The notes beneath the pieces are model-generated. The model was not told the origin of the DNA. It did no database searches and was given only the letters and a program-made list of their open reading frames with translations. A stretch of DNA of 64,000 nt from Caulobacteraceae bacterium (GTDB lineage: Bacteria; Pseudomonadota; Alphaproteobacteria; Caulobacterales; Caulobacteraceae): positions 5,584 through 69,583 of the forward strand of contig CANESI010000011.1 of NCBI GenBank assembly GCA_947441065.1, read 5' to 3'. The position numbers were made by a program, and so were the translations under genes. The first letter of the stretch is position 1, and each line of letters begins with the position of its first letter. Positions 1 to 64,000 of this stretch are shown piece by piece.

Positions 1-170
1 TCCGACTGAGTGAAAGGGTCTGGGTCCCCGCCTTCGCGGGGAAGGCGGAAGGAAGGAAACAAGGCCCCCTACGGCCCTTTGGGCCACTTCCCCCAGAGGG
101 GGAAGATCTTGGAGCGCTAAATCTTCCCCCTCTGGGGGAAGTACCGGCGAAGCCGGGGTAGGGGGTTACA
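1..170. repeat. Mosaic REP/BIME-like intergenic repeat cluster R1 (C-D unit, left edge cut by window)
   Basis: Aligns by eye with 35352-35526, 35641-35801 and 37861-38020. It has a TCCCCGC-cttc-GCGGGGA hairpin (25-42), then the 21-nt arm CTTCCCCCAGAGGGGGAAGAT (87-107), a 13-nt loop, the exact reverse-complement arm (121-141), and a CCGGC-gaa-GCCGG hairpin. Confidence 0.85.
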
Positions 171-184
171 CCCACTCCCCCATC

Positions 185-1069
185 CTAACCCCGCCGCAGA
201 ACCAGCGCGGCCCAAGCGTCTCTATGAATACGGCGTTCCAACTTAAACCCACGCGACAGGTAAGCCGCGCGGACGAGGCGTTCTTGGCTGCGTAGGAGGC
301 CCGATAGGATGGCAATGCCGCCGGGTTTCAGCGCCCCCTTGATGTCTTGAGCGAGGAAGACCAGAGGCCTGGCCAAGATGTTGGCAAAGACCAGATCATA
401 GGGGGCATGTTCGCGCACGGCTCGGTGGCTGAGGCCAAAGGCGTGGACGAAGCGGGCATTGGTCTGGTTGACCTTGGCGTTCTCCTTCGAGATGCGAACC
501 GAGACGCGGTCAATATCGGTGCCGACGGCCTTGGCAGTACCGGTGCGGGCCGCAGCGATGGCCAGAACGCCGGTGCCTGCGCCAACATCGAGCACGCGGC
601 CAAAGCGCTTGGATTTCAAAAGCTGGTCATAGGCCAGAAGACAGCCGACCGTCGTGCCATGGTGGCCCGTGCCAAAGGCTGCCCCGGCCTCAATGCGCAG
701 ATTGACGCTATTGACCGGCGCGCGGCCGCGGTCATGGACGCCGTGGATGAAGAACCGGCCCGCGCGCACCGGTGGCAGACCTGACAGGGCCATGGCCAGC
801 CAATCGGCATCGGCGAGCTTTTCACAGGTGACGACCAGACCCTCGAAACCGCCCAGAACTGCCTGATATTGCGCGGACTCTTGCTCGGTCGTCGGGAAGG
901 CATCGATGCGCCAGACATCATGGTCCTCGTCCTCTTCGAGGATCGAATAGGTGGTGCTTTCTAGCACCGCGTCTTCGTCCACCGCGCGGGCAGCGGCCTC
1001 GGCGATCAGGCGCGGGCCTCTGGCGATGATCTGATAGGCTGTGTCGTCGGTCATGGCGCTCTGGTTCAA
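185..1069 (-). CDS. prmA: Ribosomal protein L11 methyltransferase
   Basis: 294-aa ORF with PrmA-type motifs (GTGHHGTT; SAM-binding [15 protein letters not shown]). High-GC codon usage is consistent with the neighbouring genes. Confidence 0.85.
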
Positions 1070-1077
1070 ATTCGAGG

Positions 1078-4000
1078 CTAGTAGGATTGCAGGGCGCGGA
1101 CTTCCAGACCCTCCGGCGTGGCCAAGGCGATGGCCTGGGCGGCGGCGAGGGCACCGGCGGTGGTGGTATAGTAGGGGATCTTCATCATCAGGGCCGAGCG
1201 ACGGATCGAGAAGCTGTCCTGAATGGATTGCTTGCCCTCCGTGGTGTTGAACACCAACTGCACGTCGCCGTTCTTCATGGCGTCGACAATGTTGGGACGC
1301 CCTTCAAGCACCTTTTTCACCGCCGTGGCGGCAATGCCCTGCTCGCGCAGATAGTCGGCTGTGCCTGAGGTGGCGATGATCTTGAAACCCTTGCCGATCA
1401 AGAGCCGGATGGCGTCGAGCACGAAGGGCTTGTCGCCCTCCTTGACCGAGACGAAGGCGGTTCCAGCCTCGGGCAGGACCACGCCGCCGCCGAGCTGGCT
1501 CTTGGCAAAGGCTCTCGCAAAGGCCGGGGCGAAGGTCTCGCCCTCGCGGCGCCAATCAAGACCCATCACCTCGCCGGTCGAGCGCATTTCTGGGCCAAGC
1601 AGCGTATCGACGCCGGGGAAGCGGGCGAAGGGGAAGACCGCCTCCTTGACCGCGACATGCTCATAGACCTTCTCGGTCAGGCCAAAGCTGGCCAGGCTGA
1701 CGCCCGCCATGACCTTGGCGGCGATCCCGGCCAGCGGCTCGCCGATGGTCTTGGCCACGAAGGGCACGGTGCGCGAGGCGCGGGGGTTCACTTCCAACAC
1801 AAAGATTCGCGGGGCGTCGGACTGGGGCTCTTCAATCGCGAACTGCACATTCATCAGGCCGCGCACATTCAGGGCCTCGGCCATGGCCTCGGTCTGGCGC
1901 TTCAACTCGTCGATGATGGCGGGGCTGAGCGAATAGGGCGGTAAGGAGCAGGCACTATCGCCCGAATGGACTCCGGCCTCTTCAATATGTTCCATGACCC
2001 CGGCCACGAACACGGTCTCGCCATCAGCAATGGCGTCCACATCCACCTCGGTGGCGCGGGACAGGTACTGGTCGATCAGGACAGGACTATCACCCGACAC
2101 CTTTACCGCGTCGCGAACATAGCGGGTCAGTTGCTCATCATCGCGGATGATCTCCATGGCCCGACCCCCCAGCACATAGGAGGGGCGGATGACGATGGGA
2201 TAGCCGACCGCATGGGCCCCGGCAAAGGCCTCTTCGACCGAGCGGGCGATGGCGTTGATCGGCTGAGCAATGCCGATCTTATGCAACAGTTGCTGGAACC
2301 GCTCGCGGTCTTCGGCCAGGTCGATGGCGTCGGGCGAGGTGCCAAGGATGGGGATGCCCGCATCTTCGAGGGCTTGAGCCAGCTTCAGCGGCGTCTGGCC
2401 GCCGAACTGGACGATGACGCCGATCAGGGTGCCGTTGGAGCGTTCGACATCCAACAGTTCCAGCACGTCCTCTGCCGTCAGGGGCTCGAAATAGAGACGG
2501 TCGGAGGTGTCATAGTCGGTGGACACGGTCTCGGGATTGCAGTTGACCATGATCGACTCCACCCCGATCTGGTCGAGCGCGAAGGCGGCGTGACAGCAGC
2601 AATAGTCAAACTCGATCCCTTGGCCGATCCGGTTGGGGCCGCCGCCGAGGATCACGGCCTTGCGCCGGTTCGAAGGCTCTGACTCGCAGCTTGGCACCTG
2701 ACCCAGTGCCCCGCTTTCATAGGTCGAATACATGTAAGGGGTCTTGGCGAAGAACTCTGCCGCGCAGGTGTCGATGCGCTTATAGACCGGACGAACACCC
2801 AGCGCCTGACGGGCCGAACGCACGGCCTTTTCCGCGCCATCGGTCAGTTCGGCCAGGCGGGCATCCGAAAAGCCCATGGCCTTGATCTTGCGCATGGCAT
2901 CGGCGTCGGTTGGCAGTCCGTTTGAGCGGATCTCGGCTTCGGTCGCGACGATGGTCTCGATCTGGCGCAGGAACCAGGGCTCGTAGGAACAGGCCTCGTT
3001 GATCTCGTCGACGCTGAGGCCGTGGCGGAAGGCTTGGGCAATGACGCGCAGACGGTCGGGGGTCGGCTGGCCCAGCGCGCGAACGATGGCGGCCTTGCCG
3101 GTCTCCGGATCGCCAGCCCCTTCAATCTCGATCTCGTTAAAGCCGGTCAGGCCGGTTTCGAGGCCGCGCAGGGCCTTTTGGGCGCTTTCAGCAAAGGTCC
3201 GGCCAATGGCCATGACCTCGCCAACCGACTTCATGGAGGTGGTCAGATAGGGCTCGGCGCCGGGATATTTTTCGAAGGCAAAGCGGGGGATCTTGGTGAC
3301 CACATAGTCGATGGTCGGTTCGAACGAGGCCGGGGTCGCACCGGTAATGTCGTTCATCAACTCATCGAGCGTGTAGCCCACGGCCAGACGGGCCGCGACC
3401 TTGGCGATGGGAAAGCCCGTCGCCTTGGAGGCCAGCGCCGAGGAGCGCGACACGCGAGGGTTCATCTCGATGACCACCATGCGGCCATCCTTGGGATTGA
3501 CCGCGAACTGAACGTTCGAGCCGCCGGTCTCAACGCCGATCTCGCGCAGCACGGCAATCGAGGCCGCGCGCATCCACTGATATTCCTTGTCGGTCAGGGT
3601 CAGGGCCGGGGCGACCGTGATGGAGTCGCCCGTATGGACGCCCATCGGATCGATATTCTCAATCGAGCAGACAATGATGCAGTTGTCGGCCTTATCGCGG
3701 ACGACCTCCATCTCATATTCTTTCCAGCCTAAGACGCTCTCTTCGATGAGCACTTCGGTGGTCGGGGACATGTCGAGGCCGCGTTCCACGATCTCGCGGA
3801 ACTCTTCCATATTGTAGGCAATGCCGCCGCCGGTGCCCGCAAGGGTGAAGGACGGGCGGACGATGGCGGGCAGGCCGACGAAGGGCTGAGCCTCCAGCGC
3901 CTCTTCCATCGTGTGGGCGGCGCGGCTACGCGGGCTTTCGAGACCCAGCTTGTCCATCGCATTACGGAACTTCTGACGGTCTTCGGCCTTGTCGATGACC

Positions 4001-4362
4001 TCAGCATTGGCCCCGATCATCTCGACGCCATATTTGGCCAAGGTGCCGTCAGCTTCGAGCGCCAGAGCGCAGTTCAGCGCCGTCTGGCCGCCCATGGTGG
4101 GCAAAAGCGCGTCTGGGCGCTCCTTTTCGATGATCTTGGCGACGATCTGCGCGGTGATCGGCTCGATATAGGTGGCGTCGGCCACATCGGGATCGGTCAT
4201 GATCGTGGCCGGATTGGAATTGACCAGCACGATCCGATAGCCTTCAGCGCGCAGGGCCTTACAGGCCTGAACCCCTGAATAGTCGAACTCACAGGCCTGC
4301 CCAATGACGATAGGGCCAGCGCCGATAATCAGAATGGTCTTCAGGTCGGTACGTTTAGGCAT
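1078..4362 (-). CDS. carB: Carbamoyl-phosphate synthase large subunit
   Basis: The ORF runs 1078..4395. The start is trimmed to ATG 4360-4362, giving the canonical CarB N-terminus [30 protein letters not shown]. It has duplicated ATP-grasp halves and a C-terminal MGS-like domain. Confidence 0.95.
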
Positions 4363-4560
4363 CACATCATCCAAGCGCGTTCGGGGCCTGCGCACAGAGG
4401 TGCGGCCCGGAATCGATAAACATGTAGGTTAAGGGCTTCGTTTAGAGGCCCGCGAGGCAGGGGGCAAGGGCGCTAAGGCTGTTTGCGTAAAATTGATGAC
4501 AGGGTGGCAATTTGGGGATGTGTTTTAGAGTTAACATTATCCGATAGATTGGTTTTTATA

Positions 4561-4764
4561 ACCCTCTCCCTGTGGGAGAGGGTTGGGTGAGGGCCTTTCT
4601 GGTTTTCTTTCTTCCGTGTTCCCCGCGAAGGCGGGGACCCAGACCCTTTCACTTCGGCGGGAAGGGACCCGCTGGAATTCTGTATTGCTGGGAACGCGGC
4701 GGAGGGGATCGTGGATCAACACCCCCCACTCCCAACCCTCTCCCCCTCAAGGGGGGAAAGGGCT
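4561..4764. repeat. Mosaic intergenic repeat cluster R2 (units A, C, B')
   Basis: Contains CCCTCTCCCtgtgGGAGAGGGTTGGGTGAGGGCC (unit A), TTCCCCGCgaagGCGGGGACCCAGACC (unit C) and CCCCCCACTCCCAACCCTCTCCCCCTCAAGGGGGGAAAGGGCT (unit B'). The last unit runs into the carA stop codon (4763-4765). Confidence 0.85.
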
Positions 4765-5926
4765 ATACGGCGTCCATCAAATCGGCGAACCGTTGGAAGA
4801 TGTAGAGCGAATCTGTCGGTCCGGGGGAGGCTTCGGGGTGGTGTTGGACGCTGAAGACAGGCTTTCCTGTCAGGGCGATCCCGGCATTGGTGCCATCGAA
4901 CAGGGACACATGGGTCTCTTCGACGCCCGAGGGCAGGCTCTCGCGGTCGACCGTAAAGCCGTGGTTCATCGACACGATCTCGACCTTGCCGGTGGTCAGG
5001 TCCTTGACCGGGTGATTGGCCCCGTGGTGACCCTGATCCATTTTGGCGGTCTTGGCGCCGAGGGCGAGGGCCAGCATCTGATGGCCAAGGCAGATGCCGA
5101 AGACGGGCTTGCCGCTGGCGACCAAGGCTTGGATTTCCGGCACAGAATATTGGCCCGTTGCCGCCGGATCGCCGGGGCCGTTGGACAGCATGATGCCGTC
5201 AGGATTGCGCGCCAGAATGTCGGCGGCGCTGGTGTCAGCGGGCACGACCGTCACATGGGCGCCGATGCTGGTCAGGGCACGTAGAATGTTGCGCTTAATG
5301 CCATAGTCGATGACCACGACCTGATATTTGGGTTGTCCGGCCTTGGCATAGCCCTCCGGCCAGGTCCAAAGGCCTTCGTCGAAGGTGAAGGGCTGGCGGC
5401 AGCTTGCATCCTTGGCCAGATCCAGACCGACAATGCCGCTCCACGCCTTGGCCTTGGCGGCCAGAGCTTCTAGATCGAACTGACCCTCAGGGCTGTGGGC
5501 GATGACACCGTGCGGCATGCCCCTATCGCGAATGACGCGGGTCAAGGCACGGGTATCGACCCCGGCCAGACCGACCACGCCCCGCTTGGTCATCCATCCG
5601 GCCAGATCACCCTCGGCGCGCCAGTTGGCAGGCGGCGTTGGAACATCGCGGAAGATCGCCCCTCGGGCTGCGGTCACCGCGCCTTGGCCAAACTCTTCAA
5701 GGTCTTCGCCATTGACGCCGACATTGCCAATATGGGGGAAGGTGAAGGCCACGATCTGGGCCATATAGGACGGATCGGTGAGAATTTCCTGATAGCCGGT
5801 CATGGCCGTATTGAAACAGACCTCGCCCAGAGCCTCCCCGACCGCCCCGACCCCGATCCCTTGCAGGACGGTCCCGTCGGCTAGAACCAGAACGCCCGTT
5901 GCGCCAGACATCAGCTTTGCGGTCAT
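4763..5926 (-). CDS. carA: Carbamoyl-phosphate synthase small (glutamine amidotransferase) subunit
   Basis: The ORF runs 4763..5962. The start is chosen at ATG 5924-5926 ([19 protein letters not shown]...), which has GGAGG about 10 nt upstream. The GATase active-site context FGICLGHQ is present. Confidence 0.92.
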
Positions 5927-6128
5927 GTAACAAGCGCCTCCGGTTGCGACTGGGCACGGCAATGGGCGGCCAAACGGTCGTCCTGACGGGCACTATGTCA
6001 TGGAATCGGCAGGAAAGCGCCCCGCCGGACAAACGGAGGCGTTACTAGGGGCGAGGCGGCCTCGGGTCAAGCCATGACGGGATCATTCGACTCTTCTATA
6101 AGGGCGGCAACAGGCAAAAGGCTTCTCC

Positions 6129-6869
6129 ATGACCATCACCACAGTCGGCATCGATGCTGATGATACGCTCTGGCACAATGAGACGGTGTTTCGGCTGACC
6201 CAGGCGCGGTTTGCGGACCTGCTCAAGCCATGGGCCGATCAGGACCATCTGCTGGAGCGTCTGGCGGCGATGGAGCGAAAAAACCTTCAGTTCTATGGCT
6301 ATGGGATCAAGGGCTTTACCCTATCGATGCTCGAGACGGCGCTGGAACTGACCGGCGGGGATATTCCAGCGGCGGTGACGCGGGAGGTCTTGGCGGCTGG
6401 CCGAGAAATGCTGTCCCATCCGGTCGAGCCCTTGCCCGGCGTCGAGGCGGCCTTGACCGCCTTGGCCGCCCGCTGGCGTCTGGTGCTGATCACCAAGGGC
6501 GATCTGTTCGATCAGGAAAATAAGCTGGCGAGATCAGGTCTAGGAGACCTGTTCCATGCGGTTGAGGTGGTGTCTGAAAAGACCCCCGCCTGCTACAGCA
6601 CTATCTTCACGCGTCACGGCACGGGGGCCGAGCAGGCCGTGATGATCGGCAATTCGGTCAAGTCCGACATCTTGCCCTCGATCGAGGCGGGCGCTTGGGC
6701 CGCCTATATTCCCTATGTGATGACCTGGGCGCACGAGATGGCCGATCCGCCGGAAAACCATCCACGCTATGTGCAACTGGCTTCAATCTCAGAAGCGCCC
6801 GATTGGGTGGCGATGGTTGAACGTCTGATGGCCGAGGGGGGGTGCAGCCCCGGTCAAGCGGCGCTATAG
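6129..6869 (+). CDS. HAD-superfamily hydrolase
   Basis: 246-aa ORF with an N-terminal DxDxT-type motif (GIDADDTLW) and a later GD...D motif region. The specific substrate is unknown. Confidence 0.7.
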   Translation: MTITTVGIDADDTLWHNETVFRLTQARFADLLKPWADQDHLLERLAAMERKNLQFYGYGIKGFTLSMLETALELTGGDIPAAVTREVLAAGREMLSHPVEPLPGVEAALTALAARWRLVLITKGDLFDQENKLARSGLGDLFHAVEVVSEKTPACYSTIFTRHGTGAEQAVMIGNSVKSDILPSIEAGAWAAYIPYVMTWAHEMADPPENHPRYVQLASISEAPDWVAMVERLMAEGGCSPGQAAL

Positions 6870-6876
6870 TCCGTCC

Positions 6877-8814
6877 GTGCGCTTTGATGACCGCTTCCTT
6901 GATGAGATCAAGTCCCGCCTTCGCCTCTCCGATGTGATCGGAAAAACGGTGAAGCTGCGGCGGCAGGGGCGTGAATATGCGGGCCTGTCACCCTTCACCA
7001 AGGAAAAATCGCCGTCCTTTTTCGTCAATGATGACAAGGGCTTCTACCATTGTTTTTCGAGCGGAAAACATGGCGACCTGATCAGCTTCCTGCAGGAAAC
7101 GGAGCGCCTCAGCTTCATGGAGGCGGTCGAGCGCTTGGCCGCTGAGGCCGGGGTGCCCTTGCCCGCGCAGGACCCTCAAGCGATCCAGCGCGAGAAGCAG
7201 CAACAGTCCCTGACCGATTGGCTGGTTCTCGCGGCGGCCTGGTATGAGGCCGAACTGCGCCGCCCTGTCGGCACCGAGGCGCGGGCCTATCTGGATCGGC
7301 GCGCCCTGCCAGAGGCTGAGCGCACACGCTTTGGCATTGGTTATGCCCCTGCCGGACGAACGGCCCTGAAGGATTATCTGGTTGCCAAGGGGGCTCAGCC
7401 GCGTGAACTGGTCGAGGCCGGTCTCTTGATCGCGCCCGAAGATGGCGGCGCGCCCTATGACCGTTTCCGCGACAGGATCATGTTCCCGATCACCGACCCG
7501 AGGGGCAAGGTGGTCTCGTTCGGCGGACGGGCGCTCGATCCCCAAGCGCGTGCCAAATATCTCAACGGGCCAGAGACGGACATCTTTCATAAGGGCGACC
7601 TGCTCTATGGCCTGTTTGAAGCGCGCAAGCTTCTCTCCACCGGGGCGGTCGGGGCAGCCTCAACCGGTGGGCCGGTCGATGTCGGGCTGGTGGTGGTCGA
7701 AGGCTATATGGACGTCATTGCCTGTCAGCGCGCAGGCGTGGCCGCTGTGGCCCCGATGGGCACGGCCCTGACCGAACAGCAGATGGAACGGCTCTGGCGT
7801 CTCCACCCCGAGCCGACCCTATGTTTCGATGGCGATGGGGCGGGCCAACGGGCTGCCGCGCGCTCCATCGAACGGGCCATGCCGCTTCTCAAGGCGGGCC
7901 GGTCCTTGCGCTTTGCCATCGTCACCGGCGGCAAGGACCCGGATGATGTGCTGCGCGAGCAGGGGGCTGCGGCCCTCAAGGCGCAGCTGTCCCAGACCGT
8001 TCCGTTCGTTGAGGCTCTCTTTGCCCTGCAGCGTGACGCCGAGCCGCTCGATACGCCAGAGCGGCGGGCGGGTCTAAAGGCGCGCCTCAGAGCAGCCGCT
8101 GCGACCATCCAAGACAAGGATCTGTCGCAAGAATATCGTAATGATCTCTTGCGCCGGGTTGATGCGCTTAATGCGCCAGCTCAAGGGGCAGGGCAGGGGG
8201 GCTATGGCCAAAACCGAGCTGCGCGGGCGCCCTTCGTGCCGCGAAAGCCAGGTTCTGGGCCCTATATTCCGCCCCTGATCAATACCCAAGAAGGGCGCGC
8301 GGCGGCGCGGCGTCTGTCGGCGTCCCTCGATCCTTTGGTGGCCGCGGTCGCCCAAGCCGCGCTCCTCAATCCCGGATGGCTTGACCCGGTTTTGGAGGTT
8401 TTGCAGATCCATGGTTTTGGCGATCCGGCGCTGGACGACTTGGCTAAAGAAATCATTCGTCTGCGTCTGGACAGTGACGTTCTTGACACAGAGGCCCTCA
8501 CACGCCATCTGGCGTCTGTAGGATTCAGTATTTTGCTGAGCGAGATCGATAAGGCGGCCCTCAATGCAGGCGCCCCTTTCCTGAACCAGGATGCTTCGCT
8601 CGCAGATGCTAAGTCCCAATGGTCGCACGCCTTCGATGGTCTCATCCGAATGGCTGCGCTGGAACGTGCCCTACTGGCGGCAAAATCCGGACTGGGTTCG
8701 GGCGATGACGCTAACGTTTCCGACGCGGCAGAGTTCATGCGGTTGAAGCTGGAACGGGACGGTCTACGTCGTGCGATCAAGACTGGAACCTTTTGGACGG
8801 ACGTCGATCCCTGA
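6877..8814 (+). CDS. dnaG: DNA primase
   Basis: 645-aa ORF with a zinc-finger region (YHCFSSGKHGD), a TOPRIM region (VVVEGYMDVIA...CFDGDGAGQRAA), and the classical position directly upstream of rpoD. It has a GTG start. Confidence 0.93.
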   Translation: MRFDDRFLDEIKSRLRLSDVIGKTVKLRRQGREYAGLSPFTKEKSPSFFVNDDKGFYHCFSSGKHGDLISFLQETERLSFMEAVERLAAEAGVPLPAQDPQAIQREKQQQSLTDWLVLAAAWYEAELRRPVGTEARAYLDRRALPEAERTRFGIGYAPAGRTALKDYLVAKGAQPRELVEAGLLIAPEDGGAPYDRFRDRIMFPITDPRGKVVSFGGRALDPQARAKYLNGPETDIFHKGDLLYGLFEARKLLSTGAVGAASTGGPVDVGLVVVEGYMDVIACQRAGVAAVAPMGTALTEQQMERLWRLHPEPTLCFDGDGAGQRAAARSIERAMPLLKAGRSLRFAIVTGGKDPDDVLREQGAAALKAQLSQTVPFVEALFALQRDAEPLDTPERRAGLKARLRAAAATIQDKDLSQEYRNDLLRRVDALNAPAQGAGQGGYGQNRAARAPFVPRKPGSGPYIPPLINTQEGRAAARRLSASLDPLVAAVAQAALLNPGWLDPVLEVLQIHGFGDPALDDLAKEIIRLRLDSDVLDTEALTRHLASVGFSILLSEIDKAALNAGAPFLNQDASLADAKSQWSHAFDGLIRMAALERALLAAKSGLGSGDDANVSDAAEFMRLKLERDGLRRAIKTGTFWTDVDP

Positions 8815-8889
8815 GCGCAGGGGCCTTGACGGGCCGCCCTTAGCCATTTTCCTGACGCGTGCTGCGCGCCGTCGGGACCGGAGATTCAC

Positions 8890-10827
8890 ATGAGCAATAC
8901 GGCTGAGACGCAAGAAACCGAATCCAATTCCGACGGTCCCTTGCTCGACCTCACCGATGCGGGCGTAAAGCGCTTCATCAAGCAGGCCAAGACCCGTGGT
9001 TATGTGACCATGGACGAACTGAACAAGGTCCTCCCGTCTGAGGAAGTAACCTCTGAGCAGATCGAAGATACCCTCGCTATGCTCAGCGAGATGGGCGTCA
9101 ATGTGGTTGAGGCCGAAGAGGATGCCGAGGGCGGCGAAGTGGTGGTGCGCGAAGAAGCCGCCGTCATCGAGACCACCAAGCCTGACGCCTTCGACCGCAC
9201 CGACGATCCCGTCCGGATGTACCTACGCGAAATGGGCTCGGTTGAGCTTCTTTCGCGTGAAGGCGAAATTGCCATCGCCAAGCGGATCGAAGCTGGCCGC
9301 GACACCATGATCCGGGGTCTGTGCGAAAGCGCCCTGACCTTCGAAGCCATCATGGTCTGGCGCGAAGAGTTGGGCACCGGCCGCATTCTGCTGCGTGAAG
9401 TCATCGATCTTGAACAGACCTATGGCGGCGTCATGGGTGCTGCTGCCGCTGTGGTGGCCGAAGAGGCTGCGGCTGCGGCCCTCGAAGCCGGTCCCCAGCC
9501 TGAGCCCGCGATGGGCGATGTCGACGGTGATGGCGACGACGATGATTTTGATGATGGGGCAGGCCCCACCGTCTCGGCCATGGAAGGCGAACTGCGCGAA
9601 GGCGTGATGGTCGTTCTCGACGCCATTGCCAGCGAATTCGAAGCCTTCCGCAAGCTGCAAGAAAAGCTAGTCATGAGCCGCCTGCGCGGTGAAGACCTGC
9701 CGGATGCCGACCGCAAGGGCTATGAGGCCCGCTCAGCGGTGATCATTCAGCACCTCAAGACCTTGAAGCTGAACAATAACCGTATCGAGGCCCTGGTCGA
9801 TCAGCTCTACGCCATTAATCGGCGTCTGATTGCTCTGGAAGGGCGTCTGCTGCGCCTGGCCGATTCCTACGGTATTTCGCGCCCTGAATTCCTCAAGGCC
9901 TATTACGGCACCGAGCTCGATCCGAACTGGCATGAGAAGGTCCGTGAGCTGGGCGTGCGCTGGACCAAGTTCGCTGAGAACGACGCGGGTCAGATCAGCG
10001 ACATCCGCCAAGAGATCGCTGTGCTGGCCACCGAAACCGGTGTGCCCATCGACGACTATCGCCGCATCGTCCAGACCGTTCAAAAGGGCGAGCGCGAGGC
10101 CCGTCAGGCTAAGAAGGAAATGGTCGAGGCCAATCTGCGCCTCGTTATCTCCATCGCCAAGAAATATACCAACCGCGGCCTGCAGTTCCTCGACCTCATT
10201 CAAGAAGGCAATATCGGCCTGATGAAGGCGGTCGATAAGTTCGAATATCGCCGGGGCTATAAGTTCTCGACCTATGCGACATGGTGGATCCGTCAGGCCA
10301 TCACCCGCTCGATTGCTGACCAGGCTCGCACCATTCGCATCCCGGTCCATATGATTGAGACGATCAACAAGATCGTCCGCACCAGCCGTCAGATGCTGCA
10401 CGAGATCGGCCGCGAGCCGACGCCGGAGGAACTGGCCGAAAAGCTGGCCATGCCGCTGGAAAAGGTCCGCAAGGTCCTCAAGATCGCTAAGGAGCCCATC
10501 AGCCTCGAAACCCCCATCGGGGATGAGGAAGACAGCCACCTCGGCGACTTCATCGAAGACAAGAACGCCGTTCTGCCTATCGATGCTGCCATCCAGAGCA
10601 ATTTGCGCGAAACCACCACACGGGTTCTGGCCTCTCTCACCCCGCGTGAAGAGCGGGTCCTGCGCATGCGTTTTGGCATCGGCATGAACACCGACCACAC
10701 CCTCGAAGAGGTCGGCCAACAGTTCAGCGTCACCCGCGAACGTATCCGCCAGATCGAAGCCAAGGCCCTGCGCAAGCTCAAGCACCCCAGCCGGTCGCGT
10801 AAGCTGCGGAGCTTCTTGGATAGTTAG
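8890..10827 (+). CDS. rpoD: RNA polymerase primary sigma factor (sigma-70)
   Basis: 645 aa. Carries the region 2 signature [17 protein letters not shown] and the region 4.2 signature [27 protein letters not shown]. An acidic non-conserved insert ([14 protein letters not shown]) is present. Confidence 0.97.
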
Positions 10828-10835
10828 GATGAATG

Positions 10836-11267
10836 AGGGGTGAGTGGATGTATCCCCCTCACCCCACCCTCTCCCCCAAGGGGGCGAGGGCTTTATCGTT
10901 CTTATCCTAGCCCTCTCCCTGTGGGAGAGGGTTGGGTGAGGGCCTTGTTTCCTTCCTTTTCTTCCGTTTTCCCCGCGAAGGCGGGGACCCAGACCCTTGC
11001 ACACGGATGGAACGCGACCCTGTGACCTTCAACCCACCCCTTGCCGTGTCAGTCCCCTAGGTTGCTTCGCTGCGCTCGCAATGACGCGGCGGTGGGGTTG
11101 GTGGATGACCCTCCCCCCACTCCCAACCCTCTCCCCCTCAAGGGGGGAAAGGGCTTTGATTTACTGCGCCATTGCGAGCGTAGCGAAGCAACTCAGTAGA
11201 CTGACACGGACATGAAGTGATGTGCCCCTGGGTTGCTTCGGCGTTTCACGCCTCGCAATGACGCCTT
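10836..11267. repeat. Mosaic intergenic repeat cluster R3 (units B, A, C, E-inverted, B', E, E-inverted variant)
   Basis: Has the same unit vocabulary as R2, R4, R5 and R7. It includes a 166-bp inverted-repeat structure (11044-11209) whose arms of about 43 nt carry the ATTGCGAGCG(C/T)AGCGAAGCAAC motif. Confidence 0.85.
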
Positions 11268-11324
11268 AGGTCTTTGCCTCTCCACTCCGGGCTGGGGTCC
11301 GCTCAAGGGCAAATCCCCTCAACC

Positions 11325-11379
11325 GATTCTCGATTCGCCCCCTGATTCTCGAACCGAAGGCCAAATTCCTTGTGGATAA
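11325..11379. promoter_or_regulatory. Cluster of three GANTC (GATTC) sites followed by a perfect DnaA-box 9-mer
   Basis: GATTC occurs at 11325-11329, 11332-11336 and 11344-11348. TGTGGATAA, the reverse complement of TTATCCACA, lies at 11371-11379. All sit in a lower-GC intergenic region of about 400 bp. The sequence matches are exact, but function is not established. Confidence 0.3.
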
Positions 11380-11674
11380 AGGGGTTGCCCCCAATTTATT
11401 TGCGCGATTTAAGCGTGTATAAACTATCTTATAAGTCACTGATTGGGCTGGAAAAATCTGATTTGGTCGGTTTAAGCTTGCGGCTCTGCGCGGTTTAGAA
11501 TTGACCGAAGCGGTTGCGAGTCTGCCTCAGGACTGACATAAAGACGTCATAAGACGGACTGCGGTTCGGATCCCGAGTGGGTTCAGCCACCGGTATCAAA
11601 GCCTTAGAGAGATCGGGTTTTGGCATCGACTACAGGGGGGCGCACTGGCCCTCGCCGTACAGGATAAGACAGTT

Positions 11675-12805
11675 TTGACCCTTGTAACTGACGCTCGCGC
11701 TGATCTGCGCGCGCTGGTCGTTGCCGCCTCATTGGGATCGGCTTTCGGACTGGCGCTCGGTGGCCTTTACCTCGCAGGTGGGCTGGCACAAACGGCCTCG
11801 AGCCATGCCAAGATCGGACGCCTTGCTGAAGCCGCATCGTCGGGCTTTTCAGACACAGCATTGACCGAGCAGGCGGGTATGGCCGACGCCGCTGCCTTGC
11901 ATGTTGCGCGCCGCCACGACCCAAGTTTCGTGGCCACGGACGTTGATCAAGAGCGTCAAGCGGCTCTGTTCGCCTTGCGTCTTGAGCGCCGCTCGACCAC
12001 GGACAGTCGCTCGCAAGGCCGTATCGATGCGCGCGGCCTGCTGATGCGGGCAAGCTATAGCGAGACGACCCGGCTCAGCCTGCCGCCTCTGCGCGGTGGC
12101 CGGTTCAACGCCCTGACCGGCGCGCGGGATTTGGACTGCCTGACCCAAGCGGTCTATTACGAAGCGCGCGGCGAGACCCCATCCGGCCAAGCGGCTGTGG
12201 CCCAAGTGGTGCTGAACCGTGTCCGCCATCCGGCCTTCCCCAAGACCATCTGCGGCGTCGTTTTCCAGCGCGCGGATCATCGCGGCGGCTGTCAGTTCAG
12301 CTTTGCGTGCGATGGCTCCATGCGTTTGCCTATGGATAGAGCCGCTTGGCAACGTGCCGAGCGCGTGGCCTCGCGAGCCCTCGACGGTGTGACCGTGTCT
12401 CAGGTCGGCAAGGCCACCCACTTCCACACCACGGCAGTGTCGCCTGAGTGGGGCAAAAAGTTGCTGCGCGTGGCTCAGGTTGGCCTGCACATCTTCTATC
12501 GCTTTGGCAGCGGCACCTATGTGCCAGCCTTGCCGATTGATGGACCGGGCCTCGCGGCTCCGGCCTTGGACGCGGCCAATCAGGCGGTCTATGCTAGCCT
12601 CTTGCCGCAGGCCGCTCAGATCGATGCGGCGGTTCAGAAGGTTGTCGGCCTAGACGCAGGGTCTGAAGGTGCCGCCACGGCCCCGAAGGCTATGGTGCCT
12701 CGTCCTGTGTCACCGTTCGAAGTTGATCGGGCTGGGGTAACGGAAACCTCGGCGCTGACCGTGAAGACCCCTCAGAGCCACCCGTCAGCCGCGTCTGGGG
12801 CCTAA
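11675..12805 (+). CDS. Cell-wall hydrolase, SleB (Hydrolase_2) family
   Basis: The C-terminal half carries the SleB-type motif LDCLTQAVYYEARGETPSGQAAVAQVVLNRVRHPAFPKTICGVVFQ. The N-terminus is hydrophobic. The TTG start from the ORF track is uncertain. Confidence 0.75.
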   Translation: MTLVTDARADLRALVVAASLGSAFGLALGGLYLAGGLAQTASSHAKIGRLAEAASSGFSDTALTEQAGMADAAALHVARRHDPSFVATDVDQERQAALFALRLERRSTTDSRSQGRIDARGLLMRASYSETTRLSLPPLRGGRFNALTGARDLDCLTQAVYYEARGETPSGQAAVAQVVLNRVRHPAFPKTICGVVFQRADHRGGCQFSFACDGSMRLPMDRAAWQRAERVASRALDGVTVSQVGKATHFHTTAVSPEWGKKLLRVAQVGLHIFYRFGSGTYVPALPIDGPGLAAPALDAANQAVYASLLPQAAQIDAAVQKVVGLDAGSEGAATAPKAMVPRPVSPFEVDRAGVTETSALTVKTPQSHPSAASGA

Positions 12806-13419
12806 CCGTCCCAGACGGTGGTTAGGGCCGCGATGTCAGGGCGCACCCGCTCGAGCGGGGCGTCCTTGGCGGTGCCGATATAGATAAAGCCTGCCACCCG
12901 CTCGCCGGGTGCGAGGCCTAGCAAGGCGGCGGCCTTGGGGTCATAGGCGTACCAGTCTGTGATCCAGTTGGCCCCAAAGCCTGCAGCAGACGCGGCATTG
13001 ACGAGGGTCGAGCAGACCGCGCCTGCCGATAGGATCTGTTCCCACTCAGGAATCTTCTCGCCCGTAATATGCGACACGACCGCGACCGCGAGGGGCGGGG
13101 TGGTCAGCTTGACTAGGGCGCTGGCGGCCTTTTCGGCCTCGGGGCGCTCCGTCGCGACGGCGGCGAGCCGCTCGGCGAAGCGGGCCTTGGCGGCACCTTC
13201 CAGAACGATGAAGCGCCAAGGAAAGAGCTTGCCATGGTCGCTGACCCTTGCGGCGATGCGCAGCAGATCATCTAAGGTCGTGGCATCGGGTCCGGGAGCC
13301 ATCAGGGCTGACGCAGAGGCCGACCGGCGCAAGGCCAAGAAGGCTAGAACAGCATCGTTTCGCTCGCCCAGCGGCAAGGCTGCGCCAAATTCCGGGGCCT
13401 GTGGCAGGTTCAAGGACAT
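12802..13419 (-). CDS. Nitroreductase family protein
   Basis: 205 aa with a typical nitroreductase-fold N-terminal region (RRSASA...APGPD...LLRIAARVSDHGKLFPWRFIVL). Confidence 0.7.
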   Translation of the reverse strand: MSLNLPQAPEFGAALPLGERNDAVLAFLALRRSASASALMAPGPDATTLDDLLRIAARVSDHGKLFPWRFIVLEGAAKARFAERLAAVATERPEAEKAASALVKLTTPPLAVAVVSHITGEKIPEWEQILSAGAVCSTLVNAASAAGFGANWITDWYAYDPKAAALLGLAPGERVAGFIYIGTAKDAPLERVRPDIAALTTVWDG

Positions 13420-13512
13420 GGCCGGTGACTTTCTCTGCTTCGGGGCGCGATGGTTCTAGCTATAAACCCTTAGAGCCAACGGCAATGGGCCAAATGACGA
13501 GGGGCCGAGTTC

Positions 13513-14121
13513 ATGGTGGATAAACCCGGTTGGATGACCCCCAAGGGACCGGCTTGGCAAAGGCTGGCCCATCGACCGGTCTATGAGAACCCTTGGGTCA
13601 CCGTCGACGAGTTTGACGCCGTCGCCCCTACCGGGGCTAAGGCGCTCTATGGATTGGTCGGGATGAAGAATCTCGCCCTTGGCATCCTACCGCTCCATTC
13701 GGACGGAACCGTGACATTGGTGGGGCAACATCGTTTTCCATCGGGCACCTATTCTTGGGAAATCCCGGAAGGTGGCGGGGGCAAGGATATTGATCCCTTG
13801 ACCTCTGCCAAACGTGAACTGCGCGAAGAGGCGGGGCTGGAGGCGCAGGAGTGGTTTCAGGTGCTGGATTTTGATGTTTCGAACTCGATCACCGACGAGC
13901 GCGGCCTTGGCTTCTTGGCGCTAGACCTTTCCGCCGTGCCCGTAGAGCCCGATGACACGGAGGTCTTCGCCATCGCCCGCGTACCGTTCAAGGAGGCCTT
14001 GGCGGTGGCCATGGCCGGTCATATGCGTGATTTGATAACCCTCGCCATGCTACTTCGGGCTCACCATATGGCTGTCAATGGCGAGATCAGGCGCGACTTG
14101 GCAGAACTTATGCTAAGATAG
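13513..14121 (+). CDS. NUDIX hydrolase
   Basis: 202 aa with a Nudix box (EGGGGKDIDPLTSAKRELREEAGLE). Confidence 0.8.
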   Translation: MVDKPGWMTPKGPAWQRLAHRPVYENPWVTVDEFDAVAPTGAKALYGLVGMKNLALGILPLHSDGTVTLVGQHRFPSGTYSWEIPEGGGGKDIDPLTSAKRELREEAGLEAQEWFQVLDFDVSNSITDERGLGFLALDLSAVPVEPDDTEVFAIARVPFKEALAVAMAGHMRDLITLAMLLRAHHMAVNGEIRRDLAELMLR

Positions 14122-14156
14122 GTCGCTCGTTGGAATGGGATTGAGGAGCCGGATCG

Positions 14157-14987
14157 ATGCCAAAACATCTGGAAGTCGTGTCAGCGCACACTGTCCCGTC
14201 CGTATGGGCTGCCTTGCGCAACGAGGCTGCGCACCTTGCTACGACAGAGCCGACGCTCGGGTCGATGCTCAATGCCGTACTGTTGAAGCACGATGATCTG
14301 GCCTCGGCCCTGTCCTATCAATTGGCACGTAAGCTGAGCGACGAAGAGCTGCGGGCCATGAGCATGCGGGAAATTGTCGAAGAGGCCTTTGCCTCTGACC
14401 CCAGCCTCGTCACCAGCGCCGAAGCTGATCTGCGCGCCGTGTTCGAGCGCGACCCGGCCTGTAAGGGCTATGTCCAGCCGTTCCTCTTCTTCAAAGGGTT
14501 CCAAGCCCTGCAAACCTACCGAGTGGCCCATTGGCTGTTTGGCCAAGGGCGTGAGACGCTGGCCTTCTATCTGCAGAGCCGCTGTTCAGAGCTGTTCCAG
14601 GTCGATATCCATCCAGGCGCAGTGATTGGGTCAGGCGTGTTCATCGACCACGGCACCGGCATCGTTATCGGCGAGACCGCTGTGGTCAGCGATGAGGTTT
14701 CGATGCTGCATGGCGTGACGCTCGGCGGCACGGGTGCTGAGCGCGGAGATCGTCACCCCAAGATCGGACGCGGCGTGCTTTTGGGCGCTGGCGCCAAGGT
14801 GCTGGGCAATATCTTGGTCGGTGACTATGCCAAGATCGCGTCTGGCTCGGTGGTGCTTAAGCCCGTTCCGGCCCATTGCACGGCGGCCGGCGTTCCAGCC
14901 CGTCTGGTCAACTGTCCCACCGACGAAGAGCCCGCGCGGACCATGGATCACACCCTTGCCGAAGCTTTGTACGACTACGTCATTTAG
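14157..14987 (+). CDS. cysE: Serine O-acetyltransferase
   Basis: 276 aa with an N-terminal SATase helical domain and a left-handed beta-helix hexapeptide region (DIHPGAVIGSGVFIDHGTGIVIGETAVV...HPKIGRGVLLGAGAKVLGNI). Confidence 0.9.
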   Translation: MPKHLEVVSAHTVPSVWAALRNEAAHLATTEPTLGSMLNAVLLKHDDLASALSYQLARKLSDEELRAMSMREIVEEAFASDPSLVTSAEADLRAVFERDPACKGYVQPFLFFKGFQALQTYRVAHWLFGQGRETLAFYLQSRCSELFQVDIHPGAVIGSGVFIDHGTGIVIGETAVVSDEVSMLHGVTLGGTGAERGDRHPKIGRGVLLGAGAKVLGNILVGDYAKIASGSVVLKPVPAHCTAAGVPARLVNCPTDEEPARTMDHTLAEALYDYVI

Positions 14988-15074
14988 CCAAGGCTTGGGG
15001 CTTGCTCTGGGCGCGGATGACGCTAGGGTCCGCTCAACACTGAACGCCCGTTTCTAACCGCAGGAGGTCCTATC

Positions 15075-15284
15075 ATGGACGCCAAAGCTATGGCCCGTAT
15101 CGAGGCCCACCTGAAGACCACCTTTGCCAATGCCACAGTGAACCTGAAGGGGCGTCCCAAGCAAAAGGACTCCGCCGAGGTCTATGTCGGGGATGAATTT
15201 ATCGGCGTGGTCTTCGAAGATGAGGACGAGGACGGTTCCTACATGTTCGAGATGGCCATCTTGGCCGAAGATCTGAACGGTTAA
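15075..15284 (+). CDS. DUF3126-family small protein
   Basis: 69 aa (…KGRPKQKDSAEVYVGDEFIGVVFEDEDEDGSYMFEMAIL). This small family is commonly found next to cysE in alphaproteobacteria. The call is from memory of the family, not from a search. Confidence 0.6.
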   Translation: MDAKAMARIEAHLKTTFANATVNLKGRPKQKDSAEVYVGDEFIGVVFEDEDEDGSYMFEMAILAEDLNG

Positions 15285-15289
15285 ACGAC

Positions 15290-15326
15290 AATGGCGGAGG
15301 GCTCTCACCCCCCGCCATTCTTTTAG
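15290..15326 (+). terminator. Hairpin terminator between convergent DUF3126 and phoH-like genes
   Basis: The stem is AATGGCGG (15290-15297) paired with CCGCCATT (15312-15319), followed by CTTTTAGG. Confidence 0.5.
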
Positions 15327-15338
15327 GTTGGGTGGGTC

Positions 15339-16118
15339 TTAGAGAACGCCCAGCATCTCAGCCACCAGCGGGTGGCGGACAATGTCCACATCGGCAAGCC
15401 GGACGACCGCGACATTGTCCAGCGCCTCGAAACGGTTGGCGACCTCGGCCAGACCAGACACTCCGGGAAGCAGGTCTGACTGGTGTGGGTCGCCCGTCAC
15501 CACCATAGTCGAATGCCAGCCCAGACGGGTCAGCAGCATCTTCAGTTGGGCATAGGTACAGTTCTGCGCCTCGTCCATGACGACAAAGGCATTGTTCAGG
15601 GTGCGCCCGCGCATGAAGCCTAGCGGCGCGATCTCAATGGCCCCCTCAGCCATCAGGGCCCGCACCCGCTTCATCGACAACCGGTCCGCCAGGGCATCGA
15701 ACAGGGGCCTTAGATAAGGGGCCAGCTTGTCCTCCATATCCCCGGGCAAGAAACCGATGGATTCGCCCGCATCCACCGCAGGACGTGACAGAACGATCCT
15801 ACCCACGGTTCCGGCCTCTAGCGCCTCAACGGCCTTGGCGATGGCCAGATAGGTCTTGCCCGTGCCTGCGGGGCCGAGGGCCAGCACCATGGCCTTGGCG
15901 TCGATGGCATCCATCAACTGTTTTTGACCGATGGATTTGGGTTTTATGGTTTTGACATAGCCCTGTTCCCGGTCGGCGTCTCGGTCAGGTCCAGCAGCGT
16001 GACTGCCTATGGGAGACCAGCCCCGCTCGACCGGCAAGCGGCGAACCTTTGGGTCTTCAAACTGTCCGGCATCAAACGCACCTTCGCGCACCATACGCTT
16101 CAGGGCTCTTTTGGTCAT
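15339..16118 (-). CDS. PhoH-family ATPase (short form)
   Basis: The ORF runs 15339..16376. The start is trimmed to ATG 16116-16118 (MTKRALKRM...), which has GGAGG upstream. Walker A GPAGTGKTYLA and the PhoH C-terminal motifs (VVTGDPHQSDL) are present. The upstream 86 codons overlap a terminator hairpin and look non-coding. Confidence 0.85.
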   Translation of the reverse strand: MTKRALKRMVREGAFDAGQFEDPKVRRLPVERGWSPIGSHAAGPDRDADREQGYVKTIKPKSIGQKQLMDAIDAKAMVLALGPAGTGKTYLAIAKAVEALEAGTVGRIVLSRPAVDAGESIGFLPGDMEDKLAPYLRPLFDALADRLSMKRVRALMAEGAIEIAPLGFMRGRTLNNAFVVMDEAQNCTYAQLKMLLTRLGWHSTMVVTGDPHQSDLLPGVSGLAEVANRFEALDNVAVVRLADVDIVRHPLVAEMLGVL

Positions 16119-16150
16119 GGAAGCCTCCGCAATTGGACTGGATAAAGGGC

Positions 16151-16186
16151 AATAAAAAAGGGCGCGTCCGCGATGGACCGCCCTTT
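16151..16186 (-). terminator. Rho-independent terminator (minus strand) about 30 nt upstream of the phoH-like start
   Basis: The minus-strand RNA reads AAAGGGCG-GUCC-aucgc-GGAC-g-CGCCCUUUUUUAUU: a GC-rich stem of about 12 bp plus a U-tract. Confidence 0.7.
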
Positions 16187-16400
16187 GGTCAGATGAGGAT
16201 GGGATGCAGCGACGACGCTGGGGGCAGGGCCGCAGGGCCCTTCTTGCGATCTTGAACGGGACAGCCCGTGGGGCCGTCTGAACCCTATTCGAAACACGCG
16301 ACACTCCGCTGTTTCCAATCCAAACCCGTCTCGGCGAGGCGGGCTGATCTTGTGACCGTCGAAGGGCTATAGCCATCTCGAATCACCTGACTAATATGAT
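16187..16400 (-). ncRNA. Candidate small RNA or attenuating leader ending at the 16151-16186 terminator
   Basis: No credible CDS lies on the minus strand between 16187 and the divergent gene at 16459. Several GC hairpins are present (GACGGCCCcacGGGCTGTC, GGGCCctgcGGCCC, CAGCGtcgtCGCTG), followed by a strong terminator. The 5' end and the family are unknown. Confidence 0.3.
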
Positions 16401-16458
16401 GCTACGCGCCTTTCAGAGCGGTTAACCATGAACTTTATAAGAAAAAAGGAATGTCGGG

Positions 16459-16986
16459 ATGACGGTCTATAGTTTGGGCGATAAGGCCCCGGTTCTGCCG
16501 CCTGAAGGTGACTATTGGATCGCGCCCAATGCGGTGGTGATCGGCAGTGTCATTCTGCGCAAAAATGCCAGCATCTGGTTTGGTGCGACCCTGCGCGGCG
16601 ACTGTGACCCCATCGAGATCGGCGAGAACAGCAATATTCAAGATGGCAGCGTCCTGCACACGGATGTCGGCGTACCCCTGACCATCGGCAAGAACGTCAC
16701 GGTCGGCCACATGGTCATGCTTCACGGCTGCACGGTGGGGGACAATAGCTTGATCGGGATCGGCTCGATCATCCTCAATGGGGCCAAGATCGGTCGCAAC
16801 TGTCTGATCGGGGCCAATTGCCTGATCACCGAAGGCAAGGAAATCCCCGACAATTCGATGGTCATGGGCGCACCGGGCAAGGTCGTCCGCGAGGTCAGTG
16901 AAGGTCAGATCCAGATGCTGACCGGCTCAGCCCTGCACTATGTCGAAAACTGGAAGCGCTATATGCGTGACCTAAAGGCGGTTTGA
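16459..16986 (+). CDS. Gamma-carbonic-anhydrase-like / hexapeptide (LbH) family protein
   Basis: 175 aa with a YrdA/PaaY-like pattern ([28 protein letters not shown]...[14 protein letters not shown]). Confidence 0.8.
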
Positions 16987-17041
16987 CCGCCCGCGCCGCA
17001 GCCGTCATATCCTAAGCCATAACCATAAGAGGAAACGATCC

Positions 17042-17821
17042 ATGGCCTATCAACATGTGAAGGTCGAGCGTAATGGCCCGATCACGACCATCATCCTGAA
17101 CCGTCCCGACGTGATGAATGCCCTCCACTCCGAAGCCCATTTCGAGCTGCACGAGGTTTTCAACGACTTTTCGTCCGACCCTGACCAGTGGGTGGGCATT
17201 GTCACCGGTGCAGGCGACCGCGCCTTTTCTGCTGGCAATGACCTGAAACATCAGGCGACGGGCGGCAAGATGGGCTCTCCCCCCAGCGGCTTTGCAGGCC
17301 TGACCTCGCGCTTTGATCTGACCAAGCCGCTGATTGCTGCGGTCAATGGTGTGGCCATGGGCGGCGGCTTTGAAATTGCTCTGGCCTGCGACCTGATCAT
17401 TGCCTCGGACAAGGCGGTCTTTGCCTTGCCAGAGCCGAAGGTGGGCCTTGCTGCCCTTGCCGGTGGTCTGCACCGCCTGCCGCGCCAGATCGGCCTGAAG
17501 CGGGCCATGGGCATGATCCTGACCGCTCGCCGGGTCTCGGCCGAAGAGGGCGCGGCCCTTGGCTTTGTCAATGAGGTGGCACCGCACGACCAGTTGATGG
17601 CCGTCGCAAATCGCTGGGCTCAGATGATCTGCGAATGCAGCCCCATGTCCATACGCGCCTCCAAGCAGGCGATCCAGATGGGTCTGGAACAGACGCTGGA
17701 AGAGGCGATCAGCGGCCAAGGCAAATATCCAGCCGTCTCGGCGCTCTTCAAGTCAGCGGACTTTGTCGAAGGCCCGATGGCCTTTGCACAAAAACGTGCG
17801 CCGCAATGGACCGGTAAATAG
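17042..17821 (+). CDS. Enoyl-CoA hydratase/isomerase (crotonase) family protein
   Basis: 259 aa with the crotonase signature AAVNGVAMGGGFEIALACDLIIAS. Confidence 0.85.
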   Translation: MAYQHVKVERNGPITTIILNRPDVMNALHSEAHFELHEVFNDFSSDPDQWVGIVTGAGDRAFSAGNDLKHQATGGKMGSPPSGFAGLTSRFDLTKPLIAAVNGVAMGGGFEIALACDLIIASDKAVFALPEPKVGLAALAGGLHRLPRQIGLKRAMGMILTARRVSAEEGAALGFVNEVAPHDQLMAVANRWAQMICECSPMSIRASKQAIQMGLEQTLEEAISGQGKYPAVSALFKSADFVEGPMAFAQKRAPQWTGK

Positions 17822-17887
17822 GCTAAGGATAGGGGGCGGCAAAAGCCGTCTCCGCACCCTGCTAAGTTCCCTCTGAAGGAGGCCTCC

Positions 17888-18766
17888 GTGATCCACAGGT
17901 CAGTCTACCGCGTCGCGCTCAGCGTCTTGATGGTGACGGCCATGGGGGTAGCGGCCTGCTCGCCAGAACAGAAGGCCCTGCTGCCCGGCGCCGCCAAGAC
18001 GCCCGCGATCAATGCCGAGGCCCTGAGCCGCATCATCGATGCCAGTTTCGGCGGGCTTGGGACCTGTCTGACCCTCACCGACCGCGCGACAGGCCGCGAG
18101 GTCTATGTCTATGGCTCCAATACCACCTGTATGAGGCCCCTGCCGCCCTGTTCGACCTTTAAGATCGCCAATAGCCTGATTGGGCTGGATGAGGGCGTCA
18201 TCAAGCCGGACGAGGTGATCAGGTGGGACGGCAAGCCTCAGGCGCTGAAGTCTTGGGAAATCGACGCCAATCTGGAGACGGCCTTCAAGCGCTCGATGGT
18301 GCCCTGGTTCCAGAAGGTGGCGCGCCAGATCGGTCCGGACACCTATACCAAGCGGCTCAAGGAAATGGACTATGGATCAGGCGATCCGGTAGGCCCGGTC
18401 GATCAGTTCTGGCTTGGCCCAGAGGTCGGCGGCGGCTTGACCATCTCCACCCGCCAGCAGACCGATTTCCTTAATCGCCTCTATGCAGACCGCCTGTCGA
18501 CCAATCCCCTGACCACGGCCACCGTCGCCAAGATCCTGATCGACGAGACGCGGGGCTCATCGGTGATGAGCGGCAAGACCGGCACCTGCTCCAGCCAAGC
18601 CGATGGCTCGCGCAATGTCGGCTGGTGGGTTGGACGGCTCAACAGCCCCGAGCGCGATCTGGTCTTTGCCGTCTCGATGGAGGGCCAGAACGCCTTGCCC
18701 GGCCGCGAACTGCAGATCCGCCTGAAATCCGCCTTCGCTAAGGCCGGGCTCTGGCCGCAGACATAG
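17888..18766 (+). CDS. Class D (OXA-type) beta-lactamase, probable lipoprotein
   Basis: All the class D motifs are present: STFK (CSTFKIANS), S-x-V (SMV), YGS (MDYGSGD), KTG (SGKTGT) and W-x-x-G (WWVG). It has a signal peptide with the lipobox-like sequence VAAC, and a GTG start. Confidence 0.8.
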   Translation: MIHRSVYRVALSVLMVTAMGVAACSPEQKALLPGAAKTPAINAEALSRIIDASFGGLGTCLTLTDRATGREVYVYGSNTTCMRPLPPCSTFKIANSLIGLDEGVIKPDEVIRWDGKPQALKSWEIDANLETAFKRSMVPWFQKVARQIGPDTYTKRLKEMDYGSGDPVGPVDQFWLGPEVGGGLTISTRQQTDFLNRLYADRLSTNPLTTATVAKILIDETRGSSVMSGKTGTCSSQADGSRNVGWWVGRLNSPERDLVFAVSMEGQNALPGRELQIRLKSAFAKAGLWPQT

Positions 18767-18769
18767 GCG

Positions 18770-19507
18770 CTAGGGGACCAGCGCATAGTCCCCAGTCACA
18801 TCGATCCTTATGCTGAGTTCACCCCCGGACACCGGGGTTGAGCCGCCATCAGCGCTCATCTTGGCCATGGCCATCAGGGCTATGGGGCGCGGCTCAGGAC
18901 TGCCGCCGCCTTCGGACAGGTTGACCAATCGCACAGAGCGGTGGCCGGTCGCGCTGGCATAGAGATCGGCCTTCGCCTTTAGCGCCTTGACAGCGGCGAG
19001 CCGCGCGGCGTCCTCCAGCCCTTGGGCGTTCTTGAGGCCAAAGCTGATGCCATTGACCTGATTGACCCCGGCCTCGACCACGGCATCCAGCACTGGCCCA
19101 AGGCGCGGCAGGTCATTGACCATGATCGTCACCGCGTTCGAGGCCTGATAGCCGGTCAGCTTGGGGGGTTCGTTTTGGTTGTAGCTATATTGCGCATTCA
19201 AATCGATGGACGAGGTTTGGATGTCTCTCGCCGCCAGACCCTGTTTCATCAACATGGCCATGACCTTGGCCATCCGCTCTCGGTTCTGAGCCATGGCCTG
19301 CGCCGCCGTCGGGGCGAGGGTCTGGACCCCGACACTGATCGCCGCCCGATCCGGCGCGGCCTTGACCTCGCCATATGCGCTGAGATGGAGCTTGGGACTG
19401 GGCAGGGTCTGGGCGCTGGCAGCGCCGACAGTCAGCCCGACCAGCAGCAGGCCAAGGCTGGCCACCCGCAGTGGACGCGCGAAAGGACGAGGATGGGCAG
19501 GGGTCAT
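18770..19507 (-). CDS. SIMPL (DUF541) domain periplasmic protein
   Basis: 245 aa with a signal peptide and a SIMPL-like pattern (LSAYGEVKAAPDRAAISVGVQT...NQVNGISFGL). Confidence 0.75.
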   Translation of the reverse strand: MTPAHPRPFARPLRVASLGLLLVGLTVGAASAQTLPSPKLHLSAYGEVKAAPDRAAISVGVQTLAPTAAQAMAQNRERMAKVMAMLMKQGLAARDIQTSSIDLNAQYSYNQNEPPKLTGYQASNAVTIMVNDLPRLGPVLDAVVEAGVNQVNGISFGLKNAQGLEDAARLAAVKALKAKADLYASATGHRSVRLVNLSEGGGSPEPRPIALMAMAKMSADGGSTPVSGGELSIRIDVTGDYALVP

Positions 19508-19645
19508 GAGGGTCTCTCCAAAGGGCCGGGCCAGCCAACAGCCCGGCGCCGTCTGTGTCCATACGAAAAAGCTAGTCCCTCGAACATGAACCGGGCCTTT
19601 ATGACATAGTCATGTCGTGCTAATCCGCCCTGCACCCGCAAATGG

Positions 19646-19721
19646 GGGCCTGTAGCTCAATGGTTAGAGCCGACCGCTCATAACGGTCTGGTTGGGGGTT
19701 CGAGTCCCTCCAGGCCTACCA
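19646..19721 (+). tRNA. tRNA-Met (anticodon CAT; elongator Met or lysidine-modified Ile2 not distinguishable here)
   Basis: A hand-folded 76-nt cloverleaf. The acceptor stem is GGGCCTG/CAGGCCT (G1-U72). The D arm is GCTCaatggttaGAGC. The anticodon stem is GACCG/CGGTC with loop CTCATAA. The T arm is GGGGGttcgagtCCCTC. The 3' end is an encoded CCA. Confidence 0.9.
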
Positions 19722-19812
19722 CCCCTTGATTTCGACATTGATTTTGTTAATGAATTTCGATTAATTGCCTAACCACCGATTGGGTTAGGCAGTTGACGTG
19801 CGGTGTTCGCCC

Positions 19813-20070
19813 CTAGACGAGAGCTGATGGCGGACCAAAGCCATAAGTCCTGTCGGCGTGCGCCGGGACGGCCACATCGCTGAGATTATGCCTCGCATCG
19901 GCTAGCATGGCGAGCGAGTTGGCCAGCACCCTATAGGTCGCCTCAATCGCCACAAACCCAATGTTCAGAACCACCCCCACCCCAAAGGCGAGATCGAAAT
20001 TGGCCGGGACATGGCTGTGGTCGGCGTGTGTGTGTGGCCGATCATCGGACTTGGACATGTGCAGGCTCAC
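19813..20070 (-). pseudogene. Truncated N-terminal fragment of a CzcD-type cation diffusion facilitator gene
   Basis: The 85-aa ORF carries a His-rich N-terminus and CDF TM1-TM2 motifs (FGVGVVLNIGFVAIEATYRVLANSLAMLADARHNLSDV). After that, similarity to CDF proteins is lost and the ORF stops. A full CDF protein is about 300 aa. Confidence 0.7.
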
Positions 20071-20154
20071 ATCGGCGCACCAACCGGGCGGTGGGAGTAG
20101 CGTTTAGCAAGGACCGAGTGTGAGGGTGTTTTTGTTAGGGCCCGGTTTCAAATA

Positions 20155-20610
20155 TTAATTTTTAATTATTGATTGAATCATCCGTGAATATTTTTCTTCA
20201 GTCACCATAATAGAGCCTAGTTTCAATATTTCACTATCTCCTCTAATCAGCCTAATTTTGATGCGACCAGTTTTATTTAATATTAATGATGAAAATTGAA
20301 CGGGTATTTCAATTTGAATTCTAGCATCCTCTCGATCAATGTTGTTTTTAATGGGAACATCTATTTTATCAAATGGAACTTCAACCTCCCAATGAGGTTT
20401 CTCTTCATCATCTGGGAAAAATACCATAAACTTCAATGGTTTCTTCTCGATACTTCGCGATTGGACATATTTAATTATCATGCAAAAATTCTTCATGACG
20501 AATGGTATGCTGGGAACTATTATTTCATCTTGATAAATTCCCATATAACTAATTTTGTTATTTATTTCGTGACGTATATCATCACAGAATATTGTGTACC
20601 CGAAAATCAT
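20155..20610 (-). CDS. Hypothetical protein, 151 aa (islet gene C, no family recognised)
   Basis: Very AT-rich ORF (MIFGYTIFCDDIRHEINNKISYMGIY...). A strong RBS GAGGGAG lies 8 nt upstream of the ATG and overlaps the stop codon of the upstream gene (gtTTGAGAGGGAGATTTTAAATG). The opposite-strand ORFs here are shadows. Confidence 0.7.
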   Translation of the reverse strand: MIFGYTIFCDDIRHEINNKISYMGIYQDEIIVPSIPFVMKNFCMIIKYVQSRSIEKKPLKFMVFFPDDEEKPHWEVEVPFDKIDVPIKNNIDREDARIQIEIPVQFSSLILNKTGRIKIRLIRGDSEILKLGSIMVTEEKYSRMIQSIIKN

Positions 20611-20624
20611 TTAAAATCTCCCTC

Positions 20625-21131
20625 TCAAACGTTTTCATTGACAACAGATATAATTGAATATTTGGTCGATGAGTATTCAACATTTTTTCCAATCGATTCA
20701 CTTATCAAAAAACTGTTCACATTAATAACATATGAAGCATGGATTTCACTTTTTAATGCGGCACTTACGTGAATTTGTGTTTGACGTAATTCATTTTCTA
20801 AATTATCGCGTGCAATTTTTCCTGCCGGTTGCGGGTTAAAATGCAACCAGTAACCTAGCGCACCCAATATTCGGCCGGCATTTTCAATAGTCAAATTTCT
20901 AGGTTGTGACAGCATCCGGCTAACAACAGATTTGTTGACGCCCAGTGCATCAGCGATTTCTTGTTGCTTTAAACGCGAACGCGACAAAATATAATTGACT
21001 GTTGAATACAGTTCTCTTCTTGCTAACCCGCCTGCAAGTTCAATCGCTTCTTTTGATGCGATGTTGACATTGGTCAATATATCATTTGATTTGTGATCAG
21101 GTCTTGCCATTGTCGTCTTGTCGCTGGTCAT
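20625..21131 (-). CDS. XRE-family helix-turn-helix protein with an extra C-terminal tail of about 65 aa (islet gene B; candidate antitoxin/regulator)
   Basis: The HTH is LKQQEIADALGVNKSVVSRMLSQPRNLTIENAGRILGALG (aa 54-93). AAGGAG lies 8 nt upstream of ATG 21131. The start overlaps the end of gene A by 35 nt. Confidence 0.75.
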   Translation of the reverse strand: MTSDKTTMARPDHKSNDILTNVNIASKEAIELAGGLARRELYSTVNYILSRSRLKQQEIADALGVNKSVVSRMLSQPRNLTIENAGRILGALGYWLHFNPQPAGKIARDNLENELRQTQIHVSAALKSEIHASYVINVNSFLISESIGKNVEYSSTKYSIISVVNENV

Positions 21132-21777
21132 AATACCCGCTCCTTATCCCGCCCAATTCATTTGCTATTGGCGCTTCGTTCCACTCTAAGGGGGTGCAAA
21201 CTTTTTTTACCCAATTTAGAGATATGTTGGCTTGATTGTTTTGGGTCATCCTTCCTGTTCCCTGGAACTCGTATTTTGCAAAGCATTGATGAGCTAAGAA
21301 ATTCCTCGAGTCTAAGAAGGCACCGAATATGCGCGTTTTGGGTCGTTTCGGCACCGGTCTAAGTTCCCACGCGCTCCAAGGACTACCCCTTTGAGGGGTA
21401 ATGACTTTAATATCGCACTTGTCATTTTCTGAGCCGATCGACATGAGTGACCCAGTAATGAAGCTAGTTAGAAACGCTTGCGTGTCATCCCACCTAGCCT
21501 CCGCTTGATTTGCTGTCTCGTGCCCATTTTTTGCGGACCAACGTGTGTTAATCTTGGTCATCAAACTACTCGGCATCCAAATTTCGCGCAGCGTTTCAGT
21601 GGCGGTGGAGCCTACTGGTCGCCACCTCTCAAGAGGTCTAGTTGTGAAGGGCTCGATCAAAGTTGCCATTAAAGGCAACTGAATTGCAAATGATTTTTGC
21701 GTGGCGAGTTCATCTTTTTCACCATCGGCACTATTAAAATCGGTATTTTCCGTGGTCTGCAAATCCAAGCTCGTCAA
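21097..21777 (-). CDS. Hypothetical protein with a HigB/Gp49 (RelE superfamily)-like core motif in its C-terminal half (islet gene A)
   Basis: aa 137-171, WELRPVPKRPKTRIFGAFLDSRNFLAHQCFAKYEF, matches the remembered Gp49/HigB pattern ELR-x8-R(V/I)F(Y/G)-x13-F-x-K with identical spacing. The start is uncertain: TTG at 21777 has no SD, and the first in-frame ATG is codon 37. Confidence 0.5.
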   Translation of the reverse strand: MTSLDLQTTENTDFNSADGEKDELATQKSFAIQLPLMATLIEPFTTRPLERWRPVGSTATETLREIWMPSSLMTKINTRWSAKNGHETANQAEARWDDTQAFLTSFITGSLMSIGSENDKCDIKVITPQRGSPWSAWELRPVPKRPKTRIFGAFLDSRNFLAHQCFAKYEFQGTGRMTQNNQANISLNWVKKVCTPLEWNEAPIANELGGIRSGYYDQRQDDNGKT

Positions 21778-21890
21778 TTTTAATGCGTGTGGGGGTGTTA
21801 TTCGAGAGACGAAATGCGCACCCTTTGATTGTCATTAGCTCGATAAATTATCCGCATTTCAAGTTGTAAAAAAGGTTTTGTTGACATCTA

Positions 21891-21920
21891 ATTTTACGTT
21901 TTTTGTTTCCCCACTTTCAA
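21891..21920 (-). promoter_or_regulatory. Candidate sigma-70-type promoter for the islet operon
   Basis: The minus strand reads TTGAAA (21915-21920), an 18-nt spacer, then TAAAAT (21891-21896), about 110 nt upstream of gene A. This is pattern match only. Confidence 0.25.
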
Positions 21921-21973
21921 CTAGGCCCCCTCCGGCTCTGCGGGTAGTCTTGTGACGCGCCTGTCTGGGGGAA

Positions 21974-23467
21974 ATGTTTGTGAAGATGCCTGTGCCCGAT
22001 GGGGCGGTTCTGTCTCGGCGGGGCGAGATTGTGGCGGCCTTGCGGGGGATTGTGCCGGGCGAGGGGGTGATCTCTGATCCGGCCTCTTTGCGGGCCTATG
22101 AGTCCGATGGGTTGACGGCCTATCGCCAGGTGCCTCTGGTCGTGGTTCTGCCCGAAACGACGGCGCAGGTGTCGGCGATCTTGCGCTGGTGTAACGCGGC
22201 GGGGGTCAAGGTGGTGCCGCGCGGGTCGGGGACCTCGCTGTCGGGCGGGGCCTTGCCGCTCGAGGATGGGGTTCTGCTGGGCCTGTCCAAGTTCAATCAG
22301 GTTCTGGATATTGATTATGACAGCCGCGTGGCGGTGGTTCAGCCGGGGGTGACCAATCTGGCCATCACCCGCGCGGTCGAGGATCGCGGCTTCTACTATG
22401 CGCCTGATCCGTCCAGCCAGATTGCCTGTTCGATCGGCGGCAATGTGGCCGAGAATTCCGGCGGGGTCCATTGCCTCAAATATGGCCTGACGACCAATAA
22501 TGTGCTCGGTGTCGAGATGGTGATGATGGACGGGGAGGTGGTGCGTCTGGGTGGCCAACATCTGGACCCGGCGGGCCTTGATCTTCTGGGTATTGTCGTC
22601 GGCTCTGAGGGGCTGCTGGGCGTGGTCACCGAAGTGACGGTGCGCATCCTGCCCAAGCCGCAGACGGCGCGCGCCCTCCTGCTAGGCTTTGAGACCGTTG
22701 AGCGCGCCGGTCAGTGCGTGGCCGATGTGATCGCGGCGGGGATCATTCCGGCGGGGATGGAGATGATGGACCGCCCCGCCATCCATGCGGCAGAGGCCTT
22801 TGTCCATGCGGGCTATCCGCTCGATGTTGAGGCCCTGCTGATCGTCGAACTCGATGGGCCCTATGCGGAATGTGACTATCTGGTCGAGCAGGTGGCCAAG
22901 ATCGCTACGGCAAACGGGGCAGTGACGTCGCGGGTCTCGACCAGCGAGGACGAGCGCCTAGCCTTCTGGGCGGGGCGCAAGGCGGCGTTCCCGGCGGTGG
23001 GGCGCATCTCGCCCGACTATTACTGCATGGACGGCACCATCCCTCGGCGGCGCTTGCCAGAGGTGCTGCGCCGGATGGCGGCCCTGTCGGACCATTATGG
23101 GCTCAAGGTCGCCAATGTGTTCCATGCAGGCGACGGCAATCTGCACCCCCTGATCCTCTATGATGCCAATCAGCCCGGCGAGCTGGAGCGGGCCGAGGAT
23201 TTTGGCGCCGATATCCTGCGGCTCTGTGTCGAGGTTGGCGGCGTGCTGACCGGCGAGCACGGGGTTGGGGTGGAAAAGCGCGACCTGATGGGGACCATGT
23301 TCACCGAGATCGATCTGGCCCATCAACAGAGGGTCAAGTGCGCCTTTGATCCGCAGCTCTTGCTCAATCCGGGCAAGGTCTTCCCGACCCTGCATCGCTG
23401 TGCCGAGATGGGCCGGATGCACATCCATCACGGGGCCGTGCCCTTCCCAGACCTGCCAAGGTTCTAG
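21974..23467 (+). CDS. glcD: Glycolate oxidase subunit GlcD (FAD-linked oxidase)
   Basis: 497 aa with an FAD-binding PCMH-type domain (VVPRGSGTSLSGGALP). It is followed by glcE and glcF in the canonical order. The start could instead be the ATG at 21986. Confidence 0.9.
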   Translation: MFVKMPVPDGAVLSRRGEIVAALRGIVPGEGVISDPASLRAYESDGLTAYRQVPLVVVLPETTAQVSAILRWCNAAGVKVVPRGSGTSLSGGALPLEDGVLLGLSKFNQVLDIDYDSRVAVVQPGVTNLAITRAVEDRGFYYAPDPSSQIACSIGGNVAENSGGVHCLKYGLTTNNVLGVEMVMMDGEVVRLGGQHLDPAGLDLLGIVVGSEGLLGVVTEVTVRILPKPQTARALLLGFETVERAGQCVADVIAAGIIPAGMEMMDRPAIHAAEAFVHAGYPLDVEALLIVELDGPYAECDYLVEQVAKIATANGAVTSRVSTSEDERLAFWAGRKAAFPAVGRISPDYYCMDGTIPRRRLPEVLRRMAALSDHYGLKVANVFHAGDGNLHPLILYDANQPGELERAEDFGADILRLCVEVGGVLTGEHGVGVEKRDLMGTMFTEIDLAHQQRVKCAFDPQLLLNPGKVFPTLHRCAEMGRMHIHHGAVPFPDLPRF

Positions 23468-23468
23468 G

Positions 23469-24641
23469 ATGGCCGATCAAGAGATCTTGCGTCCGAACGG
23501 AACCGATGAGCTGGTCGAGGCTGTCGGCCAAGCGGCAGCGCGCGGCCAGAGGCTTGAGGTGCGCGGCGGCGGCACCAAATCGGCCATTGGTCGGCCCGGT
23601 CGGGATACTGCCCTGTTGCAGATCCAAGGCTTTGACAGGGTCATCGACTATGACGGCCCCGAGCTGGTCCTGACGGCGGGGGCCAGCACGCCCTTGGCTA
23701 AGATCGAGACCCTGCTGGCCCAGAATAACCAGATGCTGGCCTTCGAGCCCTTTGACCATGGGGTCCTGTTTGGCCTGCCCCCAGCGGCGACCCTTGGCGG
23801 GGTCATTGCGGCGGGGGTGTCTGGTTCGCGCCGACTGACGGCGGGGGCGGTGCGAGACCATTTCTTAGGCCTGCGCGGTGTGTCTGGACGCGGCGAGGCC
23901 TTTATGGGCGGGGCCAAGGTGGTCAAGAATGTCACCGGCTATGACCTGCCCAAGCTGTTGGCCAATTCGTGGGGCCAGTTGGCGGTGATGACCGAGGTGA
24001 CGCTGAAGGTCTTGCCCCGGCCTCAGACGGTCCAGACTGTCGTCCTGTCTGGCCTTGATGAGCGCCAAGCCTGTTTGATCATGGGCCAGGCCCTTGGCTC
24101 GCAAGCCGATGTGGCCGCCGCTGCGCACCTGCCGGCCGATATTAATGGCGGGCTGGCACTGACGGCCCTGCGCCTCGAAGGGTTCGAGCCGTCGGTCAAG
24201 GCGCGGGTGCAGATGGTGCTAGAGCAGTTCGGGGCCACGGCCTCTTGTGATCTCTTGCCGCCTGAGGCCAGCGCCCTTCTGTGGGAACAGGTCCAACATG
24301 TTAAGCCCTTGCAAGGCGAGGGGACCCTATGGCGCATCAATGTACCGCCAATGGCGGGGTCTGAGGTGACCGAACGGCTCAAGCCCTATGGTGCGCGCTG
24401 CCTCTTGGACTGGGCCGGGGGGCTGGTCTGGGCCCTGCTGCCGACGACGGATGGGGGGCAGGAGGTGCGCGATGTGGCCAGCACCCTTGGCGGTCACGCC
24501 ATGCTGATCCGTGCGCCAGAGGCCCTGCGCCGATCCATCCCCACCCAGCACCCGCTCGCCCCCGGCGTTGCGGCCCTGACCCAGCGCGTCAAGGACGGGT
24601 TCGATCCTGCGGCCATTCTCGATCCCGAGAGGTTCATTTAA
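23469..24641 (+). CDS. glcE: Glycolate oxidase FAD-binding subunit GlcE
   Basis: The ORF track starts at 23346, inside glcD. The start is trimmed to ATG 23469, which lies 2 nt after the glcD stop (MADQEILRPNGTDELVEAV...EVRGGGTKS). Confidence 0.85.
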   Translation: MADQEILRPNGTDELVEAVGQAAARGQRLEVRGGGTKSAIGRPGRDTALLQIQGFDRVIDYDGPELVLTAGASTPLAKIETLLAQNNQMLAFEPFDHGVLFGLPPAATLGGVIAAGVSGSRRLTAGAVRDHFLGLRGVSGRGEAFMGGAKVVKNVTGYDLPKLLANSWGQLAVMTEVTLKVLPRPQTVQTVVLSGLDERQACLIMGQALGSQADVAAAAHLPADINGGLALTALRLEGFEPSVKARVQMVLEQFGATASCDLLPPEASALLWEQVQHVKPLQGEGTLWRINVPPMAGSEVTERLKPYGARCLLDWAGGLVWALLPTTDGGQEVRDVASTLGGHAMLIRAPEALRRSIPTQHPLAPGVAALTQRVKDGFDPAAILDPERFI

Positions 24642-24647
24642 GCCCCC

Positions 24648-25949
24648 ATGCGCACCAACTTCACTCCTGAACAGCGTCTTGATCCGGCCATGGCTGCTTC
24701 GGAAGAGGTCATCCGCAAATGCGTCCATTGCGGCTTTTGCACGGCCACCTGCCCGACCTATGTGTTGCTCGGTGATGAGCTGGATTCCCCGCGCGGGCGC
24801 ATCTATCTGATGAAGGAGATGCTGGAAAATCAGCAACAGCCGACGGCGGAGGTGGTCAAACATATTGACCGTTGCCTGTCCTGCATGTCCTGCCTGACCA
24901 CCTGTCCGTCGGGGGTCCATTATGGCCACCTGATCGACCATGCCCGCACCTATATCGAGGCTAACTATCGCCGCCCCTTGCTAGATCGGATGACCCGGCG
25001 CCTTCTGGCGGCGGTGCTGCCCTATCCAACGCGGTTTCGTTTTGCCCTTGGCTTGGCAGCGTTGGCGCGGCCTTTCTCGCCGATCCTGCGGTCGATAAAG
25101 GCGCTGCAATCGCTCAGCGCCATGTTGGCCCTCGCCCCCACCAAGCCCGCCAAAAGCCCACCGACCAAGGGGGCTCCGGTTCAGGGCGCGCGCCTTGGTC
25201 GGGTGGCGATGCTGGGCGGCTGCGCCGAGCCGGTCCTTCGCCCTGAAATTGGCCGCGCTGCCGCCAGCCTGATCAGCCGGATGGGCTATGAGGTCGTGGT
25301 GGCACCCAATGCAGGATGCTGCGGAGCGCTGGTCCATCATCTGGGCCAAGAGGCGGTGGCTCTGGCCTCGGCGCGGCGCAATGTCGAGGCTTGGATGGCT
25401 GAGATTGAGGGGGCAGGGCTGGAGGCCATTATCGTCACCGCGTCCGGCTGTGGCACCATGATCAAGGACTATGGCTTCATGCTGCGCTCTGACCCGGCCT
25501 ATGCGGCCAAGGCCGAGCAGGTCTCCAGTCTGGCCATGGATATTAGCGAATTTGTCGCCGCCAAGGGCCTGCCGCCGGTGACGCGCACGCCAGACCTGAT
25601 CGTGGCCTATCAGTCGGCCTGTTCGCTGCAACATGGTCAGAAGGTGACGCGCGCGCCGCAGGACCTGCTGACGGCGGCGGGCTATCAGGTTCGCCAACCG
25701 GCAGAGGCGCACCTGTGCTGCGGCTCGGCGGGGACCTACAATATCCTTCAGCCCGTGATCGCTGCTCAGTTGGGCGAGCGCAAGGTGGCCCATCTGGCCA
25801 AGCTGTCTGCCGATGTGATCGCGACCGGCAATATTGGCTGCGCGACCCAGATCGCGGCGCGGACGGGCACGCCTGTGCTCCATACTGTCCAACTGCTCGA
25901 CTGGGCTACAGGCGGCGCAGTGCCCGAACCCTTTGCTCCACGCCTTTAG
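24648..25949 (+). CDS. glcF: Glycolate oxidase iron-sulfur subunit GlcF
   Basis: 433 aa with two 4Fe-4S motifs (CVHCGFCTATCP, CLSCMSCLTTCP) and C-terminal CCG domains. Confidence 0.9.
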   Translation: MRTNFTPEQRLDPAMAASEEVIRKCVHCGFCTATCPTYVLLGDELDSPRGRIYLMKEMLENQQQPTAEVVKHIDRCLSCMSCLTTCPSGVHYGHLIDHARTYIEANYRRPLLDRMTRRLLAAVLPYPTRFRFALGLAALARPFSPILRSIKALQSLSAMLALAPTKPAKSPPTKGAPVQGARLGRVAMLGGCAEPVLRPEIGRAAASLISRMGYEVVVAPNAGCCGALVHHLGQEAVALASARRNVEAWMAEIEGAGLEAIIVTASGCGTMIKDYGFMLRSDPAYAAKAEQVSSLAMDISEFVAAKGLPPVTRTPDLIVAYQSACSLQHGQKVTRAPQDLLTAAGYQVRQPAEAHLCCGSAGTYNILQPVIAAQLGERKVAHLAKLSADVIATGNIGCATQIAARTGTPVLHTVQLLDWATGGAVPEPFAPRL

Positions 25950-25971
25950 GTAAAGGGTTAAGGCGGTGAGG

Positions 25972-26207
25972 TAGGAAAGAAAACAAGGCCCTCACCCAAC
26001 CCTCTCCCACAGGGAGAGGGCTAGAATGGATAAGCCCTCGCCCCCTTCAGGGGGAGAGGGTTGGGTGAGGGGGTCATCCACAATCCGCACATTCATCCTA
26101 ACCTAAGGCCCGTCGAAGGACGAGGATGGTTCCACGAACGATCCGGCGGAGCGAAAGGGTCTGGGTCCCCGCCTTCGCGGGGAAGACGGGATGGGGGAAA
26201 CAAGGCC
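25972..26207. repeat. Mosaic intergenic repeat cluster R4 (units A-inverted, B-inverted, C-inverted)
   Basis: Contains GGCCCTCACCCAACCCTCTCCCacagGGAGAGGGC, GCCCTCGCCCCCTTCAGGGGGAGAGGGTTGGGTGAGGGGG and GGGTCTGGGTCCCCGCcttcGCGGGGAA. It abuts the stop codon of the amidohydrolase gene. Confidence 0.85.
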
Positions 26208-27500
26208 CTACCGCACCAATTCCCCGCCCTTCATCACATGCGCCACCCGTTCGAGCACCGTAATGTTCTTGAGCGGGTCGCCCATAACCGCAATCAGATC
26301 GCCATAGTGGCCGGGCGTAACCGACCCCACATCGCCAGAGCGCTGCATCAGGTCGGCGGCGACGGTGGTGGCGGATTGGATGGCCTGCATCGGGCTCATG
26401 CCATAGCGGACCATATAGGCGAACTGTTTGGCATTATCGCCGTGGGGATAGACCCCGGCGTCGGTGCCATAGGCGATCTTGACCCCCGCCTTCACGGCCT
26501 TGGTAAAGCCTTCGCGCTGCAGGTCGGTGGTATCGCGGTTCTTGCGCAAGATCTCTTCTGGCCATTTATCACGGGCACCGATCTGGTTGATATAGTCGCC
26601 ATTATAGATGTCCATGACCAACCATGCCCCCTTGGCCTTGGCCAGAGCGATGCCTTCATCGTCAATCAGGCTGGCATGTTCAATCGAGCGCACACCGGCG
26701 CGCAGGGCGATCTTGATCCCTTCCGCACCATGGGCGTGAGCGGTGGCATAGCTGTTGTTGCGGCGGGCCTCATCAACGGCGGCGCGGACCTCATCTTCGG
26801 TCAGTTCGGGGGCGCCCGGCTCGGTGCCTGCAGCCAGAACAGCTCCGGTTGCGATCAGTTTGAGGAAATCGACTCGGTGCTGGAACAGATAGCGGGCCTT
26901 GACCGCCATCTCCGCCGGACCGCTGACCACCCCGACGCGCATGTTGGAAGGGACCGTCACGTCAGGGGCCAAGCCGGTAACCTCACCGCCGCCGCCAGGC
27001 ACGGTCAGATAGGCACCCGCCACCATCATGCGCGGCCCCTCGATCCAACCTGCCTCAATGGCATCTCGCACAGCGACGTCGCCAAAGGCGCGGAAGGTGC
27101 CAACGTCACGAACGCTAGTGAACCCCGCGTGGAGCGTCTGTTTGGCATGTTTGGCCCCGAGCAAGGCAATCTCGGCAGCACTGTGCAGCAAAGGCTCCGC
27201 GACATTGTTCGACTGTTCGGTGTCGACCATATGGGTGTGCATGTCGATCAGGCCCGGCAGGACCGTATAGGCCGACCAGTCGGTTATGACCGATCCCTTG
27301 GGCGGCGGGGCATAGGGGCCGACCGCTGCAATTCGGCCGTCCTTTATAAGAAGCAATTGGTCGCTGCTTACGGTTGCCGACATTGGGTCGACCAGCTTCC
27401 CCGCGCGAACATAGGTCGTTTGAGCAGAAGCGCTTGCCGCTACCAGTATCGAGCTAAAAGATAGAAATACAAGAGAGACACGAAAAGGTAGTTTGATCAT
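26208..27500 (-). CDS. Secreted metal-dependent amidohydrolase family protein
   Basis: The ORF runs 26208..27548. The likely start is M17 (ATG ending at 27500), giving the signal peptide MIKLPFRVSLVFLSFSSILVAASASA. The HxH metal motif (IDMHTHM) and amidohydrolase-fold motifs are present. Confidence 0.8.
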   Translation of the reverse strand: MIKLPFRVSLVFLSFSSILVAASASAQTTYVRAGKLVDPMSATVSSDQLLLIKDGRIAAVGPYAPPPKGSVITDWSAYTVLPGLIDMHTHMVDTEQSNNVAEPLLHSAAEIALLGAKHAKQTLHAGFTSVRDVGTFRAFGDVAVRDAIEAGWIEGPRMMVAGAYLTVPGGGGEVTGLAPDVTVPSNMRVGVVSGPAEMAVKARYLFQHRVDFLKLIATGAVLAAGTEPGAPELTEDEVRAAVDEARRNNSYATAHAHGAEGIKIALRAGVRSIEHASLIDDEGIALAKAKGAWLVMDIYNGDYINQIGARDKWPEEILRKNRDTTDLQREGFTKAVKAGVKIAYGTDAGVYPHGDNAKQFAYMVRYGMSPMQAIQSATTVAADLMQRSGDVGSVTPGHYGDLIAVMGDPLKNITVLERVAHVMKGGELVR

Positions 27501-27742
27501 GATAGTCTCCGACAAACGATCAATGAGGAATTGCGTAGGCTGTGACAATTGGTCAAATGGCTTCTTTCGTACTGTCTGTAATCATCACTTCAACAGTAAT
27601 TCTATTGACTTTAGCAGTGCCAATTATTCGCATTTGACGCGCGGCTCTATTTTTGTTTGTTAGCACTCATTAAGTTTCTGTTAGGCTCAAGGTGAGAGAT
27701 TTCACCTGTCTGATGTCGCCTCTAGGAGAGGGGAAGAACTTC

Positions 27743-28153
27743 ATGTCTACGTCAAGATCATCGAGCTATCGTCGGTCTGGAAATGACCATTTCGAGCCAG
27801 ATATTGACTCCGATCCCGCTTCCCAGCGGCGACTGCGCGGTCAACTGGAACAGATCGACTATACGGTTTTTGCCGCTAACCGTGAGGTTATCTCGCGCTC
27901 GCTCGGATTCGCAGATGCGGAGAAGTTCCAACGGCTCGCCGCCGCAACGGCCTTGGCCCGCGCCGCTTGGGTATCCGAAGCCTTGAACCAAACCCGAGTA
28001 CCCGCGCCGCTCAATGCTGAGCAGGTGAAGAAATTGAAGAATCTACGCGAAGCCTATGAGGAACTGTCTGAGTCCTATGAGGCCATGCGCCGAATGGTCG
28101 AGCGCGGATATCTGCCCTTCAAGCCTGCGGCGAACGGGTTCTTTAAGGCCTAG
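27743..28153 (+). CDS. Hypothetical protein, about 136 aa, predicted helical (no family recognised)
   Basis: The ORF runs 27692..28153. The likely start is ATG 27743 (MSTSRSS...), preceded by GGAGAGGGGAAG. GC is lower than in core genes. Confidence 0.55.
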   Translation: MSTSRSSSYRRSGNDHFEPDIDSDPASQRRLRGQLEQIDYTVFAANREVISRSLGFADAEKFQRLAAATALARAAWVSEALNQTRVPAPLNAEQVKKLKNLREAYEELSESYEAMRRMVERGYLPFKPAANGFFKA

Positions 28154-28160
28154 GCTCGTC

Positions 28161-29291
28161 CTAGCTATTTAGGACGATATTGCTTTCGACAGGGACGTCG
28201 GGGAAGTTTAGGCTCTGCTCGAAATCCATGAACACGTCGGTCAGCTCATCTGGACTGATGATCGGTGGGCGGCCATTGGGGAACTTGTAGCGCCAGAAAC
28301 TAATCACGTGATCCACCGCGCCGAGCCGTTCACCAAGCTGTGAAAACAGTTCAGGTGCCGTGATCAAAAAATCTCTGAAATCAGCGGGTTTTCCCTCCTT
28401 TGTCATGCGACTGTAGGAATGGTCATAGACCGCTATGGTACTCTTCACGCTTTGCGAAGCAGCGATGATTTTCTTGCGCAAATTGACTCGGGCATTGGAG
28501 ATGTAGACCCGGGTCTCATCATCCGTATTGCCACGCGGTTGGATCTTTTCGATCTGGCTCAAGATGTCTGGCAGCTTGGGCAGCATGTCTCCCAATTGCC
28601 ATTTGTAATAGATGAAGGCCTTCCAGCAGAAAATGCCTTCTTGGAACTGCATCCGGTCCATCTGCATGGTCAGGCGTAAAGGGTCTAGGTCACTGTCTGC
28701 AGAGTTGGCGAGAAGTTTACGGGCCAAGGTTCCGGCATAGGCAACATTGCCATCCTCACCCACCGACATCCGTACCAGGGCTTCAATTTCCTTCTGCGCG
28801 AAGGCGAACATCCGCGCCGTATCCGCATCCGAAATCTCGAAATAGCAGCGGGCGGGTTTGATGCCCTGTCTCGCCAACTGTTCGCGAATGAGGAAGGGAT
28901 CGAGGGATGGGGATTCGTCCAACAGCTGCAACACGGCCAGATCTGCTCTCAGATCTTGGATACGGGTGTTCAGCGTGTTGCAGAGAATTTCTTTGAAATT
29001 GTTCTGACCGATAAAAGCATATTGCCCACCCATGCGCAGGTCGCTGACCTCGATGGGCAGAATGATTTTGGTCGCCGAATTGCGCGCATAGGGAAAGGCG
29101 TCCATCTCGTTCGCCCGCAGCCTATGTTTCGTGATGATGGCGCGGTTTAGGGCGGCGTTCTGAAAGAGTGGAAACCGCGTATATTCTTCTGTCTGGCCCG
29201 ATCGAATTTGGACAGCGCGCAGATTGAGAACGCGCGCAGATGAGGCGCTGCTCTCAAGTTGAGCCAAATTGCGGACGGTACGGTCGTTCAT
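28161..29291 (-). CDS. Hypothetical protein, 376 aa (no family recognised)
   Basis: A long uninterrupted ORF with non-repetitive, protein-like composition (…FCWKAFIYYKWQLGDMLPKL…). GC is reduced, roughly half by eye. It is convergent with 27743..28153. Confidence 0.65.
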   Translation of the reverse strand: MNDRTVRNLAQLESSASSARVLNLRAVQIRSGQTEEYTRFPLFQNAALNRAIITKHRLRANEMDAFPYARNSATKIILPIEVSDLRMGGQYAFIGQNNFKEILCNTLNTRIQDLRADLAVLQLLDESPSLDPFLIREQLARQGIKPARCYFEISDADTARMFAFAQKEIEALVRMSVGEDGNVAYAGTLARKLLANSADSDLDPLRLTMQMDRMQFQEGIFCWKAFIYYKWQLGDMLPKLPDILSQIEKIQPRGNTDDETRVYISNARVNLRKKIIAASQSVKSTIAVYDHSYSRMTKEGKPADFRDFLITAPELFSQLGERLGAVDHVISFWRYKFPNGRPPIISPDELTDVFMDFEQSLNFPDVPVESNIVLNS

Positions 29292-29620
29292 TTATCCACT
29301 CGGTGGTGCTTGTCGATCAACGCTAACGGGGAGGAGAATCGTGTCTACACCCTAGGACGCTTATGGCAAAAACGATATTTATAATTCGCTAAAGAAATCA
29401 ATCTGAGAGAAAGGTTTTGCTCCTTCCCCTCCGTTAAAATCAGTCGGCTAGGGTCGCCGTGGGGATTAAGTCCTATCACTGTTCCCAATGAGGCAGGTCT
29501 GCGCGTCTCTTGTGCCTTGAACCCAGAGAATGCCCAGTCTATGCCCACCTCAACTCGGGCCATGCGGTCCTTGAAGAGACGCTCTTGCCGGATTACCGCA
29601 AGAGTTTGGGAGCTTGTCCT

Positions 29621-30196
29621 ATGGACCATTCCTTTTGGATCTCGACCTTTGTGGTCGCCTTGGCCGAGATCGGGGACAAGACCCAACTGTTAGCAATCCT
29701 CTTGGCCGCTCGGTTTAAGCGTCCTATCCCCATCATCTTAGGCATTCTGGTCGCTACCCTCGCTAATCACGGACTCGCGGCCACCTTGGGCTATTTCGTC
29801 TCAGGCATCTTGGCGGCCCAATGGTTTGGCTACGTCGTCGGTGCGTCGTTCTTGGTCATGGGCGCTTGGATCTTGGTGCCGGACAAGGCCGAAGAGTTGG
29901 ATGCAAAGCCTCCGAAATTTGGTATCTTCGCCACCACGGCCATCGCCTTCTTCCTCGTGGAAAATGGCGACAAGACCCAGATTGCGACGGTTGCCTTGGC
30001 AGCCAAATATCACGACATATTCTGGGTCGCTGCGGGCACGACAGCAGGCATGATGTTGGCCAATGTTCCAGCGGTTCTGTTGGGCGAGGCGGCCACCAAG
30101 GTTGCCCCTATGGCGGTTGTGCGCATGGCAGCGGCGGGCCTTTTCGCCGCGATTGGGGTCTGGACCCTGCTCCAAACCTCAGGACTGTTGGGATAG
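29621..30196 (+). CDS. UPF0016 (GDT1/TMEM165) family membrane protein, putative Mn2+/Ca2+ transporter
   Basis: The start is trimmed to ATG 29621 (GGGAG 8 nt upstream). The two signature E-x-G-D-K-T motifs are present (AEIGDKTQ and VENGDKTQ), and the protein is multi-TM hydrophobic. Confidence 0.85.
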   Translation: MDHSFWISTFVVALAEIGDKTQLLAILLAARFKRPIPIILGILVATLANHGLAATLGYFVSGILAAQWFGYVVGASFLVMGAWILVPDKAEELDAKPPKFGIFATTAIAFFLVENGDKTQIATVALAAKYHDIFWVAAGTTAGMMLANVPAVLLGEAATKVAPMAVVRMAAAGLFAAIGVWTLLQTSGLLG

Positions 30197-30199
30197 GCC

Positions 30200-30703
30200 A
30201 TGGCTGAAGCCTTTAACGACAAGGTTTTATCTGCTGATCGTGCGGCCCGCTATGGCGAGGTCGCACAAGAGATTGCGGCGGTTCTGGAGGGCGAGACGAA
30301 CCTCACGGCGCGGATGGCGACGGTTGCCTCAATGCTGGCCAACAGTTTCGAGCCCTTTTTCTGGACCGGGTTCTATTGCGTTGATCCGGCCAAGCCCGAT
30401 GAGTTGGTCGTCGGGCCCTATCAGGGAACGCTCGGCTGCCTGCGCATAGCCTTTGGGCGCGGCGTCTGCGGTGCGGCGGCGCTGACGGGCAAGACTCAAC
30501 TGGTCAAGGATGTTCATGCCTTTCCCGGTCACATTGCCTGTGACGGCCGGTCCCAGAGCGAGATTGTGGTGCCGGTCTTTGATGCTGATGGCCAATTGAT
30601 CGCTGTTTTTGATGTCGACTCCGATCAGCCCGCCGCCTTTGAGGAGGTTGATCAGGTGTGGCTTGAGCAGATCCTCAAGGACACCTTCTCCACGCCCATC
30701 TAG
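30200..30703 (+). CDS. GAF-domain protein (free methionine-(R)-sulfoxide reductase MsrC/YebR-like)
   Basis: 167 aa. The sequence FYCVDPAKPDELVVGPYQGTLGCLRIAFGRGVCGAAA...SEIVVPVF matches the pattern of the YebR-type GAF family. Confidence 0.75.
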   Translation: MAEAFNDKVLSADRAARYGEVAQEIAAVLEGETNLTARMATVASMLANSFEPFFWTGFYCVDPAKPDELVVGPYQGTLGCLRIAFGRGVCGAAALTGKTQLVKDVHAFPGHIACDGRSQSEIVVPVFDADGQLIAVFDVDSDQPAAFEEVDQVWLEQILKDTFSTPI

Positions 30704-30772
30704 TCGCCTTCGCGCAGGATTGACCTAAGGAAAGGTCTAGACAGGGCGCGATCCTAGAGGTCTGATCTGTCC

Positions 30773-33700
30773 ATGACCCAGATCACAGCTCAAATGCGCC
30801 CGCTCACCCGCCTGCTCGTCGCCAATCGCGGCGAGATCGCCATTCGCGTCCTTCGGGCCGCCGCAGACCTTGGCATGGCCACCGTCGCGGTCTTTTCCGA
30901 GGATGATGCGACCTCCTTGCACATCAAACAGGCCGATAGGGCCGTGGCGCTCAAGGGCGTGGGGGCAGGGGCCTATCTGGACGGGGCGGCGATTATCGCC
31001 GTAGCCAAGGCTGAGGGCTGCGATGCCATCCATCCCGGCTATGGGTTCCTGAGCGAAAATGCCAGCTTTGCCGCCGCTTGCGCCGAGGCGGGCCTTGTCT
31101 TTGTCGGCCCGAGCCCTGAAATGCTGGCCCTGTTCGGTGACAAGGGCGCGGCGCGTGATCTGGCCGCGAGGCTGGGCGTGCCCCTGCTGGCCGGGATCAA
31201 TCGATCTGTGTCGCTGGACGAGGCCAAGGCCTTCTTTGCCGCTCAGGGCTCTGGCGGGGCCATGATGATCAAGGCCTTGGCGGGCGGCGGCGGACGCGGC
31301 ATGCGGGTCATTACCCAGGCCGATCAGATCGACGCGGCCTATGAGCGCTGCGCCTCCGAGGCCAAGGCCGCCTTTGGCGATGGTGGGCTCTATGTCGAGC
31401 GCCTGATCCGCCGTGCGCGTCACGTCGAGATTCAAATTATTGGCGACGGGGGCGTGGTTCTGGCCCTTGGCGAGCGCGAATGTACCCTTCAGCGCCAGCA
31501 TCAAAAGCTGATCGAGGTCGCACCGAGCCCGAGCCTGACGCCCGCTCTGCGCCAACGTCTGGTCGATGCGGCCCTGAGTATGGCCAAGGCCTGCGCCTAT
31601 CGCAGTCTGGGCACGTTCGAGTTTTTGGTGGATGCGCAGGCCGATCCTGACGGCGAGGATGCCTTCGCCTTCATCGAGGCCAATCCACGTCTTCAGGTCG
31701 AGCATACGGTGACCGAGGCCGTCACCGGCCTTGATCTGGTGGCCCTGCAACTGGGTGTCGCCGGGGGGCAGAGCCTCGCCGATCTGGGCCTGACGCCTGA
31801 CAGCGTGCCCGCGCCGCGCGGCTATGCCATCCAGCTTCGGGTCAATATGGAGACCATGGACGCTCAGGGTCACGCCCGACCCTCCAGCGGCACTTTGAGC
31901 CTTTTTGAGCCACCCAGCGGTCCGGGCGTGCGGGTCGATAGTTTCGGCTATGCCGGTTTTCGGCCTAGCCCCCATTTTGACAGCCTCTCGGCCAAGGTCA
32001 TTGTCTCGAGCTCTAGTCCCCATTTCGACCGGGCCGTCGCCGCAGCATCGCGCGCGTTGGCCCAGTTCCGCCTTGAGGGCGTGGCGAGCAATATCGGCTT
32101 TCTTCAAGCCTTACTTAAAAGGCCAGAACTACAATCTAATCAAATCTATACACGATTTATTGAAGACCATGCATCAAGCCTTTTGGCCGATCAATCGAGC
32201 GCGCCAACCGCGCAATATTTCGCGGCCAATACGGTGGCAGCCAGCAGCGCCAGCGCCAGTCTTGCGGCGGGTCCAGAGGGCAGCCTGCCTCTAAGCGCGC
32301 CCATGTCGGGCAAGCTGGTCGGCACGGATGTGGCCATCGGTGATCTGGTCCGTGAAGGCCAGCAGGTCGCGGTGCTGGAATCGATGAAGATGGAGCATGT
32401 CATTGTCGCTGACCGTAGTGGCTATGTCCGCGCCATCGGCCCAGCGGCGGGGGATACAGTGTTCGAAGCCGACGCCCTGATGTTCATCGAACCGGCAGAG
32501 GTAGGCGCAGCGGTCGCAGAGACCGAGACGGTCGTCGATCTGGACCATATCCGACCCGACCTTGCCACCGTCATTGAAAGCCATTCCTACGGCTTGGATG
32601 AGAACCGTCCCGAGGCCGTGGCGCGTCGTCATGGCCGCAATCAGCGCATGGTGCGCGAGAATATTGCCGATCTCTGCGACGAGGGTAGCTTCATCGAATA
32701 TGGCGCTCTGGCCGTCGCGGCTCAGCGCCGACGTCGCTCGCTGGATGATCTGGTACGCAACACGCCCGCTGACGGCATGATCACTGGCATTGGCTCGGTC
32801 AACGGGGCTCACTTTAGCGAAGATAAGGCCCGCACGGCTGTCCTCGCCTATGACTTTACGGTTCTGGCCGGCACCCAAGGCCATATGAACCACAAGAAGA
32901 CCGACCGACTTCTCGGCATTATCGAAGAGTGGAAAATCCCGACGGTCCTGTTCGCAGAGGGCGGCGGCGGGCGTCCGGGGGATGTCGATTCCATCGGGGT
33001 GGCGGGTCTGGATGTACCCAGCTTCCTGTCCATGGCCAAGCTGAGCGGTCAGGCCCCTCTGGTCGGCATTGTCTCGGGCCGCTGTTTTGCCGGAAACGCA
33101 GCGCTGCTTGGCTGCACCGATGTGATCATTGCCACCCAGGACTCCAATATCGGCATGGGTGGCCCGGCCATGATCGAGGGTGGCGGTCTGGGCGTCTATC
33201 GGCCTGAAGATATTGGCCCCATCGATGTTCAGACCAAGAACGGCGTGGTCGATATTGCCGTCGCCGACGAGGCTGAGGCGGTGGACGTGGCCAAGCGCTA
33301 TCTGTCCTATTTCCAAGGCACCTTGGCCGACTGGACCTGCGCCGATCAAAGGCTGCTGCGCCAAGCCATCCCGGAAAATCGCCTGCGGGCCTATGAGGTG
33401 CGCAAGGTCATTGAGATCCTGGCCGATAGCGGCTCAGTCCTAGAGCTTCGGGCCGCCTTTGGTCTGGGCATGGTGACCTGTCTGATCCGGATCGAGGGCC
33501 GTGCCTTTGGTCTGATGGCCAATAATCCGCACCATCTGGGCGGGGCTATCGATGCCGATGCCGCCGATAAGGCCGCGCGGTTCATGCAGCTTTGCGAGGC
33601 CTATGGCCTGCCGATCCTGTCGCTCTGCGATACGCCCGGCTTTATGGTCGGGCCCGATGTCGAAAAGACCGCTCAGGTGCGCCATGTCAGCCGCATGTTC

Positions 33701-34105
33701 GTCACTGCCGCCAGCATGACCGTGCCCTTCTTTGCCGTGGTCCTGCGCAAGGGCTATGGGCTTGGTGCCCAGTCCATGACGGGGGGCAGCTTCCATGCTC
33801 CTGTGTTCAATATCAGTTGGCCCACCGGCGAGTTTGGCGGCATGGGCCTAGAGGGCGCCGTTCGCCTCGGTTTCAAAAAGGAGCTTGAGGCCATCGCCGA
33901 TCCCGAAGCCCGCGAGGCCGAGTTCCGCAAACGGGTGGATCGCTCCTATGCCATAGGCAAGGCCGTCAATATGGCCGCGCACCTCGAGATCGACGCCGTG
34001 ATTGACCCGATGGAAACTCGCCGCTGGGTCATCCGAGGTGTTAAATCCGTGCCGCCGCGCGTCGATGGTGGCCATGGTCGCAAGCGTTTCATTGATGCAT
34101 GGTAG
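30773..34105 (+). CDS. Single-chain acyl-CoA carboxylase (biotin carboxylase + BCCP + carboxyltransferase fused)
   Basis: 1110 aa. It has an N-terminal BC ATP-grasp domain (LLVANRGEIAIRVLRAA...), the biotinylation motif ESMKMEH at about aa 530, and a C-terminal crotonase-fold CT domain (…GIGSVNG…GTQGHMNHKK…FAEGGGGRPGD…). Confidence 0.85.
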   Translation: MTQITAQMRPLTRLLVANRGEIAIRVLRAAADLGMATVAVFSEDDATSLHIKQADRAVALKGVGAGAYLDGAAIIAVAKAEGCDAIHPGYGFLSENASFAAACAEAGLVFVGPSPEMLALFGDKGAARDLAARLGVPLLAGINRSVSLDEAKAFFAAQGSGGAMMIKALAGGGGRGMRVITQADQIDAAYERCASEAKAAFGDGGLYVERLIRRARHVEIQIIGDGGVVLALGERECTLQRQHQKLIEVAPSPSLTPALRQRLVDAALSMAKACAYRSLGTFEFLVDAQADPDGEDAFAFIEANPRLQVEHTVTEAVTGLDLVALQLGVAGGQSLADLGLTPDSVPAPRGYAIQLRVNMETMDAQGHARPSSGTLSLFEPPSGPGVRVDSFGYAGFRPSPHFDSLSAKVIVSSSSPHFDRAVAAASRALAQFRLEGVASNIGFLQALLKRPELQSNQIYTRFIEDHASSLLADQSSAPTAQYFAANTVAASSASASLAAGPEGSLPLSAPMSGKLVGTDVAIGDLVREGQQVAVLESMKMEHVIVADRSGYVRAIGPAAGDTVFEADALMFIEPAEVGAAVAETETVVDLDHIRPDLATVIESHSYGLDENRPEAVARRHGRNQRMVRENIADLCDEGSFIEYGALAVAAQRRRRSLDDLVRNTPADGMITGIGSVNGAHFSEDKARTAVLAYDFTVLAGTQGHMNHKKTDRLLGIIEEWKIPTVLFAEGGGGRPGDVDSIGVAGLDVPSFLSMAKLSGQAPLVGIVSGRCFAGNAALLGCTDVIIATQDSNIGMGGPAMIEGGGLGVYRPEDIGPIDVQTKNGVVDIAVADEAEAVDVAKRYLSYFQGTLADWTCADQRLLRQAIPENRLRAYEVRKVIEILADSGSVLELRAAFGLGMVTCLIRIEGRAFGLMANNPHHLGGAIDADAADKAARFMQLCEAYGLPILSLCDTPGFMVGPDVEKTAQVRHVSRMFVTAASMTVPFFAVVLRKGYGLGAQSMTGGSFHAPVFNISWPTGEFGGMGLEGAVRLGFKKELEAIADPEAREAEFRKRVDRSYAIGKAVNMAAHLEIDAVIDPMETRRWVIRGVKSVPPRVDGGHGRKRFIDAW

Positions 34106-34199
34106 GCTGTGACGGCGGCGCGGTGCCCAGTCAGCCAGTCCCTTTTCTCGTGAAGAGGTCGCGGCTTTTCGTGTACAAGGCCCGCCACAAAGGGGGCGG

Positions 34200-35276
34200 T
34201 TGGCGCCTCCCAATGGACCCCGCCCCTTGAGCAGCGCCCCCTATCCCTGGCACCGCCTGTCGGTTGCGCCGATGATGGACTGGACAGACCGGCACTGCCG
34301 GGTGCTGCACCGGACCCTGTCGCGGCGCGTGCTGCTCTATAGCGAGATGGTGACCACGGGGGCGGTGCTGCACGGCGATTTGGAGCGGTTGCTGGGCTTT
34401 GATCCGGTCGAACATCCGGTGGCGCTCCAGCTTGGCGGCTCGGACCCGGCGGACTTGGCGGCGTCGGCCAAGATCGGGGCCGACTGGGGCTATGACGAGA
34501 TCAATCTCAATGTCGGCTGTCCCTCGGACCGGGTCCAGAGTGGGCGTTTTGGGGCCTGCCTGATGCGCGAGCCGCAGTTGGTGGCCGAATGCATGGCGGC
34601 GATGGCTGAGGCTGTGAATGTGCCGGTGACCGTCAAGTGCCGCATCGGCGTTGATGAGCAAGACCCGACCGAGGCCCTCTTCGCCATGGTCGAGGGCTGC
34701 GCGGCGGTTGGGGTCATGACCTTCATCGTCCATGCGCGCAAGGCCTGGCTCAAGGGCCTATCGCCTAAAGAAAACCGGGATATACCGCCGCTCGACTATC
34801 CGTTGGTCTGGCGCTTGAAGGCCGAGCGGCCCGACCTGACCATCATCATCAATGGCGGCATTGCCACGCTGGATGAGGCGCTCAGTCATCTGGATCATGT
34901 CGACGGAGTGATGATGGGCCGCGCGGCCTATCACGACGCGGGACAGCTGGGCCAGGTCGATCGCCGTATCTTTGGCGAGGAGGTCGCTGATCTGGACGCG
35001 GCCGATGCGGTGCGGGCCTATCTGCCCTATGTTTGCGCCCAGTTAGAGACTGGCGTGCCGCTGGCCCACATGACCCGCCACATGCTCGGCCTCTTCCATG
35101 GCCGCAAGGGCGCGCGAACCTGGCGGCGGATCTTGACGGTTGAGGGGTCTAAGGCTGGGGCCGGTATTGAGGTGATTTTGGAAGCGTTGGAGGGGGTTGA
35201 GCAATCAAGTAAGGCCCTCACCCAACCCTCTCCCACAGGGAGAGGGCTTATCCGCTCTAGCCCTTTCCCCCCTTAA
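34200..35276 (+). CDS. dusA: tRNA-dihydrouridine(20/20a) synthase
   Basis: Carries the DusA signature SVAPMMDWTDRHCR and a TIM-barrel FMN region. The TTG start from the ORF track is uncertain. The last 22 or so codons (from 35211) lie inside repeat cluster R5. Confidence 0.88.
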   Translation: MAPPNGPRPLSSAPYPWHRLSVAPMMDWTDRHCRVLHRTLSRRVLLYSEMVTTGAVLHGDLERLLGFDPVEHPVALQLGGSDPADLAASAKIGADWGYDEINLNVGCPSDRVQSGRFGACLMREPQLVAECMAAMAEAVNVPVTVKCRIGVDEQDPTEALFAMVEGCAAVGVMTFIVHARKAWLKGLSPKENRDIPPLDYPLVWRLKAERPDLTIIINGGIATLDEALSHLDHVDGVMMGRAAYHDAGQLGQVDRRIFGEEVADLDAADAVRAYLPYVCAQLETGVPLAHMTRHMLGLFHGRKGARTWRRILTVEGSKAGAGIEVILEALEGVEQSSKALTQPSPTGRGLIRSSPFPP

Positions 35277-35801
35277 GGGGGAGAGGGTTGGGAGTGGGGG
35301 GTGTTTATCCACGATCCTCACCCTCGCGTTCCCCGCGAAAGCGACGGTCCAGCGGGCCACTTTCCGACTGAGTGAAAAGATCTGGGTCCCCGCCTTCGCG
35401 GGGAAAACGGAAGAAAGAAAACAAGACCCCCTTCGGCCCTTTGGGCCACTTCCCCCAGAGGGGGAAGATTTACCGTCCCTAGATCTTCCCCCTCTGGGGG
35501 AAGTACCGGCGAAGCCGGGGTAGGGGGTCATCCACCAACCCCTTCGCGTCATTGCGAGCGCAGCGAAGCAACCGAGGGGGCTGACACGGACCTGAATTGA
35601 TGATGCCCTGGTTTGCTTTGGCGCGGTGGGCCGTTTTCTTTGTGTGAAAAGGTCTGGGTCCCCGCCTTCGCGGGGAAAACGGAAAAAAGAAAACAAGACC
35701 CCCTTCGGCCCTTCGGGCCACTTCCCCCAGAGGGGGAAGATTTACCGTCCCTAGATCTTCCCCCTCTGGGGGAAGTACCGGCGAAGCCGGGGTAGGGGGT
35801 C
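35211..35801. repeat. Mosaic intergenic repeat cluster R5 (units A-inv, B'-inv, C-D, E, C-D), about 590 bp
   Basis: There are two C-D units (35352-35526 and 35641-35801), each with 21-nt inverted arms (for example 35449-35469 and 35483-35503). They are separated by an E unit carrying CGTCATTGCGAGCGCAGCGAAGCAACC. The right-hand 360 bp or so is repeated at 37664-38020. Confidence 0.9.
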
Positions 35802-35832
35802 TTACTTAGGCACCCAGACAGATCAGGAAGCC

Positions 35833-36057
35833 TTAAGCGAGGCCGAGCTTTTCTGGGCTGATCTTGGACTTGCGGGAGGGAAGGTCGGCCATGATGGCGG
35901 TGCGCGCATCCTCTTCCAAACGACCCCATCCACCGATCTCGGAGAGGGTGCGAAAACAGCCCAGACAAAGACCGCTGGCTCCATCGACGATGCAGACCTT
36001 GATGCAGGGCGTGGTGATGGGGCGGGGCGGCTTGTTCATAGACCTGATCTTGCCCAT
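35833..36057 (-). CDS. DUF1289 domain protein (small Cys-rich, Fe-S-type)
   Basis: 74 aa with the pattern PCIKVCIVDGASGLCLGCFRTLSEIGGW, typical of DUF1289/YdhL. Confidence 0.75.
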   Translation of the reverse strand: MGKIRSMNKPPRPITTPCIKVCIVDGASGLCLGCFRTLSEIGGWGRLEEDARTAIMADLPSRKSKISPEKLGLA

Positions 36058-36104
36058 TTGGCCTCGTCGATCAAGCCGTAACCGATCAGGCAGGCCCCAC
36101 CCTA

Positions 36105-36533
36105 TTAGACAGGCAGGGCGTAGGCGACCATCGCGCTGGCGCAGGGCTTGTCGGGCCCTTCGGTGTGAAGGTGCACCTCGGCGGTGGCGATCCGGCGTCC
36201 AAGCTTGAGCAGGCGCACATCCGCCGTCAGCGGACCTGGCTTGGCAGGGCGCAGAAAATGCATGGTCAGAGAGGTGGTGACGGCCATCGGCTGCTCGCCA
36301 ATATGGGCTAGGACCATGGCATAGACGGCGGTGTCGGCCACACTCATCATGGTCGGGCCAGAGATCACGCCGCCGGGCCGCAAGGTGCGCTCATTATAGG
36401 GCAGGACCAAACGCGCCCGGCCCGGCACGACCTCTATGACCTCGGCGATGGCCGCGTCGGTGGTGAGGGGAAAGGCGCGCTTCAGGAAGGCATTGAGCGC
36501 TTCGGCATCGAGTTTGAGAACATCGCTGGACAT
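36105..36533 (-). CDS. PaaI-family hotdog-fold thioesterase
   Basis: 142 aa with a PaaI-like core (RPGGVISGPTMMSVADTAVYAMV...). Confidence 0.7.
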   Translation of the reverse strand: MSSDVLKLDAEALNAFLKRAFPLTTDAAIAEVIEVVPGRARLVLPYNERTLRPGGVISGPTMMSVADTAVYAMVLAHIGEQPMAVTTSLTMHFLRPAKPGPLTADVRLLKLGRRIATAEVHLHTEGPDKPCASAMVAYALPV

Positions 36534-36636
36534 GAGCCCTTGTAGGCGTGCCCAAAAGTCAGATCAAGACGATCGCTAAGGGCTCTCGTGACACTGACCC
36601 CTAGGCAGGGCAGCGGCGGGAGGCTATGGGCAAGGG

Positions 36637-37629
36637 ATGAGCACCAGCCCTTTTGATGATATCGCCGCCCTGATGGCCGACCTTCCCGGCCCCAACCTTG
36701 ACGCCCGCGACCGGGCCGCTGAGCGAGAGGGGCGTCTGGTGAAACCGGTCCGTAGCCTTGGTCGGTTGGAAGAGATTATTGACTGGCTGGCCGCTTGGCG
36801 CGGTGTGACGCCGCCTACCGTTATGCGGCCCGTGATCGCGCTCTATGCCGGAGCCCACGGCGTGGCAGCCCGAGGTGTTTCAGCCTTTCGTCCGTCCTTT
36901 AATCGCCAATCGCTTGAAATGATCGCCGCTGGCGGTGCCCCCATCAGCCAGATGGCGTCCTTCCATGGCGCAGGCCTAGAGGTCTTTGATCTGGCCGTTG
37001 ATCGACCCGTCGCGGACACGGTTGAGAAGGCGGCGATGAGTGCGCGCGAATGTGCCGCGACCATGGCCTTTGGTATGGAGGCGCTGGCCAAACAGCCAGA
37101 CCTGCTGATCTTGGGCGAGGTTGGGGCGGGTAACAGCACCGCCGCCGCCGCCATCGCCCACGCCCTCTATGGCGGCGAGGCGCGAGACTGGACCGGACGG
37201 GGCGGCGGCATTGATGATGACGCCTTGGCTCTGAAGATTCAGACCGTGGAGGCCATTGTCGCCCGCGCCAAGGCCGAGGGGGCGGACAGCCCGCTTGAAA
37301 TCCTTCGCCAAGTGGGTGGACGAGAAATTGCGGCGGTGGCTGGGGCGATCCTTGCGGCGCGCGTGCAAAAGGTGCCGGTCTTGCTCGATGGCTATGGTGT
37401 CGGTACGGCGGCAGCGGTTTTGCATGCCATGGACCCGACGGCGCTGGATCACTGTATGGCTGGCCATGTCAGCGCCGAACCGGGCCATCGACTGTTGCTC
37501 GCAAAGATTGGCAAGGTCCCGCTTCTGGATCTGGGTCTATCGCAAGGCGCAGGGACGGGGGCGGCTGCTGCGCTGGGTCTGGTGAAGCTGGCCTGTGACG
37601 TCCATGCAGGCTGCGCGACGCAGGATTAG
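36637..37629 (+). CDS. cobT: Nicotinate-nucleotide--dimethylbenzimidazole phosphoribosyltransferase
   Basis: 330 aa with CobT-like motifs (LGRLEEIIDWLAAWRG; LGEVGAGNSTAAAAI; LDLGLSQGAGTGAA). Confidence 0.88.
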   Translation: MSTSPFDDIAALMADLPGPNLDARDRAAEREGRLVKPVRSLGRLEEIIDWLAAWRGVTPPTVMRPVIALYAGAHGVAARGVSAFRPSFNRQSLEMIAAGGAPISQMASFHGAGLEVFDLAVDRPVADTVEKAAMSARECAATMAFGMEALAKQPDLLILGEVGAGNSTAAAAIAHALYGGEARDWTGRGGGIDDDALALKIQTVEAIVARAKAEGADSPLEILRQVGGREIAAVAGAILAARVQKVPVLLDGYGVGTAAAVLHAMDPTALDHCMAGHVSAEPGHRLLLAKIGKVPLLDLGLSQGAGTGAAAALGLVKLACDVHAGCATQD

Positions 37630-37630
37630 T

Positions 37631-38020
37631 AGGAAGATACAAGGCCCCCTTCGGCGCTGCGCGCCACTTCCCCCAGAGGGGGAAGATTTAGCGTTGATGA
37701 TCTTCCCCCTCTGGGGGAAGTACCGGCGAAGCCGGGGTAGGGGGTCATCCACCAACCCCTTCGCGTCATTGCGAGCGCAGCGAAGCAACCCAAGAGGCTG
37801 ACACGGACCTGAATTGATGATGCCCTGGTTTGCTTTGGCGCGGTGGGCTGTTTTCCGTTTGTGTGTAACGGTCTGGGTCCCCGCCTTTGCGGGGAAAGCG
37901 GAAGAAAGAAACAAGGCCCCCTTTGATGCTAAGCATCGCTTCCCCCAGAGGGGGAAGATCATCGATGCGCAAATCTTTCCCCTTTGGGGGAAGTACCGGC
38001 GAAGCCGGGGTAGGGGGTCT
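37631..38020. repeat. Mosaic intergenic repeat cluster R6 (D, E, C-D units), about 390 bp
   Basis: By eye it is near-identical and co-oriented with 35440-35801. It fills the whole gap between the cobT stop (37629) and the stop of the reductase gene (38029). Confidence 0.9.
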
Positions 38021-38028
38021 TTAAGGCC

Positions 38029-39102
38029 CTAGCGTTCCAGAACCAGATCGCTGGTCGGTTTGGAACAGCAGATCAGGATCATGCCCTGATCGATCTCGCG
38101 TTGGCGAATACCGCCTGCGGGAGTCATGTCGACCGTCCCAGAGACCAGCTTGCACTTGCAGGTGCCGCATATGCCCTTGGTGCAGGACGACGGCAGGCGC
38201 ATGCCCTCGGCCTTGGCGGCGGCGAGGATGAAGCGGTCGGGCGCAACGTCAATCGTCCGGCGCGAGAGCTTGAACTCGACCTTGAATCCCTGATCTGAAG
38301 ACGAGGCTGCCTCTGGCTGAGGCTGATCCGCGCTTAACTCCGCAAAGTCGAAACTTTCGGAGTGATAGCGGGCCATGTCATAGCCGCTAGCCTCCAGCAT
38401 CGTCTTGACCGCCGCCATATAGGGAGCCGGGCCGCAGATATAGACCTCACGCTCGCGAAAATCGGGAACGATGGTTTCGAGCTTGGTCAGATCGATGCGG
38501 CCGCGAAGACCGGCCCAGATCTCTGCGTCACTATCGGCCTCGCAGATCGCCGTAACCGTCAAGCCCGGCGCGGTCTTGGCCATCAGGTTTAACTCATCGC
38601 GAAAGATCAGGTCGGCGGGCGAGCGGGCGCTGTGGACGAAGGCAATGTCGGCGCAGCTTCCCAAATCATGATGGCTGCGGGTCATGGACATCAGGGGGGT
38701 GATGCCGCTGCCCGCCGACAGGAACAGATATTTGCTGCCCGGCTGGGGCGAACAGAAAAAGTCACCCATCGGCCCAAGAGCCCTGATCGAGACGCCGGGG
38801 GTAAGGTTCGCGTGCAGCCAAGACGAGACCGGCCCCGCGCCAATGCGCTTTACCGTGATCGAGACCCGATCAGGCCGCGTGGGGGACGACGACAGGGTGT
38901 AGCAGCGATGGATCTCTTCGCCGCCGATGGTCAGCGAGAAGGTCATGAACTGACCGGGCTGATAGGCAAAACGGCGCGGCTCGGTGGCTTGGAAGATGAA
39001 GGTCTTGACGTCGTGGGTCTCAACCCGCACGGCGCAGCAGACGAGGGTCTCGTCCTCGTCAGGGTTCCAAAGCGGCGCAGGCGCGCTGGCAGTCAGGGTC
39101 AT
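38029..39102 (-). CDS. Ferredoxin-NAD(P) reductase with C-terminal plant-type 2Fe-2S domain (oxygenase reductase component, GbcB/BmoB-like by context)
   Basis: 357 aa with an FNR-like FAD/NAD region (RCYTLSSSP; LFLSAGSGITP) and the C-terminal motif CTKGICGTCKC...CC. It overlaps the stop of the upstream Rieske gene by 4 nt. Confidence 0.8.
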   Translation of the reverse strand: MTLTASAPAPLWNPDEDETLVCCAVRVETHDVKTFIFQATEPRRFAYQPGQFMTFSLTIGGEEIHRCYTLSSSPTRPDRVSITVKRIGAGPVSSWLHANLTPGVSIRALGPMGDFFCSPQPGSKYLFLSAGSGITPLMSMTRSHHDLGSCADIAFVHSARSPADLIFRDELNLMAKTAPGLTVTAICEADSDAEIWAGLRGRIDLTKLETIVPDFREREVYICGPAPYMAAVKTMLEASGYDMARYHSESFDFAELSADQPQPEAASSSDQGFKVEFKLSRRTIDVAPDRFILAAAKAEGMRLPSSCTKGICGTCKCKLVSGTVDMTPAGGIRQREIDQGMILICCSKPTSDLVLER

Positions 39103-40367
39103 GCAATGGTCTCAAGATGGGCCGATAGGCGGCCCATGTACCACTGACAGAACTTTTCAACCAAGCCTTCGGTATAGGGCGAGTAGGGGCCGGGCTCATA
39201 GGCGGGGCTGACCAGACCCGATTGGGTGACCTCGACCAGATGGGCGTCTTGCTTGTTGGTGGCGATCCAGACCTCGGTCAGGGTGGTCTTGTCATAATCG
39301 ACGCCCTCGACCGCATCCTTATGGACCAGCCAGCGGGTCCGTAACATCGTCTCGGTTGGGCTGACCGGGATCACCGAGAAGGTGACAATATGGTCGCTCA
39401 TAAAATGGTGCCAGCTATTGGGCTGGGTCCAGAAGGACAGACCGCCTAGGGCCGGATCGGTGATGTTGCCGAGCAGCTTCTTGCAGGCGACCTTGGTGTC
39501 CATGGTCTGGCTCTGACCCGATTGGTCGATGGGCAGGCGCTCGGTACGAAACCCCGTGACCCGGTCGGCCAGATGGTCAATCTCGCGCGAGGGCAGGCCG
39601 GAGGCTTCCCAACGATTATGGGCGTCCTTGACCAAGTCTTCATAGCGCTTGGCCTGTTCCAGCTCTTCCTCATCCAAGGTCTTAGGAGAAAAGCCAAAGC
39701 CATAGGCGAACAGGGGAATGGTCAGTTCAGGATGGTTGGCACCGCAGTGATAGCATTCGCGGTTGTTTTCCATCGTCACCTTCCAGTTGCCATGTTCGAT
39801 CAGGTCAACAGAATGGGCGATCTTGGTGTTGGGGATGTCGTGCTGGACCAGGTAGGGGGTCATGGCGGCGGCCATGTCCTCAATATCGGTGGGGGCCTCG
39901 TCGGCCAGACAGATGAACAGCAGGCCCGCGACCGAGCGCAGGTGAATGGGTTTCAGGCCCCGGCAGCTCTTGTCAAAATCCTCGCCCATATGGTCGGCAA
40001 AGATCAGGTCGCCTTCGAGCGAATAGGTCCAGGCATGGTAACGGCAGACCAGATTGCCGACCTGCTGATATGGTCCATCGACGAGGCGCGCGCCACGGTG
40101 ACGACAGACATTGTGGAAGGCGCGGATCTGCAGGTCATCATCGCGCACGATTAGGACTGAGGTCTTACCGATATCGACCACGAACACATCGCCGGGCTCT
40201 GGCACATCGGGCTCAACGCCGACATAGATCCAGTGACGGCCAAAGATCAGGTCCATATCGGTCTCGAATATATCGGGACGGGTATAGAGATCGGCCTCCA
40301 GACTGTGGCCAGCCTTACGGCGAGCGACCAACTGGGCGAGGGAGGCTTGTTTGTTGGCCTCAGACAT
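39099..40367 (-). CDS. Rieske 2Fe-2S oxygenase alpha-type subunit (GbcA/BmoA-like glycine-betaine monooxygenase candidate)
   Basis: 422 aa with the Rieske motif CRHRGARL...CRYHAWTY and a mononuclear-iron catalytic domain. The substrate assignment rests only on adjacency to soxBDAG and the GlxA-type regulator. Confidence 0.75.
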   Translation of the reverse strand: MSEANKQASLAQLVARRKAGHSLEADLYTRPDIFETDMDLIFGRHWIYVGVEPDVPEPGDVFVVDIGKTSVLIVRDDDLQIRAFHNVCRHRGARLVDGPYQQVGNLVCRYHAWTYSLEGDLIFADHMGEDFDKSCRGLKPIHLRSVAGLLFICLADEAPTDIEDMAAAMTPYLVQHDIPNTKIAHSVDLIEHGNWKVTMENNRECYHCGANHPELTIPLFAYGFGFSPKTLDEEELEQAKRYEDLVKDAHNRWEASGLPSREIDHLADRVTGFRTERLPIDQSGQSQTMDTKVACKKLLGNITDPALGGLSFWTQPNSWHHFMSDHIVTFSVIPVSPTETMLRTRWLVHKDAVEGVDYDKTTLTEVWIATNKQDAHLVEVTQSGLVSPAYEPGPYSPYTEGLVEKFCQWYMGRLSAHLETIA

Positions 40368-40614
40368 GGATTCGCGCCTTTGGATGCTGGAAGTTCAATG
40401 CGGGACCTTAGCCCAGCGCTTGAGACAATCACTTTTCTATAAGCGACGCGCGGAAATAAGAAAGACGACATCCTGCGGCATGGCGACGCCTTGCCTGTTT
40501 TCTTGATTAAATGCGACAGCCATGTCGTTATTATTCAAGTGCGTCGCCGCCTGTATGATGGCCCTTTCGAGGGCTAGAGCCCATGGTTGGTGCTTCAGTT
40601 GACGGGCAAAGTTC

Positions 40615-41868
40615 ATGCAGAAGTTTTCAGCCTTCGAGCTCTTCAAGCAAGGCCTAAATGGTCAGGCCGGGTGGAAGCCCCAATGGCGCTCGCCTGAGCC
40701 CAAGGCGGCCTATGATGCGGTCATTATTGGCGGCGGGGGTCACGGCCTCGGTGCGGCCTACTATCTGGCTAAGCAGCATGGCATGCGCAACATTGCTGTG
40801 CTCGAAAAGGGCTGGCTGGGCGGCGGCAATACGGGCCGCAACACCACCATCATCCGGTCCAACTATCTGTTTGATGAGAGCGCGGGTCTTTACGACCATT
40901 CGGTCAAGCTGTGGGAAGGTCTGTCGCAAGAGCTGAACTACAATGTCATGTTCTCGCAGCGCGGGGTCATGATGCTGGCCCATACGGTGCACGACGTGCA
41001 GGTGTTCAAGCGCCACGTCCATGCCAACCGGGCCAATGGCGTGGATAATGAGTGGCTCTCGCCCGAGGAGGCCAAGGCCTACTGCCCGCCGCTGAACATC
41101 TCTGACAATATGCGTTATCCAGTTCTGGGGGCAGCCCTGCAAAGGCGCGGCGGTACGGCGCGGCACGATGCGGTGGCCTGGGGCTATGCCCGCGCGGCAG
41201 ACGATCTGGGCGTCGATATCATCGAGAACTGCGAAGTGACCGGCATCCGGCGCAACGCCGCAGGCGCGGTCGAGGCGGTCGAGACCACCAAGGGCCTGAT
41301 CCGCACGCCCAAGATTGGCGTCTCGGCAGCGGGCCATACCAGCGTGGTCCTTGGCATGGCGGGCGTTCGCCTGCCGCTGGAAAGCTATCCGCTGCAAGCC
41401 CTCGTGTCTGAGCCGATCAAGCCGGTCTTCCCCTGCGTGGTCATGAGCAACACCATCCACGCCTATATCAGCCAGTCCGACAAGGGCGAGTTGGTCATTG
41501 GCGCGGGCACCGACATCTATACCTCCTATACCCAGCGCGGGGGGCTGCACATTTCGCAGCACACACTGGAGGCCATTTGCGAGCTGTTCCCGGCCTTCCG
41601 CCGCATGAGGATGCTGCGCAACTGGGGCGGCATTGTCGATGTGACGCCGGACCGCTCGCCCATCGTTGCCAAGACCCCGGTGCCGGGGCTCTATGTCAAT
41701 TGCGGCTGGGGAACCGGCGGCTTTAAGGCCACGCCCGGTGCGGCCCATACCCTGGCCTGGACCATCGCCAAGGACGAGCCCCATCCGATCAATGCCCCCT
41801 TCACCATCGAACGCTTCCGGGACGGTCATCTGATCGACGAAGCCGCCGCCGCCGCCGTAGCCCACTGA
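40615..41868 (+). CDS. soxB: Sarcosine oxidase beta subunit
   Basis: 417 aa with an FAD dinucleotide-binding motif ([17 protein letters not shown]). It is the first gene of the canonical soxBDAG order. Confidence 0.92.
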
Positions 41869-41875
41869 GGTCCAG

Positions 41876-42166
41876 ATGCTCCTGATCACCTGTCCCCATT
41901 GCGGCCCTCGCCCAGAATTGGAATTCGTCCATGGCGGCGAAGCCCATATTGCGCGCCCCGCCCAGCCCGAAGCCCTGAATGCCGAGGAATGGACCGAATA
42001 TCTCTATATGCGCGCCAACCCTAAGGGCCTGCATGCCGAGCGTTGGCGTCACCTGCATGGCTGCGCGAGGTTCTTCAATGCCTTGCGCGACACCACCACG
42101 GACCAGTTTGTTGTGACCTATAAGACCGGTGAAGCCCGTCCTGATTTGAAGGGGCCTGCCGCATGA
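41876..42166 (+). CDS. soxD: Sarcosine oxidase delta subunit
   Basis: 96 aa with the typical N-terminus MLLITCPHCGPR. It overlaps the soxA start by 4 nt. Confidence 0.9.
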   Translation: MLLITCPHCGPRPELEFVHGGEAHIARPAQPEALNAEEWTEYLYMRANPKGLHAERWRHLHGCARFFNALRDTTTDQFVVTYKTGEARPDLKGPAA

Positions 42167-45150
42167 GCGCGCCGTTTCGCACAGACGCTGGCGGTCAGAT
42201 CGACCGTCGCAAGAGCCTGACCTTTACCTTTGATGGCCGCACCTTTCAGGGCGTAGAGGGCGACACTCTGGCCTCGGCCCTCTTGGCCAATGGCGTGCAC
42301 CTGATGGGTCGCTCGTTCAAATATCACCGCCCGCGCGGGGTCTTGGGCGCAGGTTCTGAAGAGCCCAATGCGCTGGTCTCGGTGCGCCGCGACAAGGCTC
42401 GCGTCACGCCCAATCTACGCGCCACCCAGGTCGAGCTCTATGACGGCCTCGTGGCCCAAAGCCAGAACCGTTGGCCCAGCCTGAACTTTGATATGGGCGC
42501 AGTGACCAGCCTTCTGTCGCCCTTCATTCCGGCAGGCTTCTACTACAAGACCTTTATGTGGCCGCGTAAGGCGTGGGACCATCTCTATGAGCCCGCCATC
42601 CGGGCCGCCGCCGGTCTGGGTGACGCCCCGACCGAGGCGGACCCTGACCGCTATCTGAACCGTTTCGCCCACTGCGAAGTTCTGGTCATTGGGGCCGGTC
42701 CTGCTGGCCTTGCTGCGGCCCTCGCGGCATCGAAAAGCGGTCAGCGGGTGATGCTGGTGGACGAGCAGGCCCAGTTCGGCGGCTCGCTCTTGGCGGTGAC
42801 AGACGCGCTGATCGATGGCAAGCCCGCGCAGGTTTGGCTGGATGAGACTCTGGCAACCTTGGCGGCCAATCCGAAGGTCACCATGATCTGCCGCGCCAAC
42901 GCCTTTGGCTATTTTGCGCACAATATGATCGGCATCACCGAGCGTTTGAGCGAGCATCAGGCCCATCCGGATGCGGGGGCTCCGCGTGAGCGACTGTGGC
43001 AGGTTCGGGCCCGCGAGGTGGTGCTGGCCACGGGGGCTATCGAGCGGCCTCTGGTCTTCCCAGACAATGACCGCCCCGGCGTGCTCTTGGCCGATGCGGC
43101 CCGCATCTATCTCAACCGCTATGGCGTAAAGCCCGGCAAGCGCGTGGTGGTGGCCACGGGTCACGATGAGGCCTATCGCGCCGCCTTGGATATGCACAGG
43201 GCCGGAGTCGAGATCGCGGCCATTGTCGATGCACGGCCCTATCCACGCGGCCCTCTGGTCGAGGCGGCCAAGGCCGCTGGCCTGACGGTTCGGGAAGGCT
43301 ATGCCATCACCGGCACGATAGGTGAATTGCGCGTTAATGGGGCCTATATTGCCCCAATCATTGCGGCAGGTCAGGTTGGACAGACCGAGACCCTGAGCTG
43401 CGATGGCGTGCTGATGTCCGGCGGCTTTACGCCCAGCGTTCACCTGTTCTCGCAATCGCGGGGCAAGGTGGTGTGGGACGAGACCCTTGAGACCTATCTG
43501 CCGGGTCAATCGGCAGAGGCTGAACGTTCGGCTGGCGCTTGCCGGGGCAGGTTCGGTCTGGCCCAAGCCTTGGCCGATGGCTTTGCGGCGGGGGCCGATG
43601 CGGCCCGTCATCCTGTGACCCACAGCTTTGCCGTTGAAGCGGTTGAAGGTGATCCCAAGGGCGTGGTCGGGGCCTTGCCGCACAACCGCGGCCAAGGGGC
43701 CAAGGCCTTTATCGACTGGCAGAACGACGTCACCACCAAGGACCTGAAACTGGCCGTGCGCGAGGGCTTCCAGTCCATCGAGCATATTAAGCGCTACACC
43801 ACGACGGGTATGGCGACCGATCAGGGCAAGACCTCGAACCTCAATGCGCTCGGCGTGATCTCTGACGCCCTGCACCGGCCCATCCCTCAGATCGGCTTGA
43901 CGACCTTCCGCATGCCCTACACGCCCGTGACCTTCGGGGTACTGGCGGGCATGGCGCGGGGCGACCTGTTCGATCCGATCCGCACGACCCCGATCCATGA
44001 TTGGGCGGTCGAGCAGGGGGCGGTCTTCGAAGACGTGTCCCTGTGGAAGCGTGCCCGCTTCTTCCCGCAAGGGCGCGAGGATATGGAGGCGGCGGTTCGG
44101 CGCGAATGTCTGTCGGTGCGCAAGGACTGCGGCATTTTCGATGCCTCGACCCTAGGCAAGATCGAGGTGGTCGGCCCCGATGCGGCAGAGTTCATGAACC
44201 GCATGTACATCAATGCCTGGACCAAGCTGGGCGTCGGCAAGTGCCGCTATGGCATTCTGTGCCGCGAAGACGGCTTTGTCACCGATGACGGCGTGGTCGG
44301 GCGCATTGCCCATGACCGCTTCCATGTCACGACCACGACCGGCGGCGCGGCGCGGGTTCTGGGCATGATGGAGGACTATCTGCAGACCGAATGGCCGGAG
44401 CTGAATGTCTGGCTGACCTCGACTACCGAGCAGTGGGCGGTCATCGCGCTGCAAGGCCCCAAGGCCCGCACCATCCTTGAAGGTCTGGTTGAGGGCATCG
44501 ACCTGTCGCCAGAGGCCCTGTCCCATATGAGCCTTACCGAAGGCAAGATCTGCGGCGTGCCGACAAGGCTGTTCCGCGTTAGCTTCTCCGGCGAACTGGG
44601 CTTTGAAATCAATGTGCCTGCTGAACATGGCCGCAAGGTCTGGGAAGCGATCTGGGCGGCGGGTCAACCCCATGGCCTGACCCCCTATGGCACCGAGACC
44701 ATGCACGTGCTGCGGGCCGAAAAGGGCTTCATCATTATTGGGCAAGAGACAGACGGCACGGCGACGCCGGATGATGTCGGCCTGACCTGGGCGGTGGGCA
44801 AGGCCAAGCCGGACTATGTTGGTAAACGCTCGCTCGCGCGGCCCGCCATGGCCGATCCGGCCCGCAAGCAGTTGGTCGGGCTCTTGACCCAAGACCCCGC
44901 CGTGGTGCTGGACGAGGGGGCGCAGATCATTGTCACGCGCGGGCAAAAGCCGCCGATGAAGCTGATGGGCCATGTGACCTCATCCTACCATAGCGCCGTG
45001 ATGGGCCGGTCCATTGCTCTGGCCATGGTCAGCGGTGGCCGGGCGCGCAGGGGCGAGACACTCCATGTGCCAATGCCCGAAGGGGACATCGCTGTGACGG
45101 TGACCTCACCGGTCTTTTATGATCCAGAAGGAGCGCGGGTGAATGGCTGA
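42163..45150 (+). CDS. soxA: Sarcosine oxidase alpha subunit
   Basis: 995 aa with an N-terminal 2Fe-2S-like/NAD region, a central FAD/NAD fold (VLVIGAGPAGLAAALAA) and a C-terminal aminomethyltransferase (GcvT-like) folate domain. Confidence 0.93.
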   Translation: MSAPFRTDAGGQIDRRKSLTFTFDGRTFQGVEGDTLASALLANGVHLMGRSFKYHRPRGVLGAGSEEPNALVSVRRDKARVTPNLRATQVELYDGLVAQSQNRWPSLNFDMGAVTSLLSPFIPAGFYYKTFMWPRKAWDHLYEPAIRAAAGLGDAPTEADPDRYLNRFAHCEVLVIGAGPAGLAAALAASKSGQRVMLVDEQAQFGGSLLAVTDALIDGKPAQVWLDETLATLAANPKVTMICRANAFGYFAHNMIGITERLSEHQAHPDAGAPRERLWQVRAREVVLATGAIERPLVFPDNDRPGVLLADAARIYLNRYGVKPGKRVVVATGHDEAYRAALDMHRAGVEIAAIVDARPYPRGPLVEAAKAAGLTVREGYAITGTIGELRVNGAYIAPIIAAGQVGQTETLSCDGVLMSGGFTPSVHLFSQSRGKVVWDETLETYLPGQSAEAERSAGACRGRFGLAQALADGFAAGADAARHPVTHSFAVEAVEGDPKGVVGALPHNRGQGAKAFIDWQNDVTTKDLKLAVREGFQSIEHIKRYTTTGMATDQGKTSNLNALGVISDALHRPIPQIGLTTFRMPYTPVTFGVLAGMARGDLFDPIRTTPIHDWAVEQGAVFEDVSLWKRARFFPQGREDMEAAVRRECLSVRKDCGIFDASTLGKIEVVGPDAAEFMNRMYINAWTKLGVGKCRYGILCREDGFVTDDGVVGRIAHDRFHVTTTTGGAARVLGMMEDYLQTEWPELNVWLTSTTEQWAVIALQGPKARTILEGLVEGIDLSPEALSHMSLTEGKICGVPTRLFRVSFSGELGFEINVPAEHGRKVWEAIWAAGQPHGLTPYGTETMHVLRAEKGFIIIGQETDGTATPDDVGLTWAVGKAKPDYVGKRSLARPAMADPARKQLVGLLTQDPAVVLDEGAQIIVTRGQKPPMKLMGHVTSSYHSAVMGRSIALAMVSGGRARRGETLHVPMPEGDIAVTVTSPVFYDPEGARVNG

Positions 45151-45646
45151 TCTGATGACAAATGCCCCGTCCATGGCCCGTCATGTCCTGCGCGGTCGCC
45201 TTGAGGCCCTGTTGGCCGCTGAAGGCGCGCTAGGCTTTGCCCTGCCGCGCGAGGCCTGCCGGTCTGCGAGCCTGAACGACGCCCACGCCCTATGGCTTGG
45301 CCCGGATGAGTGGTTGATCCTGTCCGCGCCTGAGGCTGGCCTTGGGGATCGGCTTGAAGGGGCCATGGGGGCTCATCCCCATTCGCTGGTCGAGGTGACA
45401 GATCGTCAGGTCGGGCTGGTGGTCAGCGGGATTGAGGCTGAAGCGGTGCTGTCGGTCGGCTGTCCGCTCGATCTGGATCAGGCGGCCTTCCCGATTGGCA
45501 TGTGCACCCGCACGGTCCTGTCCAAGGCCGAGATTGTCCTGTGGCGCACCGGGCCTGAAACCTTCCATCTAGAGGTTTGGCGCTCGTTCGCTGCCTATCT
45601 GCGCGCCTTTTTGACCGCTTCGGCGGTGGTTCCGGTCGCTGACTGA
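45143..45646 (+). CDS. soxG: Sarcosine oxidase gamma subunit
   Basis: 167 aa. It overlaps the soxA stop by 8 nt. Its position and size fit SoxG. Confidence 0.8.
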   Translation: MADLMTNAPSMARHVLRGRLEALLAAEGALGFALPREACRSASLNDAHALWLGPDEWLILSAPEAGLGDRLEGAMGAHPHSLVEVTDRQVGLVVSGIEAEAVLSVGCPLDLDQAAFPIGMCTRTVLSKAEIVLWRTGPETFHLEVWRSFAAYLRAFLTASAVVPVAD

Positions 45647-46696
45647 ATGGCGCAAGATCCCGGCAAGATGACGGACTCCAAGTCCCCGCAGCGCACGCCG
45701 CTGCGGATCGGGATCATATTGGCCAATAATTTCACCCTCTCGGCCTTTGCCCTGTTTGTCGATCACCTCAGATTGGCCGCAGATGACGGTGACCGCAGCC
45801 GTCCAGTACGCGCCCAATGGTCGATCATGGCCAGCCGCCCCGACCCCATGCGCGCCAGCTGCGGGGTCATGACCTCGCCAACCAGCAATTTTCTTGATCC
45901 GCGCGAGCTGGACTATGTGGTTGTGGTCGGCGGCGTTCTGCATGGCGGTGCTCAAATCAATGAGGCGACCGAGCGTTATTTGCAAAAGGTTGCAGATGCT
46001 GGCGTCAAGCTCATCGGTATGTGCACGGGCAGCTTCATCCTGTGCCGCGCGGGCCTGATGAAGGGGCGCACGGCCTGCGTGAATTGGTACCATTATCAAG
46101 ATTTCCGCGATGAGTTCCCCGAACAGGCGGTGGTTGCGGATCGTCTGTTTGTCGCTGACGGGGACCGGATCACCTGTGCGGGCGGGGCAGGGACTGCCGA
46201 TCTGGCGAGCTATCTGATCGAGCGCCATATTGGCTGGTCGGTGGCCCAGAAGGCCAGTCAGGTTCTGCTGTTCGACCGTCCCCGCGCCGGGGCCGATGCC
46301 CAGCCCCATCCGCCCATGTCCGAGCGGGTCTCGGACCCTCGGGTGCAGCGCGCTCTTTTGTTGATGGAACAGAACCTTGCTGGTCCCTTGCCGATCGCAC
46401 AGGTGGCCGGGCAGCTTGGCCTATCGACGCGCCAGTTTGAGCGCCTGTGCCACACGACCTTGGGCATGAGCCCGGCCTCGGCCTATCGCCGCCTTCGCCT
46501 GCGCTATGCCCACTGGCTGATCGAACATACCGACCGGTCCGTGACCGAGATCGCCCATGCGGCGGGCTTTGCCGACTGCGCGCACTTTTCGCGGCAGTTC
46601 AAGGAAAATTACGGATCATCCCCGTCTGATCAGCGCCGCCATCCGGTGACGAACCCTGACAGTTCTGGATTGGCGTCCTTAAGGGTGTTTGGGTAG
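45647..46696 (+). CDS. GlxA-family (DJ-1/PfpI + AraC HTH) transcriptional regulator, GbdR-like by context
   Basis: 349 aa with an N-terminal DJ-1/PfpI-like domain (IGMCTGSFIL) and a C-terminal AraC-type HTH (SVTEIAHAAGFADCAHFSRQFKENYGSSP). Confidence 0.85.
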   Translation: MAQDPGKMTDSKSPQRTPLRIGIILANNFTLSAFALFVDHLRLAADDGDRSRPVRAQWSIMASRPDPMRASCGVMTSPTSNFLDPRELDYVVVVGGVLHGGAQINEATERYLQKVADAGVKLIGMCTGSFILCRAGLMKGRTACVNWYHYQDFRDEFPEQAVVADRLFVADGDRITCAGGAGTADLASYLIERHIGWSVAQKASQVLLFDRPRAGADAQPHPPMSERVSDPRVQRALLLMEQNLAGPLPIAQVAGQLGLSTRQFERLCHTTLGMSPASAYRRLRLRYAHWLIEHTDRSVTEIAHAAGFADCAHFSRQFKENYGSSPSDQRRHPVTNPDSSGLASLRVFG

Positions 46697-46855
46697 GGGA
46701 GGGTCCCCCTACCCCGGCTTCGCCGCGAAGGCTGGCATTCGGTTGAGAGGCCCGTGGACGCAACCCCCTCACCCAACCCTCTCCCCCAAGGGGGCGAGGA
46801 CTTATCGGTTCTTAGCCCTCTCCCTGTGGGAGAGGGTTGGGTGAGGGCCTTGTTA
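46697..46855. repeat. Mosaic intergenic repeat cluster R7 (D-tail inverted, B, A)
   Basis: Contains CCCCTACCCCGGCTTCGCCG (the inverted D tail), CCCTCACCCAACCCTCTCCCCCAAGGGGGCGAGG and CCCTCTCCCtgtgGGAGAGGGTTGGGTGAGGGCC. It starts immediately after the regulator's stop codon. Confidence 0.85.
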
Positions 46856-46963
46856 TCCAACCTGCGCCCTCGCCATTTACAGACCCCAGCCATCAGCCTA
46901 CCAATTGAACCCTAGCGCAAGCGGGCACCTAGTCCTGCGGCGGAGGGAACAGATCGTCCTATT

Positions 46964-47548
46964 ATGTCCTTGATGTTAAGAACCTTTTTGGAAAATGAGC
47001 GGGGGATCAAGCGATTCCTGTCGCGGTTTTTTCCACGGGCTCAAGATGTCGACGATCTGGCTCAAGAGACCTTTCTGCGCGCCTTTGCGGCTGAAGCTGA
47101 GCGCGACGTCCTAAGCCCTAGGGCCTTTCTCTATCGCATCGCCAAGAACCTCGCCCTTAATGAGCGCGAGCGTCTCGCCCATAGAACGACGCGCTTTATA
47201 GAGGATTATCCCGACCCATCGGTCATAGGTGCCAGTGACCAGGTCTCAGGTGAGGACGTGGTCGAAGGTCGACAGAAAATGGCAATCTTTGCAGAAGCTA
47301 TATCCGCCTTGCCGCCGCAGTGCCGCCGGGTGTTTTTGCTGCGCAAGGTTCAGGGTCTGTCGCAGAAGGATGTTGCACAAAGATTGGGCCTTTCGGTCAG
47401 CACGGTTGAAAAACATCTGGCGACGGGTTTGCTCAAATGCAGTGAGTATCTAAAGCTACGAGGCTATGAGGTCGGCAGCGGCTCGGCGGCGGTACCGACC
47501 CCGCCTCAGCAATATAGATCCCAGGGAGGGTCAAGCGCAGATGTCTGA
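46964..47548 (+). CDS. ECF-type RNA polymerase sigma-70 factor (FecI-like)
   Basis: 194 aa with region 2 (DVDDLAQETFLRAF) and region 4 (LSQKDVAQRLGLSVSTVEKHL). Confidence 0.88.
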   Translation: MSLMLRTFLENERGIKRFLSRFFPRAQDVDDLAQETFLRAFAAEAERDVLSPRAFLYRIAKNLALNERERLAHRTTRFIEDYPDPSVIGASDQVSGEDVVEGRQKMAIFAEAISALPPQCRRVFLLRKVQGLSQKDVAQRLGLSVSTVEKHLATGLLKCSEYLKLRGYEVGSGSAAVPTPPQQYRSQGGSSADV

Positions 47549-48593
47549 CCCGAACAATATCATCCGGCTGGTGGATCTTGCTTCCATCGAGACCCAGGCC
47601 GCCGATTGGATCGCTCGTCTGGATCGTGATGCCCCGTCTCAGTCCGATCTTGCGGACTTTGCGGCGTGGAAGGCCCTCAGCCCTCAGCATCAGCAGGCGG
47701 CCGACCGGCTTCAAGGCCTATGGTCCGAATTTGACATTCTGGCCAAGCTGACACCGGCGGTCCAAGATCGGATTGTTGCCAGCCCCAAGCGTCCCACGCC
47801 GCCGCCGCCCTGGTGGGTTGCGGGCCTTGTCGCGGCCAGTCTGGTTGTGGCGGGCCTCGGCGCAGTCTCGGTCCTTCAGCAACTGCCCCAGACACAGGTC
47901 TATGATACGGCCGTGGGCGGGCAGAGGACGATCAATCTCGAAGATGGATCGAGCATCCAACTCAATACCAACAGTCAGGTCGAGGTGCGCTATTCGGCCA
48001 AGGCGCGGGACCTGCGCCTGATCCGCGGTGAAGCCTATTTCGAGGTGGTCCCGAACAAACAGCGGCCCTTCTCGGTCTATGCCCAAGAGGGTGTGGTTCG
48101 CGCCGTTGGCACGGCCTTTGTCGTTCGACTGACCGGAGATCGGGTTGAGGTCACAGTCACCAAGGGCAAGGTTGAACTGGCCGCCTTTACCCATCCGGTG
48201 GGCCGTGCATCGCTGGACCGTGTCGCCGCCATACCGCGCAAGCCACTGACCATGGTCTCTGCGACCCATGGGGCCACTGAACTGGCGGTGCTGGATCAGA
48301 CCCAACTGATTGAGCATCTCGATCTTGCGCCGCCGGAAGTCACCCGAAAGTTGGCTTGGCGCCAAGGGATGCTGGTCTTCAACGGCGAGACCCTGCCCAA
48401 TGTCGTGGCTGATGTGAGCCGCTATACCGATGTCCAAATTGAGATCGCTGACCCCACGCTCAACAACCTCAAGGTCGGCGGCTATTTCAAGGTGGGGGAA
48501 ATTGACCCGATGCTTGAGGCGCTGGAGTCGAGCTTCGGCGTTCGCGTTGAGCGGATCGATGACAAGCATGTGCGTCTGCTGGCCTCGTTTTAG
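47541..48593 (+). CDS. FecR-family anti-sigma factor / transmembrane sensor
   Basis: The start is trimmed to ATG 47541, which overlaps the sigma-factor stop (ATGTCTGA). It has an N-terminal anti-sigma region (AADWIARLDRD), one TM segment and a periplasmic FecR domain. Confidence 0.85.
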   Translation: MSDPNNIIRLVDLASIETQAADWIARLDRDAPSQSDLADFAAWKALSPQHQQAADRLQGLWSEFDILAKLTPAVQDRIVASPKRPTPPPPWWVAGLVAASLVVAGLGAVSVLQQLPQTQVYDTAVGGQRTINLEDGSSIQLNTNSQVEVRYSAKARDLRLIRGEAYFEVVPNKQRPFSVYAQEGVVRAVGTAFVVRLTGDRVEVTVTKGKVELAAFTHPVGRASLDRVAAIPRKPLTMVSATHGATELAVLDQTQLIEHLDLAPPEVTRKLAWRQGMLVFNGETLPNVVADVSRYTDVQIEIADPTLNNLKVGGYFKVGEIDPMLEALESSFGVRVERIDDKHVRLLASF

Positions 48594-48706
48594 AAAACCA
48601 ACAATTGCCCTCACTATAAAAAAAACATCACATAGGGCAGGGGGCACTAGTGGATTTCCATGGCTCACCGGTCCTATCCCCTAAGGCCGGTGACTAGGCA
48701 GTATCG

Positions 48707-51379
48707 TTGCATCCATCGTCGCGCCAAAGATTAGGGAAGAAGGATCGCCATTTGCGCGTAGGGATCGCCGCTTGCCTGTTGGCTGGCTCTGTCCTTGCAA
48801 GTGCTGGCGGGGCTCAGGCTCAGGTCGCAGGTCCAGTCTGCAACCTTCGGATCACCCAGACCACGCTCGGTCCAGCCCTCGGGGCCTTGGCTGAGCAGTG
48901 TGGGGTGCCACTTCTATTTCCCTATGATTTGGCCCGCACGGGGGGAATCCATCCCGTCAGGGGACGGCGCACGATATCTGAGGCCCTGAAGATCATGCTT
49001 CGGGGCACGTCTCTCACCGGTGAACTGACGGCCAGCGGGGTCATTACGATCTCGCGTTCCGTCGATAACGGGGAGAAAGATATGACGCGTAATTCCAGAA
49101 CAGGTCTGCTGGCCGGGGCTTCCGCCTTGGTCATGAGCATCATCGGGACCAATCAGGTTCAGGCTCAAGAGACCCGGTCCAATGTGATCGAAGAAGTGAT
49201 CGTGACCGCCACCAAGCGGGCTGAGTCGGTTCAAGACATTCCCCAAAGCATCACCGCCGTCAGCGGCAAGGATCTCGAAGCCAAGGGCATCGAGAACTAT
49301 GAAGATCTGACCCGCACCATCCCTGGCGTGATCGCCACCGGTGGCTCTAACTTCAACAAGTTCGTTGTGCGCGGCATCCAGACCTCGAACGGGACAAGCA
49401 GCAGCGGCGAGCAAAAGCTGGTGGCCATCTATCTGGATGACCTGCCCCTGACCTCGTTCTCGGTCCTGACCCCAGACATGCGTCCCTACGATATTGGTCG
49501 TGTTGAGGTTCTGCGCGGACCCCAAGGCACCCTGTTCGGATCCGGCTCGCTGGCGGGCGCGATCCGTTACGTGACCAACAAGGCCGATCCGAGCGGCTAT
49601 CACGCCTCGCTTGATGTTGAAGCCGGCAAGACCAAGGGCGACTCCAATCGTCTGCGTCTGGGCGGCATGGTCAATGTGCCTCTGATCCAAGACCAACTGG
49701 CCGTGCGTCTGGTCGGCTATATGCGCGACGAAGATGGCTGGGTGAACTATGCCGGCGCAAACGGCCGCAAGAACACCAACACCGCTGATGATTGGGGCGT
49801 TCGTGGCTCCTTGCGTTGGCAGCCTAACGATAAGCTGAACGCGACCTTCATGGTCACCAGCGATCACAATGAGGTCGGCGACTCTTCGCTCTATGATCCA
49901 ACCCAAGGGCGCAACATTGCCAAGCGCGATTTCCCCTTCGCGGTGGATGTTGATCTCGACAGCTACAATGCCACGATTGAGTATGATCTGGGCTTTGCGG
50001 ACCTGACCTCGGCAACAGTGTTTGCCAAGTCCAAGACCGGTTGGAACCTCGATCTGGACGCCGTCTTGACCGCGGTCATGCCGTTCTACTTCCAAGAAAA
50101 GATCGATACGGACTCGTTCGTCGAAGACATTCGCCTCGTCTCCAAGAAGGGCGGCAAGCTCGATTGGGTCGTCGGTGCCTTCTATCTGGATCAGAAGAGC
50201 GACTATGCCGACAGCTTCAACGTGCCCCAATCCTTCTTGGCGGCTCTGAAGATCACAGGCCTTTCGCCCATTCTTACCCCCAATGCTGACACCAGCATGG
50301 ACCTGCGCAACAAGAAGAACTTCGAAGCCGCGCTCTATGGTGAGGTCAGCTATCACTTCACCGATACCCTGACCTTCACGACCGGTGCGCGGGCGTCGAA
50401 ATATGAGTTTATCGATGAGGACAAGGGCATTGGTTTCCAAACCCCCACCCTGATCCCCGCGATCTTCACCTCGATCTTTGGCTTCGGCGGCTCCAACATT
50501 GTTAAGGTGCCATCGGTTGCGCGCACCAACTCAACCGGCAAGAAGAGCAAGTTGATCGGCAAGTTCGGGCTGGAATGGCAGCCGAGTGCTGACCAGACCT
50601 ACTATGGCCTAGCCTCGCAAGGCTTCCGCCGTAGCCACCCCAATGGCCCCTCAGCCAGCAATGGCGGTAAGAGCGCGATCAATCCAAACGATCCGGCCAT
50701 CATTCCGGTCATGGCCGAGGCGGACTCGCTTTGGAACTATGAGTTGGGGGCAAAGAATATCTGGCTTGATGGACGTCTGCGCACCACGCTTGCGGCCTAC
50801 TATATTGATTGGGGTCCGATGCAGGTGCCGCTCGTCCGTTCGTCGGATGCAACGCCCTATGTCGGCACGGTTGGTAAGGCCCGCTCGATCGGTCTAGAGG
50901 CCGAAGTGGATGCCCTGATCAATGAGCATCTCGAAGGCGGCTTTAACGCCACAATCCAGAGCGCCGAGGTCACCGAACTGACCGCGACGGAATCTCTGAT
51001 CTCTGGTGCACTGGTCGGCGCGAAACTGGCTTCACCGGAGTTTAAGGCCGGAGCCTACGCCAAGTACGGCTGGACCTTGGCCGATGGCTCCGATCTCTAT
51101 GCTCGCATCGACGCGCAGCATGTTGGGGAGTATGTCAACACCTTCCCCAATACGGCAGGTGCGAAGATCCCGAACGCGGCCTTTGCCGAGATCCCAGCCT
51201 ATCAGAACGTCAATGTCAGCGTCGGTTGGGCCAAGGGTAATCTGAAGGCGGTGCTCTATGCCGAGAACCTTGGCAACAACCAGTCGCCGATCTTTATCGA
51301 TGCGGCCAACTACTCACTGAACCGTTACGGCACCTTGCGTCCGCGCACGGTCGGTGTGCGGTTGGGTTGGAAGCACTAA
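48707..51379 (+). CDS. TonB-dependent receptor with N-terminal STN signalling domain (FecA-type transducer)
   Basis: 890 aa with a signal peptide, an STN domain (…LGALAEQCGVPLLFPYDL…VITISR), a plug domain (EEVIVTATKRAESVQDIPQSITAVS) and a C-terminal barrel ending ...GVRLGWKH. It has a TTG start. Confidence 0.9.
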   Translation: MHPSSRQRLGKKDRHLRVGIAACLLAGSVLASAGGAQAQVAGPVCNLRITQTTLGPALGALAEQCGVPLLFPYDLARTGGIHPVRGRRTISEALKIMLRGTSLTGELTASGVITISRSVDNGEKDMTRNSRTGLLAGASALVMSIIGTNQVQAQETRSNVIEEVIVTATKRAESVQDIPQSITAVSGKDLEAKGIENYEDLTRTIPGVIATGGSNFNKFVVRGIQTSNGTSSSGEQKLVAIYLDDLPLTSFSVLTPDMRPYDIGRVEVLRGPQGTLFGSGSLAGAIRYVTNKADPSGYHASLDVEAGKTKGDSNRLRLGGMVNVPLIQDQLAVRLVGYMRDEDGWVNYAGANGRKNTNTADDWGVRGSLRWQPNDKLNATFMVTSDHNEVGDSSLYDPTQGRNIAKRDFPFAVDVDLDSYNATIEYDLGFADLTSATVFAKSKTGWNLDLDAVLTAVMPFYFQEKIDTDSFVEDIRLVSKKGGKLDWVVGAFYLDQKSDYADSFNVPQSFLAALKITGLSPILTPNADTSMDLRNKKNFEAALYGEVSYHFTDTLTFTTGARASKYEFIDEDKGIGFQTPTLIPAIFTSIFGFGGSNIVKVPSVARTNSTGKKSKLIGKFGLEWQPSADQTYYGLASQGFRRSHPNGPSASNGGKSAINPNDPAIIPVMAEADSLWNYELGAKNIWLDGRLRTTLAAYYIDWGPMQVPLVRSSDATPYVGTVGKARSIGLEAEVDALINEHLEGGFNATIQSAEVTELTATESLISGALVGAKLASPEFKAGAYAKYGWTLADGSDLYARIDAQHVGEYVNTFPNTAGAKIPNAAFAEIPAYQNVNVSVGWAKGNLKAVLYAENLGNNQSPIFIDAANYSLNRYGTLRPRTVGVRLGWKH

Positions 51380-51504
51380 GAGGCTTGAGGCGCGATTGGG
51401 TCTTCGGGCCTGATCGCGCCGACCTCTATCTAATGTCACAATGATCTCATAGTCTGATCCAAACCTCGGCGTGAACGCGCGATCGGGGCAGGGGAGTGGT
51501 TACC

Positions 51505-53253
51505 ATGTCCATGCTGCGCAAGGCTCAAGCCCTTGGGTTTACGATGGTTTTGTCTCTGGCAGGAGGGGCTGTGGCCTCGGCAGCGGATATGAGACTGACC
51601 ACCCCTCAGGGCCAACTTTTGGGCGAGGTCGGAGCAGAGGACGGTATCGCCGTCTTTAAGGGCATTCCCTATGCTGTGCCGCCCGTCGGCGTGCGTCGTT
51701 GGAAACATGCCGAGCCTGCACCGGCCTGGTTCAGCCTTCGCAGCGCCAAGACCGCCGGTCCTGCCTGTATGCAGATGACCATGCCTGAGAGCTTGACCTT
51801 CGGTCCTGGCAAGACCCAGCCCGTGCTCTATTTCGAGCCCGGCGATGTGACCAGCGAAGACTGCCTCTATGCGAACGTCTGGACCCCGGCCAAGGGCGGC
51901 GAGATCAAGCGCGCGCCCGCCCCTGTCATGGTCTGGATCCATGGCGGCGGCTTTGTCGGCGGCGCAGGCTCTTCGCCAAACTATGACGGCACGGAATTGG
52001 CCAAGAAGGGCGTGGTGGTGGTCAGCATCAACTATCGCCTCGGCATTTTCGGTTTCTTTGCCCATCCCGAACTGTCGGCGGAAAATGGCCAAGGGGCCTC
52101 GGGCAACTATGGCGTCACCGATCAGGTCGCGGCCCTGAAATGGGTCAAAGCCAATATCGCAGCCTTTGGCGGCGATCCCAACAATGTCACCATCTTTGGC
52201 GAGTCTGCGGGCAGCTGGGCCGTTAGCCTGCAACTGGCGACCCCCCTGTCTGAGGGCCTGTTTCACAAGGCTATCGGCGAGAGCGGGGCCTATTTCTATT
52301 CGATGCCGGACCTGAAGACCGCCGTGAACGGCATGGAGTCCGGCGAAACCACGGGCAAGAGCTTTGGCGACAAGGTGGCTCCCGGCGGCTTGTCGGGCCT
52401 ACGGGCCCTAAGCGGTGATGCTCTGTTGCTTGCCAGCATGACCACGCCCGGTGCCCCCAGTTTTGGCCAGTTCTTGGTCGTCGACGGCTATGTGCTCAAA
52501 AGGCCTGTGCGCGAGACCTATCTGCGCGGCGAGCAGCGCGCGGTGCCGGTGATAGTGGGCTCCAACGCCGATGAGGGTTCAGGTCTGTCCGACTTTGGCA
52601 TCGTGGCGGCAACGCCAAAGGATGCGGCCACCTATGTGGCTCAGGTCAAGGCGCGCTACGGCGATCTGGCCCCGGCCTATCTGAAACAATATCCCGCGAC
52701 CAACCTGACCGATGCGGTGTTCAACGCCTATCGCGACTCTGAATTTGGCTGGCGCATGGAACATTGGGCGGGTCAGATGGCGGCTACGAAGTCTCCGGCC
52801 TGGCTCTATCATTTCTCGCACCTGTCGCCTGCCGGTGAGGCCGTGCACGCGGTCGATTTCGGGGCCAATCAGCGTCGACTTGGCGCCTTCCATGCCGCTG
52901 AAATCGCTTATGTGTTCAATAGGCCCGACAAGCAGTTGCGCTTTAGCGACAGACTCAAGCCGACGGACCTCGCGCTGGCCGATCAGATGAGCAGCTATTG
53001 GGTCAATTTCGCCAAGACCAGCAATCCCAACGGCGCGGGCCTTCCCGAATGGAAGCCCTATCTGGACAAGGATCGCCGCTATATGGCCTTTGACCAGACC
53101 TCTGTTCCGTCGATCAATCTGCTGCCGGGCCGGTTGGAACTGCACCGTACCATCGACACAGTGCGGACCCAGAAATCCATTCCATGGAACGGGGCTCAAG
53201 CGGGATTGCTCGGCCAGACTGTTCCTGCGACGGTGGCTGCAACTGCACGTTAA
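51505..53253 (+). CDS. Type B carboxylesterase/lipase family protein, secreted
   Basis: Carries the motifs VWIHGGGF and FGESAGS, plus a signal peptide. The start is chosen at ATG 51505 (GGGGAG 8 nt upstream). The ORF track starts at GTG 51496. Confidence 0.85.
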   Translation: MSMLRKAQALGFTMVLSLAGGAVASAADMRLTTPQGQLLGEVGAEDGIAVFKGIPYAVPPVGVRRWKHAEPAPAWFSLRSAKTAGPACMQMTMPESLTFGPGKTQPVLYFEPGDVTSEDCLYANVWTPAKGGEIKRAPAPVMVWIHGGGFVGGAGSSPNYDGTELAKKGVVVVSINYRLGIFGFFAHPELSAENGQGASGNYGVTDQVAALKWVKANIAAFGGDPNNVTIFGESAGSWAVSLQLATPLSEGLFHKAIGESGAYFYSMPDLKTAVNGMESGETTGKSFGDKVAPGGLSGLRALSGDALLLASMTTPGAPSFGQFLVVDGYVLKRPVRETYLRGEQRAVPVIVGSNADEGSGLSDFGIVAATPKDAATYVAQVKARYGDLAPAYLKQYPATNLTDAVFNAYRDSEFGWRMEHWAGQMAATKSPAWLYHFSHLSPAGEAVHAVDFGANQRRLGAFHAAEIAYVFNRPDKQLRFSDRLKPTDLALADQMSSYWVNFAKTSNPNGAGLPEWKPYLDKDRRYMAFDQTSVPSINLLPGRLELHRTIDTVRTQKSIPWNGAQAGLLGQTVPATVAATAR

Positions 53254-53290
53254 AGCCCTTCTTCAGCCTTCAATCTCTTAGGACACGACC

Positions 53291-54331
53291 ATGACCTCAA
53301 AGCTGACTAATGATCCCCGCATCGACCCCCGGATCAAGGCCATCTTTGGTCAGACCGGCGATCTGGTCCCCACAGGCAATGCCAAGGACCGGGCAGAAAT
53401 GCTGGCCTATGAGGCGAGCGAAGAGGGCTTGGCTGCCGCTGCGGGCCTGAGCGCCATGTTCGATATGGTCGACAATGAATTTGTCGCCCCATCGGCGGGT
53501 CTGGTCATCCGCACCGAGCGGTTCCAGTCCGCGCCCGACGGAAACTGGGTCAATATCCAGTATATCCGCCCCGATACGGACGAGACCCTGCCTTGCGTCT
53601 ATTACATCCACGGCGGCGGCATGATGATCATGTCCTGCTATGATGGGCTCTATAAGGCTTGGGGCCGGATCATTGCGGCGCGCGGCGTGGCCGTGGCCAT
53701 GGTTGATTTCCGCAACTGCCTGCGCGCCTCGTCGGCGCCAGAGGTCGATCCCTTCCCCGCCGGTCTGAATGACTGTGTCTCGGGCTTAAAATGGGTCAAG
53801 GACAACAGCGCCAAGCTCAATATTGATCCTGATCGTATTGTCGTGGCCGGTGAAAGCGGCGGCGGCAACCTGACCCTCGCCACGGGCCTCAAGCTCAAGC
53901 AGGACGGCGATATTGGCCTGATCAAGGGGCTCTATGCGCTCTGCCCCTATATTGCCGGCGAGTGGCCCCTGCCGCAAAATCCATCCTCGAGCGAGAACAA
54001 CGGCATCTTCCTCGAACTGCATAATAATCGCGGGGCCATGGCCTATGGCATGGATGCTTTCAATGAGCGCAACCCTTTGGCTTGGCCTGCCTTTGCTACG
54101 GCTGAGGACGTCAAGGGCCTGCCGCCGACCGTGATCAGCGTCAATGAGTGCGATCCTCTGCGCGATGAGGGTATCAACTTCTACCGCCTGCTGATGCAAA
54201 GCGGCGTCAATGCCCGCTGCCGACAGGTCATGGGCACGACCCATGGCGTCGAGATCTTCGCCATCTGCTGTCCAGATATCAGCCGGGATACGGCCAATGA
54301 TCTGGCGCGGTTCTGCCGCGAACCGCTCTAA
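53291..54331 (+). CDS. Alpha/beta hydrolase, hormone-sensitive-lipase (HSL)-type esterase, cytoplasmic
   Basis: 346 aa with the HGGG oxyanion motif (YYIHGGGM) and the nucleophile elbow GESGGG. No signal peptide is visible. Confidence 0.8.
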   Translation: MTSKLTNDPRIDPRIKAIFGQTGDLVPTGNAKDRAEMLAYEASEEGLAAAAGLSAMFDMVDNEFVAPSAGLVIRTERFQSAPDGNWVNIQYIRPDTDETLPCVYYIHGGGMMIMSCYDGLYKAWGRIIAARGVAVAMVDFRNCLRASSAPEVDPFPAGLNDCVSGLKWVKDNSAKLNIDPDRIVVAGESGGGNLTLATGLKLKQDGDIGLIKGLYALCPYIAGEWPLPQNPSSSENNGIFLELHNNRGAMAYGMDAFNERNPLAWPAFATAEDVKGLPPTVISVNECDPLRDEGINFYRLLMQSGVNARCRQVMGTTHGVEIFAICCPDISRDTANDLARFCREPL

Positions 54332-54362
54332 TCTAACGTGAAAGGGTCTGTCCTGGTTTCGT

Positions 54363-55409
54363 CTAGGACAGGCCCCATCCGCGCTTGAGAGCACTGAGCG
54401 CTTGGGCGTTGAACCGCACGCTGACCGACGCCTTAGGCACCAAGCCATTGAATCCGTGATAGGCACCGGGAACGACCAACAGCTCGGTCGAAACGCCAGC
54501 CGCGATCAGGCGGCGGGCATAGTCCACATCCTCATCGACGAACAGATCCAGCGCCCCGACACTGATGAAGGTGGGCGGCAGGCCTGATAGGTCCTTGACC
54601 CGCGCAGGAACTGAGCCAGCCGGTGGGTTGGCACTGCCCGGAGCCATGCCGAGCAAGGACTCCCAGCCAAACCGGTTGGAGCCGGAATTCCACAGGAAGT
54701 GGCCAATATGCTCCGGAGCGGGCTTGGTCGAGCCCGTCCGGTCGTCGAGCATGGGATAGATCAGCAGTTGGAAGGCGAGGTCATATTCGCCGCGATCCCG
54801 CGCCGCGATGGCCAGCATAGCCGCATGGCCCCCGCCTGCGCTTTCGCCCCCGATGGCAATCCGCTTGGGATCAATGCCAAGACTGGCCGCATTGAGGTTC
54901 ATCCACTTGAGGGCCGCGTAATTGTCTTCCAGCGCGCCGGGGAAGGGGGTCTCGGGCGCGAGGCGATAGTCGACTGACACCACCAAGGCGCCGCAGGTGG
55001 CGGCAATGTCTTGCAATGAGGCTGGGTTGCCATCGACGCGGCCGCCCACGAACCCGCCGCCATGCATGTGCAGATAGGCGGGGCAACCCTTCTGGCCGCC
55101 CGTGCCGTCAATGACCATGACCGACACATCCGGCGCGCCCTTGGGTCCAGGAATGGTCTTCATCACGGGCTGAGGCGCAGGGGCGGGCTTGGGCGGCATG
55201 CCGGGCCGAGCCCGCATCATCGGCAAGGTCGCTTTACTGATGGTTGTCGGCGGCAGGGCCTTGGCCGTCGCCAAAAGCTCGGGATCGACGAGGGCGAACG
55301 GGTCAGTGACCCCGGCCGGGGCGGCAATGGATGAGCTTGTCAGCAGACTGGAGGCCGAAATCGTACCCAAGAGGCCAAGGCCAAGGTCGCGCCGGTTGAT
55401 CTCAGTCAT
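54363..55409 (-). CDS. Alpha/beta hydrolase, HSL-type esterase with Tat signal
   Basis: 348 aa with a twin-arginine leader (MTEINRRDLGLGLLG), HMHGGGF and GGESAGG. Confidence 0.8.
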   Translation of the reverse strand: MTEINRRDLGLGLLGTISASSLLTSSSIAAPAGVTDPFALVDPELLATAKALPPTTISKATLPMMRARPGMPPKPAPAPQPVMKTIPGPKGAPDVSVMVIDGTGGQKGCPAYLHMHGGGFVGGRVDGNPASLQDIAATCGALVVSVDYRLAPETPFPGALEDNYAALKWMNLNAASLGIDPKRIAIGGESAGGGHAAMLAIAARDRGEYDLAFQLLIYPMLDDRTGSTKPAPEHIGHFLWNSGSNRFGWESLLGMAPGSANPPAGSVPARVKDLSGLPPTFISVGALDLFVDEDVDYARRLIAAGVSTELLVVPGAYHGFNGLVPKASVSVRFNAQALSALKRGWGLS

Positions 55410-55560
55410 ATTAGGGTTCCTTGCGCAGGCGTTGGGTTAAGGGCTCTATGTCTCATCATGCCGAAGGGATGGGCGCGCGTTAAGCAATATCTCAGGCTCT
55501 CGCCCAACCGACGGGCCTGAACAGACTGTCCAAGCCTGCCGCGCGGGGGTAGGAGAGGAC

Positions 55561-56616
55561 ATGGCTGATACGCTGGACCAGATCGACCTTGCCGCCCTGA
55601 CGGCCTTTGACGACATCATTGATGTGCGCAGTCCGGGTGAATTTGCCGAAGACCATATGCCCGGCGCGATCAATCTACCGGTCTTGAGCAATGCCGAGCG
55701 GGTTGAGATTGGCACGCTCTATGTCCAGAAATCCCGCTTTTTGGCACGCCGTATCGGCGCGGCCTATGTGGCTCGCAACATTGCCCATCATCTCGAAACT
55801 ACGCTGGCCGACCGACCGGGGGGCTATCAGCCGCTGGTCTATTGCTGGCGCGGGGGCCAGAGGTCCAACGCCATGGCCACGGTCCTGCGTCAGGTCGGTT
55901 GGCGCGCCGTGCTGGTCACCGGCGGCTATAAGACTTGGCGGCGCTTTGTCAGCGAGAGCCTCTATGATGCAGAACCGTCGCTGAAGGTGATCTTGCTTGA
56001 TGGCAATACCGGCTCGGCCAAGACCGAAATCCTAGGGCGCATGGCCGCGCGCGGGGTGCAGGTGCTGGACCTTGAAGGGCTGGCGGCCCATCGCGGTTCC
56101 GTGTTCGGGGCCATGTCGCGTGCCGGTCAGCCCAGCCAGAAGATGTTTGAAGGCCGGCTGCTTCAGGCCATGGCGACGCTCGATCCCAGCCGTCCGGTGC
56201 TGATTGAGGCGGAATCCAGCAAGATCGGCGACCGGATGGTGCCGCCGATCCTGTGGAAGGCGATGCAGACTGCGCCGCGCATTGTCATTGAGGCCTCCCC
56301 CGCCGACCGGGTCGGCTATCTGGTGCGGGCCTATCGCGACATTTCCGAGGATGAGACCGCCCTCCATGAGGCCATTGATCGTTTGCCGCCGCTCTATGGT
56401 CGCCAGCGCCTCGCCGACTGGAAACAGATGGTTGCGGATCAGGCCTTTGACAGCTTCGCCGAGGCCCTGATGGAGGTCCATTATGATCCAGCCTATGGCC
56501 GCTCCAGCCGCCAAGATAGCCGCCCCTGCCTAGGGACCATCATTCCGCCCAATCTGGAGGATGAGGGCCAAGAGGCCGCTGCCGACCAGATCGCGGCCCT
56601 GATGCTTAGGCTGTAA
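55561..56616 (+). CDS. selU: tRNA 2-selenouridine synthase
   Basis: 351 aa with an N-terminal rhodanese domain carrying the active-site motif CWRGGQRS and a P-loop (LDGNTGSAKT). Confidence 0.85.
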   Translation: MADTLDQIDLAALTAFDDIIDVRSPGEFAEDHMPGAINLPVLSNAERVEIGTLYVQKSRFLARRIGAAYVARNIAHHLETTLADRPGGYQPLVYCWRGGQRSNAMATVLRQVGWRAVLVTGGYKTWRRFVSESLYDAEPSLKVILLDGNTGSAKTEILGRMAARGVQVLDLEGLAAHRGSVFGAMSRAGQPSQKMFEGRLLQAMATLDPSRPVLIEAESSKIGDRMVPPILWKAMQTAPRIVIEASPADRVGYLVRAYRDISEDETALHEAIDRLPPLYGRQRLADWKQMVADQAFDSFAEALMEVHYDPAYGRSSRQDSRPCLGTIIPPNLEDEGQEAAADQIAALMLRL

Positions 56617-58816
56617 CGGTCAGGCGATGGCCGTCCGTGGCGTCGCTGACAGAGCCAATGACCCACGCCGATTGACCCTGTTCGGCCATCTGGGCCAATA
56701 GGCCCTCCACCCGATCAGCGGGAACGGCCGCGAGCATCCCGCCCGCCGTTTGGGGATCAAACAGTAGGCTAAAGCGTGGGTCCAGCCTTAGGGCCCCATC
56801 AACAGACATTCTGCCCGCCAGCGCCGAGGTCTGCGGATAGATCGAGCTATGGACCCCGTCCTTGGCCAGTGTGATCGCCCCATCGCACCAAGGCACGGCC
56901 TCAAGGCTGATCTGCCCCGACAGGTCCGACTGCTCCAACATCGCGTGAAGGTGACCCGCAAGACCAAAGCCGGTGACGTCGGTCATGGCATGGGCTTGGC
57001 TGCGCAAGATCTGGCTCGCCGGACCGCTGGACTGGATCATCTGGCGAAGGGCCGCTGCAACCCACGCGCCCTTGGCTAGGCCCCGCATCTCAGCGGCCAT
57101 AAGGGTGCCCACGCCGATGGGTTTGGTCAGGATCAGGCGGTCGCCGACCTTAGCGCCGCCAAGCCCGATAGCGGTACGACCTTTCATCAGGCCGGTGAGC
57201 GTCAGGCCGACCGTCAACTCCGCGCCAAGGCTGGTGTGGCCACCGACCATGTCGGCTCCCGCAGCAGAGAGGGCGGACTGTAGGCCTGCCATGATCTCGC
57301 GCACGGTCTCGGTCTGCTTGGCTTCGGACATGGCGGGCAAGATCAGGCTGGCCAAGGCCGCTTGCGGCTCTGCGCCCATGGCCCAGATGTCACCCAAGGC
57401 ATGGTTGGCCGTGATCTGCGCCAGAACATAGGGGTCCAGCGTAAAGGCGCGGAAGTGGTCGCAGGTGAGGACCTGCTGCTCCGTTCCCATCGACAGAACC
57501 GCCGCGTCATCGCCGCGACCGCGCACGATATCGGCGCGGCGAGGAGCCTCTAGGTCGCAGAGTGCGGCGTTCAGGACATCCGGTCCAACCTTTGACCCAC
57601 ATCCGCCGCAAAGGGGCTGGGCCTGTTCAAGCGCCATCACCCCCAAGGCGACGGGGCCTGACGAGGTCGGGCGCTCCATCGGTGTTGAAGGGGGGCTTAG
57701 ATGCCCTAAGAACCGCTGGTCGATCTGATCCTTCCATGCCCAAAGGCCCGGCAGGCTAAGGCTCACGCCCCATTTTTCCGCAACCGCCGCCTTCGCGCCG
57801 AGACTGATCAGTTTCAGATAATCCCCTTGAGGGTGGAATGTGCGTAACCGGCCTCCGGACAGGGCGGCTTGCAGGTTCGCAAAGAGGATCGGAGCCTGCC
57901 TTACCGCAAAGACCCCCGCCTTGGGACGCGGACTAAAGTCCATATGGGCGCAGTCCCCGACCGCGAAGAGGGTGTCGTGACTGATGCTGCGCAAGGCCCG
58001 GTCAACCCGGACAAAGCCGTCTTTCAAGCTCAGGCCCGTCTGTTTCAACCATGGGGCGGGCAATGCCCCGGCCACCGACGCGAAGAAGGCGGCTTCGACG
58101 GTTTGGCCGTTAGCGAGATGGGCGCAGTGTCCCTCGACCCGATCCACCTTCGCGCCGGTACGCAGATCGATATTCAGTGCTTTAAGTTTCCGCGCCAAGG
58201 TGCGGCGCAGGCTCGGCGGGGCGAGGGGCAAGATCTGGTCGGCGGCCTCAATCACAGTGACCTGTGCGCTGGGCGACAGGCGCGTGAGGCGATGGTGCAT
58301 GGCCATGGCCAGTTCGACCCCGCCCACACCGCCTCCGATGACGGCGGCGGTCGCTGGATGTGCCCCCGCCTTGACCCCCTCAATATGCGCGCCCCAAGCC
58401 TGCGCAAAGCGTGACATGGGCTTGGCGGGCCAAAGGGCTGTCTCGCCTTCAACCGTCAGAGGCTGTCCAGAAGCAATGCCGATATCCAAGGAGGCGATGT
58501 CGAACGCGATGTCCGGACGGCCAGCGATGCGCGCCCGGCCAGCCTTAAGGTCTAGTCCATCGACATGACCGAGGATGAGCCGAGCACCCGCAAATCGCGC
58601 CAGTTTGACCAGATCAATCTCGACCTCGTCCTGTTCATAATGCCCGGCGACAAAGCCCGGCAGCATGCCGGTATAGGGCGCGGTTGGGTCTGGATTGACC
58701 AAGGTGAGCCGCACGCCGGGCAGGGGCGTCATACCCCACATCTTGAGCAGAAGGGCGTGGGCGTGACCGCCGCCAATGAGCAGAAGATCGCGCGTGATCG
58801 GAGCGCTCGCACGCAT
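56606..58816 (-). CDS. selD: Fusion protein: FAD-dependent pyridine-nucleotide-disulfide oxidoreductase (N-terminal) + selenide, water dikinase SelD (C-terminal)
   Basis: The start is trimmed to ATG 58814-58816 (GGAGG upstream). The N-terminal half has the Rossmann motifs LLIGGGHAHA and VIGGGVGGVE. The C-terminal half has the SelD N-terminal loop CGGCGSKVG (Cys, not Sec) and the AIR-synthase-like fold. Confidence 0.85.
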   Translation of the reverse strand: MRASAPITRDLLLIGGGHAHALLLKMWGMTPLPGVRLTLVNPDPTAPYTGMLPGFVAGHYEQDEVEIDLVKLARFAGARLILGHVDGLDLKAGRARIAGRPDIAFDIASLDIGIASGQPLTVEGETALWPAKPMSRFAQAWGAHIEGVKAGAHPATAAVIGGGVGGVELAMAMHHRLTRLSPSAQVTVIEAADQILPLAPPSLRRTLARKLKALNIDLRTGAKVDRVEGHCAHLANGQTVEAAFFASVAGALPAPWLKQTGLSLKDGFVRVDRALRSISHDTLFAVGDCAHMDFSPRPKAGVFAVRQAPILFANLQAALSGGRLRTFHPQGDYLKLISLGAKAAVAEKWGVSLSLPGLWAWKDQIDQRFLGHLSPPSTPMERPTSSGPVALGVMALEQAQPLCGGCGSKVGPDVLNAALCDLEAPRRADIVRGRGDDAAVLSMGTEQQVLTCDHFRAFTLDPYVLAQITANHALGDIWAMGAEPQAALASLILPAMSEAKQTETVREIMAGLQSALSAAGADMVGGHTSLGAELTVGLTLTGLMKGRTAIGLGGAKVGDRLILTKPIGVGTLMAAEMRGLAKGAWVAAALRQMIQSSGPASQILRSQAHAMTDVTGFGLAGHLHAMLEQSDLSGQISLEAVPWCDGAITLAKDGVHSSIYPQTSALAGRMSVDGALRLDPRFSLLFDPQTAGGMLAAVPADRVEGLLAQMAEQGQSAWVIGSVSDATDGHRLTVTA

Positions 58817-59008
58817 GATAGAGCCTCCCCTTCGCCTGCAATACCGCTCGGCAGCAGCGTTCAGCCCCTGCACGAAAGCACTGATCGGGTTGGCCTTGTC
58901 AAGGCGCGGGCTTTGGGGACGAGATTATGCCGCGAATAACGGATTGTATTGATCGCCATAATATGGCAGCAATAACGCCAATAGTTTGAGCAAATGGGAG
59001 AGATAAGG

Positions 59009-60106
59009 ATGCGGGTTTGGCTTGGAGCCCTTGCGGGCGCGGCGGCAATGATCACGGCGACCATCGCCGCAGCTCAGCCCGTCGGAATGATTGAAAATGC
59101 CTATAAGGGGCAGGTCGCGGCCCGGATGAAGGCCCCGCTGGCCAAGACGGATCTCTTCGATGATCAGGCCATGCGGGTTGTTCTTTGCGGCACCTCTGCG
59201 CCGTTCCCAGATGCCATGCGCGCCAAGTCCTGCACGGCCGTGATCGTCAAGGGCAAGGTCTATTTGGTCGATGTCGGCCCCGGCTCAGCCAATGTCCTGA
59301 TGCTGATGGGCTTTCCGATGAATCAGATCTCGAGCATCCTGATCACCCACTATCATTCTGACCATATTGGTGACCTTGGCGAGGTCCGCTTCAACAGCTG
59401 GGCCGCTGGCCGCGCGGCACCCTTGCCGGTCCATGGTCCAGAAGGCATCGAAACGGTCGTGGCCGGCTTTAATCAGGCCTATAGCCTCGATGACACCTAT
59501 CGCACCGCCCACCATGGTGCGGACATCATGCCGCCCGCCGCGGCCAATCTGAAGGCCTCGACCTTTGCGCTCGATGCGGATGGTACCAAGGTCATTCTCC
59601 AGAATGCTGACCTCAAGATCACAGCCTTCAAGGTTGATCACGACCCGATCAGTCCTGCCGTCGGCTATCGGTTTGATGCCGGTGGTCGTTCCGTGGTCCT
59701 TACCGGCGATACCGCCCCGACCCCGATGATCGCTCAGATGTCTAAGGGGGCGGATGTACTGATCGCCGAAGCCCTGTCCATGCGGATGACCAAGGCCATT
59801 GAAGAGGGCTCGAAGGCCGCCGGAAATGTCCGACAGTCCAAGCTGATGGCAGATGTGCAAGACTATCACATCGATCCGGTCGATGGCGCCAAGGCCGCTA
59901 ATGAGGCCGGAGTGAAGCTGCTGATCTTTAGCCATTTGGCCCCGAACCTGCCGATGCCGGTCCTCGAAAAGCTGTTCTTTGATGGGGTTTCTGCCATTCG
60001 TGAGCCCTCCGCCTGGGCGGTTGGCTTCGACGGCATGAGGGTTGATCTGCCCTTCGCAGGCGGCGCGCCGGTGTCTGGCAAGGTCACCATGCCGGGCCGC
60101 AACTAA
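59009..60106 (+). CDS. MBL-fold metallo-hydrolase, secreted
   Basis: Carries the HxHxDH motif (THYHSDHIGD) and a signal peptide (MRVWLGALAGAAAMITATIAAA). The start is chosen at ATG 59009, after GGGAGAGATAAGG. Confidence 0.8.
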   Translation: MRVWLGALAGAAAMITATIAAAQPVGMIENAYKGQVAARMKAPLAKTDLFDDQAMRVVLCGTSAPFPDAMRAKSCTAVIVKGKVYLVDVGPGSANVLMLMGFPMNQISSILITHYHSDHIGDLGEVRFNSWAAGRAAPLPVHGPEGIETVVAGFNQAYSLDDTYRTAHHGADIMPPAAANLKASTFALDADGTKVILQNADLKITAFKVDHDPISPAVGYRFDAGGRSVVLTGDTAPTPMIAQMSKGADVLIAEALSMRMTKAIEEGSKAAGNVRQSKLMADVQDYHIDPVDGAKAANEAGVKLLIFSHLAPNLPMPVLEKLFFDGVSAIREPSAWAVGFDGMRVDLPFAGGAPVSGKVTMPGRN

Positions 60107-60179
60107 AATACTGATCGTAAATCTCTGGTCCTGCCCCGCGTAGCTCTATATGTCGCGGGGTAGAGATCAGGGAGGATCC

Positions 60180-60782
60180 ATGGGACAGGAACGGACGACC
60201 GCTAGGCCTGCGCCCTATCGCGGCATTGTGGCCCAGCTGGTCCACTGGATTTGCCAGCTGTTCCTCCTGCTTTCAGGCTGGAAGATGCGGGGCGATTGGC
60301 CCACAGCAAAGAAGGCCGTCCTGCTGGCCGCGCCCCATACCTCCAACTGGGACGGTATCTATATGCTGGCGGCGGTGGGCTATTACCGCAGCAAGGTGCG
60401 TTGGATGGGTAAGAAGAGCCTCACCACCGGTCCCTTTGGCGGCATCGTTAAGGCGCTGGGCTGTGTGCCCATCGACCGGTCAGCCAGCCATGATCTGGTT
60501 CAGTCAATGAGCCAAGCCTTTGCCGACTCCTCCGAAATGATGCTTCTGATTCCGCCCGAAGGCACCCGCAGTCTGACAGCGGCTTGGAAGACGGGCTTCT
60601 ATCACATTGCCAAGTCGGCCAATGTGCCCATCGTCATCACCATCCTCGACTACGGCACACGCACCATCCATGTCGCAGACCTGTTTTACCCCACCGGCGA
60701 TATCGACGCCGATATGTTCAAGCTCAAGGCCTATTATGCCAACGCCGTCGGCAAGCACCGCGCCAAGTTCTCTGCGGCCTAA
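60180..60782 (+). CDS. Lysophospholipid (1-acyl-sn-glycerol-3-phosphate) acyltransferase family protein
   Basis: Carries the HX4D motif (APHTSNWDG) and a PEGTR motif (IPPEGTRS). The start is chosen at ATG 60180 (GGAGG upstream). The ORF track starts at 60150. Confidence 0.75.
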   Translation: MGQERTTARPAPYRGIVAQLVHWICQLFLLLSGWKMRGDWPTAKKAVLLAAPHTSNWDGIYMLAAVGYYRSKVRWMGKKSLTTGPFGGIVKALGCVPIDRSASHDLVQSMSQAFADSSEMMLLIPPEGTRSLTAAWKTGFYHIAKSANVPIVITILDYGTRTIHVADLFYPTGDIDADMFKLKAYYANAVGKHRAKFSAA

Positions 60783-60785
60783 GCC

Positions 60786-62387
60786 CTAGAGAGCCTGCTC
60801 GGCGCAGGCCTTGGCGGCGGGATAGTCGGCCTTGCCATTGCTGGCGCGCATGGGCCGATCAGCGACGACGATGAGCTTGGGTGTCTTATAGCCTGCGAGG
60901 GATTTTCGCACGAAGGCGCGGACATCGGCGGCATCTAGGGTTTCACCTTCGACCATCTCGACCACAGCCGTGACGGACTGCCCCCATTTTTCGTCGGGCA
61001 GGCCAATGACCAGCGCATCGTCGATGGCGGGGTGGCGCTTGAGCACCTCTTCGACCTCTTCGGGGAACACCTTTTCACCAGCGGTGTTGATACAGGCGCT
61101 GCCTCGGCCCAGCAGGGTCAACGAACCGTCGGCCTCAACCTCGCACCAGTCGCCGGGGATGGAGTAGCGGACGCCGTCAATGACGCGGAAGGTCCGGGCC
61201 GACTTTTCCTCATCCTTGAAATAGCCGACCGGATTGGGTGGGCCGAGCGCCACAAGGCCCCGAACGCCGGAACCGGGCAGGACCGGTTGGTCATTCTCGT
61301 CAAACACCCGGCAACGGTCGCTAAGCTCGAACTTGGCGGTCGGGACCTCGCCATCCTTGGTCATTATCGAGCTGCCCATGCCGATGGCTTCGGAGGAGGA
61401 GAACCCGTCGCTCAGCACCGCATTGGGCATGTGGTTGAGCAGGCCGCGCTTGATCTCCTGGCTCCACATCACGCCGGACGAGACCATGCCGACGACGCTG
61501 GAGACATTGAACTTGCCGACATTGGCATCGAGCGCATTGAGCAGCGGGCGGCCAAAGCTGTCGCCGACAAGGACCAGACCGGTTGGCTGATGGTCATGAA
61601 TGGCCTGCAACATCTCGTCCGCGTCGAAGCTCTCGCCGGTCAGGGTAATCACGCAGCCGCCGTTCAGGTGGGCGCCCATAGCCGTCAAAAGGCCGGTGCC
61701 ATGCATCAGGGGCGGGGCGGGCAAGAGCCGGCTCATCGGCGGAGTCGTCCTCATCTTTTCGCGCAGTTCCTCATAGGTCTCTGGCACGGGCCCAAGCTTG
61801 CGCTCATTTTGCAGCGTGATTTCGCGCATATCATCATGGTTCCACATCACGCCCTTGGGCATGCCGGTGGTACCGCCGGTATAGATGAAGAGCTGATCCT
61901 CGCCTGACCGTTCAATCTTGAGCGCCGAGCCATCGCCCTCGGCGGACAGGACCTCGAAGGCCTCCGCAAAGGGGGCCAGTTGCCCGTCCATGCTGATCTC
62001 GATCCAGTTTTTGACATTGGGCAGGCGCGGGCGGATCTGAGCGATATTGTCTCGAAACTCAGAGGCATAGACCACGGTCTGGGCGTCGGAATTATCGAAA
62101 ATGTACCAGACCTCGTCGGGCGTGTAGCGGTAGTTGATATTGACGTGGGTCATGCGCGATTTGAACGCGGCGGACAGGGTGATGATATATTCCGGACGGT
62201 TGCGCATATAGAGCGCGATCTTGTCCCGAGGCTGCGCGCCGCGGCTGATCAGGGCGCGGGCGAGATTGTTCGACAGCCTTGTGGCTTCCCCCCAAGTGAC
62301 CCGGCGGTCGCCATGGATAAAGGCCAAGCTCTGAGGGTCTAGAACCGGTTCAATCGTGTCGAGTATGTCGCCGAAATTCCAGGCCAT
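60786..62387 (-). CDS. AMP-dependent acyl-CoA synthetase/ligase
   Basis: Carries the AMP-binding motif IYTGGTTGMPKGV. The start is chosen at ATG 62385-62387 (MAWNFGDILD), preceded by GGGAG. The ORF track starts at a TTG 15 nt upstream. Confidence 0.85.
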   Translation of the reverse strand: MAWNFGDILDTIEPVLDPQSLAFIHGDRRVTWGEATRLSNNLARALISRGAQPRDKIALYMRNRPEYIITLSAAFKSRMTHVNINYRYTPDEVWYIFDNSDAQTVVYASEFRDNIAQIRPRLPNVKNWIEISMDGQLAPFAEAFEVLSAEGDGSALKIERSGEDQLFIYTGGTTGMPKGVMWNHDDMREITLQNERKLGPVPETYEELREKMRTTPPMSRLLPAPPLMHGTGLLTAMGAHLNGGCVITLTGESFDADEMLQAIHDHQPTGLVLVGDSFGRPLLNALDANVGKFNVSSVVGMVSSGVMWSQEIKRGLLNHMPNAVLSDGFSSSEAIGMGSSIMTKDGEVPTAKFELSDRCRVFDENDQPVLPGSGVRGLVALGPPNPVGYFKDEEKSARTFRVIDGVRYSIPGDWCEVEADGSLTLLGRGSACINTAGEKVFPEEVEEVLKRHPAIDDALVIGLPDEKWGQSVTAVVEMVEGETLDAADVRAFVRKSLAGYKTPKLIVVADRPMRASNGKADYPAAKACAEQAL

Positions 62388-62471
62388 CTCATCGTCTCCC
62401 AAAGGTTTCCTCTTGTCTGACCCGCAGGCCAGAAGGCCGGGCGCTTATGCTACGCCCTGACCCCACCGACT

Positions 62472-63677
62472 TTAACCGCTTCGCACGTCGCGGAAAGCCA
62501 TATCTCTATCCACCTCGGGTTCTTTGGGTAGGCCCAGGACCCGTTCGCCGATGATGTTGCGTTGGATCTGGTCGGTGCCGCCGCCGATGGAGGTGAAATA
62601 GGCATTGAGGCTGAGGAAGTTGGCATCCTCGGCGCGGGGATAGTCCGGCCCTTCGAGCAGGCTTCCGGCCCCCAGCAGTTTGGAGCGCAAGCGCGCCTCC
62701 TCATGCAGGATGCGAGACATGGCCAGCTTGCCCAGCGACATGATCGGTGAGGAATTGCCCTGCGCCAGTTCGGCCTTGGCTCTGACATTGTTGAGCCGGT
62801 TGAGCACCTTATAGGCGGTGACTTGAGCGACCTCTTGGCGGATGACCGGATCGTTCAGTCGGCCAGCCTCGCGGGCCAGTTCGACCAAGGCGCTGTCGCC
62901 CTTGGGATTGTCTTGACCACTGCGCGGACCCCGGGCGGCGTCGCCCATGACCGAGCGCTCATAGGCTAGCGCGGTTTGCAACACGCCCCAGCCGTTGTTG
63001 AGTGGGCCCAGCATATTGTCGGCAGGCACGATGGCGTCGGTGATGAAGACCTCGTTGAAATGGGCCTCATTGGTGATCTGACGCAGAGGCCGCACCTCGA
63101 TGCCTGGCTGTTTCATCGGCAGAAAGAAAAAGCTAATGCCCTTGTGTTTGGGCACATCCCAGTCGGTACGGGCGACGAGCATCCCATAGTCGGCCACCGC
63201 TGCGCCAGAGGTCCAGACCTTCTGGCCATTGACCACATACTGATCTCCCTTGCGGTCGGCGCGGGTGCGGATGGCGGCTAGGTCCGATCCGGCGCCCGGT
63301 TCGCTGTAGAGCAGGCACATGCCGATCTCACCCTTGAGCAGGGCGGGGACGATGGTCCGTTTGAAGGCCGGGGTGGCGTGGGCCATGGCCGTATTGGCCC
63401 AGAGGTTAGACCGGTCCTGCCCGGCACCGGGTGCACCGACGGCGGCAAAGGCCTTCTCGATGATCTTGGCCTGCGCCGGCGACATTTCGCGGCCATACCA
63501 GTCCTTGGGCCAGGTTGGCACGGCCCATCTGGCCTCCACGACCTTGGCCATGAAATCGCGATGGGGGTGAAGGCCGAAGCCTGCCCCCTGATCCCCGGCC
63601 TTGGGTTTCCAATGGTCGGCCAGCCAAGCGGTGACCTCGGCCTTCAAGGCCGCGTCGGTGAGGGTTTGCGTGGTCAT
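62472..63677 (-). CDS. Acyl-CoA dehydrogenase family protein
   Basis: The start is trimmed to ATG 63675-63677 (MTTQTLTD...), preceded by GGGAGG. It shows an ACAD middle/C-terminal pattern (…GISFFFLPMKQPGIEVRPL…GGGTDQIQRNIIGERVLGLP). Confidence 0.8.
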   Translation of the reverse strand: MTTQTLTDAALKAEVTAWLADHWKPKAGDQGAGFGLHPHRDFMAKVVEARWAVPTWPKDWYGREMSPAQAKIIEKAFAAVGAPGAGQDRSNLWANTAMAHATPAFKRTIVPALLKGEIGMCLLYSEPGAGSDLAAIRTRADRKGDQYVVNGQKVWTSGAAVADYGMLVARTDWDVPKHKGISFFFLPMKQPGIEVRPLRQITNEAHFNEVFITDAIVPADNMLGPLNNGWGVLQTALAYERSVMGDAARGPRSGQDNPKGDSALVELAREAGRLNDPVIRQEVAQVTAYKVLNRLNNVRAKAELAQGNSSPIMSLGKLAMSRILHEEARLRSKLLGAGSLLEGPDYPRAEDANFLSLNAYFTSIGGGTDQIQRNIIGERVLGLPKEPEVDRDMAFRDVRSG

Positions 63678-63681
63678 GGCC

Positions 63682-64000
63682 TTAGCCTCCCAACTGCTGG
63701 ACATAGCGTTCGCGATAGAAGTCCGAGGACCCGAACAGGTGGGCATCGGCTCTGGCGCGGCGAAGATAGAGATGGGCCGGATGGGCCCAGGTGAAGGCAA
63801 TTCCGCCATGCATCTGGATGCTGGTGGCGGTGATGGCGCTGAAGGCATCGGCGCAGGCAAAGGCGGCAAGGCTAATGGCCGAAGGGGCCTCGTCCGATCC
63901 GTTGGCCAGGCACTGGGCCGCGTGGCGCGCCGCTGAGGTGCAGGATTCGGAATCCATCAAAAGGTCCGCCGCCATATGTTTGACCGCTTGGAAACTGCCG
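63682..64000 (-). CDS. Acyl-CoA dehydrogenase C-terminal domain protein (partial; 5' end beyond window)
   Basis: The C-terminal ACAD helices are visible (…IQMHGGIAFTWAHPAHLYLRRARADAHLFG…). The stop lies 4 nt before the next ACAD start. The reading frame stays open to the window edge. Confidence 0.7.
   Translation of the reverse strand, partial: GSFQAVKHMAADLLMDSESCTSAARHAAQCLANGSDEAPSAISLAAFACADAFSAITATSIQMHGGIAFTWAHPAHLYLRRARADAHLFGSSDFYRERYVQQLGG

Follow-up and report, generated by a model that had tools for sequence, protein, structure and literature searches.

A putative mobile three-gene toxin-antitoxin-type module with a DUF6941 Ig-like third protein in a Caulobacteraceae bacterium

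An AT-rich cassette of three minus-strand genes

The window, by which we mean the whole stretch of DNA analysed (64,000 nucleotides of a Caulobacteraceae contig), contains a segment in which the GC content is 0.29-0.55 across positions ~20110-21930, as opposed to ~0.62 in the flanks. The segment holds only three genes, here called A, B and C, and a promoter region. Its features, in window coordinates, are the following:

20110..21930, no strand assigned: AT-rich foreign cassette, ~1.8 kb, contents limited to the three genes and the promoter region
21891..21920, minus strand: candidate sigma-70-like promoter ahead of gene A (TTGAAA and TAAAAT, 18-nt spacer)
21097-21777, minus strand: gene A, 226 aa from the TTG start, probable toxin
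21140..21145, minus strand: AAGGAG, ribosome-binding site of gene B, within the 3' end of gene A and 8 nt before the ATG at 21131
20625-21131, minus strand: gene B, 168 aa, XRE-type HTH protein, probable antitoxin and autorepressor
20618..20624, minus strand: GAGGGAG, ribosome-binding site of gene C, abutting the TGA stop of gene B (20625-20627) and 7 nt before the ATG at 20610
20155-20610, minus strand: gene C, 151 aa, DUF6941 protein

A preliminary description of this locus had reported three minus-strand genes with signs of translational coupling in AT-rich DNA of foreign composition, and both observations proved to be real. The open reading frames are present, the ATG of gene B lies 35 nt inside the end of gene A, so that the two genes overlap by 35 nt, and each downstream gene has its own ribosome-binding site, that of gene C being placed at the gene B stop codon. 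Genes B and C do not overlap in the window and are separated by a 14-nt gap. The start codon of gene A is uncertain and may be either the TTG at 21777 or the ATG at 21669 (M37). Of all minus-strand sites in the region, the promoter candidate scores best, agreeing with the consensus at 10 of 12 positions; this is a consensus match only.

The cassette had also been described as adjacent to a tRNA gene, which is true in a loose sense only. The tRNA-Met gene (19646-19721) lies 434 nt from the gene C stop, and a cation-efflux gene fragment of native GC (19813-20070) separates it from the cassette; because this fragment intervenes, the cassette is near tRNA-Met and not inserted at it. A tRNA-targeted island was accordingly rejected, since in addition to the intervening fragment no integrase is present in the cassette and a repeat search revealed no direct repeats at its flanks, the short matches that it returned being probably due to chance. 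The cassette is a stand-alone 1.8 kb of foreign composition, with the tRNA-Met gene and the cation-efflux remnant on one side and glcD on the other.

The same cassette is found at the same site in a relative that is 94% identical (L001). In this comparison, the dN/dS values are 0.38 for gene A, 0.32 for gene B and 0.16 for gene C. These values are consistent with real genes under purifying selection, which is strongest on gene C. The fast-evolving parts are the C-terminal third of gene A and the C-terminal tail of gene B, where 16 of 68 residues are changed, compared with 3 of 74 in the HTH core.

The products of the three genes

Gene C, previously taken for an orphan of unknown family, belongs to Pfam DUF6941 (PF22091), which it matches with 39.9 bits against a cut-off of 27 (E=6.6e-10; gene residues 6-129, profile positions 3-118 of 125), and to phrog_31406 (PHROG 31406; E=3e-11). 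The family counts at least 1,507 relatives of gene C and is without a described function, and no paper on DUF6941 or PF22091 was found in the literature. The AlphaFold2 (AF2) model of gene C, at a pLDDT of 94.2, shows an Ig-like, all-beta sandwich plus a single helix at the C-terminus. A Foldseek search with this model returned the generic Ig-like fold only, with no PDB match at E<=1e-3 and a weak resemblance (TM 0.36-0.47) to the ligand-binding sandwiches of PDE6delta/UNC119 and to the Ig-like domain of Pycsar AGS-C. The median pI of DUF6941 proteins is 5.2, and gene C is taken to encode an acidic, cytosolic protein with an Ig-like beta-sandwich. The preliminary description had found no convincing similarity to SecB, and this is confirmed: SecB is absent from the Pfam and PDB profile searches and from the 50 best Foldseek matches listed. 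A SecB-like chaperone identity for gene C was rejected on the fold.

The N-terminal part of the protein carries the motif G-Y-T-I-F-C-D-D-I-R-x-E-x-x-x-K. Eight residues are invariant in DUF6941 and all present in gene C (F8, C9, D11, R13, E15, P36, P66 and G115), and D10 and K19 are nearly invariant, as judged from 120 diverse members. The invariant polar motif (C-D-D-x-R-x-E) could mean that C is an enzyme or binds a ligand and is not a protein partner, which runs counter to the reading of the module given below.

The product of gene B is, as first described, an XRE-type HTH protein with a C-terminal tail. It matches Pfam HTH_3 over residues 54-93 (E=2.7e-6, 27.7 bits against a cut-off of 23), while its match to the HigA equivalog TIGR02607 (E=4e-4) is below the model cut-off and PADLOC-DB 2.0.0 gives only weak generic HTH matches (E>=1e-4). 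The HTH core occupies residues ~27-100 and is followed by the 68-aa tail, the sequence of which is not conserved across loci.

Gene A is a rare protein. An exhaustive HMMER search of 1.84 billion (1.84e9) representative proteins found 17 relatives, a word-indexed homologue search found one close cluster only, and a plasmid search gave no match. With jackhmmer, gene A alone reached only near-identical copies over the fetched loci, and a family HMM was needed to reach further. Its nearest distant relative (P0122, 42% identity) also lies within an A-B-C trio. Taken alone, gene A has no match in Pfam, NCBIfam, PHROGs, PADLOC or PDB sequences; PADLOC-DB 2.0.0 has no model matching gene A or gene C, and the PDB sequence and profile searches gave no significant match to A, to C or to the A family. 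The AF2 model built for gene A with its only close homologue reached a pLDDT of 36 and is unusable.

The claim that gene A has a RelE-superfamily (HigB/Gp49-type) core therefore stood in part: it finds no family match and no usable model for the protein on its own, and it is backed by weak but agreeing links at the profile level, for which we used two family alignments (A3 and A6, the latter of 50 sequences). In hhalign comparisons, the core strands of the gene A family aligned with bona fide Gp49-type proteins from the same operon position (class cl2, see below), with P=0.002 and 0.012. The first PDB match of the A6 profile is HigB 6af3, at a non-significant E=0.21, and Pfam Gp49 is touched by 3 of the 50 family members (best E=0.0058). 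R149 is invariant in the family, and R140 and W137 nearly so, within a strand motif common to HigB. The protein would consist of a ~100-aa N-terminal extension followed by a divergent HigB/Gp49-like core (residues ~120-170) with the motif 'WELR...TRIFGAF...F.A....K'. Each of these links to HigB/Gp49 is weak by itself, an observation that weighs against the main reading; as several individually weak results that agree, they point to gene A as a putative RelE/Gp49-fold protein.

The trio in other genomes and phages

DUF6941 relatives are encoded by 305 genome stretches, of which 80 were fetched for a survey of the surrounding genes. At these ~80 loci, a B-like HTH gene lies immediately upstream of C in 66, and the full order of toxin-like ORF, B-like HTH gene and DUF6941 gene is found in 63; in viral contigs the full trio is present in 69 of 80. 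Besides Alpha-, Beta- and Gammaproteobacteria, a few other phyla carry the trio, which recurs in more than a hundred bacterial and prophage loci altogether. The proposed toxin-first, HigBA-like operon with a third gene is borne out by the same order in the related loci. In 82 of 138 loci, the stop codon of B and the start codon of C have 4 nt in common, and in a further 12 they have 1 nt in common (together 94/138). Gene C is also found alone in several Bradyrhizobium-type loci, which shows that it can persist without the TA pair.

The first-gene position holds three sequence classes, all paired with B-like antitoxins: cl0, which includes gene A; cl1, the class of phage MD8 gp52, annotated 'HigB-like'; and cl2, bona fide Gp49. 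Pfam Gp49 is matched by 5 of 63 upstream proteins, with a best E=7.5e-7. Against the PDB, the first match of the cl2 profile is M. tuberculosis HigB1 (E=0.0033), and the top matches of the cl1 profile are RelE and HigB-2. A DUF4160 toxin-like gene, together with a different HTH protein, is also found upstream of DUF6941. These sequence comparisons indicate that the predicted toxin of the module is interchangeable while the DUF6941 third gene stays.

The extension of the antitoxin was compared in 125 trios grouped by toxin class. With cl0 and cl2 toxins it is C-terminal, with medians of 53 and 72 aa; with cl1 toxins it is N-terminal (median 51 aa) and the C-terminal tail is short (median 15 aa, range 5-18 aa), gene C being constant. 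The preliminary description had likened the gene B tail to a chaperone-addiction region that would depend on C. That idea is weakened by these data and now appears unlikely, as the end of B that is extended varies with the toxin class while C is unchanged; a toxin-neutralising segment fits this pattern better than a chaperone-addiction tail.

The usual setting of the module is, typically, the prophage accessory or immunity region of a temperate phage. A search of 50,697 phage records with the cl1 toxin gave 7 matches, and a search with C gave exactly these 7 again. At one locus (L094), the trio lies beside an S24 repressor and an antirepressor, and in a P2-like prophage (L172) it lies beside ogr/gpD/gpU. 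In Pseudomonas phage MD8, the gene order is cI, HigB-like, HigA-like and Ig-domain protein. In lambda, the position directly after cI is held by rexAB, and some temperate phages have the trio in this same position.

In the paper on Pseudomonas phage MD8, only the first two genes (gp52/gp51) are treated as a TA pair, and a survey of RelE/ParE systems (PMC11980606) presents a different three-gene locus, ptuXYZ. No description of the three genes as a single system came up in our literature search, nor did anything relevant on a three-gene RelE/HTH locus or on an Ig-like third component. The suggestion that the system may be new can thus be kept for the trio as one system, and not for the family of gene C, which is already in Pfam as DUF6941. 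The trio is probably an undescribed tripartite TA-type module, in which the role of C is our inference.

Interpretation and comparison with known systems

On balance, we read the cassette as a mobile three-gene type II toxin-antitoxin-type module, with A as the toxin, B as the antitoxin and C as a coupled partner. Gene A would encode a toxin with a HigB/Gp49-like core, most likely a translation-dependent mRNA endonuclease. Gene B, in which the HTH domain is evident, would serve as antitoxin and autorepressor, and its variable extension, C-terminal in this locus, would neutralise the toxin. C is translationally coupled to B in most loci, and because of this coupling it would be made in a fixed ratio with B. 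We propose that C binds to something conserved in the module, which could be the HTH core of B or the complex of B with A, and that it controls whether the antitoxin stays functional, as a stabiliser, a sensor or both. It would then be functionally parallel to the third component of toxin-antitoxin-chaperone (TAC) systems and structurally unrelated to it. In temperate phages, the module would probably act in abortive infection, exclusion or addiction.

Other explanations have to be weighed against this one. The operon could be a strict TAC analogue, with C as a dedicated chaperone that recognises the hydrophobic, beta-prone C-terminal tail of B as a chaperone-addiction element, helps the antitoxin to stay folded and shields it from proteolysis, so that loss or titration of C would free the toxin. 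In favour of this are the gene order (toxin, antitoxin, third gene), the 68-aa tail that gene B has in this locus, the translational coupling of B and C, and the cl2-type toxins, whose nearest counterpart is M. tuberculosis HigB1, itself the toxin of a TAC system; moreover, one third component serves several toxin families, a modularity that has also been published for TAC systems (bioRxiv 10.1101/2024.02.24.581848). We nevertheless consider this unlikely: C is an Ig-like beta-sandwich with no SecB match in Pfam or PDB profile searches, in trios with cl1 toxins the long tail of B gives way to a ~51-aa N-terminal extension while C remains as it is, the tail sequence varies across loci, and an invariant charged motif such as that of C is not what one usually sees in a chaperone for variable hydrophobic segments. 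An equally low probability is given to the opposite view, that A and B form an ordinary two-gene higBA-type TA pair and C is an unrelated co-transcribed passenger, for instance a prophage accessory protein. The genomes in which C stands alone agree with it, as do the choice of the phage MD8 authors to take only gp52/gp51 as the TA pair and the fold of C, which gives no functional link to TA biology. However, a passenger would not be expected to overlap an HTH antitoxin-like gene by 4 nt or 1 nt in 94/138 loci, to keep its association through exchanges of the toxin family and across the Alpha-, Beta- and Gammaproteobacteria as well as a few further phyla, to hit precisely those 7 phage records, out of 50,697, that the cl1 toxin hits, or to be the most strongly constrained of the three genes.

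The same strong conservation of C, and its motif with F8, C9, D11, R13 and E15 invariant and D10 and K19 nearly so (120 members), would suit a real effector or enzyme in which the Cys-Asp-Asp/Arg/Glu cluster forms an active or ligand-binding site and A-B acts as a regulatory or TA-like switch, and the weak fold likeness to PDE6delta/UNC119 and the Pycsar AGS-C Ig-like domain (TM 0.36-0.47) points in that direction. This seems very improbable to us, since C genes that stand alone without a neutralising partner are unexpected for a toxic effector, C has no His or other classical catalytic set and no PDB structural match at E<=1e-3, and it is the first-position proteins that come from recognised toxin families. 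It could also be that A is not a toxin, and that the operon is a regulatory cassette made of an HTH regulator and two accessory proteins without a growth inhibitor. Gene A alone has no significant toxin-family match, its catalytic residues cannot be assigned and its long N-terminal region is without an assigned function, all of which would agree; yet in homologous trios its position is held by bona fide Gp49 and by RelE/HigB-like proteins, profile-level links tie its core to both, and the invariant R149, with the nearly invariant R140 and W137, falls in the strand motif shared with HigB. We regard this, too, as having only a slight chance of being correct.

If the toxin-antitoxin-type reading is extended from this locus to the family, DUF6941 might define a new and widespread class of tripartite TA/defence systems, a proposal that we make tentatively and with less than even confidence. 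In such a class, an Ig-like protein produced in a fixed ratio with an HTH antitoxin would serve as a control or sensor subunit shared by at least four toxin families (the long HigB-like proteins represented by gene A, RelE/HigB-like proteins, Gp49/HigB1 and DUF4160) in the immunity regions of temperate phages. The SecB-like chaperones of TAC systems have recently been shown to be phage sensors, and DUF6941 could be a structural alternative to them, possibly sensing the trigger of abortive infection. A functional partnership of C with the TA pair would be a second, structurally unrelated solution to three-component TA control, beside TAC. It would also place a family of more than 1,500 proteins without a described role in a functional context for the first time, define a new long-form HigB-like toxin family and explain why certain temperate phages have this recurrent trio directly after cI. 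Since Pseudomonas phage MD8 and its relatives are in culture, the trio is open to genetic testing.

Three known groups invite comparison. With DUF6941/PHROG 31406 the relation is one of membership, gene C lying clearly above the gathering threshold, and the link of this family to TA systems comes from genomic context only. The HigBA-type type II TA systems (PF05973 Gp49/HigB with an XRE HigA) were compared through S. pneumoniae HigBA (PDB 6af3), M. tuberculosis HigB1 and Pseudomonas phage MD8 gp52/gp51. They share with our locus the toxin-first order with an overlap into the next gene, the XRE HTH partner, the strand motif WELR...R(I/V)FG.F...F(V/I)A...K that gene A has in common with HigB/Gp49, and the location on mobile elements and prophages. 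In contrast to them, gene A is about twice the usual toxin length, owing to its ~100-aa N-terminal extension, and alone fails every curated toxin model; the antitoxin has a long extension; and a conserved DUF6941 third gene is attached, usually with translational coupling.

The TAC systems compared were M. tuberculosis HigB1-HigA1-Rv1957 and E. coli HigBAC and CmdTAC. Here the third protein is the Ig-like beta-sandwich of DUF6941 and not SecB, and the antitoxin extension is N- or C-terminal according to the toxin class, unlike the fixed C-terminal ChAD element. The order of toxin, antitoxin and third gene is nonetheless the same, the antitoxin is extended in both, one third component occurs with several toxin families in both, and the cl2-type toxins of DUF6941 trios resemble HigB1 most. 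TAC systems have a published role in phage defence, and the DUF6941 trio sits in prophage accessory regions.

Cassette and surroundings in the window

The cassette comprises three minus-strand genes, A (the probable toxin), B (an XRE HTH protein, the probable antitoxin) and C (a DUF6941, PF22091, protein). Both the open reading frames and the coupling signals reported in the preliminary description are present in the sequence.

21097-21777, minus strand: gene A, 226 aa, TTG start
20625-21131, minus strand: gene B, 168 aa
20155-20610, minus strand: gene C, 151 aa
21920-21891, minus strand: candidate promoter-like site, 10/12 consensus positions matched, a consensus match alone
19813-20070, minus strand: cation-efflux (CDF) gene fragment, 85-aa N-terminal part
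19646-19721: tRNA-Met, near the cassette

From its ATG, B overlaps 35 nt of the 3' end of A, with AAGGAG 8 nt 5' of that ATG; GAGGGAG adjoins the TGA stop of B, 7 nt ahead of the ATG of C. The GC content is 0.29-0.55 across the three genes and ~150 nt upstream, against ~0.62 for the genome, with borders at ~20110 and ~21930. It is uneven within 20155-21777 (C and the B tail ~30%; A ~47%, or ~45-55% as a range), and the B-C part may therefore have an origin other than that of the toxin gene, which would fit toxin swapping across loci. The minus-strand reading GTCAACAAA occurs at 21867-21885, in the putative promoter region 5' of A, and at 20921-20939, inside gene B, with a copy lying in the near-palindrome GTCAACAAATCTGTTGTTA; this could be an operator for B, or the recurrence could be due to chance. 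We found no direct repeats flanking the cassette, no recombinase among its ORFs and no phage genes around it in the window, where it stands bare.

The location had been described as tRNA-adjacent. The tRNA-Met is indeed close by, but the CDF fragment (Pfam Cation_efflux E=8e-6, just under the cut-off), which has native GC, stands between it and the cassette. This fragment looks like a truncated gene, the remnant of an insertion or of a deletion, and is kept in L001, a metagenomic relative (94% identity) carrying the cassette at the identical position. Comparison of the window with L001 gives dN/dS values of 0.38 (A), 0.32 (B) and 0.16 (C), which places each of the three genes under purifying selection. 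Gene A of L001 has 219 aa, stopping 7 codons sooner. The glcD gene calls are disrupted in L001 (5167-6824, against window 21974-23467) into a 116-aa FAD-oxidase C-terminal fragment and an opposite-strand 376-aa ORF; since the two sequences are colinear at the DNA level, this points to a frameshift or to misassembly of the metagenomic contig.

Just upstream of the tRNA lies a class D (OXA-type) beta-lactamase-like gene (17888-18766, plus strand; Pfam transpeptidase domain match, cluster members named 'beta-lactamase class D' in JGI/IMG) with a SIMPL/YggE-family neighbour (18770-19507, minus strand). Another low-GC stretch (0.53-0.54) spans 27000-30000:

27692-28153, plus strand: ORF of 153 aa, no Pfam hit
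28161-29291, minus strand: ORF of 376 aa, no Pfam hit
29510-30196: GDT1-family transporter gene, adjoining these two ORFs

Recurrence of the trio and affinity of gene A

A genome scan with one genome per species gave 305 stretches with DUF6941 relatives, and the 80 fetched came mainly from Alphaproteobacteria, the remainder from Beta- and Gammaproteobacteria and a few other phyla. A B-like HTH gene lay directly 5' of C in 66 of them and an ORF of 130-180 aa just 5' of B in 63. The first-position proteins form three sequence classes: cl0 (35 loci, A included), cl1 (19) and cl2 (7). The complete trio is present at 69 of the 80 DUF6941 loci on IMG/VR viral contigs (48 with cl1, 21 with cl0), and searches of 50,697 phage records with the cl1 toxin and with C gave the identical set of seven. 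The closest distant relative of A (P0122, 42% identity) is likewise followed by a B-like and a DUF6941 gene, and the B stop overlaps the C start by 4 nt in 82/138 loci and by 1 nt in 12/138. The preliminary description had made its proposal depend on the three genes recurring together elsewhere; from the counts in genomes, viral contigs and phage records, they therefore do.

Four more loci have DUF6941 preceded by a DUF4160 protein and a ~200-aa HTH protein, a fourth toxin-type context. The first protein is ~80 aa long (Pfam DUF4160 E=3.9e-7 and 2.1e-13 in the two tested), and the second, whose HTH is C-terminal, matched nothing in Pfam.

L013: 3148-4426
L019: 3128-4450
L041: 3038-4516
L067: 2615-3711

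In Pseudomonas phage MR15 (L171, NC_074660.1; locus 2600-3500) the deposited annotation breaks the region upstream of DUF6941 into 36-72-aa ORFs. A tblastn search with the HigB-like toxin of Pseudomonas phage MD8 nevertheless matches an intact 142-aa stretch there (60% identity), so the trio is probably present and mis-annotated.

The rare component of the trio is A. By itself it gave zero matches in Pfam, NCBIfam, PHROGs, PADLOC and PDB sequences; it forms a single near-identical cluster among 5.8 billion proteins and exhaustive HMMER over 1.84 billion representatives yielded 17 distant relatives. The A-family alignment displays a conserved N-terminal region and the core 'WELR..P..TRIFG.F....F(V/L)A....K', with R149 invariant, and the family HMM matches cl0 proteins directly, down to E=1e-14.

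Every profile-level line agrees with the proposed membership of A in the RelE superfamily (HigB/Gp49). Comparing the cl0/A profile with cl2 in hhalign aligned the expected strand core (P=0.002 and P=0.012); the best match of the A-family profile among 177,635 PDB sequences, a weak one over the same core, is the HigB toxin 6af3 (E=0.21); and three proteins of the A family hit Pfam Gp49 marginally, the best at E=0.0058. The place of A in homologous trios is held by bona fide Gp49 and RelE/HigB-like proteins. Gp49 is matched by 5/63 first-position proteins, classes pooled (best E=7.5e-7), the cl2 profile has M. tuberculosis HigB1 as its top PDB match (E=0.0033), RelE and HigB-2 toxins are the only PDB matches of cl1 (E=0.078-0.73), and the MD8 cl1 protein was independently annotated as HigB-like via HMM comparison. 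The lines linking A to RelE-type toxins are indirect, agreeing in direction while each is non-significant by itself. We consider it fairly likely that A carries a HigB/Gp49-like core; as judged from sequence, it is a probable toxin, and we rate it as what would be a new long HigB-like toxin family at the window locus.

Extension of B and the third protein

As had been proposed, B is an XRE HTH protein (Pfam HTH_3, E=2.7e-6); its match to the HigA equivalog is weak (E=4e-4, under the model cut-off). The C-terminal tail of B had been likened to a chaperone-addiction region (ChAD), and we surveyed extensions in 125 trios, in which C belongs to the same family with all three toxin classes.

Position of the B extension by toxin class (medians)
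cl0, n=50: C-terminal tail 53 aa; toxin stop to HTH core 6 residues
cl2, n=7: C-terminal tail 72 aa; toxin stop to HTH core 11 residues
cl1, n=68: C-terminal tail 15 aa; toxin stop to HTH core 51 residues

The toxin class sets where the extension sits while the C family stays constant, and no conservation of the tail sequence was found across loci; the extension is unlikely to serve C as a ChAD-like handle. Between the window and L001, 24 of 27 changes in B fall in the tail and N-terminus, and the C-terminal third of A is fast-evolving; the HTH core of B, the first 157 residues of A, and C are far more conserved. The simplest reading of these sequences is that the extension would be a toxin-neutralising segment co-evolving with its toxin.

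Gene C, presented earlier as an orphan, is a DUF6941 member (39.9 bits, cut-off 27; PHROG 31406 also matched) with at least 1,507 relatives in a profile search. The family is acidic (median pI 5.2), with F8, C9, D11, R13 and E15 invariant in its N-terminal motif and D10 and K19 nearly so. The AF2 model (120-sequence alignment; pLDDT 94.2, pTM 0.85) is a ten-strand beta-sandwich with one C-terminal helix. In the PDB, no Foldseek match reached E<=1e-3; those ranking highest were generic Ig-like/lipid-binding sandwiches (PDE6delta/UNC119, TM ~0.37; Pycsar AGS-C Ig-like domain, TM 0.42/0.47), and good matches in a viral structure library were limited to five uncharacterised phage proteins (TM 0.48-0.62). 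Judged from this predicted Ig-like fold and its matches, C is not SecB-like, in line with the doubt voiced earlier.

In Bradyrhizobium-type genomes (L061, L064, L066, L069, L087; C at ~3990-4435) DUF6941 occurs without an upstream HTH or toxin gene, adjoining a long protein that looks secreted and carries N/Q/T-rich repeats. This lone C argues against C as a toxin and indicates that it is able to persist without the pair.

The analysis shows for C its predicted fold, family, invariant motif, coupling to B and co-occurrence with the toxin; we infer that C may bind B or the complex and act as a stabiliser or sensor. If the extension neutralises the toxin, the partner of C should be something constant, which could be the HTH core of B, the complex once assembled, or a conserved factor of the host or of a phage.

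Prophage setting and known systems

The module occupies accessory or immunity regions of prophages. In MD8 the gene order is cI, HigB-like gp52, HigA-like gp51 and 'Ig-domain' gp50; elsewhere the module adjoins an S24 repressor and antirepressor (L094), is flanked by DNA methylase genes (L140) or adjoins P2-like ogr/gpD/gpU (L172).

The paper on MD8 treats the first two genes only as the TA pair. We found no mention of DUF6941/PF22091 and, in keyword searches, no description of the trio in the searchable literature, which is incomplete, so that a prior description is possible; neither A nor C is covered by a PADLOC model. The suggestion that the system may be new agrees with this. The module is real and conserved, and apparently undescribed. 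The preliminary description holds as an observation and partly as an interpretation, its orphan C having failed and its chaperone-addiction tail being unlikely.

The resemblance then drawn to toxin-antitoxin-chaperone (TAC) systems extends to the architecture, but their defining SecB-like chaperone is absent, so the module is not a TAC member. We rate it as a TA-type module of three parts whose third component is new, one that would work like a HigBA-type TA pair to which that component has been added.
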